Part shown: one piece after another, positions 1 to 40,058 of the stretch
How positions within the stretch are numbered: the first letter of the stretch is position 1
Layout: the number at the start of each line of letters is the position of its first letter
Source: Shigella phage VB_Ship_A7
Length of the DNA: 40,058 nt
Sequence record: MK685668
Reading direction: 5' to 3' (one strand)
Translations under genes and position numbers: made by a program
Notes under the pieces: generated by a model
What the model was told of the DNA's origin: nothing
Databases searched by the model: none
Seen by the model: only the letters and a program-made list of their open reading frames with translations

Positions 1-177
1 TAGAGACACAGAGACACTAAGTTATCCACAGAGTTACCCACAGTTTCACCTAAAGTTATCCACAGAGCCTCTAACCTAGAGTTATCCACAAGTTACTCAC
101 AGAGTTATCCATAGGTTATCCCCAAGTTATCCACAGAGTTACCCACAGGGGGAAACCACTTTGTATTAACTATGAGA
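1..177. repeat. Direct terminal repeat, left copy
   Basis: Bases 1-177 are identical to 39882-40058; T7-type genomes are linear with direct terminal repeats. Contains repeated TTATCCACA-type 9-mers. Confidence 0.9.
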
Positions 178-413
178 TACCCACTCAGATTTTTCTGTAG
201 GATTCTTAAAGGGGGGGTACATCAAGTCTCTCATAAGGTTAACCACAGAGGCTCTATCATAAGGTCAGACCCTGTGAGTGACCCTAAGAGACCCTGTAGA
301 CCATTAAGGAATACATAAGGCTACCTCTTAGAGTTGACTTCTTACAGTGATTATAGGGAAGATGTATATCGACCATAATCACTAAGAGCGCGCACTAAGC
401 GCCAATGAGCAGT

Positions 414-569
414 CTAAGGAACACAAGTGAGTAGAGAACAAAGCAGAGTCTCCAGTTCACCGATGTGTTCAACACTAGATGCGAGACCAATGGAAGCAGC
501 AAGTACAACGAGAAATTTGTAGGTCACTCGATGCGTTGCTAGTGTCTTAAGCACGGATAGTAATCGCAT
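414..569 (-). CDS. Small protein at the T7 gene 19.5 position (51 aa, hand-translated MRLLSVLKTLATHRV...)
   Basis: ATG at 569-567 with GGAGG 7 nt upstream, stop TAG at 416-414; lies between the phiOR-type promoter and the terminal repeat, as T7 gene 19.5 (49 aa) does. Below the ORF-track size cutoff. Confidence 0.45.
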   Translation of the reverse strand: MRLLSVLKTLATHRVTYKFLVVLAASIGLASSVEHIGELETLLCSLLTCVP

Positions 570-737
570 AGAGCGTCCTCCTTGTTATACTTGATGGTTA
601 CACTGATAGTTAGGGATGTAATTACTATTACCATCATCCCTCACTGTAAGGGTCTCTAAGAGTAGACTTTAAGTAGTCACTAAGTATGCACTTTGCATAT
701 GCAGTCTTTAAGTGTCTTTAAGTTGTCTTAGGGGGCC

Positions 738-760
738 CTTCCCAATAGTGAGTCGTATTA
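738..760 (-). promoter_or_regulatory. T7-type phage RNAP promoter (phiOR position, downstream of terminase gene)
   Basis: Minus strand reads TAATACGACTCACTATTGGGAAG, a near-perfect match to the T7 promoter TAATACGACTCACTATAGGGAGA. Confidence 0.8.
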
Positions 761-847
761 ATTTCCTCATGTATATCAGTAAGTTACTTAACGGTAACGT
801 AGCGGTACTAAGTGCTTACCTATGCACCTTTCCCGCATACTTATCTA

Positions 848-2608
848 TTACCACTCAATGAAGCAGCTAGAGTCTCCGTCGTCCTCGTAGTAGATGTCCA
901 CGCCACCAACATCGTAGCTATGGATAGCATCACCACCAACGGTCTGTTTCTCCATGTGGTGTTCAAGGAACTCAAGGGTCATCTCTTCTTCACCTACACG
1001 GCTGTCCACAAGCATCCCTTCACGCAGGAACTCGATACCCAATGCGATAGCATCAAGTCGGTCATCGTGTGCCACAGCGCCTCGCTCACGGGTCATACGG
1101 GTCATCTGATAGAACGCACTGTAGCGAACATCATGTTTCCCATCAAGGTCACGAGCAGTCTGGTAGTCCTCACGGATAACCTCATCACGAATGACCAGCT
1201 TGTGTGCACCCATCAACGGTTCGATAGTATCGCAGATTCGCATCTCCTTCATGCCTTTAGCACGGATTTCCTCTAAGGCACACTTGTGATGCTTCAGGAG
1301 AATCGGAGAGAAAATCTTACCGAACATACCGTCACCGAAGTTGGACTCGTGAACGACTGTCTGTACCTTCCACTGCTTGGCCTTCTTAGCGAGCTTCTCT
1401 AAGGTAGCATCATCGTAACCACCACGGAACCCACCGACTTCCATCAAGTAGATATAACCGTTAAGTGAGTAGAGGACTGCGTACCCGGTCTCATCCTTAC
1501 CACGACCACTTGGGTCAATGACCAGAATCTTAGACTGATACTCAGCGGTACGAGAAGAGCACGTATGGAACGCATGGATGTCATCACCCTTCAGACCAAC
1601 GTTAGGGAGTTCCTCATTGCGGTTCTGACGGTTCGGCAACCACTGGTAAGACAATGGGGCACGTTCAGGGTCCACAGCGCACACGATAGCGTCACGGAGC
1701 CGTAGCGGGTACTTCTCGGCATCACTAAGGTTCGGGTTAAGCATGAACTGAAGCGTGTAGCCAGCTTTACCGTATTCGAGTTCACGTTCACGGAGGTCAT
1801 CCATATCGAATCGAATAGGGTCAGTAGGTTGACCACGAAGTAACTCAAAGCCCTCATCGTATTCAGCCTTAAGCATCGGAGCCAAGCGGTCCCCATAGTA
1901 GAGAGCCTCAGCATCATTACGTGGATACTGTGCAGGCCAGATTACAGTGCTATACCCTTTGTTATCTTCAAGTTCCTTATAGAGCGTCATCTCGGTTTGA
2001 GGTGTCCCAAGGTAGATAACACGAGAGGTAGGCAGTGGCTTAAGTAACGCAGCAAACTCAGTTACCAACGTCCAGAGCTTCTCACGGGCAGAACTCGTAG
2101 AGCTATTACCGGGAACCTCAACGTCATCTGCGATGATGATGTCAGCACGGCTACCAGTCAACTGACCAGTGATACCTACAGACTTCACAGAGGGTGAGTG
2201 GTCTGGTTTAGCCAATCCAACGTCGAAGCTAATCACGGAGTCACGCTGTCCCGGTCGAGGTTTCAACTCAGCGAGGAATGGCAGCAGGTCAATGATGTTC
2301 TTGATGAAGATGGAGTTAGCATCAGCACGTTCCTTAGAGGCAGACACGATGAGCACCTTAAGTTGAGGGTCACGCCATAAGACCCACACAACGAACGCAC
2401 AGGTGATAAAGGACTTGCCGATACCACGGAACGCCTGAAGGATAAACTTCTTGTGGTCGCCGTTAGCGAGTGTACGTGCCATGTCAATCTGACACTTGGT
2501 TGGTTTAGGTAAGTTCAGAGCCTTCCATAAGACGAACAGGAAGGCCACGAAGTCACCCTTAAGTTGCGCAATGATTAACGCATTCTTAACTTCTTGGGAT
2601 TGTGACAT
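848..2608 (-). CDS. 19: Terminase large subunit (DNA packaging ATPase/nuclease)
   Basis: 586-aa ORF, same length as T7 gp19; ATG at 2608 with SD; last structural gene before the terminal repeat in T7 synteny. Confidence 0.95.
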
Positions 2609-3054
2609 TACTTAGCCTCCTTCTTAGTTTGCATTTCTTTGATTGTATCTTGGAGTGCACGAATCCACGCATCCCCTCTTTGAGTTACTCCGATAAGACG
2701 CTTACTAAACTCTTCGTCAAGTTCGGCTCGACCATCAACGAGGCATCCACCGTTATCTTGGAGTTCTCGTGTGGTGGCTGATAGTTTGACGCGCAAGCGC
2801 TTACCATCGTTACGCAAATCATTAATGACCCTATCAGTGCTGCCTTCCAGCGCCGCAAGGTCTTCTTGGTATTGTCGTGAGATTTCGTTGACAGCAGCCT
2901 GTTTATTCGCAGTCGCCTCAGTTTGCTTGATGTACTCATTGTGCACCTCCTGTTCCCATTTAGTGTTAGCTTTGTCATATCCGTGGTTATACGCAAGGGT
3001 AATCCCCAAGGCAAACGCAGCGATTATGGCGTAGCTCTTTAAATTCTTGAGCAT
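2608..3054 (-). CDS. 18.5: i-spanin (Rz-like, T7 gp18.5 homolog)
   Basis: 148 aa; N-terminal hydrophobic anchor ([14 protein letters not shown]) followed by a charged coiled-coil region; sits between small terminase and large terminase as in T7. Confidence 0.8.
2685..2939 (-). CDS. 18.7: o-spanin (Rz1-like lipoprotein, T7 gp18.7 position) nested in a different frame inside the i-spanin gene
   Basis: Embedded ORF in another frame; ATG at 2939 gives about 84 aa (T7 gp18.7 is 83 aa); contains a hydrophobic stretch ending in lipobox-like VSAC. Start codon choice is uncertain. Confidence 0.55.
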   Translation of the reverse strand: MSTSSKLRRLRINRLLSTKSHDNTKKTLRRWKAALIGSLMICVTMVSACASNYQPPHENSKITVDASLMVEPNLTKSLVSVLSE

Positions 3055-3152
3055 AACTACCCTCCCATATTTTCAGATTTCACGTAGCGTTACCGTGAGT
3101 TGTGTTGAAATATCATAAAGACCACTAGATGTAGCGGCCTTGAGTTATTCTA

Positions 3153-3419
3153 TCAATTCAGTGTGTACTTCTCATCTTCAGTGAGACCGTCCGCGCCCAC
3201 TAGGTTCTGGTACTCTTCGAGTCCATCTGCCAGTCCACCAAGGATGTTACGGTCTGGCTGTAACTTGGAGACTTGGAACTTGTGGCGCTCTAACAGTTTC
3301 CCGATAGCGTTGTACAGTTGAGGTGTGCGCTTATCGTCATCCTGAAGGTCTTTCAGCATACGTTGAGCCATCTCAGTGTCCAGCATCTCAAGGAATTGAA
3401 TTAAGGACTTATCAGACAT
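3153..3419 (-). CDS. 18: Terminase small subunit / DNA maturation protein
   Basis: 88 aa beginning MSDKSLIQFLEMLD, matching recalled T7 gp18 (89 aa); synteny. Confidence 0.9.
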   Translation of the reverse strand: MSDKSLIQFLEMLDTEMAQRMLKDLQDDDKRTPQLYNAIGKLLERHKFQVSKLQPDRNILGGLADGLEEYQNLVGADGLTEDEKYTLN

Positions 3420-3618
3420 CTTTACCCTCCTTCTTCCATTTGATAATCACATCGACTACCTTGGCACCAATTTGAGCCACTGTGTAGGCAATTGCGGCTA
3501 CATAGAACCACTCGTTAAGTGACAGTCCCCAAAAGAGACGAGCCACACCATCCGCTCCAGCCACACCAGCAATTGGTGCAGCCTTTACTACCTCGTTGTT
3601 GAAATCTAAAGACAACAT
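3412..3618 (-). CDS. 17.5: Class II holin (T7 gp17.5 homolog)
   Basis: Internal ATG at 3618 preceded by AAGGAGG gives 68 aa starting MLSLDFNNE (T7 gp17.5 is 67 aa); hydrophobic core WFYVAAIAYTVAQIGA; the ORF-track N-terminal extension was rejected. Confidence 0.8.
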   Translation of the reverse strand: MLSLDFNNEVVKAAPIAGVAGADGVARLFWGLSLNEWFYVAAIAYTVAQIGAKVVDVIIKWKKEGKDV

Positions 3619-3674
3619 TGTGTCCTCCTTATTGTTGAGACCATCCGTGGTCAAATTTATCAGCAGCAGCAGTG

Positions 3675-5540
3675 TTACTCCTTGTCTTTCTCCAACTCCT
3701 GAATGCGTGCATCTAGGTTCTTCACAAGCAGCATCAATCCACCGATAATCTGGTTAGGGTCTGGAGACTGCATCCCATCGCTCATAACGTCAACCGCTTC
3801 CGGCCACAGGCGGATTAAGTCCTGTGTGATGAATCCTGCACGAGAACGCTTACCGACTGTCTTAACGGAGCGCCCATGGTTATCAGTCCAAGTTTTGTCC
3901 TTGTACTTATAGGATACCGGAATGTAGGACCGGATGATGTTGAGCATATCGTCTGCATCGCGAACAACCTTGAGGTCCTCTTTCAGACGCCTATCAGACG
4001 AAAACCAGCGGAATCCTACTGCCGAACCATCAACGGTCCCTTCTATGTAGTCCCCACCACGGCCTGTGTAGAGTTGGACCCCTCCAGGCGGCTTGGCGAA
4101 CTGGTACTTATTGTGTAGGAAGTTATACAGGTCCCCACCATAATTGTCCCACAGTCCTCCACGTAAGTTCCCTTCATAGTTAAAATGACACCTACCCATT
4201 CCTGAATAAATGATCTGACCGATTATGTTGTTTCCGGCCTCAATCCTCGCACCATTTTCACCTTGGAAGTGTCTGGCATGGACCTCACCGTTACCAGTGA
4301 ACGTAACGCGTCCTAGCTCGGCAGTGTTCCCAGAGTTTACAGTACGAAAAACAAAACCACCGTCACCTAAACCCTTGTTGCATATGAAGTTCGCTTCGCC
4401 ACTGGATTGCTCGTTCCAAGCAAAATGTAAACCTTGTAGTCCGATGTGCATTGGGCTGTTCTTAATATGAAGTCGCCACATTGAGTTATAAGCATTCCCA
4501 TTAGACTGTTGCCGTAAGCCTCCATTGGCTACCACGATTCCATCGACCAAAATATCCTTCTGTGCCTGTATGTCTCCACCAACAACCAACAAATCACCGA
4601 TGCTCACCCCTTTATCAAATTGACCAGCACCAGTGGAGGTTATGCCACCTCCTACGATGTTTCCGGGCGTTGCAATATTACCTTTAAATGCTACGTGATT
4701 CCCATCAACCGAATCTAAGGCACCAGCAAAGTCATTCATGCTTTCTAACTTGTCAGCCTCTACAATTGCACGGTCGCGTGCCTCTTCTGCCTTGATTCGT
4801 GACTGACGAGCAGCCTCATTATGTGCAGCCGCCTGTCCCTCGGAGGTTAGTGCATCACTAGCAGAGGACGCAGCGTTACTCTCAGCGCTAATAGCACGGT
4901 CGCGTGCAGCCTCAGAACTGACAGCAGCACTTTCAGAGCGGATACCATATTGCTCAGAATGAACTGCGAAATTGTTAGCTTTAGTTGCTTCCTGTTGAGC
5001 ACGGTCAGCTTCACTCTTGGCACGGTCAGCTTCTGTACGTGCCTTAACGTAGGACTGATATGCCCCATCGTTCCACTGCTTGACTGTGCGCAAGTTTAGA
5101 GCATCATACTCACCAACCGGGTCAGCCACGTTAACAATACGGCGACCACGAGCATCTAAGTGCCCATCATTATTGACACCAATAGTATCAGCAGTAAGGT
5201 CGCGTGCTTCCTCGGCAACGTGAAGCGTTTGAATCTGTGAAATGTTCAGGTCATATGCGCGAAGGATTGAGCCATCAGCAAAGTCAACCAGACGGTCACT
5301 CGCAGAGGTAAAGCGGCGAATCTCAATCATCTGGTAACCATCAGCATCGGTCCACGCACGGGACGTTGTAATTTGAGTCTTAGTGGTAAAGCGATAGTCC
5401 TGATTAAGAACAAGTTCCTTACGGTCTTTACCAATTAGTGTTACTTTTACGAACTTACGTGCCAGATACTCAAAGGTAATTGTGAAGTCCACGGCACCAT
5501 TAAGTGGGTAAGTACGCACAGTGGAAATTTTGTTAGCCAT
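3675..5540 (-). CDS. 17: Tail fibre protein: conserved N-terminal tail-attachment domain, divergent distal region, C-terminal intramolecular-chaperone-like domain
   Basis: 621 aa; the first ~150 aa (MANKISTVRTYPLNG...GVNNDGHLDARGRRIVN) match the T7 gp17 N-terminus; the C-terminal ~107 aa begin SSDRRLKEDL, the signature of self-cleaving chaperone (peptidase S74-like) domains. Confidence 0.9.
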   Translation of the reverse strand: MANKISTVRTYPLNGAVDFTITFEYLARKFVKVTLIGKDRKELVLNQDYRFTTKTQITTSRAWTDADGYQMIEIRRFTSASDRLVDFADGSILRAYDLNISQIQTLHVAEEARDLTADTIGVNNDGHLDARGRRIVNVADPVGEYDALNLRTVKQWNDGAYQSYVKARTEADRAKSEADRAQQEATKANNFAVHSEQYGIRSESAAVSSEAARDRAISAESNAASSASDALTSEGQAAAHNEAARQSRIKAEEARDRAIVEADKLESMNDFAGALDSVDGNHVAFKGNIATPGNIVGGGITSTGAGQFDKGVSIGDLLVVGGDIQAQKDILVDGIVVANGGLRQQSNGNAYNSMWRLHIKNSPMHIGLQGLHFAWNEQSSGEANFICNKGLGDGGFVFRTVNSGNTAELGRVTFTGNGEVHARHFQGENGARIEAGNNIIGQIIYSGMGRCHFNYEGNLRGGLWDNYGGDLYNFLHNKYQFAKPPGGVQLYTGRGGDYIEGTVDGSAVGFRWFSSDRRLKEDLKVVRDADDMLNIIRSYIPVSYKYKDKTWTDNHGRSVKTVGKRSRAGFITQDLIRLWPEAVDVMSDGMQSPDPNQIIGGLMLLVKNLDARIQELEKDKE

Positions 5541-5587
5541 CTGTAGCCTCCTTTAGATTAGGTATAATAAAGGGAAGCTGTGAGAGC

Positions 5588-5610
5588 CTTCCCAATAGTG
5601 AGTCGTATTG
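5588..5610 (-). promoter_or_regulatory. T7-type phage promoter (phi17 position)
   Basis: Minus strand reads CAATACGACTCACTATTGGGAAG, immediately upstream of the tail fibre gene. Confidence 0.8.
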
Positions 5611-5611
5611 A

Positions 5612-8600
5612 TTACTTCTTGTCAGACTTGAGGTGAACACCATTGGCCTCATAGAACTTGATGAGCATCTGTTGGGAGATTGGGTCGTTAGGAATCATCT
5701 CTCGGTGGGCGTTCATTAAGCCAGTCATCATCTCACGCTCGGTCACTTTGTTTGGAGCCGTAAGGACACCATAAGCATTTCGACCAGCAGCAAGGGTAGC
5801 ACCAGCGAACCCAAGAGCAGGAACCTGTTCACCAATAGCGCCCATAATGGAATCACCCATGTCACGAGAAGTTACCGCCTTGTTCCGTTCTTTCTTATCC
5901 TCTCCTTTAGGGAGAATCGTAGAGCGGACCATGAGACCTTGGTCGTAACCAGCAGCACCCATAGCGAAGTTTGCGATACTCAGAGGCGACCCAAGGTGTG
6001 AACTTCGGGAAGCCGCAGCGTAGGCAATCATCTTAGGGTCCAGAGCTTTCTTCAGGTAGTCCTTCTGTTGCTCTTTAGGAAGACCAGCAGCCTTCAAGTG
6101 GGCCTGTGCCACATAGTAGGAGCCAGCGATACCACCAGAGATTGCATAGGTCAGCGCCATATCCATAGCACGATGGTTCTTAAAGGCTTCGTGACCGGAG
6201 CGGATAAACTTAGAGTTCATCGACTTGATTACGAAAGACTTGAACTGAAGGACCAACTTAGCGGCAGCACCAAACGCATGGGAATCCTGAAGTGAAACCT
6301 TGTTAGGTCTCAGCATTGTCTCATCAGCAACCTTATCAGCCAGTCGCCACAGGTCCATAGCTCGCGGGTCATTAGCCAGCTTACGCTTGTCCTTGAAGGT
6401 GTACTTGCCGTCAGCACCTTGAGTGACGTTCTCACGGATGAGGTTCTGAATGCCTTCCCACTGTTCCTTTGAGATACTCGCAGATTTCAGCATGTCGCCT
6501 TTAATCCACTTGTTGGCACCCTTACCAGTAATGGCATGAGTTACCACATCTCCCATGACACCCTGACGGGCCATATCCAGAATGTAGTTGGAAGTACCGT
6601 TGAGGAACTTAGTGAACGGAGAGCGAGCAGCCAACTCTTGAGTGGTGTGCTTAACCGTACCAACAACCTTAGCGACAGCATCAGGTGTATCAGTAGACTC
6701 ACGGAGTCGCTGAATGATGTCTTGACGAGTCGGTCGGATTAACTGGTCGAACTCTTTACCAAACACCATAGAGTGGAGTTCTTTGAGTTCACTACCAGAG
6801 ACTGGCTTGTTACGGAACGCTAGGTCACGCAGAGCGGGAATGCCATGCAGCATCGCACGGGTGTTACCCTTCGACAATAGACCAGCGATTTCAGTTAGGT
6901 TCTGCAAGCCCATATATGCGTTCTTCGTAAAGAAGGACATATCGGATAGAGAGCGAACCATAGTGTCACCTACGGTATCCTGATTGCGTCGAGCACGACC
7001 AGTGACAATCTTAACGAAATCCTTAAGTGCTTCCACTTCACCTTTCATTGTGCCTTTACCTTCAGACTTCTTATCAAGAGCCATAATAGCGTCCTTGAGT
7101 TCAGCAGTAGTCTTGCCTGTGCCTCCCATGATAGCAATATCACCATCAACACGGCGGTCATATGCTGGCATCACATGCTTCATATCGAAGTCACGAAGGT
7201 CATTCACAGAGAACTGTTGACCATTCGGTAGAGTGATTGGCACGTCAGAATCAAACAGGTTACGGGCTTCAAGGAATGAGTTGTTCTCAATCCCAACGAG
7301 ACCCTCAATGTTATCGTCAATGACACTTGAAGAGTTGAACTCATCGGTCTTCGCAATACCATAAGCCTTGTCCATAGCGTACTTCTCAGCCATCTGACTA
7401 AGCATAGCCTCTTCGTCTACCTTTGGTTCCACCTTCTCGTCTGTGCCAAACTTCTGGCGCTCTGAAGGTTTAGCCGGGGTGGAGTCGTAGGCTTTACGGA
7501 ATGCTTGACCATCGGGGGTACGCACGCCACCAACTGATTCGTCTGTTCCACGGTACACGTAGTCAGGACTCTCAGTCTCAGCGATTCGGTACATCTCGGT
7601 AGCGATGCCTTTGCGGCGGTACTTCTCGGACACCTCAAGACTTGGATTATGCCACACGTCTCCCTCACGTTTAGCGAACTCTACGCTGCCAATGTGGTCT
7701 CCCTTTTTGGTGAACACATCCACCGCGAACTCAGCACCATCAGTTGTCTTAGCTGTGTAGTAGACAAAATCACCATCCACCTTGTAAGGAGTCTCACCAG
7801 AGTAGTCTCGCTTACCAGCGAAGTAATCACCTTGGAGTTCGCCATTAGAGACCTTAGTGATGCTAGTTGAGTTACCACCAGTCACCAGTGAGTCAGGCAT
7901 TACCGGAGCAGCCTCAGCACCTCTCAGGAAGTTCTCAGCTTCAGCTTGTGCACCTTTGGCAGTAGAGGCGGCTTCTTCAGCTTCGGCGGTGGCTTTGGTG
8001 ATTCTATCTTGGACCTTAGCAGCCTGTCCTTTCATGTGGTCGAGACGCTCTGTGTTAATACGGACGTGAGACTTCTGGGTCTCAATCATCTTCTTCCGGC
8101 TCTCAATCTTAACAGGAATGGTTTTGCTATTAGGTTTAGCAGCTAGTTTTTCTTCCAACTCCTTCAACTTAGCCTCATGCGAAGCCAGTCTGTCCTTGGA
8201 GTTCTGGAGTTTCCTTTCACGGTCCGCAACTCGCTTCTCAGCGTTGGTCAGAACGTCTTTTAGTTCCGCTACCTTATCACTTGCCCGTGTAGCTGCATCG
8301 TCCAGTTTCATCCGGTAACTGGCTGTGTCTACAGACTCTTGGCTTCTGAGGAAGTTCTCAGTGTCAGCCGCAAGTTTGGCATCAGCTTCAGCTTTGGAGA
8401 AAACGTCACTGTTAACCTGTTTAAGGTATTCATCAATACGGGCCTTGACTTCAGGACGCGCATGATATGATGCCATCAGGCTTGCAGCAACTGCTTCCTG
8501 TAAACCATCAGTGCCCCCAAGAGCCTGTGAGTACACCTGCTTGGCTTCCCGCGAGTACACATGAGGAACGTAAGTCCCTTTGTGACGACTGTTAGGGAAG

Positions 8601-10546
8601 ATAGAGGTTGCCTTGTTACCGAACATCGACGGGTTCTCCATCATCTCACGCTTGAGGTCATAATGTTCCTTCACGATGTCCATAACCTTACGCTCTTCCT
8701 TGGTCAAGTTAGCTTGAAGTTCAGGTCTCTCGATAGCCTCACTGATACGACGATAGATTGTTTGACGGGCACCTTGAGCACCACTCTTGAACATACCCAC
8801 AGACCACTCAGGGTCAGCCATTGCTTCCTTCATTGCACTATAGAGGTTATTGTAGGTTCGATGGTTGAGACTACGCAGTCGCTCTATGATGTCCGATGTA
8901 GTAGAACCAAACTTACCATGTGAGCCTGACTCCATACCTGTAGGTGAGCGCACTAAGTCCTTTGCGAGACCACGGATTTCAGAGTGTTCTGAACGTAGGG
9001 TTTTCAAGCCGATTTCACTTAGTCCACGCATAGGCAATCCCCAAGCAGCACGTTCAGGGTCCACTTCAGCGAACTCTCTGGCAGTCATTGGGTTAGCCAA
9101 GTTGGTATCACTAATAATGGAACCATCACGCAGCACTACCGCACCCGGTTCAGTTTCGAGAGGTGCATACTCAACGCCGTTGTGCTGTGAGAACACTCGG
9201 TCTTCACTAGGAGGCATACGACTTGCATCATATCCACCAGTGTTACGGGCAGTCTCACGAGCCTCGAAGCGCATCTGTGTAGCAGAAAACGGGTTCTCAA
9301 TCTGTTCAGTACCAGACTTACGGAGACCTGCAGCAACACCATCAGCAACCGCAGTGAGTCCACCAGCAAGCAGCATACCAGCAAGAGCAGCTTCCGCATA
9401 GTGAGCATCGCCACCAGCAACGGATGTACGCAGACCCTCAGAGGCAACGTTAAGTGCACCAGCTTGAGCACCCACCATCAACGCCTTGTTCACCAGCTTG
9501 AATCCCTTGGCTGTAGTCCCTGCGAGTGGGATGTAGGTCAACGGGTCCACACCAGCACCAATCAGGCCAGCAGACAGCTTGGCACCAAGTCCAGCTTCAG
9601 CAGCCTTAGCGTCAGCCTCGTAGTTCTCGTTAGCCAGCTTGATTAGCTCATCAAGGTTCTCAGCGGAACCACCAAGCACAACGTTAATGTACGCAGGGTT
9701 TTTCACTTCTTTGCGAATCTTGTCGAGTTCTTCAGGCGACCAAATGTGGCTATTAAACCGTGTCGGTTGAAGTACATCAGTGAGCACATCAAAACCATTG
9801 TCACGCTTACTAGCACGGAAGGCAACACCCAAGGTTGAGTTGGAGAGTTCTGCTTCAGCAGCACTACCGAATCCGAAGAAGGTTGAACGCTCATTGGCTT
9901 CGTCAAGAGTTGTTCCTTTTGCTTCCCAATAGTCTTTACCGAATGGCTGATTGGGAGCGGTCTGTTCTTTACCTTGAAAGGACATTGAGTGAGACTCAGG
10001 GAGTTCTGTAGTTACCTTTCCTTTCTCCCCGATACCACTCATAGCAGCGTCGAACGAAATCCCTTTACCCTTTGGGGTGATACCACCGAAGGACTCAATG
10101 TCGCCACTCTTCGGAGACTTAGCGACATCCAGAAGTGAGCGCAAATAGTTACGCCCTTCGTCACCAATACCAGCAAAGTTACCGGAGTCGTAGGCTTCCA
10201 ATTGAGGCTTACCGTTTCGGCCTTCGCCTTGGTTGTACGCAAGGGCAGCTTTCAGTTCATCCCCATTGTACTTCTTAACGAGGTCTGCAAGGTAACGAGC
10301 ACCAGCATCGATAGACTTAGCCGGGTCGTTGAAGTCCTCATCAGACTGTAGGCCGTAAGCCTGACCAGTTGCCTTAGTGAACTGCATGACACCCCGTGGC
10401 CCTGTTGGTGATTGGGCCGTAGGTTTGAATCGGGACTCTACCCAACCGACCTTCCGAAGAAGGCCGTAGGAGACTCCATGTGTGTCAGCAGCTTGTTGAA
10501 ATAACGCATCATATTCATGCGGTTCGTTCGGGTTATACTTATCCAC
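5612..10546 (-). CDS. 16: Internal virion (core) protein D with N-terminal lytic transglycosylase domain; enlarged (1644 aa)
   Basis: GTG start at 10546 with AGGAGG 6 nt upstream; N-terminus MDKYNPNEPHEYDALFQQAADTHGVSYGLLRKVGWVESRF...GVMQFTKATG is the T7 gp16 SLT-type region; about 326 aa longer than T7 gp16 (1318 aa). Confidence 0.95.
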   Translation of the reverse strand: MDKYNPNEPHEYDALFQQAADTHGVSYGLLRKVGWVESRFKPTAQSPTGPRGVMQFTKATGQAYGLQSDEDFNDPAKSIDAGARYLADLVKKYNGDELKAALAYNQGEGRNGKPQLEAYDSGNFAGIGDEGRNYLRSLLDVAKSPKSGDIESFGGITPKGKGISFDAAMSGIGEKGKVTTELPESHSMSFQGKEQTAPNQPFGKDYWEAKGTTLDEANERSTFFGFGSAAEAELSNSTLGVAFRASKRDNGFDVLTDVLQPTRFNSHIWSPEELDKIRKEVKNPAYINVVLGGSAENLDELIKLANENYEADAKAAEAGLGAKLSAGLIGAGVDPLTYIPLAGTTAKGFKLVNKALMVGAQAGALNVASEGLRTSVAGGDAHYAEAALAGMLLAGGLTAVADGVAAGLRKSGTEQIENPFSATQMRFEARETARNTGGYDASRMPPSEDRVFSQHNGVEYAPLETEPGAVVLRDGSIISDTNLANPMTAREFAEVDPERAAWGLPMRGLSEIGLKTLRSEHSEIRGLAKDLVRSPTGMESGSHGKFGSTTSDIIERLRSLNHRTYNNLYSAMKEAMADPEWSVGMFKSGAQGARQTIYRRISEAIERPELQANLTKEERKVMDIVKEHYDLKREMMENPSMFGNKATSIFPNSRHKGTYVPHVYSREAKQVYSQALGGTDGLQEAVAASLMASYHARPEVKARIDEYLKQVNSDVFSKAEADAKLAADTENFLRSQESVDTASYRMKLDDAATRASDKVAELKDVLTNAEKRVADRERKLQNSKDRLASHEAKLKELEEKLAAKPNSKTIPVKIESRKKMIETQKSHVRINTERLDHMKGQAAKVQDRITKATAEAEEAASTAKGAQAEAENFLRGAEAAPVMPDSLVTGGNSTSITKVSNGELQGDYFAGKRDYSGETPYKVDGDFVYYTAKTTDGAEFAVDVFTKKGDHIGSVEFAKREGDVWHNPSLEVSEKYRRKGIATEMYRIAETESPDYVYRGTDESVGGVRTPDGQAFRKAYDSTPAKPSERQKFGTDEKVEPKVDEEAMLSQMAEKYAMDKAYGIAKTDEFNSSSVIDDNIEGLVGIENNSFLEARNLFDSDVPITLPNGQQFSVNDLRDFDMKHVMPAYDRRVDGDIAIMGGTGKTTAELKDAIMALDKKSEGKGTMKGEVEALKDFVKIVTGRARRNQDTVGDTMVRSLSDMSFFTKNAYMGLQNLTEIAGLLSKGNTRAMLHGIPALRDLAFRNKPVSGSELKELHSMVFGKEFDQLIRPTRQDIIQRLRESTDTPDAVAKVVGTVKHTTQELAARSPFTKFLNGTSNYILDMARQGVMGDVVTHAITGKGANKWIKGDMLKSASISKEQWEGIQNLIRENVTQGADGKYTFKDKRKLANDPRAMDLWRLADKVADETMLRPNKVSLQDSHAFGAAAKLVLQFKSFVIKSMNSKFIRSGHEAFKNHRAMDMALTYAISGGIAGSYYVAQAHLKAAGLPKEQQKDYLKKALDPKMIAYAAASRSSHLGSPLSIANFAMGAAGYDQGLMVRSTILPKGEDKKERNKAVTSRDMGDSIMGAIGEQVPALGFAGATLAAGRNAYGVLTAPNKVTEREMMTGLMNAHREMIPNDPISQQMLIKFYEANGVHLKSDKK

Positions 10547-10569
10547 TTGGAACCTCCTATCGTGGTCTG

Positions 10570-12849
10570 TTAGTCTTTACCAGTCAGCGTATCCAGAATA
10601 CCCTTGCCACTCACGCTATCGTACATGCTGCCAGAGCGTTTAGGCTTCTTAGCTTCACGTTCACGCTTGCGGTTCATAGCTCGTGTATGTAGGGTTCGCT
10701 TGTTGGCATCTTTGAGTGCCTTGTTACGGGCTTCCTCGTCCAGCTTCGCTTGGTTCTCTTGGTACATCTTCGAGAGCAACTGCTTGTCGTACCGAATGTT
10801 AATCTGTCCGGTTGTATCCATCAGGTAGATAGAGCCACCACGCTCGAACACAGTGAGTTGCTTGTTGGTAACCCAAGGGTTTGTCTCAGCTATTTTCTTA
10901 GCGGCTGCATCGATAATGTCCTTACCTTGTTTCCAAGAGTCCGGGTCATCAGTCACACGCAAAGAGTTTCTCGTCAAGACACCGATGGTATCACCATCAA
11001 CACCATCAGCAGTGAGAGTCGTTGTGTTCTCTTTGAGAAACTTATCGACCTGTTGCACTGCCATGTCTGGGTTACCTGTACGGTACTTAACGGAGTCGTA
11101 AATCTTACGAGCACCATTCTGGAGAGTTGACGGCATATACTTAATCTCAGGAGACAGTGAGTTGTTCATGAGGGAGGCCCATGCCTTGTCATCCTCGTAT
11201 CGCATCTCTTTGGTAAGAGACTTTTGAGCCTTGTCAGCATCTAAGAGAAACTGAGGGTCAATCCCTAGGTTGTCCATCATGTCCATAGTGAGGAACATCT
11301 CAGCCTTATCAGGATATAACGCAGCGAATAACTCAGGGTCAGCATTACGAACGCGACGTAGGGCATTGAGAGCCACACCGCCACCTTCTGGCATCTTCCC
11401 GTTAATCACAGCGGACGTCCATTCCTTCTCAGCGTCACCAATCAGTTCACCAACCGCAGTACGGAAAGCGCCCTTCTCGGAGTCAGCCTTGAGGTAGTCC
11501 AGCTTCATTCGGTCCTTCTGTTCATTAGGGATGTTCATAGCATCAATGTCAGCCAGCTTCTTGTTAGCGTAGTTAACCATATCACTATGAGTGAACTCAC
11601 CAGTGTTCTCGTTGGTTGGCATATCGCCATACGCAGTAGACACATATTGACCATTGAGTCGCTTCTGGAACTGTGCGTCGATGACGTTCATCTTGTTCAT
11701 GGACTTCTGTTGCTTATCCATTTCCTTGGCTAACTCAGCGGTCTCTCGCTTCATGCGGTCCTGCATCTGCGTCTGTGCGCTGATTAGAGCCTGACGTTCA
11801 GGTGTCATCTCTTCACCCGGTTGCAGTTTATCCAGTTCTGCCTTGATGGACTGTAGTTGTTCCCAGCCAGTGTTCACGTTCTCTTGGTTCAACGCAGAGT
11901 TCACATTGAGTTGGAACGCTTCGGTCTTCTTGGCATTCAATTGGAACTCATTATGCTGAGCCTTGACCATCAAGTTATTCCACTGTTCGGCACCCATCAG
12001 TTCCTTGAAGGTAGTCTCCTTGCCATGCAGTTTTACCTTACGGTTCTCAATCTGTTGGAGGAACTGCCCACCACCCTCACGGTTAACCACGTCAGAGAGA
12101 CCTTGGCTAATCATGGTGAACGCTTGGTCATCACTAGGGATACTTCCGGTCGTCAATCCAGCGGTGAAGTAGTTCTCAAAGAACTCACCAGCATACGGAG
12201 AACGTAGGGTTTCCGGGTCGTTCAACACAGAGTTTAACTCTACGCGACTGTTGATGACAGCACCCTTCTTAGCTTGGTCACTCAGGAAGTTATCGTGAGC
12301 ACCATAGAGGGCGATGTTACGTTCAGTGATGTCAGAGTTGAATCCCTTCTGATAGAACTCATCAGTCTCGTCAATACCGAACTGTTCCGCATAGTTCTTA
12401 GCGGCTTCTTGTAGTCGGCTATGACGGAACTCTTCCAACTCCTGACGAGTACGGAACTCACCGTTCTTAACCTTCTGTGCCACTTCGTCATCTACGAGGT
12501 ATGCAGCGTTACGACCAGTCTTAATCTTAAGTGCTTCCATCGCGTATGGGTCATCCTGATATAACAGGGTTCCGTTCTTAATGGCCTCACGGCGCTGTTC
12601 TGGAGTCAGCTTACGAATAATCTCGTTAGAGCGCTCGTCTGCTTTGTCCTTCTGGCGCTGGTCATACTTCATGTAGGCATCCGCACCCATCTCAGCAAGT
12701 TTACCTACAGTGCCAATCAGCTTAGACTTCTCGGCATACTTAGGGTCTTCATAGACGGTTGCAGCCTTCACTTCCACACGACCAGTGCCACGCAGACGAC
12801 TAGTAGACGGAGCGTTCATGCCACCCAATGCTTGTGCTAACTTACTCAT
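10570..12849 (-). CDS. 15: Internal virion (core) protein C
   Basis: 759 aa (T7 gp15 is 747 aa); conserved stretch ERSNEIIRKLTPEQRREAIKNGTLLYQDDPYAMEAL; synteny between gp14 and gp16. Confidence 0.93.
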   Translation of the reverse strand: MSKLAQALGGMNAPSTSRLRGTGRVEVKAATVYEDPKYAEKSKLIGTVGKLAEMGADAYMKYDQRQKDKADERSNEIIRKLTPEQRREAIKNGTLLYQDDPYAMEALKIKTGRNAAYLVDDEVAQKVKNGEFRTRQELEEFRHSRLQEAAKNYAEQFGIDETDEFYQKGFNSDITERNIALYGAHDNFLSDQAKKGAVINSRVELNSVLNDPETLRSPYAGEFFENYFTAGLTTGSIPSDDQAFTMISQGLSDVVNREGGGQFLQQIENRKVKLHGKETTFKELMGAEQWNNLMVKAQHNEFQLNAKKTEAFQLNVNSALNQENVNTGWEQLQSIKAELDKLQPGEEMTPERQALISAQTQMQDRMKRETAELAKEMDKQQKSMNKMNVIDAQFQKRLNGQYVSTAYGDMPTNENTGEFTHSDMVNYANKKLADIDAMNIPNEQKDRMKLDYLKADSEKGAFRTAVGELIGDAEKEWTSAVINGKMPEGGGVALNALRRVRNADPELFAALYPDKAEMFLTMDMMDNLGIDPQFLLDADKAQKSLTKEMRYEDDKAWASLMNNSLSPEIKYMPSTLQNGARKIYDSVKYRTGNPDMAVQQVDKFLKENTTTLTADGVDGDTIGVLTRNSLRVTDDPDSWKQGKDIIDAAAKKIAETNPWVTNKQLTVFERGGSIYLMDTTGQINIRYDKQLLSKMYQENQAKLDEEARNKALKDANKRTLHTRAMNRKREREAKKPKRSGSMYDSVSGKGILDTLTGKD

Positions 12850-12855
12850 TATTTA

Positions 12856-13449
12856 TTACCTCCCGGTCTTAGTGCCTTTAGCGGCAACAATTGGAGCAGG
12901 CTTGTTCGGAGTCTTGCTATCGAAAGCCCCACTTGCAGCAGCAGCCCCAGCAGAAGCCCCAGCCGCTACCAGAGCGTCCAGAAGTATTGACTTCTTGCTT
13001 TTCAGCTTAGGTGCAGACTTGTTGATTTCATTGATTTGACTCACTGTGTTCTCTCGGTTAGCAATACGCTTCCCTAAGATGACACTGTAGTCACGTTTGT
13101 AGTTCTCAGTGAGACCTTGAGACTCTCGAAGGAAGTCACCCTCAGTAATGCGAGCTACACGTTCCATAGAGTTACCTTCAAGCATTCCCTCACCGATAGC
13201 CGCTCGGATAGTCCCCATGTTCCTCACTCGGTTCATGTTGGCTTGAGTCAAGTCTTGGACAGTAGAGTCGATTAGGTCACGAGATTCTAACTTTAGGTTA
13301 GCGTCGTTATAGTTCATCTCCTTTATCATCTGCCAGCTTTGACGACGACCTTGGTCAATCTGTGCAGCCTTTGCATGATTAGCTTGTATACCACCCATAA
13401 GCATGGAAGTGCCTTGCATTGCAATGGGGATTGCCTCAACCCAGCACAT
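12856..13449 (-). CDS. 14: Internal virion protein B
   Basis: 197 aa (T7 gp14 is 196 aa); position between gp13 and gp15. Confidence 0.8.
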   Translation of the reverse strand: MCWVEAIPIAMQGTSMLMGGIQANHAKAAQIDQGRRQSWQMIKEMNYNDANLKLESRDLIDSTVQDLTQANMNRVRNMGTIRAAIGEGMLEGNSMERVARITEGDFLRESQGLTENYKRDYSVILGKRIANRENTVSQINEINKSAPKLKSKKSILLDALVAAGASAGAAAASGAFDSKTPNKPAPIVAAKGTKTGR

Positions 13450-13451
13450 AG

Positions 13452-13865
13452 TTAACCTCCTATTGTGAATAGTTGGAATTGATTACTGTCACCAGTAAAC
13501 TCATTATGGAACACCGCACCGATGGACTTCAAGAACCTAATGTGGGACTTGTTGCCGACCCAAACGTAGTTCCAGATAATCGGATACTGTTTGAGCATGA
13601 TATCACGATATTCCAGAATGAGCTTTCGGAACTCTCTTCGGGTCTTCATACTCAATTTCCACACACGGGCAGACGTTACGAACCACACTTGGTCCCCACA
13701 GTTACCACCGATAGCCACAGGCATCCCATGAAGTGACATAGTGACACACTCAGAGGCTGGTGGAAAGCTAGGTTCAATGCCGTAGGCTTTTGCCTCAGCG
13801 ATGTCTTCCGGTGACGGTGTGAATCTCTCGAAGTCTGTTTCTTTGGTAGGTCTGATTATTAACAT
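13452..13865 (-). CDS. 13: Internal virion protein A (gene 13 position)
   Basis: 137 aa (T7 gp13 is 138 aa); directly downstream of a phi13-type promoter; assigned by synteny and size. Confidence 0.7.
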   Translation of the reverse strand: MLIIRPTKETDFERFTPSPEDIAEAKAYGIEPSFPPASECVTMSLHGMPVAIGGNCGDQVWFVTSARVWKLSMKTRREFRKLILEYRDIMLKQYPIIWNYVWVGNKSHIRFLKSIGAVFHNEFTGDSNQFQLFTIGG

Positions 13866-13894
13866 AGAGTTTCTCTCCTATAGTATAAACCCCC

Positions 13895-13917
13895 CTTCCC
13901 AATAGTGAGTCGTATTG
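13895..13917 (-). promoter_or_regulatory. T7-type phage promoter (phi13 position)
   Basis: Minus strand reads CAATACGACTCACTATTGGGAAG. Confidence 0.8.
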
Positions 13918-13945
13918 TTCACTTATTGAGTCGGGGTGTTTTCAT

Positions 13946-16342
13946 TTAGATACCAGAAGAACGACGCAAGTAGTTACCTTCCCATCCACAGCCAATCACG
14001 TTAAGTGGTGTCGTGTGGTCGGAGATAATACGAACCTCGTTCAACTGTGCATTGCCAGCCACAGGGAAGCGGAACTGACCAGTCCCAACGTTAAGTCCAC
14101 CAACACGTAACGCATTGGAACCTAAGCGAGCACCTGCCATTTCATAACTGAAGAGTCGCGATGTATTCTCTACCTCAACGGTGAATGCACCAGAGTCCTC
14201 ATAGTTAACCCATGCGCGGCGAAGCTGTAAGCGACCAATGTCCTCAGTAGCTGTAGAACCATCATCAGCGGCTTTCTTAATGAGGAACTTGGAGAACACA
14301 TAGCGGAACGGAATGGCGAACCCCACGAACACTTCTTGGTTTCCCCAATCGCCATTGAGGTAAATCTCAGGGTGTCCGGTAGGCCATCCCCCATCTGGCG
14401 GTGAGAACTTGTGGACCTGTCCATCGAGAGCCACTACATAAATGTCACCAGTCCAGAAGTTCATCCCATAGTGGTCTGTCATGAAGATGCGAGTACGATA
14501 CAAATCGTCATCATAGGCTTCTGGACTAATGCTAATCCTCGTCTTATGGTCCACATATAGTCGGTATGGCTCGTCCCCAAAGTCGATTGAGTTCTTAGTG
14601 AAGTTGAGTCGGCACATGTAGGTGTGCGATTTGTTTCTCGCCAAGATATACATTGTTGAGCCGATAGAGTCAGCCGCAAGCACCTCAACGCCTTCACCGA
14701 AGTCCCAATGTGACCATGACTGTTGAGCAATTTCCTCGTTCAAGTAAAGGAATTTATATATGAATATCTTACTCGGAGCGGAGGCCGAAAGGATTGACAC
14801 GAAGTTCTCAGTCCCGGAGCCACGAATGGAGAACACACCGTTAGGGATATAGCTAGGAACGTGAGCACTCATGTCCTCCGCAGACTTAACAGAACTAACG
14901 TCCTGAACCGCATAGTAACGGTTAAGACTCGTGTAGCTGGCGCGAGGTGATGCGAAATAAATCCCTCGACCAATCCCATAAGGTCTCGCTCGGTCTGACA
15001 CATCGAACTCGGTAGTTAAGTTCAACTCTACAGTCTTCGGGGAAAGTATGCCTTGAGCAGATAACACGAACTGTGCTTGGTCTGACCATAGGAGTAACTC
15101 TTCGGAGAACGGTACAGCGTACTTCAGGACTGAGATACGGTTGTGTGATACAGCCACGTCAATCGGGTCATCATCACTTAGGTTAGCCACTGACGCAGGG
15201 AACAGTGAGAAATACTTGGAAGTGCGGGACATCACAATGTTCTCACCAGCGAGGAACCCTAAGCGGTTACGGAAGAAGAACACATCGTTAATCGTGGAGT
15301 CCTTGATTGACGGGAATGGGTTTGTGTTATCATCCCCAGCGGTGCGCCCCGCCCAATTTAATTGTTTCAACTCAAAGTGCCCATCAGCTTCCCTTACAAG
15401 AGCATGAGGCATCGTGGCATTATTGAAGCCAGACTCAATACCCCATCCAGCAACTTCCTTCCAGACTTTACGGGTCGCATCATACTGAACATAGAACTGG
15501 TCTGAAGTCTTAGAAGTGTCCCCAACAATCTTCACCGTATATCCATTAGGAGCCTCGATGGGCAGCTTTGAGAAACTTTGAGATTGGTGCATCACTACAT
15601 TCATCAGGGTATTTCCGTAGCCATCGTTTGTGGCGATAGAACGAATATTATCAGTATTAGGGGCAATCACATGGATAAACCCGGAGCCTGCGTTGAACGT
15701 CCAAGGCTTCAGGTTAGGGTGAGCACGTAGCTGTTCAATCATCTTATGAACCAGCCATTGTGCATCTGTCTCCTGCACAGCCTGTTCAGCACCTGCACCA
15801 ACACCATTGTGAATCTTGTATTCCACCACAGCACCATTGATGTTGATAGTGAATGTACGCCCGTACTGACCTCCTCGAATGCTAATCAAGGCATCACCAT
15901 CTTCACGGAGGTTGTAGTTAATCTGTCCATTACCACGGACAATGGCATTGCGATTTACAATAAATGTATAGTCAGCCACAGTGACCATTCTTAGGTCGTC
16001 CCTTGGGTTCTGACAGGTCACATAAGACATATCCCCGCGTACCTCTACCTCGCGTCCATCGAGAGTGTGAACCCTAATCCCAGCACCATGGAATGACACA
16101 TAGTAACGCTCATTCTGGTCGCGATTGATTAGGTGAATTAGTGGCTTTCTGCCCTGCCATGATAGGTGAGTATATCCACCAAGTGTCGCAGTGAACACTG
16201 TGGGTGGACGCTTCTGTAAACCTTCAGTCTCAGAAGACCAGCCATTAATCTGCTCGGCACCTTGTTCCGGGAACCTTAAGATGTCTGGCTGTTGGCTGAT
16301 ACCGCCTTTCAGGTTCTTTACTGATTGTGAAATAAGAGCCAT
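13946..16342 (-). CDS. 12: Tail tubular protein B
   Basis: Internal ATG at 16342 preceded by GGAGG; product starts MALISQSVKNLKGGISQQPDILRFP and ends IGCGWEGNYLRRSSGI, as recalled for T7 gp12; about 798 aa versus 794 in T7. Confidence 0.95.
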   Translation of the reverse strand: MALISQSVKNLKGGISQQPDILRFPEQGAEQINGWSSETEGLQKRPPTVFTATLGGYTHLSWQGRKPLIHLINRDQNERYYVSFHGAGIRVHTLDGREVEVRGDMSYVTCQNPRDDLRMVTVADYTFIVNRNAIVRGNGQINYNLREDGDALISIRGGQYGRTFTININGAVVEYKIHNGVGAGAEQAVQETDAQWLVHKMIEQLRAHPNLKPWTFNAGSGFIHVIAPNTDNIRSIATNDGYGNTLMNVVMHQSQSFSKLPIEAPNGYTVKIVGDTSKTSDQFYVQYDATRKVWKEVAGWGIESGFNNATMPHALVREADGHFELKQLNWAGRTAGDDNTNPFPSIKDSTINDVFFFRNRLGFLAGENIVMSRTSKYFSLFPASVANLSDDDPIDVAVSHNRISVLKYAVPFSEELLLWSDQAQFVLSAQGILSPKTVELNLTTEFDVSDRARPYGIGRGIYFASPRASYTSLNRYYAVQDVSSVKSAEDMSAHVPSYIPNGVFSIRGSGTENFVSILSASAPSKIFIYKFLYLNEEIAQQSWSHWDFGEGVEVLAADSIGSTMYILARNKSHTYMCRLNFTKNSIDFGDEPYRLYVDHKTRISISPEAYDDDLYRTRIFMTDHYGMNFWTGDIYVVALDGQVHKFSPPDGGWPTGHPEIYLNGDWGNQEVFVGFAIPFRYVFSKFLIKKAADDGSTATEDIGRLQLRRAWVNYEDSGAFTVEVENTSRLFSYEMAGARLGSNALRVGGLNVGTGQFRFPVAGNAQLNEVRIISDHTTPLNVIGCGWEGNYLRRSSGI

Positions 16343-16364
16343 TAGAGACCTCCTTATGTTGTTA

Positions 16365-16955
16365 TTAACGAGACAGCAGACCACCAGTGAAGGCATCGCC
16401 ATCAAGCATGTTGAAGCCACCAAAGTCCAGTTCATACTCGTGACATTGCATCTTCGCTTCCTGTTCTTCTTCAGCTAACACCGCGTCAATCTCAGGCGCA
16501 CCAAAGAATCGGTTGTTGAACTGACGAGCGGCCTTAGTGACAATCCAATGGCGAAAGCATTCAGGCATCTCATAGAACTCTCTCAGTTTGATAATGGTCA
16601 CTGTGATAGGGTTCTGAAATACATCAGTACCAGTGGTCCGGTCAAAGACGTATCCACCACGGTTCACATAGGCAGTCGCTCCACCTTCAGAGAGTACAGA
16701 CAGGTAGTCGGACATGTACGGAATCAATCCATTAAACACATCAGGGAGCAACTGTTGGCCTTCCTCAATGTTGAACGTCCATCCCTTTGACTGAATCTGA
16801 CGGTTAATCTTATTAAGCACTCGACGCGCGTTAGCAACATCAGCGTTAGCATCACCCTCCAAAGTGGAGACAGGCGATTCACCGATAGATGCCAAGATGT
16901 CATTTATAGCAGACAACTCTTCTCCCGTCTCTAGGGTAGTTTCATAGGAACGCAT
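16365..16955 (-). CDS. 11: Tail tubular protein A
   Basis: 196 aa, same as T7 gp11; starts [39 protein letters not shown]. Confidence 0.95.
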
Positions 16956-16975
16956 AGTGTATCCTCCTTGTAGCG

Positions 16976-17014
16976 AAAAAACCCCTCAAGCACCCGCGAA
17001 GGCACCCAAGGGGT
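16976..17014 (-). terminator. Intrinsic terminator downstream of the capsid gene (T7 Tphi equivalent)
   Basis: Minus-strand RNA CCCCUUGGGUGCC-UUCGCG-GGUGCUUGAGGGG followed by UUUUUU; 13-bp stem that includes G-U pairs, as in T7 Tphi. Confidence 0.75.
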
Positions 17015-17028
17015 TTCATATAGTTTAC

Positions 17029-18188
17029 TTAATGTTCAGCAGCCAGTTTCGCCGCCTTGTTAGCAGCACGGGTACGAGCAGCTTTCTGTTGTGGCGTTAG
17101 CTCTTGCTCAACTTCAGTAGGAGACTCAGTGTCCCCTACGAGTTTGCGAGAAGTTAAGCCGCTGTGAAAACCAGCGCACCTACTGCTTCAGGACGCAGAC
17201 CACCGTGACCCATCGCGTACTTAGCGATAATCTGGTCAGCCTGATAGTTAGCACGACGAGCACGTTCCAGCGCCATATCTTTCAACTTAACAGTACCAAC
17301 GGCAGAGCGGTGGCAGAACAGACCGACCACATTGTCCAGAGCAACTTTATCGTTACCAGTAGCAGTCGCAGGGAATGCGTGTTTCTGTTCAGAAGTTACA
17401 TCTTCACGGTCATTACCAGCACCACCAGCGGTCAAATGTGGAACTTCAATAACTTCGAAGCCCATTACGTTGCGGATAGAACCAGTTGCCGGGTCAATCA
17501 GTGCCTGATAGTTTGCAGCGTTAGGCATCAGAGCCGCCAGAATAGCAGAGTAGTTATCAGGAGTGGTATAGAAGGTACGGTCCGCAGACGGAACATAGTT
17601 CTTAGTCAGACGGGCACGAGCCAGAGTCAACTGTGCAATGATAGCCTGACCCAGCTTAACTTGGTCGCCTTGCAGGTCAGCCGCAGTGCCTACTTCCAGA
17701 ACACTTGCAGTACCCAAGCCAGCGATGTTCTCGTTGGAAGCAGCCGGAAGGTTACACAATTTAGCCATTTCAGCCAGAACTGCGCCATCAGCAGCCAGAG
17801 CCAGAGACTCACCCAACTGAGCGGTATATTCGGAACGCACGTCATAGTGGTTCATTGCGTCTTCGATGTCGTAAATCAGAACGTCAGCAGTCAGCAGGCC
17901 ATCAATGTTAATGGTCTTCTCAGTGTGCTTCATGTCTTTACGTTTGTCATCGAGGTTCTCACCCGGTTGCAGATAAGCAGCTTTGGTACGACCCAGCACA
18001 GGGAACTGCGCGGACTTACCGGACTGAATAGAACGCACGAGGTGTTTGTTCATAGTTACGGAGGTACGGGTAAATGCAGTCAGAACTTCACCGCCGAAGA
18101 CCTTCAGGAACAGAGCCAGTTTATCACCAGCGCTCATGCCTTTACCTTGGTCCTTACCAATCTGTTGTCCACCAGTCATGTTAGCCAT
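17029..18188 (-). CDS. 10: Minor capsid protein 10B, produced by a -1 programmed frameshift near the end of 10A
   Basis: Slippery heptamer G GUU UUC at 17166-17172 (minus strand) four codons before the 10A stop; the -1 frame stays open for 46 codons (FHSGLTSRKLVGDTESPTEVEQELTPQQKAARTRAANKAAKLAAEH) to a TAA at 17029-17031. Confidence 0.65.
17154..18188 (-). CDS. 10: Major capsid protein 10A
   Basis: 344 aa starting MANMTGGQQIGKDQGKG and ending MGHGGLRPEAVGALVFTAA, strongly similar to T7 gp10A (345 aa). Confidence 0.97.
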   Translation of the reverse strand: MANMTGGQQIGKDQGKGMSAGDKLALFLKVFGGEVLTAFTRTSVTMNKHLVRSIQSGKSAQFPVLGRTKAAYLQPGENLDDKRKDMKHTEKTINIDGLLTADVLIYDIEDAMNHYDVRSEYTAQLGESLALAADGAVLAEMAKLCNLPAASNENIAGLGTASVLEVGTAADLQGDQVKLGQAIIAQLTLARARLTKNYVPSADRTFYTTPDNYSAILAALMPNAANYQALIDPATGSIRNVMGFEVIEVPHLTAGGAGNDREDVTSEQKHAFPATATGNDKVALDNVVGLFCHRSAVGTVKLKDMALERARRANYQADQIIAKYAMGHGGLRPEAVGALVFTAA

Positions 18189-18294
18189 GTTGAATCTCCT
18201 TCTGTTGATTTATGATAAAAGTTTAAATGTGAGGTACTACTTGAAACGAGTTGGTTCTCATTGTGTATCACTCAAAGTGGGAGAACGTAATGTC

Positions 18295-18317
18295 TCTCCC
18301 AATAGTGAGTCGTATTA
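18295..18317 (-). promoter_or_regulatory. T7-type phage promoter (phi10 position)
   Basis: Minus strand reads TAATACGACTCACTATTGGGAGA, followed by a leader with AAGGAG SD before the capsid ATG. Confidence 0.85.
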
Positions 18318-18320
18318 ATT

Positions 18321-19220
18321 TTAGAACTGACTGTACATCATCTTGCGCTCGACTTCCGCACGGAACTTACTGTCGTGACGATAGAGAGGGTCGGACATTG
18401 CAGCAATCATCTCAGCCTGTGACTCAAAGCCAGACTGTTTGGTGCGTACAGGTGCAGCAGGTACGGCACGTTTAGAGATACTACGGGCAGCAGGTTTACC
18501 GAAAGTCTTCGCACGGCTTGCACCAGCGAGATTAACGATAGCCTTAACTGTTGCGAGGTCACGATTCTCCAAGGCACTAATCAGAGACTCGGCAGCATCC
18601 GGGTTGGACACTTCGAGGTGATTGTAGATTGCTTGGAACTGTGCTTCACCACCAGCATACTCCATAACGGACTGAACATACTGTTCTACCAGAGCTTCCT
18701 GACCACGGATGTAGGAGTCAACGAAGGACTTAGAGTAACCAGCTTTAGCCAGTTCTTCATAGGACTCTTCGGACAGACCATCTTCGCCATATTCCTGTTG
18801 GATTCGGACAATGGTTTCTTCTGACAGACCACGTTCGGCAGCCTGAGTGACCATCTCTTCGAACCCTGCTTCGTGCTCTTCGAGTTGACTTGAGGCTTCA
18901 TTCAGTTCATCTGGAACGTCACCAACTGGTTCAAACTCTTCGGAGCCTTCTTCATAGTCAATTTCACCTTCTTCGGTTACTTCAGGTTCACCCTCAGTGG
19001 AGATACGAATCTCAGTGCGGTCTTCGTCCTCTTCACCAAACGGGTCATTACTACCATAAGGGTCGTCACTGTGTGCTAACTCAATGGAGTCATCGCCATC
19101 ACGGGCAGCAACATCAAGTTCAAGCATTGCCTGTTCGTGGTCAGTCGGAGTAGACCCGCCAACAACCGCAGAGTTCACACCGAAAGATGCGTAAACGTCA
19201 GCATTAGATTCACCAGCCAT
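18321..19220 (-). CDS. 9: Capsid assembly (scaffolding) protein
   Basis: 299 aa, highly acidic, starts MAGESNADVYASFGVNSAV as recalled for T7 gp9 (307 aa). Confidence 0.93.
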   Translation of the reverse strand: MAGESNADVYASFGVNSAVVGGSTPTDHEQAMLELDVAARDGDDSIELAHSDDPYGSNDPFGEEDEDRTEIRISTEGEPEVTEEGEIDYEEGSEEFEPVGDVPDELNEASSQLEEHEAGFEEMVTQAAERGLSEETIVRIQQEYGEDGLSEESYEELAKAGYSKSFVDSYIRGQEALVEQYVQSVMEYAGGEAQFQAIYNHLEVSNPDAAESLISALENRDLATVKAIVNLAGASRAKTFGKPAARSISKRAVPAAPVRTKQSGFESQAEMIAAMSDPLYRHDSKFRAEVERKMMYSQF

Positions 19221-19264
19221 ATTTGTATCTCCTTTGATAATGAAATTTAGAACTCAAAGGGAGG

Positions 19265-19287
19265 ACTGTTTGTCTCTCCCATTAGTG
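19265..19287 (-). promoter_or_regulatory. T7-type phage promoter (phi9 position)
   Basis: Minus strand reads TAATACGACTCACTAATGGGAGA. Confidence 0.8.
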
Positions 19288-19294
19288 AGTCGTA

Positions 19295-20902
19295 TTAATT
19301 TGGAACCATACCTGCCTGTTCAGCAGCAGCTTGCATGTTCTCAGGACTTGCTGTAGCGAGAGAACCAGCACCAGCACCAGCAGACGCAGCAGCGTTCTCC
19401 ATAGCCGTGCTTTGTGCAGCCTCAGCCATCTCCTGTTGTTTCTCTTCAGGTGTCTTAAGGATGCCAGAAGTGTCAATGCCGATAGCGTTCGCAATGCGCA
19501 ACTTAATGGTCGCAATGTTGATGTCCGGGTCTTGCTGCATAGGAGCCAGAGCGGACCATGCGGCGATACAACGTTCCAGCTTATCAAGGTCTTGACCGCG
19601 ACCCAATGCTTCCATCCCGGTACTGATAGTTGGCTCAACGGCCTCTTTCGGTAACTCAGGAATCTGCTCGGTTGCTTGAAGTTGTTTCAGCAGGACACGG
19701 ACCATAGGCAACTGAAGTTCCTGTGAGAGAATCGAATAGACACCACCAAGGGTATCTTCGAGTTCAGATGCAACATAACGAATCTCTTCGGCAGTCACAC
19801 GCTCACCAGTACGCTGTACCGCAGAGTTCAACATAAAGGCATAGGAAAGTCGACCTTCAATCTGTTCACTCACAGCTTTCGCTACAGAGAAGTCAGCAGC
19901 CTTTTCCAACTGAAGGAACGAGATGTCTTCTGGACGACCAGACACGAAGTCACCAGTCTGTGCTTTGGTCAAACGACGAACCTGTGTGATACCAGCCGGG
20001 TTAACCAAGCCGATAACCTTTGCACTAATCATTGACATCTTAACGATAGCTTCTTGGAGGTTCTCAAGGGACCGTAAGTCACCTAAGTATTCCTCACAGT
20101 AAGAACGACCATATGACTCTCCGTCAATACGCACCATGCGAACCGGGATATACGGACAAGCGTCCACCGGATAAGAAGCATCTGTGCCATCAACTTCAAC
20201 GCCATCAATCTCTTCGTACTTGAGGTACTCACCAGATTCTTCGTCAAGATAAATGTGTGTGTACACATCAATCATTTCGTCGCCTTTATGTTCCTGACCG
20301 GAGTCCATAGAGTTTCTTACGTCTTCGGGTAGTGCTGCATAAGCAGTCTTATCCAAAGTCACAATCTGTAGTACCGTGCCGAATGCGTCTCGTTGGACAA
20401 CATAAGAAGACAGGCGGTATAACTTCATGGGATTGTAAGCACCTTCAGGCTCAGGAATGTAGAGTAGAGCGTTACCTGCAACGACTAACTGCTTGAGGGT
20501 CTCAAAGAGTGTCACACGGTACGAGTTGGACTCGATGTAGTTCATCAAGATTCGCTCGACCATTGAGAGTCCTTCTTCGACCTTCGCTAGTTCGGCTGGT
20601 TGTTTAACCAATTGTTTCGCTTCGAACTCAGAGATGGTTAGCTTCATCCACGTCTGCATAGGGAACAGAGCGAGCATGAGCTTAGAGGCCAAGTTGTTCA
20701 AGCCACGAGCACCAACTGCTTGCCACGGAGTGGTATAGTCAGTAGAGGCGTTGTCGGAGTCTTTAGGGAACAACGAAGGGATGGTGTACTTCGCACAGTT
20801 TTCCGCACGGGTCTCATAGGAGTTCCGGTCGTTCTTCAATGAGTCATACACCGCCTTGGCACCATTCTCCGCGAAGCCTTCACGTTTCTGTGAGCTTGCC
20901 AT
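19295..20902 (-). CDS. 8: Head-to-tail connector (portal) protein
   Basis: 535 aa (T7 gp8 is 536 aa); ATG at 20902 with GGAGG SD; synteny. Confidence 0.95.
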   Translation of the reverse strand: MASSQKREGFAENGAKAVYDSLKNDRNSYETRAENCAKYTIPSLFPKDSDNASTDYTTPWQAVGARGLNNLASKLMLALFPMQTWMKLTISEFEAKQLVKQPAELAKVEEGLSMVERILMNYIESNSYRVTLFETLKQLVVAGNALLYIPEPEGAYNPMKLYRLSSYVVQRDAFGTVLQIVTLDKTAYAALPEDVRNSMDSGQEHKGDEMIDVYTHIYLDEESGEYLKYEEIDGVEVDGTDASYPVDACPYIPVRMVRIDGESYGRSYCEEYLGDLRSLENLQEAIVKMSMISAKVIGLVNPAGITQVRRLTKAQTGDFVSGRPEDISFLQLEKAADFSVAKAVSEQIEGRLSYAFMLNSAVQRTGERVTAEEIRYVASELEDTLGGVYSILSQELQLPMVRVLLKQLQATEQIPELPKEAVEPTISTGMEALGRGQDLDKLERCIAAWSALAPMQQDPDINIATIKLRIANAIGIDTSGILKTPEEKQQEMAEAAQSTAMENAAASAGAGAGSLATASPENMQAAAEQAGMVPN

Positions 20903-20915
20903 AGTGCCTCCTTAA

Positions 20916-21218
20916 TTAGATATTCAGACCACCGCCAGAACTGCGAGCGACACTCAGGGATTTCTTACCACCCGAACGTGCTTTCTTCTTGCCAGATTCG
21001 GTTTGTGCCTCATCATCAGTATCCACTTCGTCTTTACTTGGCGGCTCGATAATCTGTGCGGCAACAGGAGCAGCCACTGGAGCAGCTTGTTCCACAACCT
21101 TAACATCTGGTTCACCGCCTCCAGCTAACGCACCCACAGTCCCCTTAACAGCCTTCTCTACTGGCTTAGTGATTTTACGAACAGTCTTCTTAACTACCTT
21201 CTTAATCTTCTTACCCAT
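20916..21218 (-). CDS. 7.3: Lys-rich small virion/tail protein (T7 gp7.3-like)
   Basis: 100 aa; N-terminus MGKKIKKVVKK, C-terminus KKSLSVARSSGGGLNI, matching recalled T7 gp7.3 (99 aa). Sits directly upstream of gene 8, so there is no gene 7.7 equivalent. Confidence 0.7.
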   Translation of the reverse strand: MGKKIKKVVKKTVRKITKPVEKAVKGTVGALAGGGEPDVKVVEQAAPVAAPVAAQIIEPPSKDEVDTDDEAQTESGKKKARSGGKKSLSVARSSGGGLNI

Positions 21219-21220
21219 GA

Positions 21221-21607
21221 TTATACCCTCTTGAATACGTTTCGAATTGACCCATCGTGTTCATGCACACAACGGGAGACCCACTGGCAACCTCTACGAG
21301 TCGCCTCAGCTAACACCCAGCGCCAGACCCAAGGTGCATACCCAGAGCGTGGCTTAAGGACGATATTGGTTATGTCCAATATGTCACCCTTATGGTGTAT
21401 GTCGTTGCTGATACAGAGCGCTACATAAGCCACAGGATAACCATTGGCGTTCTTAAAGTAGAACTCTTCGTACCCAGCGTCATCCATAAGCCCATCCACG
21501 TAGTCAGCGTACTCGCTTAACGTAGTGAACCCTTCTGGCAACCCTAAGTGCGCCACAGTCCAGACAATAGCTGCCGCACGTTCTGTGCACTTATGTGCTG
21601 TTATCAT
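21221..21607 (-). CDS. Hypothetical protein at the T7 gene 7 position
   Basis: 128-aa ORF between the 6.7 and 7.3 homologs (T7 gp7 is 133 aa); assigned by position only. Confidence 0.5.
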   Translation of the reverse strand: MITAHKCTERAAAIVWTVAHLGLPEGFTTLSEYADYVDGLMDDAGYEEFYFKNANGYPVAYVALCISNDIHHKGDILDITNIVLKPRSGYAPWVWRWVLAEATRRGCQWVSRCVHEHDGSIRNVFKRV

Positions 21608-21625
21608 TTACCGAACTCCTCCTAG

Positions 21626-21904
21626 TCATTTCTTCTTAAAGACACTGGTACGAATACCAGACTTGGACTTATTCTTAGCCGAATTATCAGCCTTCTTGGA
21701 TTTCTCAACGGAGTCATCCAGTTTCACCTTCAGTGACTTCTTGCCACCAGTTGGCACCTCAGAAGAGGTTCCGGTGTCCTTCTCGGTATCATCGTCTCCA
21801 CCAAAGAGGATGCCTTTCGGTTCCTCAGTAAGTGGTGCAGGGTCTACCGCACGGACTTGGTTTGTATCCACTTTAGGTGTCTTAATCTTTGGTGAAAAGC
21901 ACAT
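21626..21904 (-). CDS. 6.7: Small ejected virion protein (T7 gp6.7-like)
   Basis: 92 aa starting MCFSPKIKTPK, hydrophilic and K-rich; position after gene 6.5. Confidence 0.7.
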   Translation of the reverse strand: MCFSPKIKTPKVDTNQVRAVDPAPLTEEPKGILFGGDDDTEKDTGTSSEVPTGGKKSLKVKLDDSVEKSKKADNSAKNKSKSGIRTSVFKKK

Positions 21905-21913
21905 AAGACCTCC

Positions 21914-22159
21914 TTACGAATCTGCCTGTTCCTTACGGATTGCCTCCATGTCGTCTAAGGTTTGAGACGCATAGTTGAGACCCGCGAGGAACCCAGCGAT
22001 GTAGCTTTCAGACCACCCAGCCTGTTTCAATCGGTTGACTAGACCAGACTGCATAGCATATCCAGCGTTATATTGAACCTGAAGGTACTCCATAGTTGCA
22101 CGAGGCACATCAGGAATATCTTGTGGGTTCTCCATGTACTTCTTAATAGGGGTTAACAT
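21914..22159 (-). CDS. 6.5: T7 gp6.5-like protein
   Basis: 81 aa starting MLTPIKKYMENPQDIPDVPRATMEYLQV; first gene after the phi6.5-type promoter. Confidence 0.7.
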   Translation of the reverse strand: MLTPIKKYMENPQDIPDVPRATMEYLQVQYNAGYAMQSGLVNRLKQAGWSESYIAGFLAGLNYASQTLDDMEAIRKEQADS

Positions 22160-22211
22160 AATTAATGTTCTCCTTAAAGTTAGAACTTAAAGTAGGTATC
22201 ATATAGGCACC

Positions 22212-22234
22212 CCTCTCAATAGTGAGTCGTATTA
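22212..22234 (-). promoter_or_regulatory. T7-type phage promoter (phi6.5 position)
   Basis: Minus strand reads TAATACGACTCACTATTGAGAGG; the leader contains ACTTTAAG motifs and AAGGAGA. Confidence 0.8.
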
Positions 22235-22262
22235 ATTTCACTGTAGAGAAGAATGCCTAGAG

Positions 22263-22349
22263 TTACACACTCTTAGCTGTAAACGCGGCCCACACCATAG
22301 AGAAGGATACGACTGTGAACATCACGAGCGCAACTGTTCCGGCGACCAT
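22263..22349 (-). CDS. Mini-ORF, 28-aa hydrophobic peptide (T7 gene 6.3 position)
   Basis: ATG at 22349 with AAGGAGA 7 nt upstream, overlapping the last codons of gene 6; hand translation MVAGTVALVMFTVVSFSMVWAAFTAKSV. T7 gp6.3 is 37 aa. Confidence 0.45.
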   Translation of the reverse strand: MVAGTVALVMFTVVSFSMVWAAFTAKSV

Positions 22350-23236
22350 AGGTAAATCTCCTTGTCGATAAAGTTGTACTCTTCGAAACGAAGGATGCGA
22401 GCCATCTGGCCCTGCTTAATGATTTCCTGCTCGGTCATCCCAGCTTTCGCGCCAAGTGTCACAATCGCTTCCCACAAGGTTCGGTCTCCCATGTCAACCT
22501 TCTTCCATTCGAGGACTGTCTGACCCTTACGGGCACCAGACTTGAAAGTTTTCTCAACCTGTTCAAAGGCATACGGGTTCTCCAGCCACTCAGCGGTAGT
22601 CTCGCCCCAGCCCGGAATGCCACCATAGCCATCTGTCAAGTCACCTTTAATGGTCTGATAGATGTGCCAGTAGTCGGCAGTCGTCTGGTCTTGAGTCAAG
22701 ATGTTACCAGTAGTGCACCACAAGAAGTCACAATCAGGGATGGTCTTAAAGTCCTTATCACAGGAGACCAGCACAGCCTTCTTGAAACCAAAATGTTTAG
22801 CACCAGACCCAATGATTCCCATTACGTCATCACCCTCTAAGCGAGGCTCAAGGATAGACGTCCAGTCCTCACAGGCTTGAACACGCTCGACGAACGCACG
22901 GTAGCCTACAGGCTTACGGGATGCCTTACGGTTCTCCTTGTAGGTTGGGTCCACCAGTTCCTTACGCCAGTTCACAGAGTCAGTGAAGGCCAACACGATG
23001 GGTGCATCACGCCAAGCCTTCTTACGGCTCGCATAGGACTTGATAGAGTCAACCAGAATGTTCCATGCTTTCCCGTGGTCACACTCTAAGGTCCACACAT
23101 CATCTCCCCAATCGGTCTCTACTTCGCTTGCAGCCATCGACTGGAATACCAGCCAGTCACCATCCATTACGAGAACACCCTTATCGGATTTACCTTGGCG
23201 AATCTCATAGAACTCCTTCAGTGTAAGAGCGCTCAT
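22322..23236 (-). CDS. 6: 5'-3' exonuclease
   Basis: Internal ATG at 23236 with GGGAGG SD gives 304 aa starting MSALTLKEFYEIRQGKSDKGVLVMDGDWLVFQ (T7 gp6 is 300 aa); ATGA overlap with the preceding gene. Confidence 0.95.
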   Translation of the reverse strand: MSALTLKEFYEIRQGKSDKGVLVMDGDWLVFQSMAASEVETDWGDDVWTLECDHGKAWNILVDSIKSYASRKKAWRDAPIVLAFTDSVNWRKELVDPTYKENRKASRKPVGYRAFVERVQACEDWTSILEPRLEGDDVMGIIGSGAKHFGFKKAVLVSCDKDFKTIPDCDFLWCTTGNILTQDQTTADYWHIYQTIKGDLTDGYGGIPGWGETTAEWLENPYAFEQVEKTFKSGARKGQTVLEWKKVDMGDRTLWEAIVTLGAKAGMTEQEIIKQGQMARILRFEEYNFIDKEIYLWSPEQLRS

Positions 23237-23442
23237 ACACAACCTCCCATCTTCTTCAGGAAACGGACACCAGAACCTGTTACTTCCCAAGCGCCAGCAT
23301 TACGCCCATCGACTGATAGGCAAGAGATATGGCCACGACTCGCAGCCTCAGCCACAAGTGACGCATTGTTGCGCACATAGTTAGACTGAAAGGTCTTAGG
23401 GCAGCTTTTGATAGCCGCCAGTACACGTAGATAATCACCCAT
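23233..23442 (-). CDS. 5.7: T7 gp5.7-like protein
   Basis: 69 aa, MGDYLRVLAAIKSCPKTFQSNYVRNNASLVAEAASRGHISCL, matches recalled T7 gp5.7 (69 aa). Confidence 0.75.
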   Translation of the reverse strand: MGDYLRVLAAIKSCPKTFQSNYVRNNASLVAEAASRGHISCLSVDGRNAGAWEVTGSGVRFLKKMGGCV

Positions 23443-23744
23443 TACTTCACCTCACGAATAGTTGCTGGGGAGAATCGCATGAGCTTTCTCTCGGTTGAAC
23501 TCATTTCGCTGTGGCCCTCCCTAATAAAATTGCGAAGAGCCTGCTTGATACAGAATGTGGCAGCACCTTCTGGACCATAGGTTAGACCCTGAACTAGCAA
23601 CTCCCGTTTAAACGGGTTAAGTTCCTCACCAGTGGCAGCTTTCTTAGCGATGTCTACGAGTACATCATTCAGGTTGTTCTCAGACTCGCTATCGATTACA
23701 GCAGTAACTTCGAATGATACTTTAAAACGTTTAGTAATAGCCAT
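23442..23744 (-). CDS. 5.5: T7 gp5.5-like protein (H-NS-binding early/middle protein)
   Basis: 100 aa starting MAITKRFKVSFEVTA (T7 gp5.5 is 99 aa); synteny after DNA polymerase. Confidence 0.75.
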   Translation of the reverse strand: MAITKRFKVSFEVTAVIDSESENNLNDVLVDIAKKAATGEELNPFKRELLVQGLTYGPEGAATFCIKQALRNFIREGHSEMSSTERKLMRFSPATIREVK

Positions 23745-23755
23745 GATATTTCTCC

Positions 23756-23983
23756 TTAAAGATAGTGATTCTTGACAACCTGTTTTACTTCAGGTTCATC
23801 ATTTGATTTAGACTCGTTGACGAACTCAAGTGCCTCGCTGTAATAAGTGAATGACACCTTACGTTCTTCCGGGTAGTCCTTAAAGTGGCACCAGAACGGG
23901 AACCACTCATGACAGAACTGCGGGTAATATAAAGTCTCACCTGTAGTCATTCTGACTTCTCGAATCCTGTATCGCCATGCCAT
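23756..23983 (-). CDS. Hypothetical 75-aa protein with C-H-x5-C-H motif (occupies the T7 gene 5.3 slot)
   Basis: ATG at 23983 with GGAGG SD; sequence ...YYPQFCHEWFPFWCHFKDY...; no resemblance to T7 gp5.3 that I can recognise. Confidence 0.6.
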   Translation of the reverse strand: MAWRYRIREVRMTTGETLYYPQFCHEWFPFWCHFKDYPEERKVSFTYYSEALEFVNESKSNDEPEVKQVVKNHYL

Positions 23984-23996
23984 AAGTGGCCTCCTA

Positions 23997-26111
23997 TTAG
24001 TGACAATCTTTCCAGTTAGCGCCAGTCTTACCTTCGGTATCTAACTGACATCTAAAGTTAAAGTGGTCTCCAACATTGCGCATTGCTTGCTGTGCCAACT
24101 CGACAATCTTATCTGCAATCTCTTGAGTACGTGCAGCTACCTGAATCTCATCGTGGACCCAAGCCATGTACGCAAAGTCACCATCCCAGCCATGCTTAAG
24201 GCCAGCTTCCAGCAACAGACGTTCAGTCTCAACAATCCACAGTTTACAAATCAGAGCACCAGCAGACTGCAACAAGGTGTTCAACGCAGCGTGAGGACTA
24301 CGGACGTGTACTTTACGACCATCCAAGCCTCGAACCCAACGGCGTTTCCAAGTTACTTTCTGTTCACCACCAACCCACTTAGAGTCCTTGACGAGTGTCC
24401 CTGTGATTGCTTCACGTAACGCAGCGATAGCCGGAGTTTGCTCAAGGAAGTTCTTGATGAGTCGCTTACCATCTTCGGCAGTACCACCAATAATCTGTCC
24501 AATCTTCGCAGCACCAGCACCATAGAGGAACCCATAGATAAACGTCTTAGCGTTATCACGAGTAGGCAGACCAGCAGCCAATTGGTTCTTCGTATGGATG
24601 TCACCAGTGAGGATAGTCTCAACGTACTCACCCTCATCATAACGATACATGAAGTGGCCCAAGCAACGTAGCTCAAGGCCGGACGCATCCACACCAACTT
24701 GAATCCAAGGGTCTGGCTTACCGTCTTTCAGGTTATGCTCGGCACCGAAAGCAGCACGACAAGGTTCACCATATGCAGCACGGATTGAAGGCACCTGTGC
24801 CACGTTAGGGAAGCTATGAGTTGCACGACCAGTTACCGCACCGTTCGGGTTAACGCTTCCGTGAATACGTCCATCGTCTCCAATCATTCGGAGCCAGCCG
24901 TTATCACCTTCAGCAACCTGACCGATACGCTTCTGAATCATAAGGTATTCTTTAATCAACTCAATGCAACGCTGTGCGTCAGGGTCGTCTACCTTAACGT
25001 GCTCTAAGACCTCATCGTCTACCTTTGGTGCACCACTAGGAGTGAACTCAACTGGCACCCAGCCAGCTTTGGTAAGCACACGAGTGATGTGGTCACGACT
25101 GGCAGGGTTAAACACAACGTGCTCTACAGGCGTATATGGTGCGCCCTCTACATAATCACGAGTGTCCAGTTCACAAGGTTCCAGACCTTCACGTTGCTTC
25201 TTGTTCTTCGGCTTCTTAAAGATGCCGCCCTGTTTCGGATACTTCACACGAGGGTACTTAGTGAGAGGCTTGCCAGTTCTCGGATGACGGAATGCTTCAA
25301 CGCCACCCTTGGCCTGATACCATGAGCCGAAAGTGTTGGTCAGTTCGACCAGCAGTTCACCACGGCGACCAGCCAGTTCAGCGTAGAGATTCTCTAAGGA
25401 CTTGATGTCAATAGGAAAACCGTTACGTTCCATCTTAGCTAACAACCATGCAGCATCATGTTCCAGTTTGACAGCCTCAATGCTACCATTCCAGAAACGG
25501 TCTGCTTCTGTGCTTCCAGCGGGTGTCTCGTTAGGGAAATAGAAAGTGTTACTACACAGTTTCTCAAAGAGTGCCTTGGTGACTACAACGTCTTGAACGT
25601 TATATTCCATCATGTCTTCGTTGAAGAACAGCCACTCCATCCCGTCTTCGTATTCATCACCAGACTCTTCCAGTGACTTCTTAAAGTCGTCCTTGTACTC
25701 ACCCTTCATTTCACCTAAGCGGTAGCCCCATGCTTCCAGAGCGTGAGACCCAAATCGTTGACCCGGCAGCTTGCCAGCACGGAGCAGACCAGCATCGGTG
25801 TCTTTGATGTTAGAGTAAATCAGTCGGGACATCACTAAGGTGTCCAAGACGTTCTCTTTCGGGAACTTAACGTCACGATTAAGAATCAGCTTTGCCAGCT
25901 TCTCGATAACAGGAACGTCATACTTGTGCCCGTTGTGAAACACAATGAGACCACCACGAGCAACCTCAGCTTCGAGTGCATCAATGTATGCCCCAAAGTC
26001 ATCAGGTCGATAACGGATGTACTGGTCAGTTGTGTAGTCGTAAGTCACCGCACAGTGAAATTGACTAACGTTGTGCAGCAACCCGTTTGTTTCGATGTCG
26101 GATAGTAACAT
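23997..26111 (-). CDS. 5: DNA polymerase (family A, T7 gp5 homolog)
   Basis: 704 aa, same as T7 gp5; conserved blocks HNGHKYDVP, RFGSHALEAWGYRLGEMKGEYKDDFK, AKTFIYGFLYGAG, HDEIQV. Confidence 0.97.
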   Translation of the reverse strand: MLLSDIETNGLLHNVSQFHCAVTYDYTTDQYIRYRPDDFGAYIDALEAEVARGGLIVFHNGHKYDVPVIEKLAKLILNRDVKFPKENVLDTLVMSRLIYSNIKDTDAGLLRAGKLPGQRFGSHALEAWGYRLGEMKGEYKDDFKKSLEESGDEYEDGMEWLFFNEDMMEYNVQDVVVTKALFEKLCSNTFYFPNETPAGSTEADRFWNGSIEAVKLEHDAAWLLAKMERNGFPIDIKSLENLYAELAGRRGELLVELTNTFGSWYQAKGGVEAFRHPRTGKPLTKYPRVKYPKQGGIFKKPKNKKQREGLEPCELDTRDYVEGAPYTPVEHVVFNPASRDHITRVLTKAGWVPVEFTPSGAPKVDDEVLEHVKVDDPDAQRCIELIKEYLMIQKRIGQVAEGDNGWLRMIGDDGRIHGSVNPNGAVTGRATHSFPNVAQVPSIRAAYGEPCRAAFGAEHNLKDGKPDPWIQVGVDASGLELRCLGHFMYRYDEGEYVETILTGDIHTKNQLAAGLPTRDNAKTFIYGFLYGAGAAKIGQIIGGTAEDGKRLIKNFLEQTPAIAALREAITGTLVKDSKWVGGEQKVTWKRRWVRGLDGRKVHVRSPHAALNTLLQSAGALICKLWIVETERLLLEAGLKHGWDGDFAYMAWVHDEIQVAARTQEIADKIVELAQQAMRNVGDHFNFRCQLDTEGKTGANWKDCH

Positions 26112-26123
26112 TGTGTTTACTCC

Positions 26124-26540
26124 TTAAGATGTAGATTTACGGTAGCCCATGAAGTTCTTCGGGTCAATCACACGCAGGTTCTTGTGGTTCATCTTGTGGT
26201 ACTGAATACCAGCGACTGTACCCATTGCGTCAATACGTGTCACACGGGAACACCAAATGTCAGTCCCTTCGACCTTACGGACATACCAAATGTCTGCGTT
26301 GCTGGTGGAGGTACAGAAGTCCCCAACCTTGATGTGGGTCATCTTGTCTGCATCGAAAGTCTGCATACCAACGCTACCACACTTGGCTACTGGTTTGACC
26401 CATTTACCGTACTTGCGGGTCCACCCTAAGTTCTTCAGAATGTGGACAGCGGAGTCACGAGCACATTCATACTCTTTAACGTCTGCCAGTTCTGCTTCCA
26501 GTTTAGCGATTTCAGCTTCGATTACGTTACGATTACGCAT
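26124..26540 (-). CDS. Hypothetical protein at the T7 gene 4.7 position
   Basis: 138 aa (T7 gp4.7 is 135 aa); directly downstream of a phi4.7-type promoter and an RNase III-type hairpin. Confidence 0.55.
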   Translation of the reverse strand: MRNRNVIEAEIAKLEAELADVKEYECARDSAVHILKNLGWTRKYGKWVKPVAKCGSVGMQTFDADKMTHIKVGDFCTSTSNADIWYVRKVEGTDIWCSRVTRIDAMGTVAGIQYHKMNHKNLRVIDPKNFMGYRKSTS

Positions 26541-26549
26541 AGTGTTGGT

Positions 26550-26572
26550 CTCCCATTAGTGAGTTGAATAGA
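26550..26572 (-). promoter_or_regulatory. Divergent T7-type promoter (phi4.7 position)
   Basis: Minus strand reads CTATTCAACTCACTAATGGGAGA; the core -10 to +6 is conserved, the upstream part is divergent. Confidence 0.55.
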
Positions 26573-26577
26573 TTTCA

Positions 26578-26626
26578 TACAAAAGTTAATCACTAAGGCC
26601 ATCCGTTAAGATGACCTTTAGTTTAA
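26578..26626 (-). promoter_or_regulatory. RNase III-type processing hairpin (R4.7 position)
   Basis: Shares the GGCC...GACC(T)TGAGTTTA core with 5 other sites in the window; resembles T7 RNase III sites. Confidence 0.6.
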
Positions 26627-26631
26627 CTCTT

Positions 26632-26934
26632 TTAGATTCCAGACTTCGCAGACAGCACCATGCCCTCTTCGCCAGCCACTTTGGACAGCAGAAGTTCACG
26701 AGTCTTGTCTTCACCTACAGCCACAGTAGCAGCTACAGCAACGGAAGCCAGCAGACGACCTGCCTGTGTGTCATCCAAAGTTACACGCTGTGTGTGCGCC
26801 TTGGTGGACTTATGGTCTTTCCAACGGTAGACCAAAGTGACCTTGCCATTGCGGACATTGATGTGAACTCGACGAGCATACTGGTCGATGGTGTCGGACA
26901 GACGGATAGTGTTACCGGGGAATTTAATAGCCAT
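26632..26934 (-). CDS. Protein at the T7 gene 4.5 position
   Basis: 100 aa, ATG at 26934 with AAGGAG SD; assigned by synteny (T7 gp4.5 is 89 aa). Confidence 0.55.
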   Translation of the reverse strand: MAIKFPGNTIRLSDTIDQYARRVHINVRNGKVTLVYRWKDHKSTKAHTQRVTLDDTQAGRLLASVAVAATVAVGEDKTRELLLSKVAGEEGMVLSAKSGI

Positions 26935-26947
26935 GATGTGTCACTCC

Positions 26948-27160
26948 TTACAGGAAGAATTTGTTGAGGTCGGTTGCTTTAGCTGCAATCTTAGCAGCAG
27001 ACGTTACTCCAGCACTTGCATCTTCAGACAGCAGACGCGCCTGTTTAGCCAAGCGTTGAGCCTGTGCAGCGTCCTTACGTGCCTTGTCGTTAAGACGTTT
27101 AGCTTCACGGAAGTACATTTTAACTACCAGCTTACCAAGAGTATTGATGAATTTAAACAT
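26948..27160 (-). CDS. 4.3: T7 gp4.3-like small protein
   Basis: 70 aa, MFKFINTLGKLVVKMYFREAKRLNDKARKDA, matches recalled T7 gp4.3 (70 aa). Confidence 0.7.
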   Translation of the reverse strand: MFKFINTLGKLVVKMYFREAKRLNDKARKDAAQAQRLAKQARLLSEDASAGVTSAAKIAAKATDLNKFFL

Positions 27161-27203
27161 TGTGATTCTCCTTAAGCGGATTGATAAGTGGGAACAGAGT
27201 GTC

Positions 27204-27223
27204 TGTCCCCTTAGTGAGTTGTA

Positions 27224-27226
<3 letters not shown>
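27204..27226 (-). promoter_or_regulatory. T7-type promoter variant (phi4.3 position)
   Basis: Minus strand reads TAATACAACTCACTAAGGGGACA. Confidence 0.6.
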
Positions 27227-29082
<1,856 letters not shown>

Positions 29083-29134
29083 AGTGATTACTCCTTATAC
29101 AATTTTAGCGAACAAAGGGAGAAACCTTTCGGTC

Positions 29135-29158
29135 CTCCCATAGTGAGTTCTATTAATC
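29135..29158 (-). promoter_or_regulatory. T7-type promoter variant (phi3.8 position)
   Basis: Minus strand reads TAATAGAACTCACTATGGGAGG. Confidence 0.6.
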
Positions 29159-29245
29159 CTTACGTGTCAGAATGTAGACCATTGCCAGCATGAACGCGAG
29201 GCGATAAATCAAATCGTACAGACCCATCTCGTGGATAATCATCAT
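29153..29245 (-). CDS. Mini-ORF, 30-aa hydrophobic peptide downstream of the lysozyme gene
   Basis: ATG ATG at 29245; hand translation MMIIHEMGLYDLIYRLAFMLAMVYILTRKD; no clear SD, possibly translationally coupled to gene 3.5; its stop lies inside the promoter. Confidence 0.3.
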   Translation of the reverse strand: MMIIHEMGLYDLIYRLAFMLAMVYILTRKD

Positions 29246-29249
29246 AATA

Positions 29250-29705
29250 TTAACCCCAATCGCTTGTGACCAGTTCTCCAGTCTTCAGCCAGCGGCTCAA
29301 GTTGAAGGACGGACAGGCTTTAGGTGCAACGTCATGATGAGCTTTAATTTCTGCATCAGGATACATGTCCTTCAGGTCTGCGAGTTTCTCTTTAAGAGAC
29401 TGCATCTGTGCTGGCGTAAAGTTAGCTTCGAACTTACCTTTATCGTCAATGCCACCAACGAGGCACACACCGACTGACTTACTGTTCCAGTCCTTAACGT
29501 GAGACCCAACGACATCGACCGGACGGCCTTCTTCGATTGTCCCATCACGGCGAATAATGAAGTGATAGCCTACATCAAGCCAGCCTTGTTCTTTATGCCA
29601 CTGACGGATTTCACGCAGCCCAACATTCATGGACGCTTTGGTTGCGCTACAGTGGACAAAGATTGCTTCTGTCACAGCGCGTGGTTTGAATTGTACCTTA
29701 CTCAT
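29250..29705 (-). CDS. 3.5: Lysozyme (N-acetylmuramoyl-L-alanine amidase; in T7 also an RNAP inhibitor)
   Basis: 151 aa, same as T7 gp3.5; conserved FVHCSATK, REIRQWHKEQGWLDVGYHFII, HHDVAPKACPSF. Confidence 0.95.
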   Translation of the reverse strand: MSKVQFKPRAVTEAIFVHCSATKASMNVGLREIRQWHKEQGWLDVGYHFIIRRDGTIEEGRPVDVVGSHVKDWNSKSVGVCLVGGIDDKGKFEANFTPAQMQSLKEKLADLKDMYPDAEIKAHHDVAPKACPSFNLSRWLKTGELVTSDWG

Positions 29706-30148
29706 TTCTTCTTTACCTCTTTAAATTTATCGAATGGAACATCCTTAGAAGGCTCTTTCAGCCAATCAACTGGAATTAACTTGTCAGCAAACAGAATGCC
29801 ATGCTTCTCGCACCACTCGCCGTAACTGGTCGGAGACCCTTTGTACAGCTTGGAGCGGCTTGAAGAGAACACGATACGAACATCAAGTTCAGGGTACTGT
29901 TCACGAATCAGCAAGTGTTTCTTGCGGTCCTCACTGTCCCACAGACCTTTGGTTTCCACAAAGATGCCATTAGGTAACAGGAAGTCAGGGCAATAGGTAT
30001 GGTTGCTTGCAGGAATAACATAGGGTACTCGCCAACGCTCATAGTCGAACTTAATGTTCTTCCCTTCGAGTTGCTTGCTTACCTTATCCTCCAAGCCAGA
30101 GCGAAAGGCACCCACACGAGTGCCTCGACCTGCATAACCCTTAGACAT
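29702..30148 (-). CDS. 3: Endonuclease I (Holliday junction resolvase)
   Basis: 148 aa; VGAFRSGLEDKVSKQLE...YVIPASNHTYCPDFLLPNGIFVETKG matches recalled T7 gp3. Confidence 0.95.
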   Translation of the reverse strand: MSKGYAGRGTRVGAFRSGLEDKVSKQLEGKNIKFDYERWRVPYVIPASNHTYCPDFLLPNGIFVETKGLWDSEDRKKHLLIREQYPELDVRIVFSSSRSKLYKGSPTSYGEWCEKHGILFADKLIPVDWLKEPSKDVPFDKFKEVKKK

Positions 30149-30852
30149 TAGAAGTCACCATCTTCGTCTTCATCGTCCTCTTCTTCTTCTGGTTCTTCAT
30201 TCCAGCCAGAGTCGTTTTGTGGCTTGCGGGTCTGTGCTTCATCAGCTTCGTACCCGTCTTCTTCGACTTCATCCGCCCAGTCATCCTCACCACCACCGAA
30301 CTCTACCAGCTTAATCAGCATCACGGAATCCAGTTGCAGCTTAACGGAAGCACCTGCCACAGCAGACCAACCATAAGGGAACAGGGTGTATTTAATCTTC
30401 AGTTCAGAGCCACCGGAGATAGCCGGACGCTCACCACGAATGCGCTTACCTTTGGAGTCCACAATAGCCAAGTCGATTGGTTTGTTCTCACCAGTCTTCT
30501 TGTCAGTGAACGAGCCGTAGCACTTGAAGTTGAACGTAGTGGTTCCATCTTCGTTATCCATGAAAGGCATGTCGCCAACGTATGGCTTCAGCGGTTTCTT
30601 ACCCTTGACAACTTTCGGCGGGTTAGCTTCGTACTCTTCGAGACGTGCAGCATAATCCGTTTCGTGGGCTTCGACAATCTCGTCAATCATTTTCTGACAG
30701 CGAGGGTCGTCGTTGGATACAGTCAGTGACACTTTGTAGACACCACGTTCGTTCTTGAAGTCACCGCTACCGAAGTCTGGTTTAGCAAGATAGCAGTAAG
30801 GTTCAGCAACGCCACGAGCGGAAGTGAATACTTTACGTTTATTGAAAGCCAT
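30148..30852 (-). CDS. 2.5: Single-stranded DNA-binding protein
   Basis: Internal ATG at 30852 with AAGGAGA SD; product starts MAFNKRKVFTSARGVAEPY and has an acidic C-terminal tail ending EDEDGDF, as in T7 gp2.5. Confidence 0.95.
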   Translation of the reverse strand: MAFNKRKVFTSARGVAEPYCYLAKPDFGSGDFKNERGVYKVSLTVSNDDPRCQKMIDEIVEAHETDYAARLEEYEANPPKVVKGKKPLKPYVGDMPFMDNEDGTTTFNFKCYGSFTDKKTGENKPIDLAIVDSKGKRIRGERPAISGGSELKIKYTLFPYGWSAVAGASVKLQLDSVMLIKLVEFGGGEDDWADEVEEDGYEADEAQTRKPQNDSGWNEEPEEEEDDEDEDGDF

Positions 30853-30901
30853 GATGTTTCTCCTTTGAGGTTTCTGAAAGTTAAAAGTGGGAAACGATGT
30901 G

Positions 30902-30924
30902 TCTCCCAATAGTGAGTCCTATTA
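30902..30924 (-). promoter_or_regulatory. T7-type phage promoter (phi2.5 position)
   Basis: Minus strand reads TAATAGGACTCACTATTGGGAGA. Confidence 0.8.
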
Positions 30925-31113
30925 AACCTTTCGGTCTGGACGGATGCGTGTCACTGCGAAGCCAGCCGGGACGTATTGCCACTCAGCTAACTCGTTGGCC
31001 TCTTCAAGAGACACAGCGAACACAGGGACTTCGAACGATTGGCCTTGGCCTTCTACCGTTGCGAAGAACTTCTTGTCACCGTTGACCAGTGACCCTTTGT
31101 TTAAATTACTCAT
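30922..31113 (-). CDS. 2: Host RNA polymerase inhibitor (T7 gp2 homolog)
   Basis: Internal ATG at 31113; 63 aa, [59 protein letters not shown], matching recalled T7 gp2 (64 aa). Confidence 0.85.
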
Positions 31114-31200
31114 AGTCCTCTCCCTTTCCACAGGTTGTACACTTCGAGGTAGTCAGAGTTGCCCGTCTTTTCGAACATACGCTCACACCATTCACTCGGT

Positions 31201-31374
31201 TTAAGCATCGTCATATTCAATCACCTCGTTACGTGAAAGATATACTTCTTCGCCATGCTTGTTCATGATTTTATAGAACTTACCGTCCCATGTTCGCTCT
31301 GCAAAGAATATGTCATGGCGTTTAACTAGTGCCATCATATCATCTTCACCCACATACTCGACCTTAATAATCAT
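31201..31374 (-). CDS. Hypothetical small protein (T7 gene 1.8 position)
   Basis: Internal ATG at 31374 gives 57 aa (MIIKVEYVGEDD...); position only. Confidence 0.4.
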   Translation of the reverse strand: MIIKVEYVGEDDMMALVKRHDIFFAERTWDGKFYKIMNKHGEEVYLSRNEVIEYDDA

Positions 31375-31657
31375 AGCACTTGTCCTTATGTTTCTCGAAC
31401 AGTTCACCATAGAACCCAGCTTTCGCCATGTCCTTCTCTAAGAATGCCAGTTCAGATTTCTTACCAGCACGTAGGCGATACTTCAGGATGTTCCCGTAGC
31501 AGTACCCTTTGAACTGTTCAAGGGTCATCGACCGGGCAATCACTTCGATAGCCTCAATGTCGTCAAACAACATATAGTGGCTAGGAGTCCGAACACCCTC
31601 TATATCTTGTGGTTGTTTGTAGTCTTTCTCCCACGCATCACCGTCTAACAGTCCCAT
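31364..31657 (-). CDS. Hypothetical 97-aa protein (T7 gene 1.7 position; much shorter than T7 gp1.7)
   Basis: ATG at 31657 with AAGGAGG SD; TAATG overlap with the upstream gene; T7 gp1.7 is 196 aa. Confidence 0.5.
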   Translation of the reverse strand: MGLLDGDAWEKDYKQPQDIEGVRTPSHYMLFDDIEAIEVIARSMTLEQFKGYCYGNILKYRLRAGKKSELAFLEKDMAKAGFYGELFEKHKDKCYDY

Positions 31658-31920
31658 TAGAACACCTCCTTGATACGCGCAATGACCAGACGGACTTTAG
31701 GGAAACGGGTGACGAGAACCGGAATGAAAGGCCGGGAGCCAGTGGTCGCTTCTTTATATAAGCCAGTAGTAATTACAGCGTGAACACGAGGTGCTAACTC
31801 AATGGTCGAGCCAAGCACTTTAGGGATGACTGCGTGTTTCTCAGAGGCCAGCACAGTAGAACGGTCAGAGCCACGAGCAGAGAAGATGCCATTAGATTTG
31901 TTGAAGTGAAGTCTTAACAT
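31657..31920 (-). CDS. Hypothetical protein (T7 gene 1.6 position)
   Basis: Second ATG at 31920 lies 8 nt after the GGAGG that is part of the promoter transcript start; 87 aa (T7 gp1.6 is 88 aa). The ORF-track start at 31935 is inside the promoter. Confidence 0.5.
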   Translation of the reverse strand: MLRLHFNKSNGIFSARGSDRSTVLASEKHAVIPKVLGSTIELAPRVHAVITTGLYKEATTGSRPFIPVLVTRFPKVRLVIARIKEVF

Positions 31921-31927
31921 AGTTGTG

Positions 31928-31950
31928 TCCTCCATAGGTGAGTCGTATTA
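31928..31950 (-). promoter_or_regulatory. T7-type promoter variant (phi1.6 position)
   Basis: Minus strand reads TAATACGACTCACCTATGGAGGA. Confidence 0.6.
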
Positions 31951-32028
31951 ACAATCAGGCCAGCAGTTGTCATCAATGATAACGAGAGCAAACGTGGCAA
32001 CAATGATAGCAACAATTAGAAATATCAT
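31948..32028 (-). CDS. Mini-ORF, 25-aa hydrophobic peptide (T7 gene 1.5 position)
   Basis: ATG at 32028 with GGAGGAA SD supplied by the upstream promoter start region; hand translation MIFLIVAIIVATFALVIIDDNCWPDC; T7 gp1.5 is 29 aa. Confidence 0.35.
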   Translation of the reverse strand: MIFLIVAIIVATFALVIIDDNCWPDC

Positions 32029-32036
32029 GAGGTTGT

Positions 32037-32059
32037 TCCTCCATAGTGAGTCATATAGA
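32037..32059 (-). promoter_or_regulatory. Divergent T7-type promoter (phi1.5 position)
   Basis: Minus strand reads CTATATGACTCACTATGGAGGAA. Confidence 0.5.
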
Positions 32060-32064
32060 AACGC

Positions 32065-32095
32065 AAAAAGGCCAGCCCCCTGTTAAGGACTGACC
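32065..32095 (-). terminator. Intrinsic terminator after the ligase gene (T7 early terminator TE position)
   Basis: Minus-strand RNA GGUCAGUCC-UUAACAGG-GGGCUGGCC followed by UUUUU; 9-bp stem with two G-U pairs. Confidence 0.65.
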
Positions 32096-32107
32096 ATTGA
32101 GTTTAAT

Positions 32108-33208
32108 TTACATCTTGACAGTTGGGTCTGACTCGACACCACGGAACATAACGAACGATGGGTGACGCAGAGAACCGTCTGGAGTTTCCTCCATGTAGGC
32201 CACTTGGCAGGCCCAGCCGTCGAACGGGTTGTTCTTGCACAGCCGCTGCATGTCTTCGCCATTGGTTGTGCACCAGTCCCCATAATCATCAAAGTTAGCC
32301 TCTGCGACTTTCTTTGTGAACTCATCCATCAGTGCCTGAGAGATATTGTTAGCGGAGACTACGCGACCTGACTCAAGGAGAACCTCGAAGCCAATCACTT
32401 TACCTTCATTAGCCAGACCCGGAGTACCCCAATTGAGTCCCACGATGACACCATCAGCTTCACACTCAGGCTTCATCTTCCACCAGCCGGACTTTTTGCC
32501 TCGCTTGTAGATGCCCTGTGGGTCTTTCACAATGAGACCCTCGTGTCCTTTGGTGCGCATGGCCTCGTACAGTTCACTCAGTGAATCCATATCGTAGACC
32601 TCGTAGGTCTCAGCGATAAGCCACTCGATTTCCGGGAAGTATTCGACCAGAAGAGAGCGGATAGCTTCCACATGATACGGCATCAGCAGGTTCTGCACAT
32701 CGTAGTCCTCACCGGAGACCATAGAGTCAAACGGCATGACACCATAGAGGATAACCTTGAGTTTCTCAGGCGATAGCATGAATGGGTGATTCTTACGGAT
32801 TCTACCAAACATATCGATAGCGTTTACAAAGTTCTTGTCTGTGTTGAACTCAAGGTTCTCACGCTTAACCCACTTGGTTCTCAGTAAGCCAGACCCTGTG
32901 TTGAAGTCCACGCCTTTGACCATCAGTTCACCATCAAGCATGAAGCCATCCGGGAAGATGCAGCGGTCATCGTTCAGGAGCATCTGCCAGCGCTTGTCGT
33001 ACCCGTTGAGATGTGACAGAGCAGGAATCTCTTTAGCGACACGAGAGAGCCACAGTGAGTCAGCCGTATTGTCAACTACAATGTTACCACGAACGCCATC
33101 ATATTTAACGTCAGCAATCAGGTAGCCAGCTTTGTCAATAGCTTTATTAACGGCAGACTCAACGAATGATACAGCTTTGTATGGGTTAGTCTTGAATGTG
33201 ATTTCCAT
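32108..33208 (-). CDS. 1.3: ATP-dependent DNA ligase
   Basis: 366 aa; adenylation motif KYDGVRG near the N-terminus and C-terminal EETPDGSLRHPSFVMFRG, as in T7 gp1.3 (359 aa). Confidence 0.97.
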   Translation of the reverse strand: MEITFKTNPYKAVSFVESAVNKAIDKAGYLIADVKYDGVRGNIVVDNTADSLWLSRVAKEIPALSHLNGYDKRWQMLLNDDRCIFPDGFMLDGELMVKGVDFNTGSGLLRTKWVKRENLEFNTDKNFVNAIDMFGRIRKNHPFMLSPEKLKVILYGVMPFDSMVSGEDYDVQNLLMPYHVEAIRSLLVEYFPEIEWLIAETYEVYDMDSLSELYEAMRTKGHEGLIVKDPQGIYKRGKKSGWWKMKPECEADGVIVGLNWGTPGLANEGKVIGFEVLLESGRVVSANNISQALMDEFTKKVAEANFDDYGDWCTTNGEDMQRLCKNNPFDGWACQVAYMEETPDGSLRHPSFVMFRGVESDPTVKM

Positions 33209-33247
33209 GATGGAACTCCTATATGTGTGTTATGGTTAATGTTTAAG

Positions 33248-33293
33248 CAAAAGTTAATCACAAAGGCCAACCTTTCGGATGACCTAGAGTTTA
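33248..33293 (-). promoter_or_regulatory. RNase III-type processing hairpin (R1.3 position)
   Basis: AAAGGCC...GACCTAGAGTTTA core shared with the other sites; between the phi1.3 promoter and the ligase gene. Confidence 0.6.
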
Positions 33294-33295
33294 CC

Positions 33296-33318
33296 TCTCG
33301 CAATAGTGAGTCGTATTA
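33296..33318 (-). promoter_or_regulatory. T7-type phage promoter (phi1.3 position)
   Basis: Minus strand reads TAATACGACTCACTATTGCGAGA. Confidence 0.75.
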
Positions 33319-33588
33319 CTTCCAGTGCTTCATATCACTGTGTACCTTACGGAGCCATTCAGTCTGTGCATTACAGCGAACGTCTTCGTCTGACTGTTCG
33401 AAACACTTAGCGGTCAGCATTAAGCCATTCCGTAAGACCACTCGAAGTGTCTCTCCGGCGACCATCCGTCGCTGTGCGAAGTCCTCATAGCGATAAGTCT
33501 CAACGACCACATTTGCATCATGGTCTTCTTTAAGTCGTTCGATAGCGTCTTTGTATGCTATTAAGTTACCACTGTATAAGCGACCCAT
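33316..33588 (-). CDS. 1.2: dGTPase inhibitor-like protein (T7 gp1.2 homolog)
   Basis: 90 aa starting MGRLYSGNLIAYKDA (T7 gp1.2 starts MGRLYSGNL; 85 aa); TAATG overlap with gene 1.1. Confidence 0.8.
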   Translation of the reverse strand: MGRLYSGNLIAYKDAIERLKEDHDANVVVETYRYEDFAQRRMVAGETLRVVLRNGLMLTAKCFEQSDEDVRCNAQTEWLRKVHSDMKHWK

Positions 33589-33737
33589 TAGAGTGCCTCC
33601 TTCCAGTTACGTTTCTCAGAGTTGCCACGCTGTGTCTTGTGACGTTTCTTCATGCGGTCTTTACGTTCCTGCCATTCAGCACCGTGTTCATTGATGATGT
33701 TGTTGCGCTTAGTGGTTGGTTCAAAGTTGGTACGCAT
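33588..33737 (-). CDS. 1.1: Small basic protein (T7 gp1.1-like)
   Basis: Hand translated 49 aa MRTNFEPTTKRNNIINEHGAEWQERKDRMKKRHKTQRGNSEKRNWKEAL; ATG at 33737; below the ORF-track cutoff; T7 gp1.1 is a 42-aa basic protein. Confidence 0.65.
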   Translation of the reverse strand: MRTNFEPTTKRNNIINEHGAEWQERKDRMKKRHKTQRGNSEKRNWKEAL

Positions 33738-33798
33738 AATGTTGTTTCCTCTTAGAGTTAGAACTTAAAGTTATCTTAAAGTGTAGGAAGCCCGTAGG

Positions 33799-33821
33799 CT
33801 CCCCAATAGTGAGTCGTATTA
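33799..33821 (-). promoter_or_regulatory. T7-type phage promoter (phi1.1 position, candidate primary origin promoter)
   Basis: Minus strand reads TAATACGACTCACTATTGGGGAG, directly downstream of the RNAP gene, followed by an AT-rich leader. Confidence 0.75.
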
Positions 33822-33828
33822 GATTTCG

Positions 33829-36480
33829 TTAGGCAAACGCGAAGTCTGACTTGAGGATTTCTTGCAGGTCAAGAGCTCCTTTAGCTGGCATCTCAGGCAT
33901 CTTGTCAAGCTGTGACTCGTGTAACTGGTCAGCGAATTGCTCATAGAAGTCTGCGAGTACATCGTTTTCTTCGTAAGTGTTGACCATCGTTTCACGCACT
34001 GCTTTAAATAGGTTGCCAGCGTCAGCAGGGATAGTACCAAATGAGTCATGAATAAGTGCAAAGGATTCCACACCGTATACCTCATTGGAGCGCACTACAG
34101 TCATTCTCAGGTGGCTGCCGTCCATTGAGTGAACAAAGTTAGGTGCGATGCCTGACTCCTGCTTACGTGCGTCAATTCCGCTATCCTTGTTGGTGTTCAC
34201 GGTAGGCTGCAAACGAATCTGACCTAAGAACATCAGGTTCAAGCGGGTCTGTACTGGCTTCTTGTATTCCTGCCACACAGGGAAGCCATCAGGTGTTACC
34301 CAATGTACCGCGCAGCGCTTGCGGAGAACCTCTTTGGTCTTCTTGTCCTTGACTTCAGCAGCCAGAAGTTTAGCCGCAGACTTCAGCCAGTTCATTGCTT
34401 CAACCGCAGCGACCACAGTCACCGTTACAGCGTTCCAAATCAGTTTAGCCATATAACCAGCCGCTTGGTTCGGTTGAGTGAACATCAATCCCTTGCCATC
34501 GTCGATAGCTGGCTGAATGGTGTCCTCAAGAACTTGGTCACGGAAGCCGTACTCTTTGGAACCATAAGCCAACGTCATGACAGAACGTTTAGTGACCTTG
34601 CGAGTTACACCGTATGCCAGCCACTGACCAGCTAACTCTTTCGTTCCCAGCTTGAGCTTCTCAGTGATTTCACCAGTGTCCTTGTTTGTCACTGTCTCTA
34701 CTTCGTTGTCGGTCCCATTGATAACATCTTGCTTCAGGATTTCGTTAACACGGTCAGCAACAATGCGGTAGATGTCTTGGACTTCCTTGCTCGGCAGTAA
34801 GTTAACAGCGCGACCACCAATTTCATCACGAAGCATTGCGGAGAAGTGCTGAATACCGGAGCAGCTACCATCGAACGCCAGCGGCAGAGAGCAGTTGTAG
34901 TTCATACCGTGGTGTTGCACACCTGCATACTCAAAGCAGAATGCGAGGAAGCAGAACGGAGAGTCTTGTTCAGCCCACCAAGTGTTAGCAATCGGGTCAG
35001 CCGCAACGCTCATGATGTTCTCGTGGTTGTCCTCAATGAACTTGATGCGTTCTGCAAAATCCACCTTGTCCACACCAGCAGTGTTTGCACCATGAATCTT
35101 AAGCCAGTAGTACCCATCAACACCGATTGGTTTACCTTTGGCGAGCATTAACAGACCCTTGGTCATGTCGTTGCCTTGCGGGTTAAACATCGGTACAGCG
35201 TAGACACGACCGCGCCAGTCCATGTTCATCGGGAACCAGATAGCTTTAAACTGTGCGAACTTGTTGGCCTGCCCTAACATGAACTCCATGCTCATACGAC
35301 GAGATACGCGAGCCTTCTCCTTGCGGTATATTGCGGAGGCCGCTTTCTTCCACGCTTTGAGTGCCGCTTCGTTCGTGTCGATGTCTTCAGGTTTGACCGG
35401 AAGTTCACCACGTTCGAGAGCAGGTACATCTTCAACCGGGCAATGCTTCCAGTTCACAATCTCGTTGACCACTGCCAGAACCTTCTTGTTAATCTTCCAA
35501 GGGGTATTCTGTGCGATGTTCACCGCCTTGTAAACTTCAGGCATATGCACGTCGTTGTAACGCTCAAGTCCCTTCTTGGAACCAGTGCGAACCAGAGAGA
35601 GAGGCTTGCGACCAGCAGCCCAATAGCCACCACCAACCGGAGAAGTCCAAGGCTTCGGAGGGACCACACAAGGTTGATACATTGGAGCGATTGCAGCCAG
35701 TGCACCAGCACGTTTAGACAGAAGGTCAACATATTGTTCGGTTAATTGGATGTACTCGCCATCCTTCTCAACGTTACCGGCAAACGGTCGGTGTAACTCA
35801 ACGAGACCAGTAGACCCGATGAGCAGTTCCAACATGCGTACACCAACGTGGATTGATTCTTCAGGTGTCCATGTGGTCCACTTGGTTTGCAGTTGACCAG
35901 CGTCTAACATCTTGCCCTCTACAGCTTGCATGAATGCCTTCTTGTAGACGATACCTACGCGCTTGTTAAGTGCTTCCTGTACGTGATTCTTAAAGTGCTT
36001 CGCTTCTTCGTCACGAATGCGACCGAAACGCAGTTCATCTTCAATGCTGCGACCAATCTTAGTTGCGACCGCTTGCAGGTTGGTGTATTCCTCTTTGGTT
36101 AAACAAGCCAGTGTGACCTTCAGTGTGATGAAAGCAGCCGCTTCAGGTGCAACCTTCTGTACCAGATTATAGGCCACTGGACGCTTACCGCGCTTAGATT
36201 CCACTTCGGTGAACCATGTGTTCCACGCCTCGATAAACTTCGGTGCGAGGGATGACAGGAGAGGTTTAGCCACTGCGTTGTCACCGAACTCACCCGCTTT
36301 GATTTGACGCTCCATTGCCTTAAGGAAACGCTTCTCGCCCTCAGTGTGCGCTTCGTGTTCTAACTCAAGCTGCGTAGCTGCAAGCTGTGCGCCATAATGG
36401 TCAGCCAGAATGTTGTACGGCTGGATTGCGTTAGCGATGTCAGAGAAGTCATTCTTTGGTGCGTTGATTACGTTAGTCAT
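33829..36480 (-). CDS. 1: Single-subunit DNA-dependent RNA polymerase
   Basis: 883 aa, same as T7 RNAP; long conserved stretches (RMSMEFMLGQANKFA, WFPMNMDWRGRVYAVPMFNPQGNDMTKGLL, ends LKSDFAFA); specificity-loop region LQPTVNTNKDSGIDARKQESGIAPNFVHS is T7-like. Confidence 0.98.
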   Translation of the reverse strand: MTNVINAPKNDFSDIANAIQPYNILADHYGAQLAATQLELEHEAHTEGEKRFLKAMERQIKAGEFGDNAVAKPLLSSLAPKFIEAWNTWFTEVESKRGKRPVAYNLVQKVAPEAAAFITLKVTLACLTKEEYTNLQAVATKIGRSIEDELRFGRIRDEEAKHFKNHVQEALNKRVGIVYKKAFMQAVEGKMLDAGQLQTKWTTWTPEESIHVGVRMLELLIGSTGLVELHRPFAGNVEKDGEYIQLTEQYVDLLSKRAGALAAIAPMYQPCVVPPKPWTSPVGGGYWAAGRKPLSLVRTGSKKGLERYNDVHMPEVYKAVNIAQNTPWKINKKVLAVVNEIVNWKHCPVEDVPALERGELPVKPEDIDTNEAALKAWKKAASAIYRKEKARVSRRMSMEFMLGQANKFAQFKAIWFPMNMDWRGRVYAVPMFNPQGNDMTKGLLMLAKGKPIGVDGYYWLKIHGANTAGVDKVDFAERIKFIEDNHENIMSVAADPIANTWWAEQDSPFCFLAFCFEYAGVQHHGMNYNCSLPLAFDGSCSGIQHFSAMLRDEIGGRAVNLLPSKEVQDIYRIVADRVNEILKQDVINGTDNEVETVTNKDTGEITEKLKLGTKELAGQWLAYGVTRKVTKRSVMTLAYGSKEYGFRDQVLEDTIQPAIDDGKGLMFTQPNQAAGYMAKLIWNAVTVTVVAAVEAMNWLKSAAKLLAAEVKDKKTKEVLRKRCAVHWVTPDGFPVWQEYKKPVQTRLNLMFLGQIRLQPTVNTNKDSGIDARKQESGIAPNFVHSMDGSHLRMTVVRSNEVYGVESFALIHDSFGTIPADAGNLFKAVRETMVNTYEENDVLADFYEQFADQLHESQLDKMPEMPAKGALDLQEILKSDFAFA

Positions 36481-36504
36481 TGTTGCCTCACGTTGTTAAG
36501 AAAG

Positions 36505-36546
36505 TTTATCTATAAAGGCCAGCAGTCAGTGCCGACCTTGAAGATA
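36505..36546 (-). promoter_or_regulatory. RNase III-type processing hairpin (R1 position)
   Basis: AAAGGCCAGCAGTCAGTGCCGACCTTGAAGATA core; between the kinase gene and the RNAP gene. Confidence 0.6.
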
Positions 36547-36553
36547 CACCTTA

Positions 36554-37651
36554 TCAGCCCATCAGTTGAGCGTCAAGTACCTTGTCGATATTCAGAGGGA
36601 GACCCGCTTGGATTGCTAGGCGGTCCCCTAGTTGCCACTTGAGGCCTTTCACTTGTTCAATCTTGCGTGCCGCTGTGGGACCATTGCGGAACCAGAAGTT
36701 ATCCCATGCAGACCCCATGAGCATTTCGGCGCGGCGTTCGTTTCTATCAATGGCCCTGCGTTCGATGCGACCTTTAACAAACTGTGCCATACCTTTGACG
36801 TGTAACTTACGGTTGCGCTTACGGTTACGCTTGCGGCGTTTCATGTTGGCTTTCTTGTTCATCCAGTAAGTGCCATTAGGGTCACGCTTGGCCTTTCGGT
36901 TGCGACAGCGTTCAATGATGCGCTCGTTAGCTATCGCCTCTACCTCAGCAATCAGTGCTTCAGGGTCCAGAGGAAAACCGTCCTCACGTTCACGGTCATG
37001 TGAGAAGCTGACTGGGTCAGTGATGTACGGAACATCGTTATCGTCGAACATAATGTTCCCGCTGTGCATGTCGAAGGATGCAATCCCTTTGAAGAATTCA
37101 CGAATCATCTTGCACGTTTCGATGAACTCGTAGTCACCCGGTGCAAAGTCACTTGCGTCATGGCAATCCGACTCCACAAAGTAACGTGCGAGGTCAGCGT
37201 ATACCTCATGGTCGTAATTATCGCGGTCACAACTGTTCAAGTGGTCAAGTACAACCGTGTAGCAACCTGCATGACGTGCTACGTGATAGACGTTCGGGAT
37301 ACCCGCTCGGCCTTGGTGCATCCTACAGAATGCAGTGTATGCTGCGCCTGAATCCTCTTTCTTAAAGCCAACCTTGATGACTCGACCCGGTAACAGTTCA
37401 TGCGAGTAGGCCGCGCTGAAGTGACCATTGCCTAACATGCGGAATCCTGCATCACGCATCAGTGCGCCCAAGGTGTTCCACCAGTCCTGATACTCCAAGC
37501 CGTTCGAGCCATCTGTATCGTTTCCGTCACTAGTCTCACCGTTCACGATGTCAGCAGCCAGTTCGACCAAAAGAGGCTGGCGCTTGTCCAGTTCGCTAAT
37601 CGGAAGAGACTTGATGATTGCCAGACGTGCCTGAATGTCGGTATAGTTCAT
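36554..37651 (-). CDS. 0.7: Ser/Thr protein kinase with host transcription shutoff domain (T7 gp0.7 homolog)
   Basis: 365 aa; MLGNGHFSAAYSH...RVIKVGFKKEDSGAAYTAFCRM...FDMHSGNIMF...VPYITDPVSFS matches recalled T7 gp0.7 (359 aa); basic C-terminal half. Confidence 0.95.
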   Translation of the reverse strand: MNYTDIQARLAIIKSLPISELDKRQPLLVELAADIVNGETSDGNDTDGSNGLEYQDWWNTLGALMRDAGFRMLGNGHFSAAYSHELLPGRVIKVGFKKEDSGAAYTAFCRMHQGRAGIPNVYHVARHAGCYTVVLDHLNSCDRDNYDHEVYADLARYFVESDCHDASDFAPGDYEFIETCKMIREFFKGIASFDMHSGNIMFDDNDVPYITDPVSFSHDREREDGFPLDPEALIAEVEAIANERIIERCRNRKAKRDPNGTYWMNKKANMKRRKRNRKRNRKLHVKGMAQFVKGRIERRAIDRNERRAEMLMGSAWDNFWFRNGPTAARKIEQVKGLKWQLGDRLAIQAGLPLNIDKVLDAQLMG

Positions 37652-37672
37652 TAGATTGTGTCCTATTTAAGT

Positions 37673-37891
37673 TTAAGAAAGAGCGTTCAATGTATTGGTT
37701 AATGCTTGTTCGAGTGCTGCGAGCTTCTGTGCTTTGACCTTGGCCTTTCGTCTATGCCATGCAGCCCGCTCCTGTTCCTTGCGTCGTTCGAGGTTGTTCT
37801 CACGCCAAGTTCTCACGATACGCCTGTTTGCTGCATTGAGTGTACCATTAGACCTATAGCCTTTCTTTAAGTCATCAGTGCGTTCTGTCAT
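37673..37891 (-). CDS. Hypothetical basic 72-aa early protein (possible 0.6B-type extension or separate gene)
   Basis: ATG at 37891 without a clear SD; overlaps the 3' end of the upstream small ORF by 17 nt in another frame; R/K-rich. Confidence 0.35.
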   Translation of the reverse strand: MTERTDDLKKGYRSNGTLNAANRRIVRTWRENNLERRKEQERAAWHRRKAKVKAQKLAALEQALTNTLNALS

Positions 37892-38084
37892 AGCTGGAAC
37901 CTATCTTGTTAATCTTACGGTTGGTGCGCAGTTCACGCTTAAGGCGTTCGATTCGTTGTTTCATTGCGAAGCCATCAGGTGTGCAAACTGTAGCGCCGTT
38001 ATTGGTGTGGATAGGCATGACGTAGTGTTTCAGCATGATCGTAATCCCGTGCGTTGTTTTAAAGTGATAATCATGAAAGGCCAC
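37875..38084 (-). CDS. Small early protein (T7/T3 gene 0.6 position)
   Basis: ORF-track start is GTG inside the RNase III hairpin; an in-frame ATG at 38036 would give 53 aa (MLKHYVMPIHT...). Start is uncertain. Confidence 0.45.
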   Translation of the reverse strand: MAFHDYHFKTTHGITIMLKHYVMPIHTNNGATVCTPDGFAMKQRIERLKRELRTNRKINKIGSSYDRTH

Positions 38085-38108
38085 TCATATTGAGCGACCT
38101 TGAGTTTA
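38064..38108 (-). promoter_or_regulatory. RNase III-type processing hairpin
   Basis: AAAGGCCACTCATATTGAGCGACCTTGAGTTTA core. Confidence 0.6.
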
Positions 38109-38112
38109 TCGC

Positions 38113-38571
38113 TTATCGTACTTGCCAGCGGCGACCGAACTCATCAATCGTGAAGCAACCTTGAAGCGGTACGCCTTTAGGCACTTCTTGGAAACTACCC
38201 GGCAAACGTTCAGCCTTATAGCCGTCAATGCCTTGAGCGTACACTAAACCAGCCGTGTGAGTTTGTGACTTATAGACCAGTACGCAATCTTGTTCAAACT
38301 CATTACATGCCAGACGTGCGACCGCTATTGCTTGAGATTTGTTGGCACAGCGTACACGAACAGTCAGTTCCTCAGTCGGTGCACTTGCGATAGCCTCCCG
38401 ATAACAACCAGTCAAGTCTGTAGACTCAACGCTACCGTATTCAAGCGGTGCATTACGCAGTGAGTTAACCATGTGACGATGACGACTCATATTTACTTCG
38501 TCGCAGAGGTTAGAGCGGAACGCTGATACCAGTACATAGAATACGTTTGCAGGTTCGTTAGTGTAAATCAT
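38113..38571 (-). CDS. S-adenosyl-L-methionine hydrolase/lyase-like protein (T3 gene 0.3-type SAMase)
   Basis: 152 aa, the length of T3 SAMase; the sequence matches my recollection of T3 gp0.3, which I cannot verify without a search. Confidence 0.6.
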   Translation of the reverse strand: MIYTNEPANVFYVLVSAFRSNLCDEVNMSRHRHMVNSLRNAPLEYGSVESTDLTGCYREAIASAPTEELTVRVRCANKSQAIAVARLACNEFEQDCVLVYKSQTHTAGLVYAQGIDGYKAERLPGSFQEVPKGVPLQGCFTIDEFGRRWQVR

Positions 38572-38595
38572 GATAGTGCCTCATTATGTGTGTTA

Positions 38596-38640
38596 GTGAT
38601 AATCATAAAGGCCACTCGCTGGGAGCGACCTTGAGTCTAT
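38596..38640 (-). promoter_or_regulatory. RNase III-type processing hairpin
   Basis: AAAGGCCACTCGCTGGGAGCGACCTTGAGTCTA; 10-bp stem with loop CCAGC on the minus strand. Confidence 0.6.
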
Positions 38641-38984
38641 CACTCAGCAGACTCTTCGACTTCCTCAAGATACTCGTTCAGTAAGTCTTCTGCGTCCTCC
38701 CAAAGGTCAATCGTTAATTGCTCATAGATACGCGCTTGCAGGATACGGATTACGTCCTTGGTGTCCGGCATCAGACCAGAGTCCTCGAACTCAAGGTCAA
38801 TGCCCTCGCTAGCCATTACGCTGAAAACGTCGCTGTAATAGTGCGGAACAGCATTATCAGCCGCCATATGCACTGCATCGTGCAGGTCATCAGTGTCACG
38901 GATGTCATCATAACGGATGTTTTCTTTCAGCATTTCGTAAGCGTGGTCGAAAACGTTGTTGTAAGTCATGTTAGACATAGCCAT
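38640..38984 (-). CDS. ocr: Ocr, DNA-mimic anti-restriction protein (overcome classical restriction)
   Basis: 114 aa; [37 protein letters not shown]...[18 protein letters not shown] is near-identical to recalled T7 gp0.3; very acidic. Confidence 0.95.
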
Positions 38985-39010
38985 CTTGTGTTACCTCATG
39001 CGATTGTTAG

Positions 39011-39068
39011 TTAGTGATTATCAAAAAGGCTCCTCGTATAGTGCTTTCGAGTCACCTTGAGTTAATCA
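39011..39068 (-). promoter_or_regulatory. RNase III-type processing hairpin (R0.3 position)
   Basis: Contains ...AAAAAGGCTCC...GTCACCTTGAGTTAA, a more divergent copy of the shared core; immediately upstream of ocr. Confidence 0.5.
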
Positions 39069-39252
39069 CTATCGGCCTCATCACTGTTTAAACGCTAGTG
39101 CGTTCACGTCATCCCCGTAGTTCTTGACTACCTGTCTCGCAGTAAGGGAATTACACGACCAAATTGTTAAAGAACTTTAAGTGCAGGTTTGTTAGCACCG
39201 AGTCACTTTCAGTGTGTGACCTCACAAGAACGTTATGTAGTGCATGTCGTAC

Positions 39253-39282
39253 ATCTTACATCTTATCTTTACTGCTTGTCAA
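39253..39282 (-). promoter_or_regulatory. Candidate host sigma70 early promoter (third of three)
   Basis: Minus strand TTGACA (39282-39277), 18-bp spacer, TAAGAT (39258-39253). Confidence 0.5.
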
Positions 39283-39345
39283 CACCTTTCTTACCATGAC
39301 ACCTCATGTTGTTTCAGAGGGTAGTCGTTGTGTTGACGTTGTGTA

Positions 39346-39373
39346 GCTTACTGCTTTGTTACCGTTGAGTCAA
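39346..39373 (-). promoter_or_regulatory. Candidate host sigma70 early promoter (second of three)
   Basis: Minus strand TTGACT (39373-39368), 16-bp spacer, TAAGCT (39351-39346). Confidence 0.5.
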
Positions 39374-39479
39374 CCACTTTCGTATGTCTGGTTGATGACT
39401 ACTTGAGACCCTTCAGCATTACCAGATAACTCGCGGTATTGTCTGGTAGTTGATAGCGTTGTGTCTCTCAACGGTTGCT

Positions 39480-39508
39480 ATAGTCTCATAAGCCATTATC
39501 AATGTCAA
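39480..39508 (-). promoter_or_regulatory. Candidate host sigma70 early promoter (first, A1-like)
   Basis: Minus strand TTGACA (39508-39503), 17-bp spacer, GACTAT (39485-39480); T7 A1 has TTGACT-17-GATACT. Confidence 0.5.
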
Positions 39509-39513
39509 CACTT

Positions 39514-39577
39514 AATCTTAAAGAATCTTAAAGCCTCTCTTTAAGTGGTCTTATAGTCTCTTTAAGTGGTCTTATAG
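39514..39577. repeat. Tandem direct repeats: 10 bp x2 (AATCTTAAAG) and 21 bp x2 (TCTCTTTAAGTGGTCTTATAG)
   Basis: Exact tandem copies at 39514-39533 and 39536-39577, between the phiOL-type promoter and the first sigma70 promoter. Confidence 0.85.
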
Positions 39578-39608
39578 AGAGGATGACCATTAGCGGTGTT
39601 TCTCCCTC

Positions 39609-39631
39609 TCTCTCAATAGTGAGTCATATTA
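39609..39631 (-). promoter_or_regulatory. T7-type phage promoter (phiOL position, left-end promoter of the native map)
   Basis: Minus strand reads TAATATGACTCACTATTGAGAGA. Confidence 0.7.
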
Positions 39632-39773
39632 AAGGCTATTGACTCAAAGCCACCTTTAAGGCACTATAGGCACTCAGTCGATTCTCCTTGTCTCTCTCTC
39701 ATTACTCAGAGACTGCTAAACAGAGTAAGATAATGAATCCCCTTTGTGACGAAGCCTGCTGGTCACTGATAAA

Positions 39774-39857
39774 CATAAGGCACTGACTGAAGGTTAACAT
39801 AAGGATAGGCAGCCATAAGGTGATACTCTAAGGGTCACATAAGGTGATGACATAAGG
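39774..39857. repeat. Array of 5 CATAAGG heptamers (CCTTATG on the coding strand) adjacent to the terminal repeat
   Basis: Copies at 39774, 39798, 39814, 39838 and 39851; occupies the position of the T7 CCTAAAG-type short repeats next to the terminal repeat. Confidence 0.8.
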
Positions 39858-39881
39858 AGATACTCAATGGTCACTTACAGA

Positions 39882-40058
39882 TAGAGACACAGAGACACTA
39901 AGTTATCCACAGAGTTACCCACAGTTTCACCTAAAGTTATCCACAGAGCCTCTAACCTAGAGTTATCCACAAGTTACTCACAGAGTTATCCATAGGTTAT
40001 CCCCAAGTTATCCACAGAGTTACCCACAGGGGGAAACCACTTTGTATTAACTATGAGA
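39882..40058. repeat. Direct terminal repeat, right copy
   Basis: Identical to 1-177. Confidence 0.9.

What the first reader, a model, noticed from the sequence alone, without database searches (positions are those of the whole stretch)
22263..32028. Four mini-ORFs encoding 25-30 aa hydrophobic peptides, each next to or overlapping a promoter or gene end
Hand translation finds short ORFs that would each form a single transmembrane-like helix. Three have good Shine-Dalgarno sequences: 22263-22349 (28 aa, overlapping the end of gene 6), 28996-29082 (28 aa, upstream of gene 4) and 31948-32028 (25 aa); 29153-29245 (30 aa) has no clear SD and may be translationally coupled to gene 3.5. T7 has tiny genes at similar positions (1.5, 6.3), so some are likely real. 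Small membrane peptides in phages can be modulators of lysis, superinfection exclusion or host membrane proteins. All are below the ORF-track cutoff.
Basis: partly seen in the sequence, partly recalled or inferred. Interest (0 to 1): 0.5.

Follow-up and report, generated by a model that had tools for sequence, protein, structure and literature searches.

The report
Four tiny T7-type membrane peptide genes
The four mini-ORFs are real, conserved small genes of a T7-like (Berlinvirus) phage: genes 1.5 and 6.3 plus two unnamed ORFs already recorded in phage BA14; they are ordinary for this group and their function is still unknown.

Summary
The window is a Berlinvirus (T7-like) genome with its genes on the minus strand. 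All four ORFs exist at the stated coordinates, though 31948-32028 encodes 26 aa, not 25.

They match features annotated in phage BA14:
- gp1.5
- two "unknown product" ORFs between amidase gene 3.5 and primase/helicase gene 4A
- gp6.3

Three match PHROG families over their full length (E 1e-16 to 1e-22).

Evidence that they are genes:
- **Chance:** shuffled gap sequences give such hydrophobic ORFs in 1-5% of trials per gap, and two in one gap in 0.02%.
- **Translation signals:** three have Shine-Dalgarno sites as strong as typical genes. The fourth starts 4 nt after the gene 3.5 stop.
- **Coding signature:** relatives show excess synonymous and hydrophobicity-preserving changes, in-frame indels and a fixed stop position. 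For 6.3 this signature is not significant within the genus, but an ORF sits at the same slot in 70 of 73 related loci.

Three peptides are predicted single transmembrane helices. The 30-aa one is marginal.

Natural losses show dispensability. The 30-aa ORF is absent from P483, and 6.3 is destroyed in Yersinia pestis phages.

Function is unknown. The best guess is accessory inner-membrane micro-proteins acting on the host. Already known; low interest.

The parts
31948..32028 (-). Gene 1.5: 26 aa, MIFLIVAIIVATFALVIIDDNCWPDC. An N-terminal hydrophobic helix (residues 1-18) followed by an acidic DDNCWPDC tail.
   Evidence: ORF. BA14 annotates the equivalent as gp1.5. Full-length match to phrog_10145, E 1.8e-16. 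T3 and T7 gp1.5 have the same architecture. The tail is invariant with synonymous variation, dN/dS 0.34. Excess of synonymous changes P=0.02.
32038..32058 (-). phi1.5 phage-RNAP promoter. Its initially transcribed GGAGG (32042-32038) doubles as the Shine-Dalgarno site of gene 1.5, 9 nt before the ATG.
   Evidence: Promoter consensus match with 3 mismatches. BA14 annotates phi1.5 here. Sequence. SD duplex -9.3 kcal/mol.
31928..31950 (-). phi1.6 promoter. The TAA stop of gene 1.5 is its first triplet.
   Evidence: Sequence TAATACGACTCACCTATGGAGGAC. BA14 annotates phi1.6 at the homologous site.
32070..32095 (-). Early terminator TE (stem-loop followed by a T run) between the ligase gene and phi1.5.
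   Evidence: Terminator scan. BA14 annotates TE here.
29153..29245 (-). 30-aa ORF in the '3.7 slot': MMIIHEMGLYDLIYRLAFMLAMVYILTRKD. It starts 4 nt after the gene 3.5 stop and has only a weak Shine-Dalgarno site. It is the coding part of the stretch present in this window and BA14 but absent from P483.
   Evidence: ORF. BA14 AS7_0017 'unknown product'. phrog_25602, E 5e-21. Two alleles share 76% aa identity with many synonymous differences; excess synonymous changes P<0.0002. Absent from P483, where the gene 3.5 stop abuts the promoter. Found in 39 phage records, including T7-type phages. This exact peptide is annotated as a hypothetical protein on a 40058-nt contig.
29135..29155 (-). phi3.8-type promoter. 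The TAA stop of the 30-aa ORF is its first triplet.
   Evidence: Consensus match TAATAGAACTCACTATGGGAG. BA14 annotates a promoter here.
29117..29139 (-). 5' leader hairpin GGGAGGACCGAAAGGUUUCUCCC of the phi3.8 transcript. T3 annotates RNase III site R3.8 at the same position.
   Evidence: RNA fold. T3 annotation. Invariant among window, BA14 and P483 except for 2 nt.
28996..29082 (-). 28-aa ORF in the '3.8 slot': [28 protein letters not shown]. First cistron of the phi3.8 transcript, with SD AAGGAG at 29096-29091. Its stop codon overlaps the SD of gene 4A (ATG at 28985).
   Evidence: ORF. BA14 AS7_0018 'unknown product'. phrog_25193, E 3e-22. 50 phage records at 89-100% identity. The stop position is fixed while the codon varies TAG/TAA/TGA, and in-frame 12-nt duplications occur. 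Synonymous excess P=0.02; conservative replacements P=0.0006.
22263..22349 (-). Gene 6.3: 28 aa, MVAGTVALVMFTVVSFSMVWAAFTAKSV. It starts inside the last 28 nt of exonuclease gene 6, in another frame, with SD AAGGAG at 22363-22358.
   Evidence: ORF. BA14 gp6.3. An ORF starts at the same offset in 70 of 73 related loci, 55 of them with a predicted transmembrane segment. The ORF decays in the Y. pestis phage clade through a nonsense mutation plus a 30-nt deletion.
22214..22234 (-). phi6.5 promoter, 29 nt downstream of the gene 6.3 stop.
   Evidence: Consensus match with 2 mismatches. BA14 annotates phi6.5 here.

Best explanation
The four ORFs are genuine, separately translated middle (class II) genes of a Berlinvirus. 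They encode 26-30-aa accessory peptides.

Shown here:
- They sit in fixed slots: between phi1.5 and phi1.6; directly after amidase gene 3.5; as first cistron of the phi3.8 transcript just before primase/helicase gene 4A; and overlapping the end of exonuclease gene 6.
- Three have gene-grade ribosome-binding sites.
- Their frames, stop positions and hydrophobic character are kept in relatives with a protein-coding substitution pattern.

Inferred:
- The peptides are shorter than the ribosome exit tunnel, so they are released whole and insert post-translationally into the host inner membrane.
- gp1.5 would be an N-terminal anchor. Its acidic DDNCWPDC tail is most likely periplasmic (negative-outside rule).
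- The 28-aa peptide and gp6.3 would be single helices flanked by a few basic residues.
- The 30-aa peptide is only marginally hydrophobic. It may lie at the membrane interface or act in the cytoplasm. It is probably made by re-initiation after gene 3.5.
- They act as dispensable, fast-evolving host-interaction factors that bind or perturb inner-membrane components during takeover. They are not the lysis machinery.
For: - Identity with annotated genes: BA14 gp1.5, gp6.3 and two 'unknown product' ORFs; T7 and T3 genes 1.5 and 6.3 at the same positions.
- Full-length PHROG matches for three of the four.
- Chance is excluded by shuffles.
- SD strength equals that of real genes for three.
- Phage promoters lie directly upstream of gene 1.5 and of the 28-aa ORF.
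- Pooled dN/dS is 0.34, 0.21, 0.09 and 0.51.
- Excess synonymous changes: P=0.02 (1.5), 0.02 (28-aa ORF), <0.0002 (30-aa ORF). Replacements preserve hydrophobicity: P=0.02, 0.0006, 0.0004.
- In the gp1.5 tail, all variation is synonymous apart from one C-to-Y change. The 'hydrophobic helix + DD..P' architecture is kept in T7, T3, Przondovirus and other lineages.
- For the 28-aa ORF the stop position is fixed while the codon changes, and indels are in frame.
- The 6.3 slot is filled in 70 of 73 loci. It decays by a nonsense mutation plus a deletion in one clade, so elsewhere it is maintained.
- Transmembrane propensity is met for three peptides.
- Literature: T7 gp1.5 inhibits E. coli growth in minimal medium and is suppressed by stringent-like RNAP alleles (bioRxiv 10.64898/2026.01.27.700999). 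Gene 1.5 knockouts arise in parallel in ligase-deleted T7 and T3 (PMC2696425).
Against: - There are no expression data (Ribo-seq, proteomics) for any of the four in this or any related phage in the searchable library.
- Within Berlinvirus, 6.3 variation is not significantly coding-like (P=0.16 and 0.25). This 6.3 also fails the Pfam DUF5516 model that covers T7, T3 and Klebsiella-phage gp6.3.
- Conservation of the 28-aa ORF is partly confounded. The promoter, leader and gene 4A initiation region around it are almost invariant at the nucleotide level.
- The 30-aa peptide is not a clear transmembrane helix.
- Natural losses show that none is essential. The 30-aa ORF is missing in P483, PcCB251, DS_BP2 and PC127; 6.3 is destroyed in Y. 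pestis phages.
- The T7 gp1.5 toxicity came from a screen in which 34 of 53 T7 genes were toxic, so it is weak evidence of a specific target.
- Membrane insertion, topology and any host target are inference only.
Confidence: 0.6

Rival explanations
1. Translation matters but the peptides do not. The ORFs would be leader or spacer cistrons whose translation opens mRNA structure, or delivers ribosomes, for the next gene. The 28-aa ORF would serve gene 4A and gene 1.5 would serve 1.6. The 30-aa ORF would be a by-product of re-initiation after 3.5.
For: - The stop of the 28-aa ORF overlaps the gene 4A SD and lies 10 nt before its ATG.
- In the predicted fold, the 4A SD and AUG pair partly with the last codons of the ORF.
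- A comparable small ORF ends 8 nt before gene 4A in Przondovirus loci. That peptide is found in 299 Klebsiella-phage records.
- The 30-aa ORF starts 4 nt after the 3.5 stop.
Against: - A pure leader role predicts no amino-acid constraint. Synonymous changes are in excess and replacements preserve hydrophobicity.
- Unrelated sequences in the same slots are again hydrophobic helices.
- T3 and T7 express gene 4A without such an upstream mini-ORF.
- The structure prediction is not distinctive: z = -1.76, and both SDs are about one-third unpaired.
Confidence: 0.15
2. The peptides are lysis-timing or envelope-lysis modulators (holin-, antiholin- or pinholin-like). This applies especially to the 30-aa ORF that directly follows the amidase/lysozyme gene 3.5.
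For: - It sits next to the only peptidoglycan hydrolase gene.
- In other lineages the same slot after 3.5 holds other small hydrophobic ORFs, such as MVYTLFFVLIGLVASTLIAAFIHDMFFNDNY and MLTQALIIFGLPILLVSTLYCINREWFSDGQE.
Against: - A canonical holin (phrog_920, E 1e-30) and an Rz-like spanin (phrog_1327) are present in the late region at 3412-3654 and 2608-3054.
- The four ORFs lie in the middle (DNA metabolism) transcription class.
- The 30-aa peptide has the weakest transmembrane propensity.
- It is absent from close relatives such as P483.
- At 26-30 aa they are far shorter than known holins (from established knowledge, not tested here).
Confidence: 0.1
3. The ORFs are not genes. They would be chance open frames kept only because they overlap conserved DNA or RNA signals: promoters, an RNase III hairpin, the gene 6 end and the gene 4A initiation region.
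For: - Each touches a promoter or a gene end.
- Most GenBank records leave them unannotated.
- The nucleotide sequence around the 28-aa ORF is almost invariant.
- The within-genus pattern of 6.3 is not significant.
Against: - Shuffles give such ORFs rarely: 1.3-5.4% per gap, and 0.02% for two in one gap.
- Variable sites concentrate at codon position 3, and pooled dN/dS is 0.09-0.51.
- Indels are in frame, and the stop position is kept while the codon changes.
- The gp1.5 tail is conserved outside the core promoter with synonymous variation.
- The overlapping alternative frame in the 1.5 region shows an anti-coding pattern, with 14, 10 and 6 variable sites on its codon positions 1, 2 and 3 (derived).
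- Where selection lapsed, 6.3 decayed quickly.
Confidence: 0.05

Closest known systems
Gene 1.5 of the T7 group (T7 gp1.5, 29 aa; T3 gp1.5, 25 aa; BA14 gp1.5, 26 aa; phrog_10145)
   Same: - Same slot after ligase and terminator TE, between phi1.5 and phi1.6.
- Same architecture: a hydrophobic N-terminal helix followed at once by an acidic, proline-containing tail (DDNCWPDC, DDNIWPDC, DDDMPDGHA).
- Full-length match to the PHROG family shared with T3.
   Different: - Only 77-96% identical to other Berlinvirus copies and 56% to T3.
- T7's copy falls in a different PHROG, phrog_12128.
- The function of the family is unknown. Published data are limited to conditional toxicity and parallel loss in ligase-deleted lines.
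Gene 6.3 of T7, T3 and Klebsiella phages (Pfam DUF5516 / PF17637; phrog_5008, phrog_11345)
   Same: - Same position and mode of expression. The ORF starts about 28 nt inside the end of gene 6 in another frame, from an SD formed by gene 6 codons, and ends before phi6.5.
- A single hydrophobic helix with a Trp about two-thirds along.
   Different: - No sequence match to DUF5516 at E up to 10, and none to its PHROGs.
- hhalign probability is 0.3%.
- At 28 aa instead of 36-37, it lacks the basic amphipathic C-terminal tail (...RDVKRDSEIK, ...KQIVEHKAE).
BA14 ORFs AS7_0017 and AS7_0018 ('unknown product'; phrog_25602 and phrog_25193)
   Same: - They are the direct orthologues of 29153-29245 and 28996-29082, with the same order: 3.5, small ORF, promoter, small ORF, 4A.
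- Identity is 76% and 96%.
- Database names are 'unknown product', 'hypothetical protein' or 'Uncharacterized protein'.
   Different: - The window carries the other allele of the 30-aa ORF, the one also found in 285P, ErnstBeyeler and CarlSpitteler.
- No function has been assigned to either family.
Small ORF immediately upstream of gene 4A in Klebsiella Przondovirus phages (phrog_13077; e.g. MSNLKDFDIIPLLAYGVLGLWGVTFLIAFFMSCVDGTAL)
   Same: - A hydrophobic mini-ORF with a strong SD ends 8-10 nt before the gene 4A ATG. The peptide is found in 299 Klebsiella-phage records.
- A Y. pestis Berlinvirus variant (MYNLKEH...CLRPFL) shares an N-terminal motif with the Klebsiella type and the C-terminus with the window type.
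   Different: - Homology is not demonstrable: hhalign E 0.33, and the PHROGs differ.
- The Klebsiella peptides are longer, at 31-40 aa.
Bacterial small inner-membrane proteins and type I toxins of 19-50 aa (e.g. KdpF, MgtS, AcrZ; TisB, ShoB, Ibs). This is a functional analogy from established knowledge. A phage example is the small membrane protein Gp11 of staphylococcal phage PhiNM1 (PMC11237401, abstract seen).
   Same: - Size, a single hydrophobic helix and few flanking charges.
- Expected post-translational insertion.
- Growth inhibition on over-expression has been reported for T7 gp1.5.
   Different: - No sequence relationship.
- No antisense-RNA control is evident.
- Neither a host target nor membrane depolarisation has been shown for any of these phage peptides.

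Membership tests
T7-group gene 1.5 (phrog_10145) | Full-length profile match | tested here: met
   E 1.8e-16, residues 1-26 on profile positions 1-26 of 26. T3 gp1.5 hits the same PHROG.
T7-group gene 1.5 (phrog_10145) | Position downstream of ligase and TE, between promoters phi1.5 and phi1.6 | tested here: met
   TE at 32095-32070, phi1.5 at 32058-32038, ORF at 32028-31948, phi1.6 from 31950. T7, T3 and BA14 have the same layout.
T7-group gene 1.5 (phrog_10145) | N-terminal hydrophobic helix followed by an acidic, Pro-containing tail | tested here: met
   dGapp -5.4 for residues 2-18 and net charge -3. D20 and P24 are nearly invariant across 14 divergent sequences.
Gene 6.3 / Pfam DUF5516 (PF17637) | Match to the DUF5516 HMM above the gathering score | tested here: not met
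   No hit at E up to 10 for the window or BA14 peptide. T7, T3 and Klebsiella-phage gp6.3 score 56-68 bits against a cutoff of 25. hhalign probability 0.3%.
Gene 6.3 / Pfam DUF5516 (PF17637) | ORF starting inside the 3' end of exonuclease gene 6 in another frame and ending before phi6.5 | tested here: met
   28-nt overlap with gene 6, and phi6.5 lies 29 nt downstream. The start offset is the same in 70 of 73 loci.
Gene 6.3 / Pfam DUF5516 (PF17637) | Single transmembrane helix followed by a basic C-terminal tail | tested here: inconclusive
   The helix is present (25-residue uncharged run, dGapp about 0). The tail is reduced to KSV, or to TL in other Berlinviruses.
phrog_25193 (BA14 AS7_0018 type) | Full-length profile match and position as first cistron after the phi3.8 promoter, before gene 4A | tested here: met
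   E 3.1e-22, residues 1-28 of 28. Layout.
phrog_25602 (BA14 AS7_0017 type) | Full-length profile match and position directly after amidase gene 3.5 | tested here: met
   E 5.4e-21, residues 1-29 of 29. Layout.
Holins / lysis modulators | At least one clear transmembrane domain, a place in the lysis cassette, and a requirement for lysis | tested here: not met
   The ORF next to the amidase gene has the weakest transmembrane score, +3.0. The canonical holin (phrog_920) and Rz spanin are elsewhere, at 3412-3654 and 2608-3054. A requirement for lysis cannot be tested with these tools.
Type I toxin-like small membrane toxins | Membrane depolarisation or toxicity on expression, and an antisense RNA antitoxin | not testable with these tools
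   The only data are the literature report of conditional toxicity for T7 gp1.5. No antisense phage promoter was found: all 13 phage promoter matches are on the coding strand.

The most novel reading that the evidence does not exclude
The middle-gene region of T7-like phages (Studiervirinae) contains at least four fixed 'slots': after phi1.5, after gene 3.5, before gene 4A, and across the gene 6 stop. These slots are repeatedly filled by fast-evolving, often mutually unrelated single-helix micro-proteins that are swapped between genera. Examples are the 30-aa ORF at 86-89% identity in T7-type phages, and a Y. pestis-specific allele of the pre-4A peptide.

This would make them a host-specific inner-membrane effector repertoire, for instance against membrane-anchored defence or exclusion systems. 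It has not been described as such.
Probability: 0.2. Interest if true: 0.5.

Novelty: already known. Interest (0 to 1): 0.2.

Why it matters
The result confirms that automatic annotation routinely misses real 26-30-aa genes in T7-like phages. Most GenBank records show no feature over these ORFs. Three of the four exact peptides from this window are absent from a 15-billion-protein collection.

These small genes are conserved and probably membrane-directed. None of the four families has a known function, even in the best-studied phage group. They are therefore cheap, well-defined targets for deletion, tagging and host-target screens.

The finding adds no new kind of element. Genes 1.5 and 6.3 are standard named T7 and T3 genes, and all four ORFs are in the 2008 BA14 record.

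Tried and rejected
tblastn against the phage collection was used instead.
2. Pfam gave no hit for any of the four peptides.
3. Profile-profile tests found nothing significant for deep homology, either for the Berlinvirus pre-4A peptide against the Przondovirus type or for Berlinvirus 6.3 against DUF5516 members. Only positional equivalence is claimed.
4. Literature searches found no ribosome profiling or proteomics of T7-group small genes in the held library. One search failed on a term that was too short.
5. RNA-structure-based coupling of the 28-aa ORF to gene 4A is inconclusive. The fold z-score is -1.76, and both SDs are about one-third unpaired.
6. I considered co-translational membrane tethering of the gene 4A mRNA by the upstream peptide and rejected it. 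A 28-aa chain does not leave the ribosome tunnel before termination (established knowledge).
7. The Cys/His-rich alternative-frame ORF across gene 1.5 (32044-31973, MEEQPHDISNCCYHCCHVCSRYH) stays open in relatives. However, its ATG lies upstream of the phi1.5 start site, and its codon-position pattern is anti-coding. It was rejected as a gene.
8. Structure prediction was not attempted. Three peptides are below the 30-aa limit, and a single helix would be uninformative.

Full report
**What the window is.** The 10-kb stretch around the finding matches T7-like phages of the genus Berlinvirus. Identity is 96.9% to Escherichia phage P483 and 92% to BA14, and 77 records cover at least 80% of the stretch. 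The genes run on the minus strand. Thirteen matches to the phage-RNA-polymerase promoter consensus all lie on that strand. The finding therefore concerns the middle (class II, DNA-metabolism) region of a T7-type genome.

**Checking the observation.** All four ORFs are present at the stated coordinates.
- 22263-22349: 28 aa.
- 28996-29082: 28 aa.
- 29153-29245: 30 aa.

Reading the sequence confirms the stated context.
- The first ORF starts 28 nt inside the end of exonuclease gene 6. Its AAGGAG is formed by gene 6 codons.
- The second has AAGGAG 8 nt upstream of its ATG. Its stop codon overlaps the Shine-Dalgarno site of gene 4A, whose ATG follows 10 nt later.
- The third starts 4 nt after the stop of amidase gene 3.5. 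Its TAA is the first triplet of a phage promoter.
- The fourth lies exactly between promoters phi1.5 and phi1.6. The GGAGG of the phi1.5 initial transcript serves as its Shine-Dalgarno site.

Duplex energies with the 16S rRNA tail are -8.5, -8.8 and -9.3 kcal/mol for the three 'good' sites. The median for the window's 35 large genes is -8.7. The ORF after gene 3.5 scores -5.4. The early terminator TE lies just upstream of phi1.5.

**Chance.** In 5000 dinucleotide-preserving shuffles of each intergenic gap, a hydrophobic ATG ORF of at least 25 aa appeared in 5.1%, 5.4% and 1.3% of trials. Two in the 3.5-4A gap appeared in 0.02%. On the coding strand of the whole window only six ATG ORFs of 25-45 aa are this hydrophobic. 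Four of them are the ones reported, and those four fill the gaps between known genes.

**They are already annotated elsewhere.** The BA14 record (EU734171) lists all four:
- gp6.3
- 'unknown product' AS7_0018, before gene 4A
- 'unknown product' AS7_0017, after gene 3.5
- gp1.5, flanked by annotated phi1.5, phi1.6 and TE

T7 has genes 1.5 (29 aa) and 6.3 (37 aa) at the same places. T3 has 1.5 (25 aa), 3.7 (35 aa, not hydrophobic) and 6.3 (37 aa).

Three of the window peptides match PHROG families over their whole length: phrog_10145, phrog_25193 and phrog_25602, all of unknown function, with E from 1.8e-16 to 3.1e-22. Pfam has nothing for any of them.

Exact-sequence look-up shows the BA14 versions named 'gp1.5', 'gp6.3' and 'unknown product'. 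The window's 30-aa peptide is annotated as a hypothetical protein on a 40058-nt contig. The window's other three peptides are not in the collection at all.

Most GenBank records show no feature over these ORFs.

**Conservation.** I fetched 80 related loci from IMG/VR through the amidase gene and anchored the gaps on flanking genes.

*Gene 1.5.* Every Berlinvirus copy keeps the tail DDNCWPDC. The hydrophobic segment varies by hydrophobic swaps. Variation in the tail is synonymous except for one C-to-Y change. T3-type (MWLILFAIVATLGLMVADDNIWPDC), T7-type (...SDDDMPDGHA), Przondovirus (...NDEPPKGA) and other lineages keep the same design: a helix followed by an acidic, proline-containing tail. 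tblastn finds it in 188 phage records.

*The 28-aa ORF.*
- It is 89-100% identical in 50 records from phages of Escherichia, Salmonella, Yersinia, Pectobacterium, Erwinia, Kluyvera and Enterobacter.
- Its stop stays at the same position while the codon changes among TAG, TAA and TGA.
- Two phages carry an in-frame 12-nt duplication.
- The 34 Y. pestis Berlinviruses carry a divergent occupant, MYNLKEHVFVILICVLIIGGACLRPFL.

*The 30-aa ORF.*
- It exists as two alleles that are 76% identical in protein, with many synonymous differences.
- It occurs at 86-89% identity in T7-type phages of another genus.
- The stretch containing it is absent from P483. There the gene 3.5 stop abuts the promoter, and TTAATA marks both ends of the extra stretch in the window.
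- It is also missing in PcCB251, DS_BP2 and PC127.

*Gene 6.3.*
- An ORF of 20-80 aa starts at the same offset inside the end of gene 6 in 70 of 73 loci.
- 55 of these have a predicted transmembrane segment, although the sequences differ greatly between lineages.
- In the Y. pestis clade it has been destroyed by GGA-to-TGA at codon 4 plus a 30-nt deletion. The frame therefore decays when it is not maintained.

**Coding signature.** Pooled pairwise dN/dS is 0.34 (1.5), 0.21 (28-aa ORF), 0.09 (30-aa ORF) and 0.51 (6.3). I placed the observed numbers of transitions and transversions at random on each consensus.

| ORF | P (synonymous excess) | P (replacements preserve hydrophobicity) |
|---|---|---|
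| 1.5 | 0.02 | 0.02 |
| 28-aa ORF | 0.02 | 0.0006 |
| 30-aa ORF (both alleles) | <0.0002 | 0.0004 |
| 6.3, non-overlapping part | 0.16 | 0.25 |

Gene 6.3 is the one that rests on positional conservation rather than substitution pattern. An alternative-frame ORF across gene 1.5 stays open in relatives. However, its variable sites fall 14, 10 and 6 on its codon positions 1, 2 and 3, and its ATG lies upstream of the phi1.5 start. It is not a gene.

**Nature of the peptides.** I used the Hessa biological hydrophobicity scale, with values recalled from the 2005 paper.

| Peptide | Best 17-residue dGapp sum (kcal/mol) |
|---|---|
| gp1.5 | -5.4 |
| 28-aa peptide | -1.7 |
| gp6.3 | -0.1 |
| 30-aa peptide | +3.0 |
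| Non-hydrophobic controls | +16 to +19 |

The 30-aa peptide has conserved E6, D11 and R15, and its longest uncharged run is only 12 residues. Three are therefore good single-helix membrane candidates and one is marginal.

The chains are no longer than the ribosome exit tunnel, so insertion would have to be post-translational (established knowledge). gp1.5 has net charge -3 concentrated in its tail, so the tail is most plausibly periplasmic. This is inference.

**Family membership.**
- Gene 1.5 and the two unnamed ORFs meet their family definitions by profile, position and architecture.
- The window's 6.3 is a positional equivalent of T7/T3 gp6.3 but not a demonstrable member of Pfam DUF5516. 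T7, T3 and Klebsiella-phage gp6.3 score 56-68 bits. The Berlinvirus peptide gives no hit at E up to 10, and hhalign gives 0.3% probability. It also lacks the basic C-terminal tail.
- A small hydrophobic ORF also ends 8 nt before gene 4A in Przondovirus loci. That peptide is found in 299 Klebsiella-phage records. Homology to the window's 28-aa ORF could not be shown.

**Function.** Nothing here assigns one. The literature in reach gives only the following.
- T7 gp1.5 inhibits E. coli growth in minimal medium, and stringent-like RNA polymerase alleles suppress this. In that screen 34 of 53 T7 genes were toxic (bioRxiv 10.64898/2026.01.27.700999).
- Knockouts of gene 1.5 arose in parallel in ligase-deleted T7 and T3 lines (PMC2696425).
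- gp6.3 is classed as non-essential (PMC9825161).

A lysis role is unlikely. The window has a canonical holin (phrog_920) and an Rz-like spanin in its late region. A pure translational-coupling role for the 28-aa ORF is possible on geometry and on a weak structure prediction. It does not explain the amino-acid-level constraint.

My best account is that these are dispensable accessory micro-proteins of the middle period. Three would insert into the host inner membrane and act on host membrane components.

**Verdict.** The elements are already known: two are standard named T7-group genes, and two are recorded, un-named ORFs with PHROG families. Interest is therefore low.

The residual points of interest are two.
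- These real genes are mostly missed by annotation.
- T7-like phages keep several fixed slots filled by rapidly diverging, sometimes exchanged, single-helix peptides of unknown function.

Noticed in passing
window 27224-27553 (-): A gene 4.2-like ORF of 109 aa (phrog_5140, E 3e-46) lies out of frame inside the 3' end of primase/helicase gene 4A, ending next to the promoter match at 27226-27206 that BA14 annotates as phi4.3. Its N-terminal half is strongly hydrophobic ([18 protein letters not shown]..., several transmembrane-like runs). It is a larger membrane-type protein of unknown function in the same region.
   Followed up: partly
L013 (IMG/VR contig of the Y. pestis Berlinvirus type), gene 6 end to 6.5; equivalent to window 22263-22349: Gene 6.3 is destroyed in the Yersinia pestis phage clade by GGA-to-TGA at codon 4 plus a 30-nt deletion of the hydrophobic core. 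The same clade (34 records) carries a divergent peptide, MYNLKEHVFVILICVLIIGGACLRPFL, in the slot before gene 4A.
   Followed up: yes
window 29153-29249 vs P483 (L002) and BA14 (L001): The 30-aa ORF lies in an extra stretch that is absent from P483. TTAATA, the 5' edge of the promoter, marks both ends of that stretch in the window. In P483 the stop of gene 3.5 itself supplies the promoter's first triplet. The same ORF occurs at 86-89% identity in T7-type phages of another genus (Bas103, Bas104, JeanTinguely, 64795_ec1; L065), which suggests exchange between genera.
   Followed up: partly
window 31973-32044 (-): A Cys/His-rich alternative-frame ORF (MEEQPHDISNCCYHCCHVCSRYH) overlaps gene 1.5 and stays open in about 12 Berlinvirus loci. 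Its ATG lies upstream of the phi1.5 transcription start, and its variable sites fall mostly on its own codon positions 1 and 2. It is probably incidental.
   Followed up: yes
window 22143-22241 (-): A 32-aa non-hydrophobic ORF spans phi6.5 and the start of gene 6.5. BA14 annotates the shorter internal version (MIPTLSSNFKENINYVNPY...) as 'unknown product' AS7_0032. Its conservation was not tested.
   Followed up: no
L003 (P483) between ligase and phi1.5; equivalent to window about 32060-32107: P483 and several other relatives carry an HNH homing-endonuclease-like ORF (about 110 aa) inserted between the ligase gene and gene 1.5. This window lacks it. Similar HNH insertions occur in the 3.5-4A gap of some Klebsiella phages.
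   Followed up: no
L015, L036, L041, L045, L051, L071, L072, L078: slot directly after gene 3.5: In other Studiervirinae lineages the slot right after the amidase gene holds different small ORFs with a hydrophobic helix followed by an aromatic/acidic tail. Examples are MVYTLFFVLIGLVASTLIAAFIHDMFFNDNY, MTGIGLTLIFIGSGIITFIGWWFFPEHFEL and MLTQALIIFGLPILLVSTLYCINREWFSDGQE. T3-type phages have a Cys-rich 35-aa gene 3.7 there, and another clade has a gp4.3-like 70-aa ORF.
   Followed up: partly

Follow-up and report, generated by a model that had tools for sequence, protein, structure and literature searches.

Introduction

The early region of Shigella phage vB_ShiP-A7 raises the question of how a T7-like phage came to have two anti-defence genes, one of the T7 type and one of the T3 type, next to each other, and whether both of them matter. 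The vB_ShiP-A7 genome is T7-like and is read on the minus strand with its left end at position 40058. The window, by which we mean the whole stretch of 40,058 bp that was analysed (sequence record MK685668), has a terminal direct repeat of 177 bp that is exact when its ends are compared. The genome paper (Front Microbiol 2021, PMC8427288) gives the same length, 40,058 bp, and places the 177-bp repeats at 1-177 and 39,882-40,058. Its ORF table gives ORF43 at 38640-38984 on the minus strand as a 114-aa 'predicted antirestriction protein' with a pI of 3.71, and ORF42 and ORF43 are annotated there with SAM-degrading and antirestriction functions. Both functions are put in one sentence of that paper, where the name Ocr is absent and the co-occurrence passes uncommented. 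The SAM lyase encoded in the window is 100% identical to QBZ69020.1 of vB_ShiP-A7, and the GenBank/RefSeq annotation is found under QBZ69020.1 and YP_009821835.1. The gene pair is thus already known, both genes being annotated in the literature and in GenBank/RefSeq. What goes beyond the published annotation is the order with ocr first, the apparent insertion of ocr inside an RNase III site and the apparent loss of gene 0.4. The explanation that we propose, and consider highly probable as a whole, is that these are two stacked anti-defence genes, transcribed early and separated by RNase III sites, and that the pair was built by recombination between such sites.

The ocr gene

The original prediction, which was made from the letters of the DNA, placed two anti-restriction genes side by side in the early region, and open reading frames do lie on the minus strand at exactly 38640..38984 and 38113..38571. 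The first of these, at 38640..38984, was thought to encode a near-identical copy of the Ocr DNA mimic, and this holds. In a profile search the ORF scored 211.7 bits against Pfam PF08684 'ocr' (E 1.9e-63, cutoff 25), with residues 3-103 spanning profile positions 1-101 of 101, and it also matches PHROG 2568 'ocr-like anti-restriction'. When aligned with T7 Ocr (PDB 1s7z), 108 of the 112 aligned residues are identical; the mismatches are at residues 38, 51, 53 and 112, and otherwise the two proteins differ at the extreme C-terminus only. The protein has 30 Asp and Glu residues against 6 Lys and Arg residues in 114 aa, the corresponding numbers in T7 Ocr being 34 and 6. The vB_ShiP-A7 gene is therefore taken as a T7-type gene 0.3 whose product is a predicted DNA-mimic inhibitor of type I restriction-modification (R-M) and BREX. 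It resembles T7 ocr not only in the acidic composition of its product but also in being the first early gene, in its ribosome-binding site and start context, and in having an RNase III site upstream.

The two ocr genes differ at their 3' ends and in what follows. T7 Ocr is 117 aa long and ends in the acidic tail YEEDEE, whereas vB_ShiP-A7 Ocr is 114 aa long and has SAE instead; sequence alignment derives these last three codons, which are followed by the stop, from the 3' end of gene 0.4. In T7 gene 0.4 comes after ocr, whereas in vB_ShiP-A7 gene 0.4 is absent and the SAM lyase gene comes after ocr. Roberts et al. (PMC3439906) located the charge block that is crucial for T7 Ocr activity at aa 59-91, and they found that the C-terminal truncations Ocr99 and Ocr109, from which the last 17 or 7 residues had been removed, still block restriction. 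Since the block from aa 59 to 91 is identical in the vB_ShiP-A7 protein and since Ocr99 and Ocr109 are still active, the altered tail is unlikely to matter for anti-restriction.

In a large protein collection the closest Ocr, among the 120 closest Ocr proteins, is that of phage PHB19 (98%), which lies in a plain T7-type context of ocr-0.4-0.5-0.6-0.7. The fused EESAE tail was present in none of the seven sequences retrieved from these 120, which included the four closest 114-aa matches; these four differ in the tail or internally.

The SAM lyase gene

The second gene (38113..38571, minus strand) encodes a protein of 152 aa that had been read as the SAM-degrading enzyme of T3 gene 0.3. This reading agrees with a profile search, in which the protein scored 139.9 bits against Pfam PF23780 'S-AdoMet_lyase' (E 6.4e-41, cutoff 28) and residues 13-151 spanned profile positions 1-132 of 133. 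The similarity search that the original prediction had called for aligned the whole of the protein with the T3 SAM lyase (PDB 7ock/8bb1), residues 1-152 on 1-152, at an E value of 7.6e-90 and with 134 of 152 residues identical (88%). None of the 18 substitutions is at a tested functional position. The catalytic and SAM-positioning residues E68, Q94 and D95 are all kept at the same positions, as is E67. In the T3 enzyme E68Q and Q94A each lower activity five-fold and together abolish catalysis, while D95A lowered its anti-BREX activity (bioRxiv 10.1101/2023.02.27.530186). In the same study T4, Q103, T104 and H105 make up the conserved interface with MetK, the SAM synthase; T4A weakens the complex there, and Q103 and T104 likewise have an effect on the binding of MetK. 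All four residues are kept in vB_ShiP-A7. In addition, an in-frame internal Met28 (ATG at 38490..38488) is the counterpart of the T3 0.3B start, 0.3B being annotated in the T3 record. Close homology thus supports the 152-aa protein as a T3-type SAM-degrading enzyme (SAMase), and the T3 enzyme is now classed as a lyase that converts SAM to methylthioadenosine (MTA) and homoserine lactone (PMC7877911).

The T3 SAM lyase has the same length as the vB_ShiP-A7 protein and its gene likewise lies between RNase III sites of the R0.3 and R0.5 kind. It is the first early gene in T3, whereas in vB_ShiP-A7 it is the second. A protein of a related phage, JSS1_004, was also considered as a candidate SAM lyase and was ruled out, because its paper shows that it is a gp0.7-type kinase.

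Putative promoters and early operon

Three putative host (sigma-70) early promoters lie on the minus strand upstream of ocr. The A1-like site (39480..39508; TTGACA, 17 nt, GACTAT) aligns with the annotated T3 A1 and with T7 A1. The A2-like site (39345..39373; TTGACT, 17 nt, TAAGCT) is the positional equivalent of T3/T7 A2, with which its alignment is loose, and the A3-like site (39253..39282; TTGACA, 18 nt, TAAGAT) is the positional equivalent of A3. The A3-like site is also the top match to the sigma-70 consensus in the region (10/12). Since a scan with the sigma-70 consensus found no more sites in the region than in shuffled sequences, the assignment of these promoters rests on position and homology. 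If they function like their T3 and T7 counterparts, host RNA polymerase would transcribe the early operon from them during genome entry. Downstream of the SAM lyase gene come a 0.6-type small gene pair, a gp0.7-type kinase gene and then the RNA polymerase gene.

There are 5 EcoKI sites, 7 EcoBI sites and 33 copies of GGTAAG, the E. coli BREX site, in the genome. Counted from the left end, the EcoKI and EcoBI sites all come after 4.3 kb, behind both anti-restriction genes. Entry of the T7 genome is slow and is pulled by transcription. With entry of this type, proteins encoded at 1.1-1.9 kb could therefore be produced ahead of the entry of most targets.

RNase III-type hairpins

The original prediction had the two genes separated by an RNase III-type hairpin, and the 68-nt spacer between ocr and the SAM lyase gene indeed folds as one. 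This middle hairpin (38594..38646, minus strand; -22.1 kcal/mol, z -2.22) contains T7-R0.5-like sequence and its fold is moderately better than that of shuffled sequences, 6 of 200 shuffles being as good (z -2.2). There are two more such hairpins on the same strand. One is upstream of ocr at the R0.3 position (39012..39072; -25.6 kcal/mol, z -3.27) and the other is downstream of the SAM lyase gene at the position of T3 R0.5 (38058..38114; -21.4 kcal/mol, z -3.27). The three form a family of direct repeats, and they align with the annotated R0.3 and R0.5 of T3, to which the middle one is clearly related, as well as with their T7 equivalents. Across 10 sites the upper stem is conserved, and two of its pairs show compensatory change. 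No Rfam family was found for the hairpins at permissive thresholds. The T7 record V01146 lists no RNase III features in its feature table, and R0.5 of T7 is here placed immediately after gene 0.4. The matches of the two proteins and of the middle hairpin are too good to be due to chance. Homology together with the fold supports the identity of the three hairpins as RNase III-type sites, and RNase III would then cut the polycistronic RNA at all three, giving separate ocr and SAM lyase messages.

Two of the three hairpins are hybrids, as was seen when they were aligned with the R sites of T3, T7, P483 and P694. The upstream hairpin consists of a P483-type 5' flank and arm, an interior of its own, and a T7-R0.3-like 3' arm that continues into the ocr leader. 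The middle hairpin has a T7-R0.5-like 5' part joined to the 3' arm and leader of the P483-type site that precedes the SAM lyase gene. Over about 46 nt it matches the sequence that comes directly after gene 0.4 in T7, the mismatches being one loop base and the last base.

Origin of the gene arrangement

The closest genome found is that of Escherichia phage P483, a Berlinvirus, which is 93.9% identical over 91% of a 25-kb query. Its SAM lyase is 97.4% identical to that of vB_ShiP-A7, and the leader and downstream hairpin of the gene are the same, but P483 has no ocr. The two phages also differ in their 0.6/0.65-type genes and in the end of the tail fibre, and gp16 is shorter in P483. BLAST comparisons with P483, P694, P151 and AV103 and a three-way junction alignment delimit an ocr cassette of 433 bp (38622..39054, minus strand) that is absent from P483, which has about 15 bp there. 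Both junctions of the cassette are inside hairpin arms. The P483-type site that precedes the SAM lyase gene is in two pieces: its 5' flank and arm, GATAGTGATTAACTCAAGG, now stand before ocr and its 3' arm and leader, CTTTATGATTATCACTAACACACATAATGAGGCACTATC, now stand after ocr. Thus the cassette lies in what is a single R0.3 hairpin in P483, and two hybrid hairpins result. The 5' half of the middle one is nearly identical to T7 R0.5, the site that comes after gene 0.4 in T7 and in P694.

The end of ocr shows a fusion. It reads GAAGAGTCTGCTGAGTGA, and the resulting Ocr tail, EESAE followed by the stop, is what is obtained when an ocr of the P694 type is fused at GAGTCTG to the 3' end of gene 0.4. 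One copy of GAGTCTG is near the end of P694-type ocr and the other is within the final codons of gene 0.4 (LESAE and the stop). The simplest reading, and the most likely one, is that the conserved arms of RNase III hairpins recombined by homology and that a microhomology deletion also took place. An ocr(-0.4) cassette from a T7/P694-like phage would have entered a P483-like genome within the R0.3 hairpin in front of its SAM lyase gene, and gene 0.4 would have been lost by deletion between the two GAGTCTG copies. Such a deletion would explain the length of 114 aa, the SAE tail and the missing gene 0.4 at the same time. This history is reconstructed from present-day relatives that are 90-95% identical and are not the true parents.

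We put forward, tentatively, a more general idea, which we think somewhat more apt to fail than to hold. RNase III hairpins may serve as portable homology boxes for the insertion, swapping and stacking of ocr, ocr-0.4 and SAM lyase cassettes, and vB_ShiP-A7 would then have been caught in the act. If this is the case, the ocr cassette, by landing in one hairpin, would have regenerated two working hybrid sites, and synthesis of the DNA mimic would precede that of the SAM lyase. Early anti-defence genes would then be readily reshuffled in order and number, and the two layouts described below might differ in the host defences that they beat.

Other phages with both genes

According to the BASEL survey, the gp0.3 locus of all Studiervirinae in the collection is occupied either by an inhibitor of the Ocr type or by a SAM hydrolase, and a full-text search of the literature found no paper that discusses carriage of both genes. 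The original prediction had likewise described T7 and T3 as having one or the other protein in the same slot and vB_ShiP-A7 as having both. Their co-presence is as described, but it is not unique to this phage. Both genes occur in at least seven further T7-like genomes or contigs, namely, the Escherichia phages P694, P151, AV103 and Ebrios, the IMG/VR genome UViG_2595698912 (L014), and two Logan contigs from SRR20950777 and SRR20950919. As in vB_ShiP-A7, a SAM lyase gene and an Ocr-family gene are in the early region with RNase III-type hairpins between them. The proteins of Escherichia phage P694 are 96% identical to the Ocr and SAM lyase of vB_ShiP-A7, while Ebrios and the IMG/VR genome have a longer Ocr-like protein of about 173 aa. 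All of the other dual carriers found have the SAM lyase gene ahead of ocr, and most of them keep gene 0.4 after ocr, whereas vB_ShiP-A7 is the only dual carrier found with ocr first. Searches with megablast and blastn recovered no other ocr-first pair or junction among 50,697 phage records, and in IMG/VR and JGI metagenome contigs no ocr-first order was recovered by either of two different degenerate junction patterns. Neither protein had an exact match in a contig index. A control pattern with the SAM lyase gene first recovered P694 with its 101-nt gap, and because of this the negative results with the ocr-first patterns are reliable as far as sequences fitting the degenerate motifs are concerned.

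An order that was found nowhere else in these searches could be an artefact of assembling short reads through repeated hairpins. The genome was assembled with SOAPdenovo and GapCloser from 2 x 150 bp Illumina reads (PMC8427288), and both junctions are in sequences that are repeated three times in the locus and are common to T7-like phages. The stretches shared at the junctions are, however, only about 16-24 bp long, which is far below the read length, and the phage DNA was purified ahead of sequencing and the genome ends were confirmed by direct sequencing (PMC8427288). Moreover, the interior of the upstream hairpin and the fusion of ocr to the end of gene 0.4 are unique and are not copies of a co-assembled relative, and dual carriage itself is well documented. 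An artefact is thus very improbable, and we take the ocr-first order as real.

Function of the gene pair

If both genes are expressed early, as we propose, the two products would act in different ways. Ocr would act as a highly acidic dimer that mimics bent DNA. The SAM lyase would convert SAM to methylthioadenosine and homoserine lactone and would also bind and inhibit MetK, and the loss of SAM would starve SAM-dependent defences, namely, type I R-M and BREX, of their cofactor. It had been predicted that the pair provides two independent mechanisms against restriction. The enzyme would also inhibit MetK, and since its targets, type I R-M and BREX, overlap those of Ocr, the mechanisms would be independent but the targets are not. 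That the phage benefits from carrying both Ocr and the SAM lyase is assumed here, their known targets being overlapping ones.

This same overlap between the known targets of Ocr and those of the T3 SAM lyase, in type I R-M and in BREX, is what would be seen if only one of the genes mattered and the other were a redundant passenger of a recent recombination, of no use to the phage or already in the course of being lost, in which case the pair would be a mosaic accident and not a two-layer counter-defence. The locus does bear fresh scars of rearrangement, which are the deletion of gene 0.4 and the hybrid hairpins, and most Studiervirinae in the BASEL survey have one gene or the other. However, both ORFs are intact, each has a GAGG ribosome-binding site 8-9 nt 5' of its start, and all tested functional residues are kept in both products. 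The pair is also retained in the at least seven other genomes or contigs, which come from different places and have two different layouts, and this recurrence argues for selection. We therefore regard it as quite improbable that one of the two genes is only a passenger.

Another explanation that must be weighed is that the SAM lyase is kept mainly for a role other than anti-restriction, with Ocr alone handling type I R-M and BREX. Ocr alone suffices for T7, and the T3 SAM lyase binds MetK while MetE and Rho co-purify with it (bioRxiv 10.1101/2023.02.27.530186). Relatives of phage SAM lyases degrade the SAM-AMP signals of type III CRISPR (PMC12255297). The sole demonstrated phenotypes of the T3 enzyme are, however, anti-restriction and anti-BREX activity, and nothing within the window points to another target, and so this explanation is unlikely. 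Candidates for such other roles are host takeover through the loss of SAM, affecting methylation and polyamine synthesis or acting by MetK inhibition, and action on a defence that is insensitive to Ocr. We thus favour the proposal that Ocr and the SAM lyase of vB_ShiP-A7 are stacked anti-defence proteins.

Significance

The practical gain from these results is modest because both proteins are well understood and both genes had been annotated before. Reviews and surveys describe the gene 0.3 slot as having either Ocr or a SAM-degrading enzyme, and stacking of both is seen in vB_ShiP-A7 and in no fewer than seven further genomes or contigs. Since vB_ShiP-A7 has been isolated and propagated, it offers a natural system in which redundancy, additivity or complementarity of the two proteins could be studied against variants of type I R-M and BREX. 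It is also suited to the question of what gene order means during transcription-coupled genome entry and to the question of how phage therapy candidates may widen their host range.

Genome ends and differences from phage P483

The window is the complete linear genome of vB_ShiP-A7, presented in reverse-complement orientation, and it carries an exact 177-bp terminal direct repeat at 1-177 and 39882-40058. Its length, repeats, and ORF table coincide with those published for this phage. Near the left genome end, which corresponds to position 40058, there are short repeat arrays at 39536-39577 and 39814-40053. These arrays include an exact tandem 21-mer in two copies, TCTCTTTAAGTGGTCTTATAG, three 20-mers of the CATAAGG type, and several units of the AAGTTATCCACAGAG type that extend into the terminal repeat. 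The arrays are presumably signals for packaging or for the concatemer junction, like those of T7.

Besides the ocr cassette and the insert in gp16 that is described below, three stretches lack a close match in P483, the Escherichia phage (Berlinvirus) with the closest genome found, namely, the distal region of the tail fibre gene (3653-5099), a 0.5-kb segment near 21.1-21.6 kb (21120-21617), and the 0.6/0.65-type early genes (37672-38058). All three are ordinary mosaicism. The 0.6-type segment is matched at 87% by AV103, another T7-like phage that carries both the SAM lyase and ocr.

An insertion in gp16

The internal virion protein gp16 (minus strand, ORF 10546..5612) has 1644 aa in vB_ShiP-A7 whereas that of P483 has 1490 aa, because the former contains an in-frame insert of about 154 aa at about aa 869-1023 (7478-7941, minus strand). 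Within this insert there is an RRKGIA motif, and aa 939-992 match the GNAT acetyltransferase family of Pfam below threshold (E 0.0012), the score of 19.6 bits falling short of the cutoff of 20.7 bits. The insert is shared with only 12 phage records, in every case within gp16, and the hosts of these phages belong to six genera: Escherichia, Yersinia, Klebsiella, Shigella, Pectobacterium, and Enterobacter. The insert may be an enzyme domain that is ejected into the host.

Early genes around the anti-restriction pair

In T7, in P694 (a T7-like phage that also carries both the SAM lyase and ocr), and in most of the Ocr-carrying relatives, gene 0.4 is the next gene after ocr, but in vB_ShiP-A7 it has been deleted. 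T7 gp0.4 inhibits FtsZ. At 38640-38660 on the minus strand, the final three gp0.4 codons are fused onto the Ocr C-terminus at a GAGTCTG microhomology.

Between ORF41 and ORF42 of the published numbering (PMC8427288) there is a gene 0.6-like ORF of 53 aa (37875-38036, minus strand; PHROG 8393, E 4e-33) that was omitted from the published ORF table. It overlaps ORF41, which encodes 72 aa (37673-37891, minus strand), and a single PHROG profile of 111 positions is split over the two, the 53-aa ORF covering positions 1-53 and ORF41 positions 53-102. This layout is similar to that of 0.6A and 0.6B in T7, whose annotation includes a joined product.

At 36554-37651, the minus strand encodes a serine/threonine kinase of the gp0.7 type that has a shut-off region at its C-terminus (PHROG 2828, E 1.5e-179). 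Its presumed homologue in the related Salmonella phage JSS1, JSS1_004, reportedly inactivates Dnd and CRISPR, among other defences, through phosphorylation. Since the presumed homologue has this reported activity, the early operon of vB_ShiP-A7 may, by analogy, hold three anti-defence functions.
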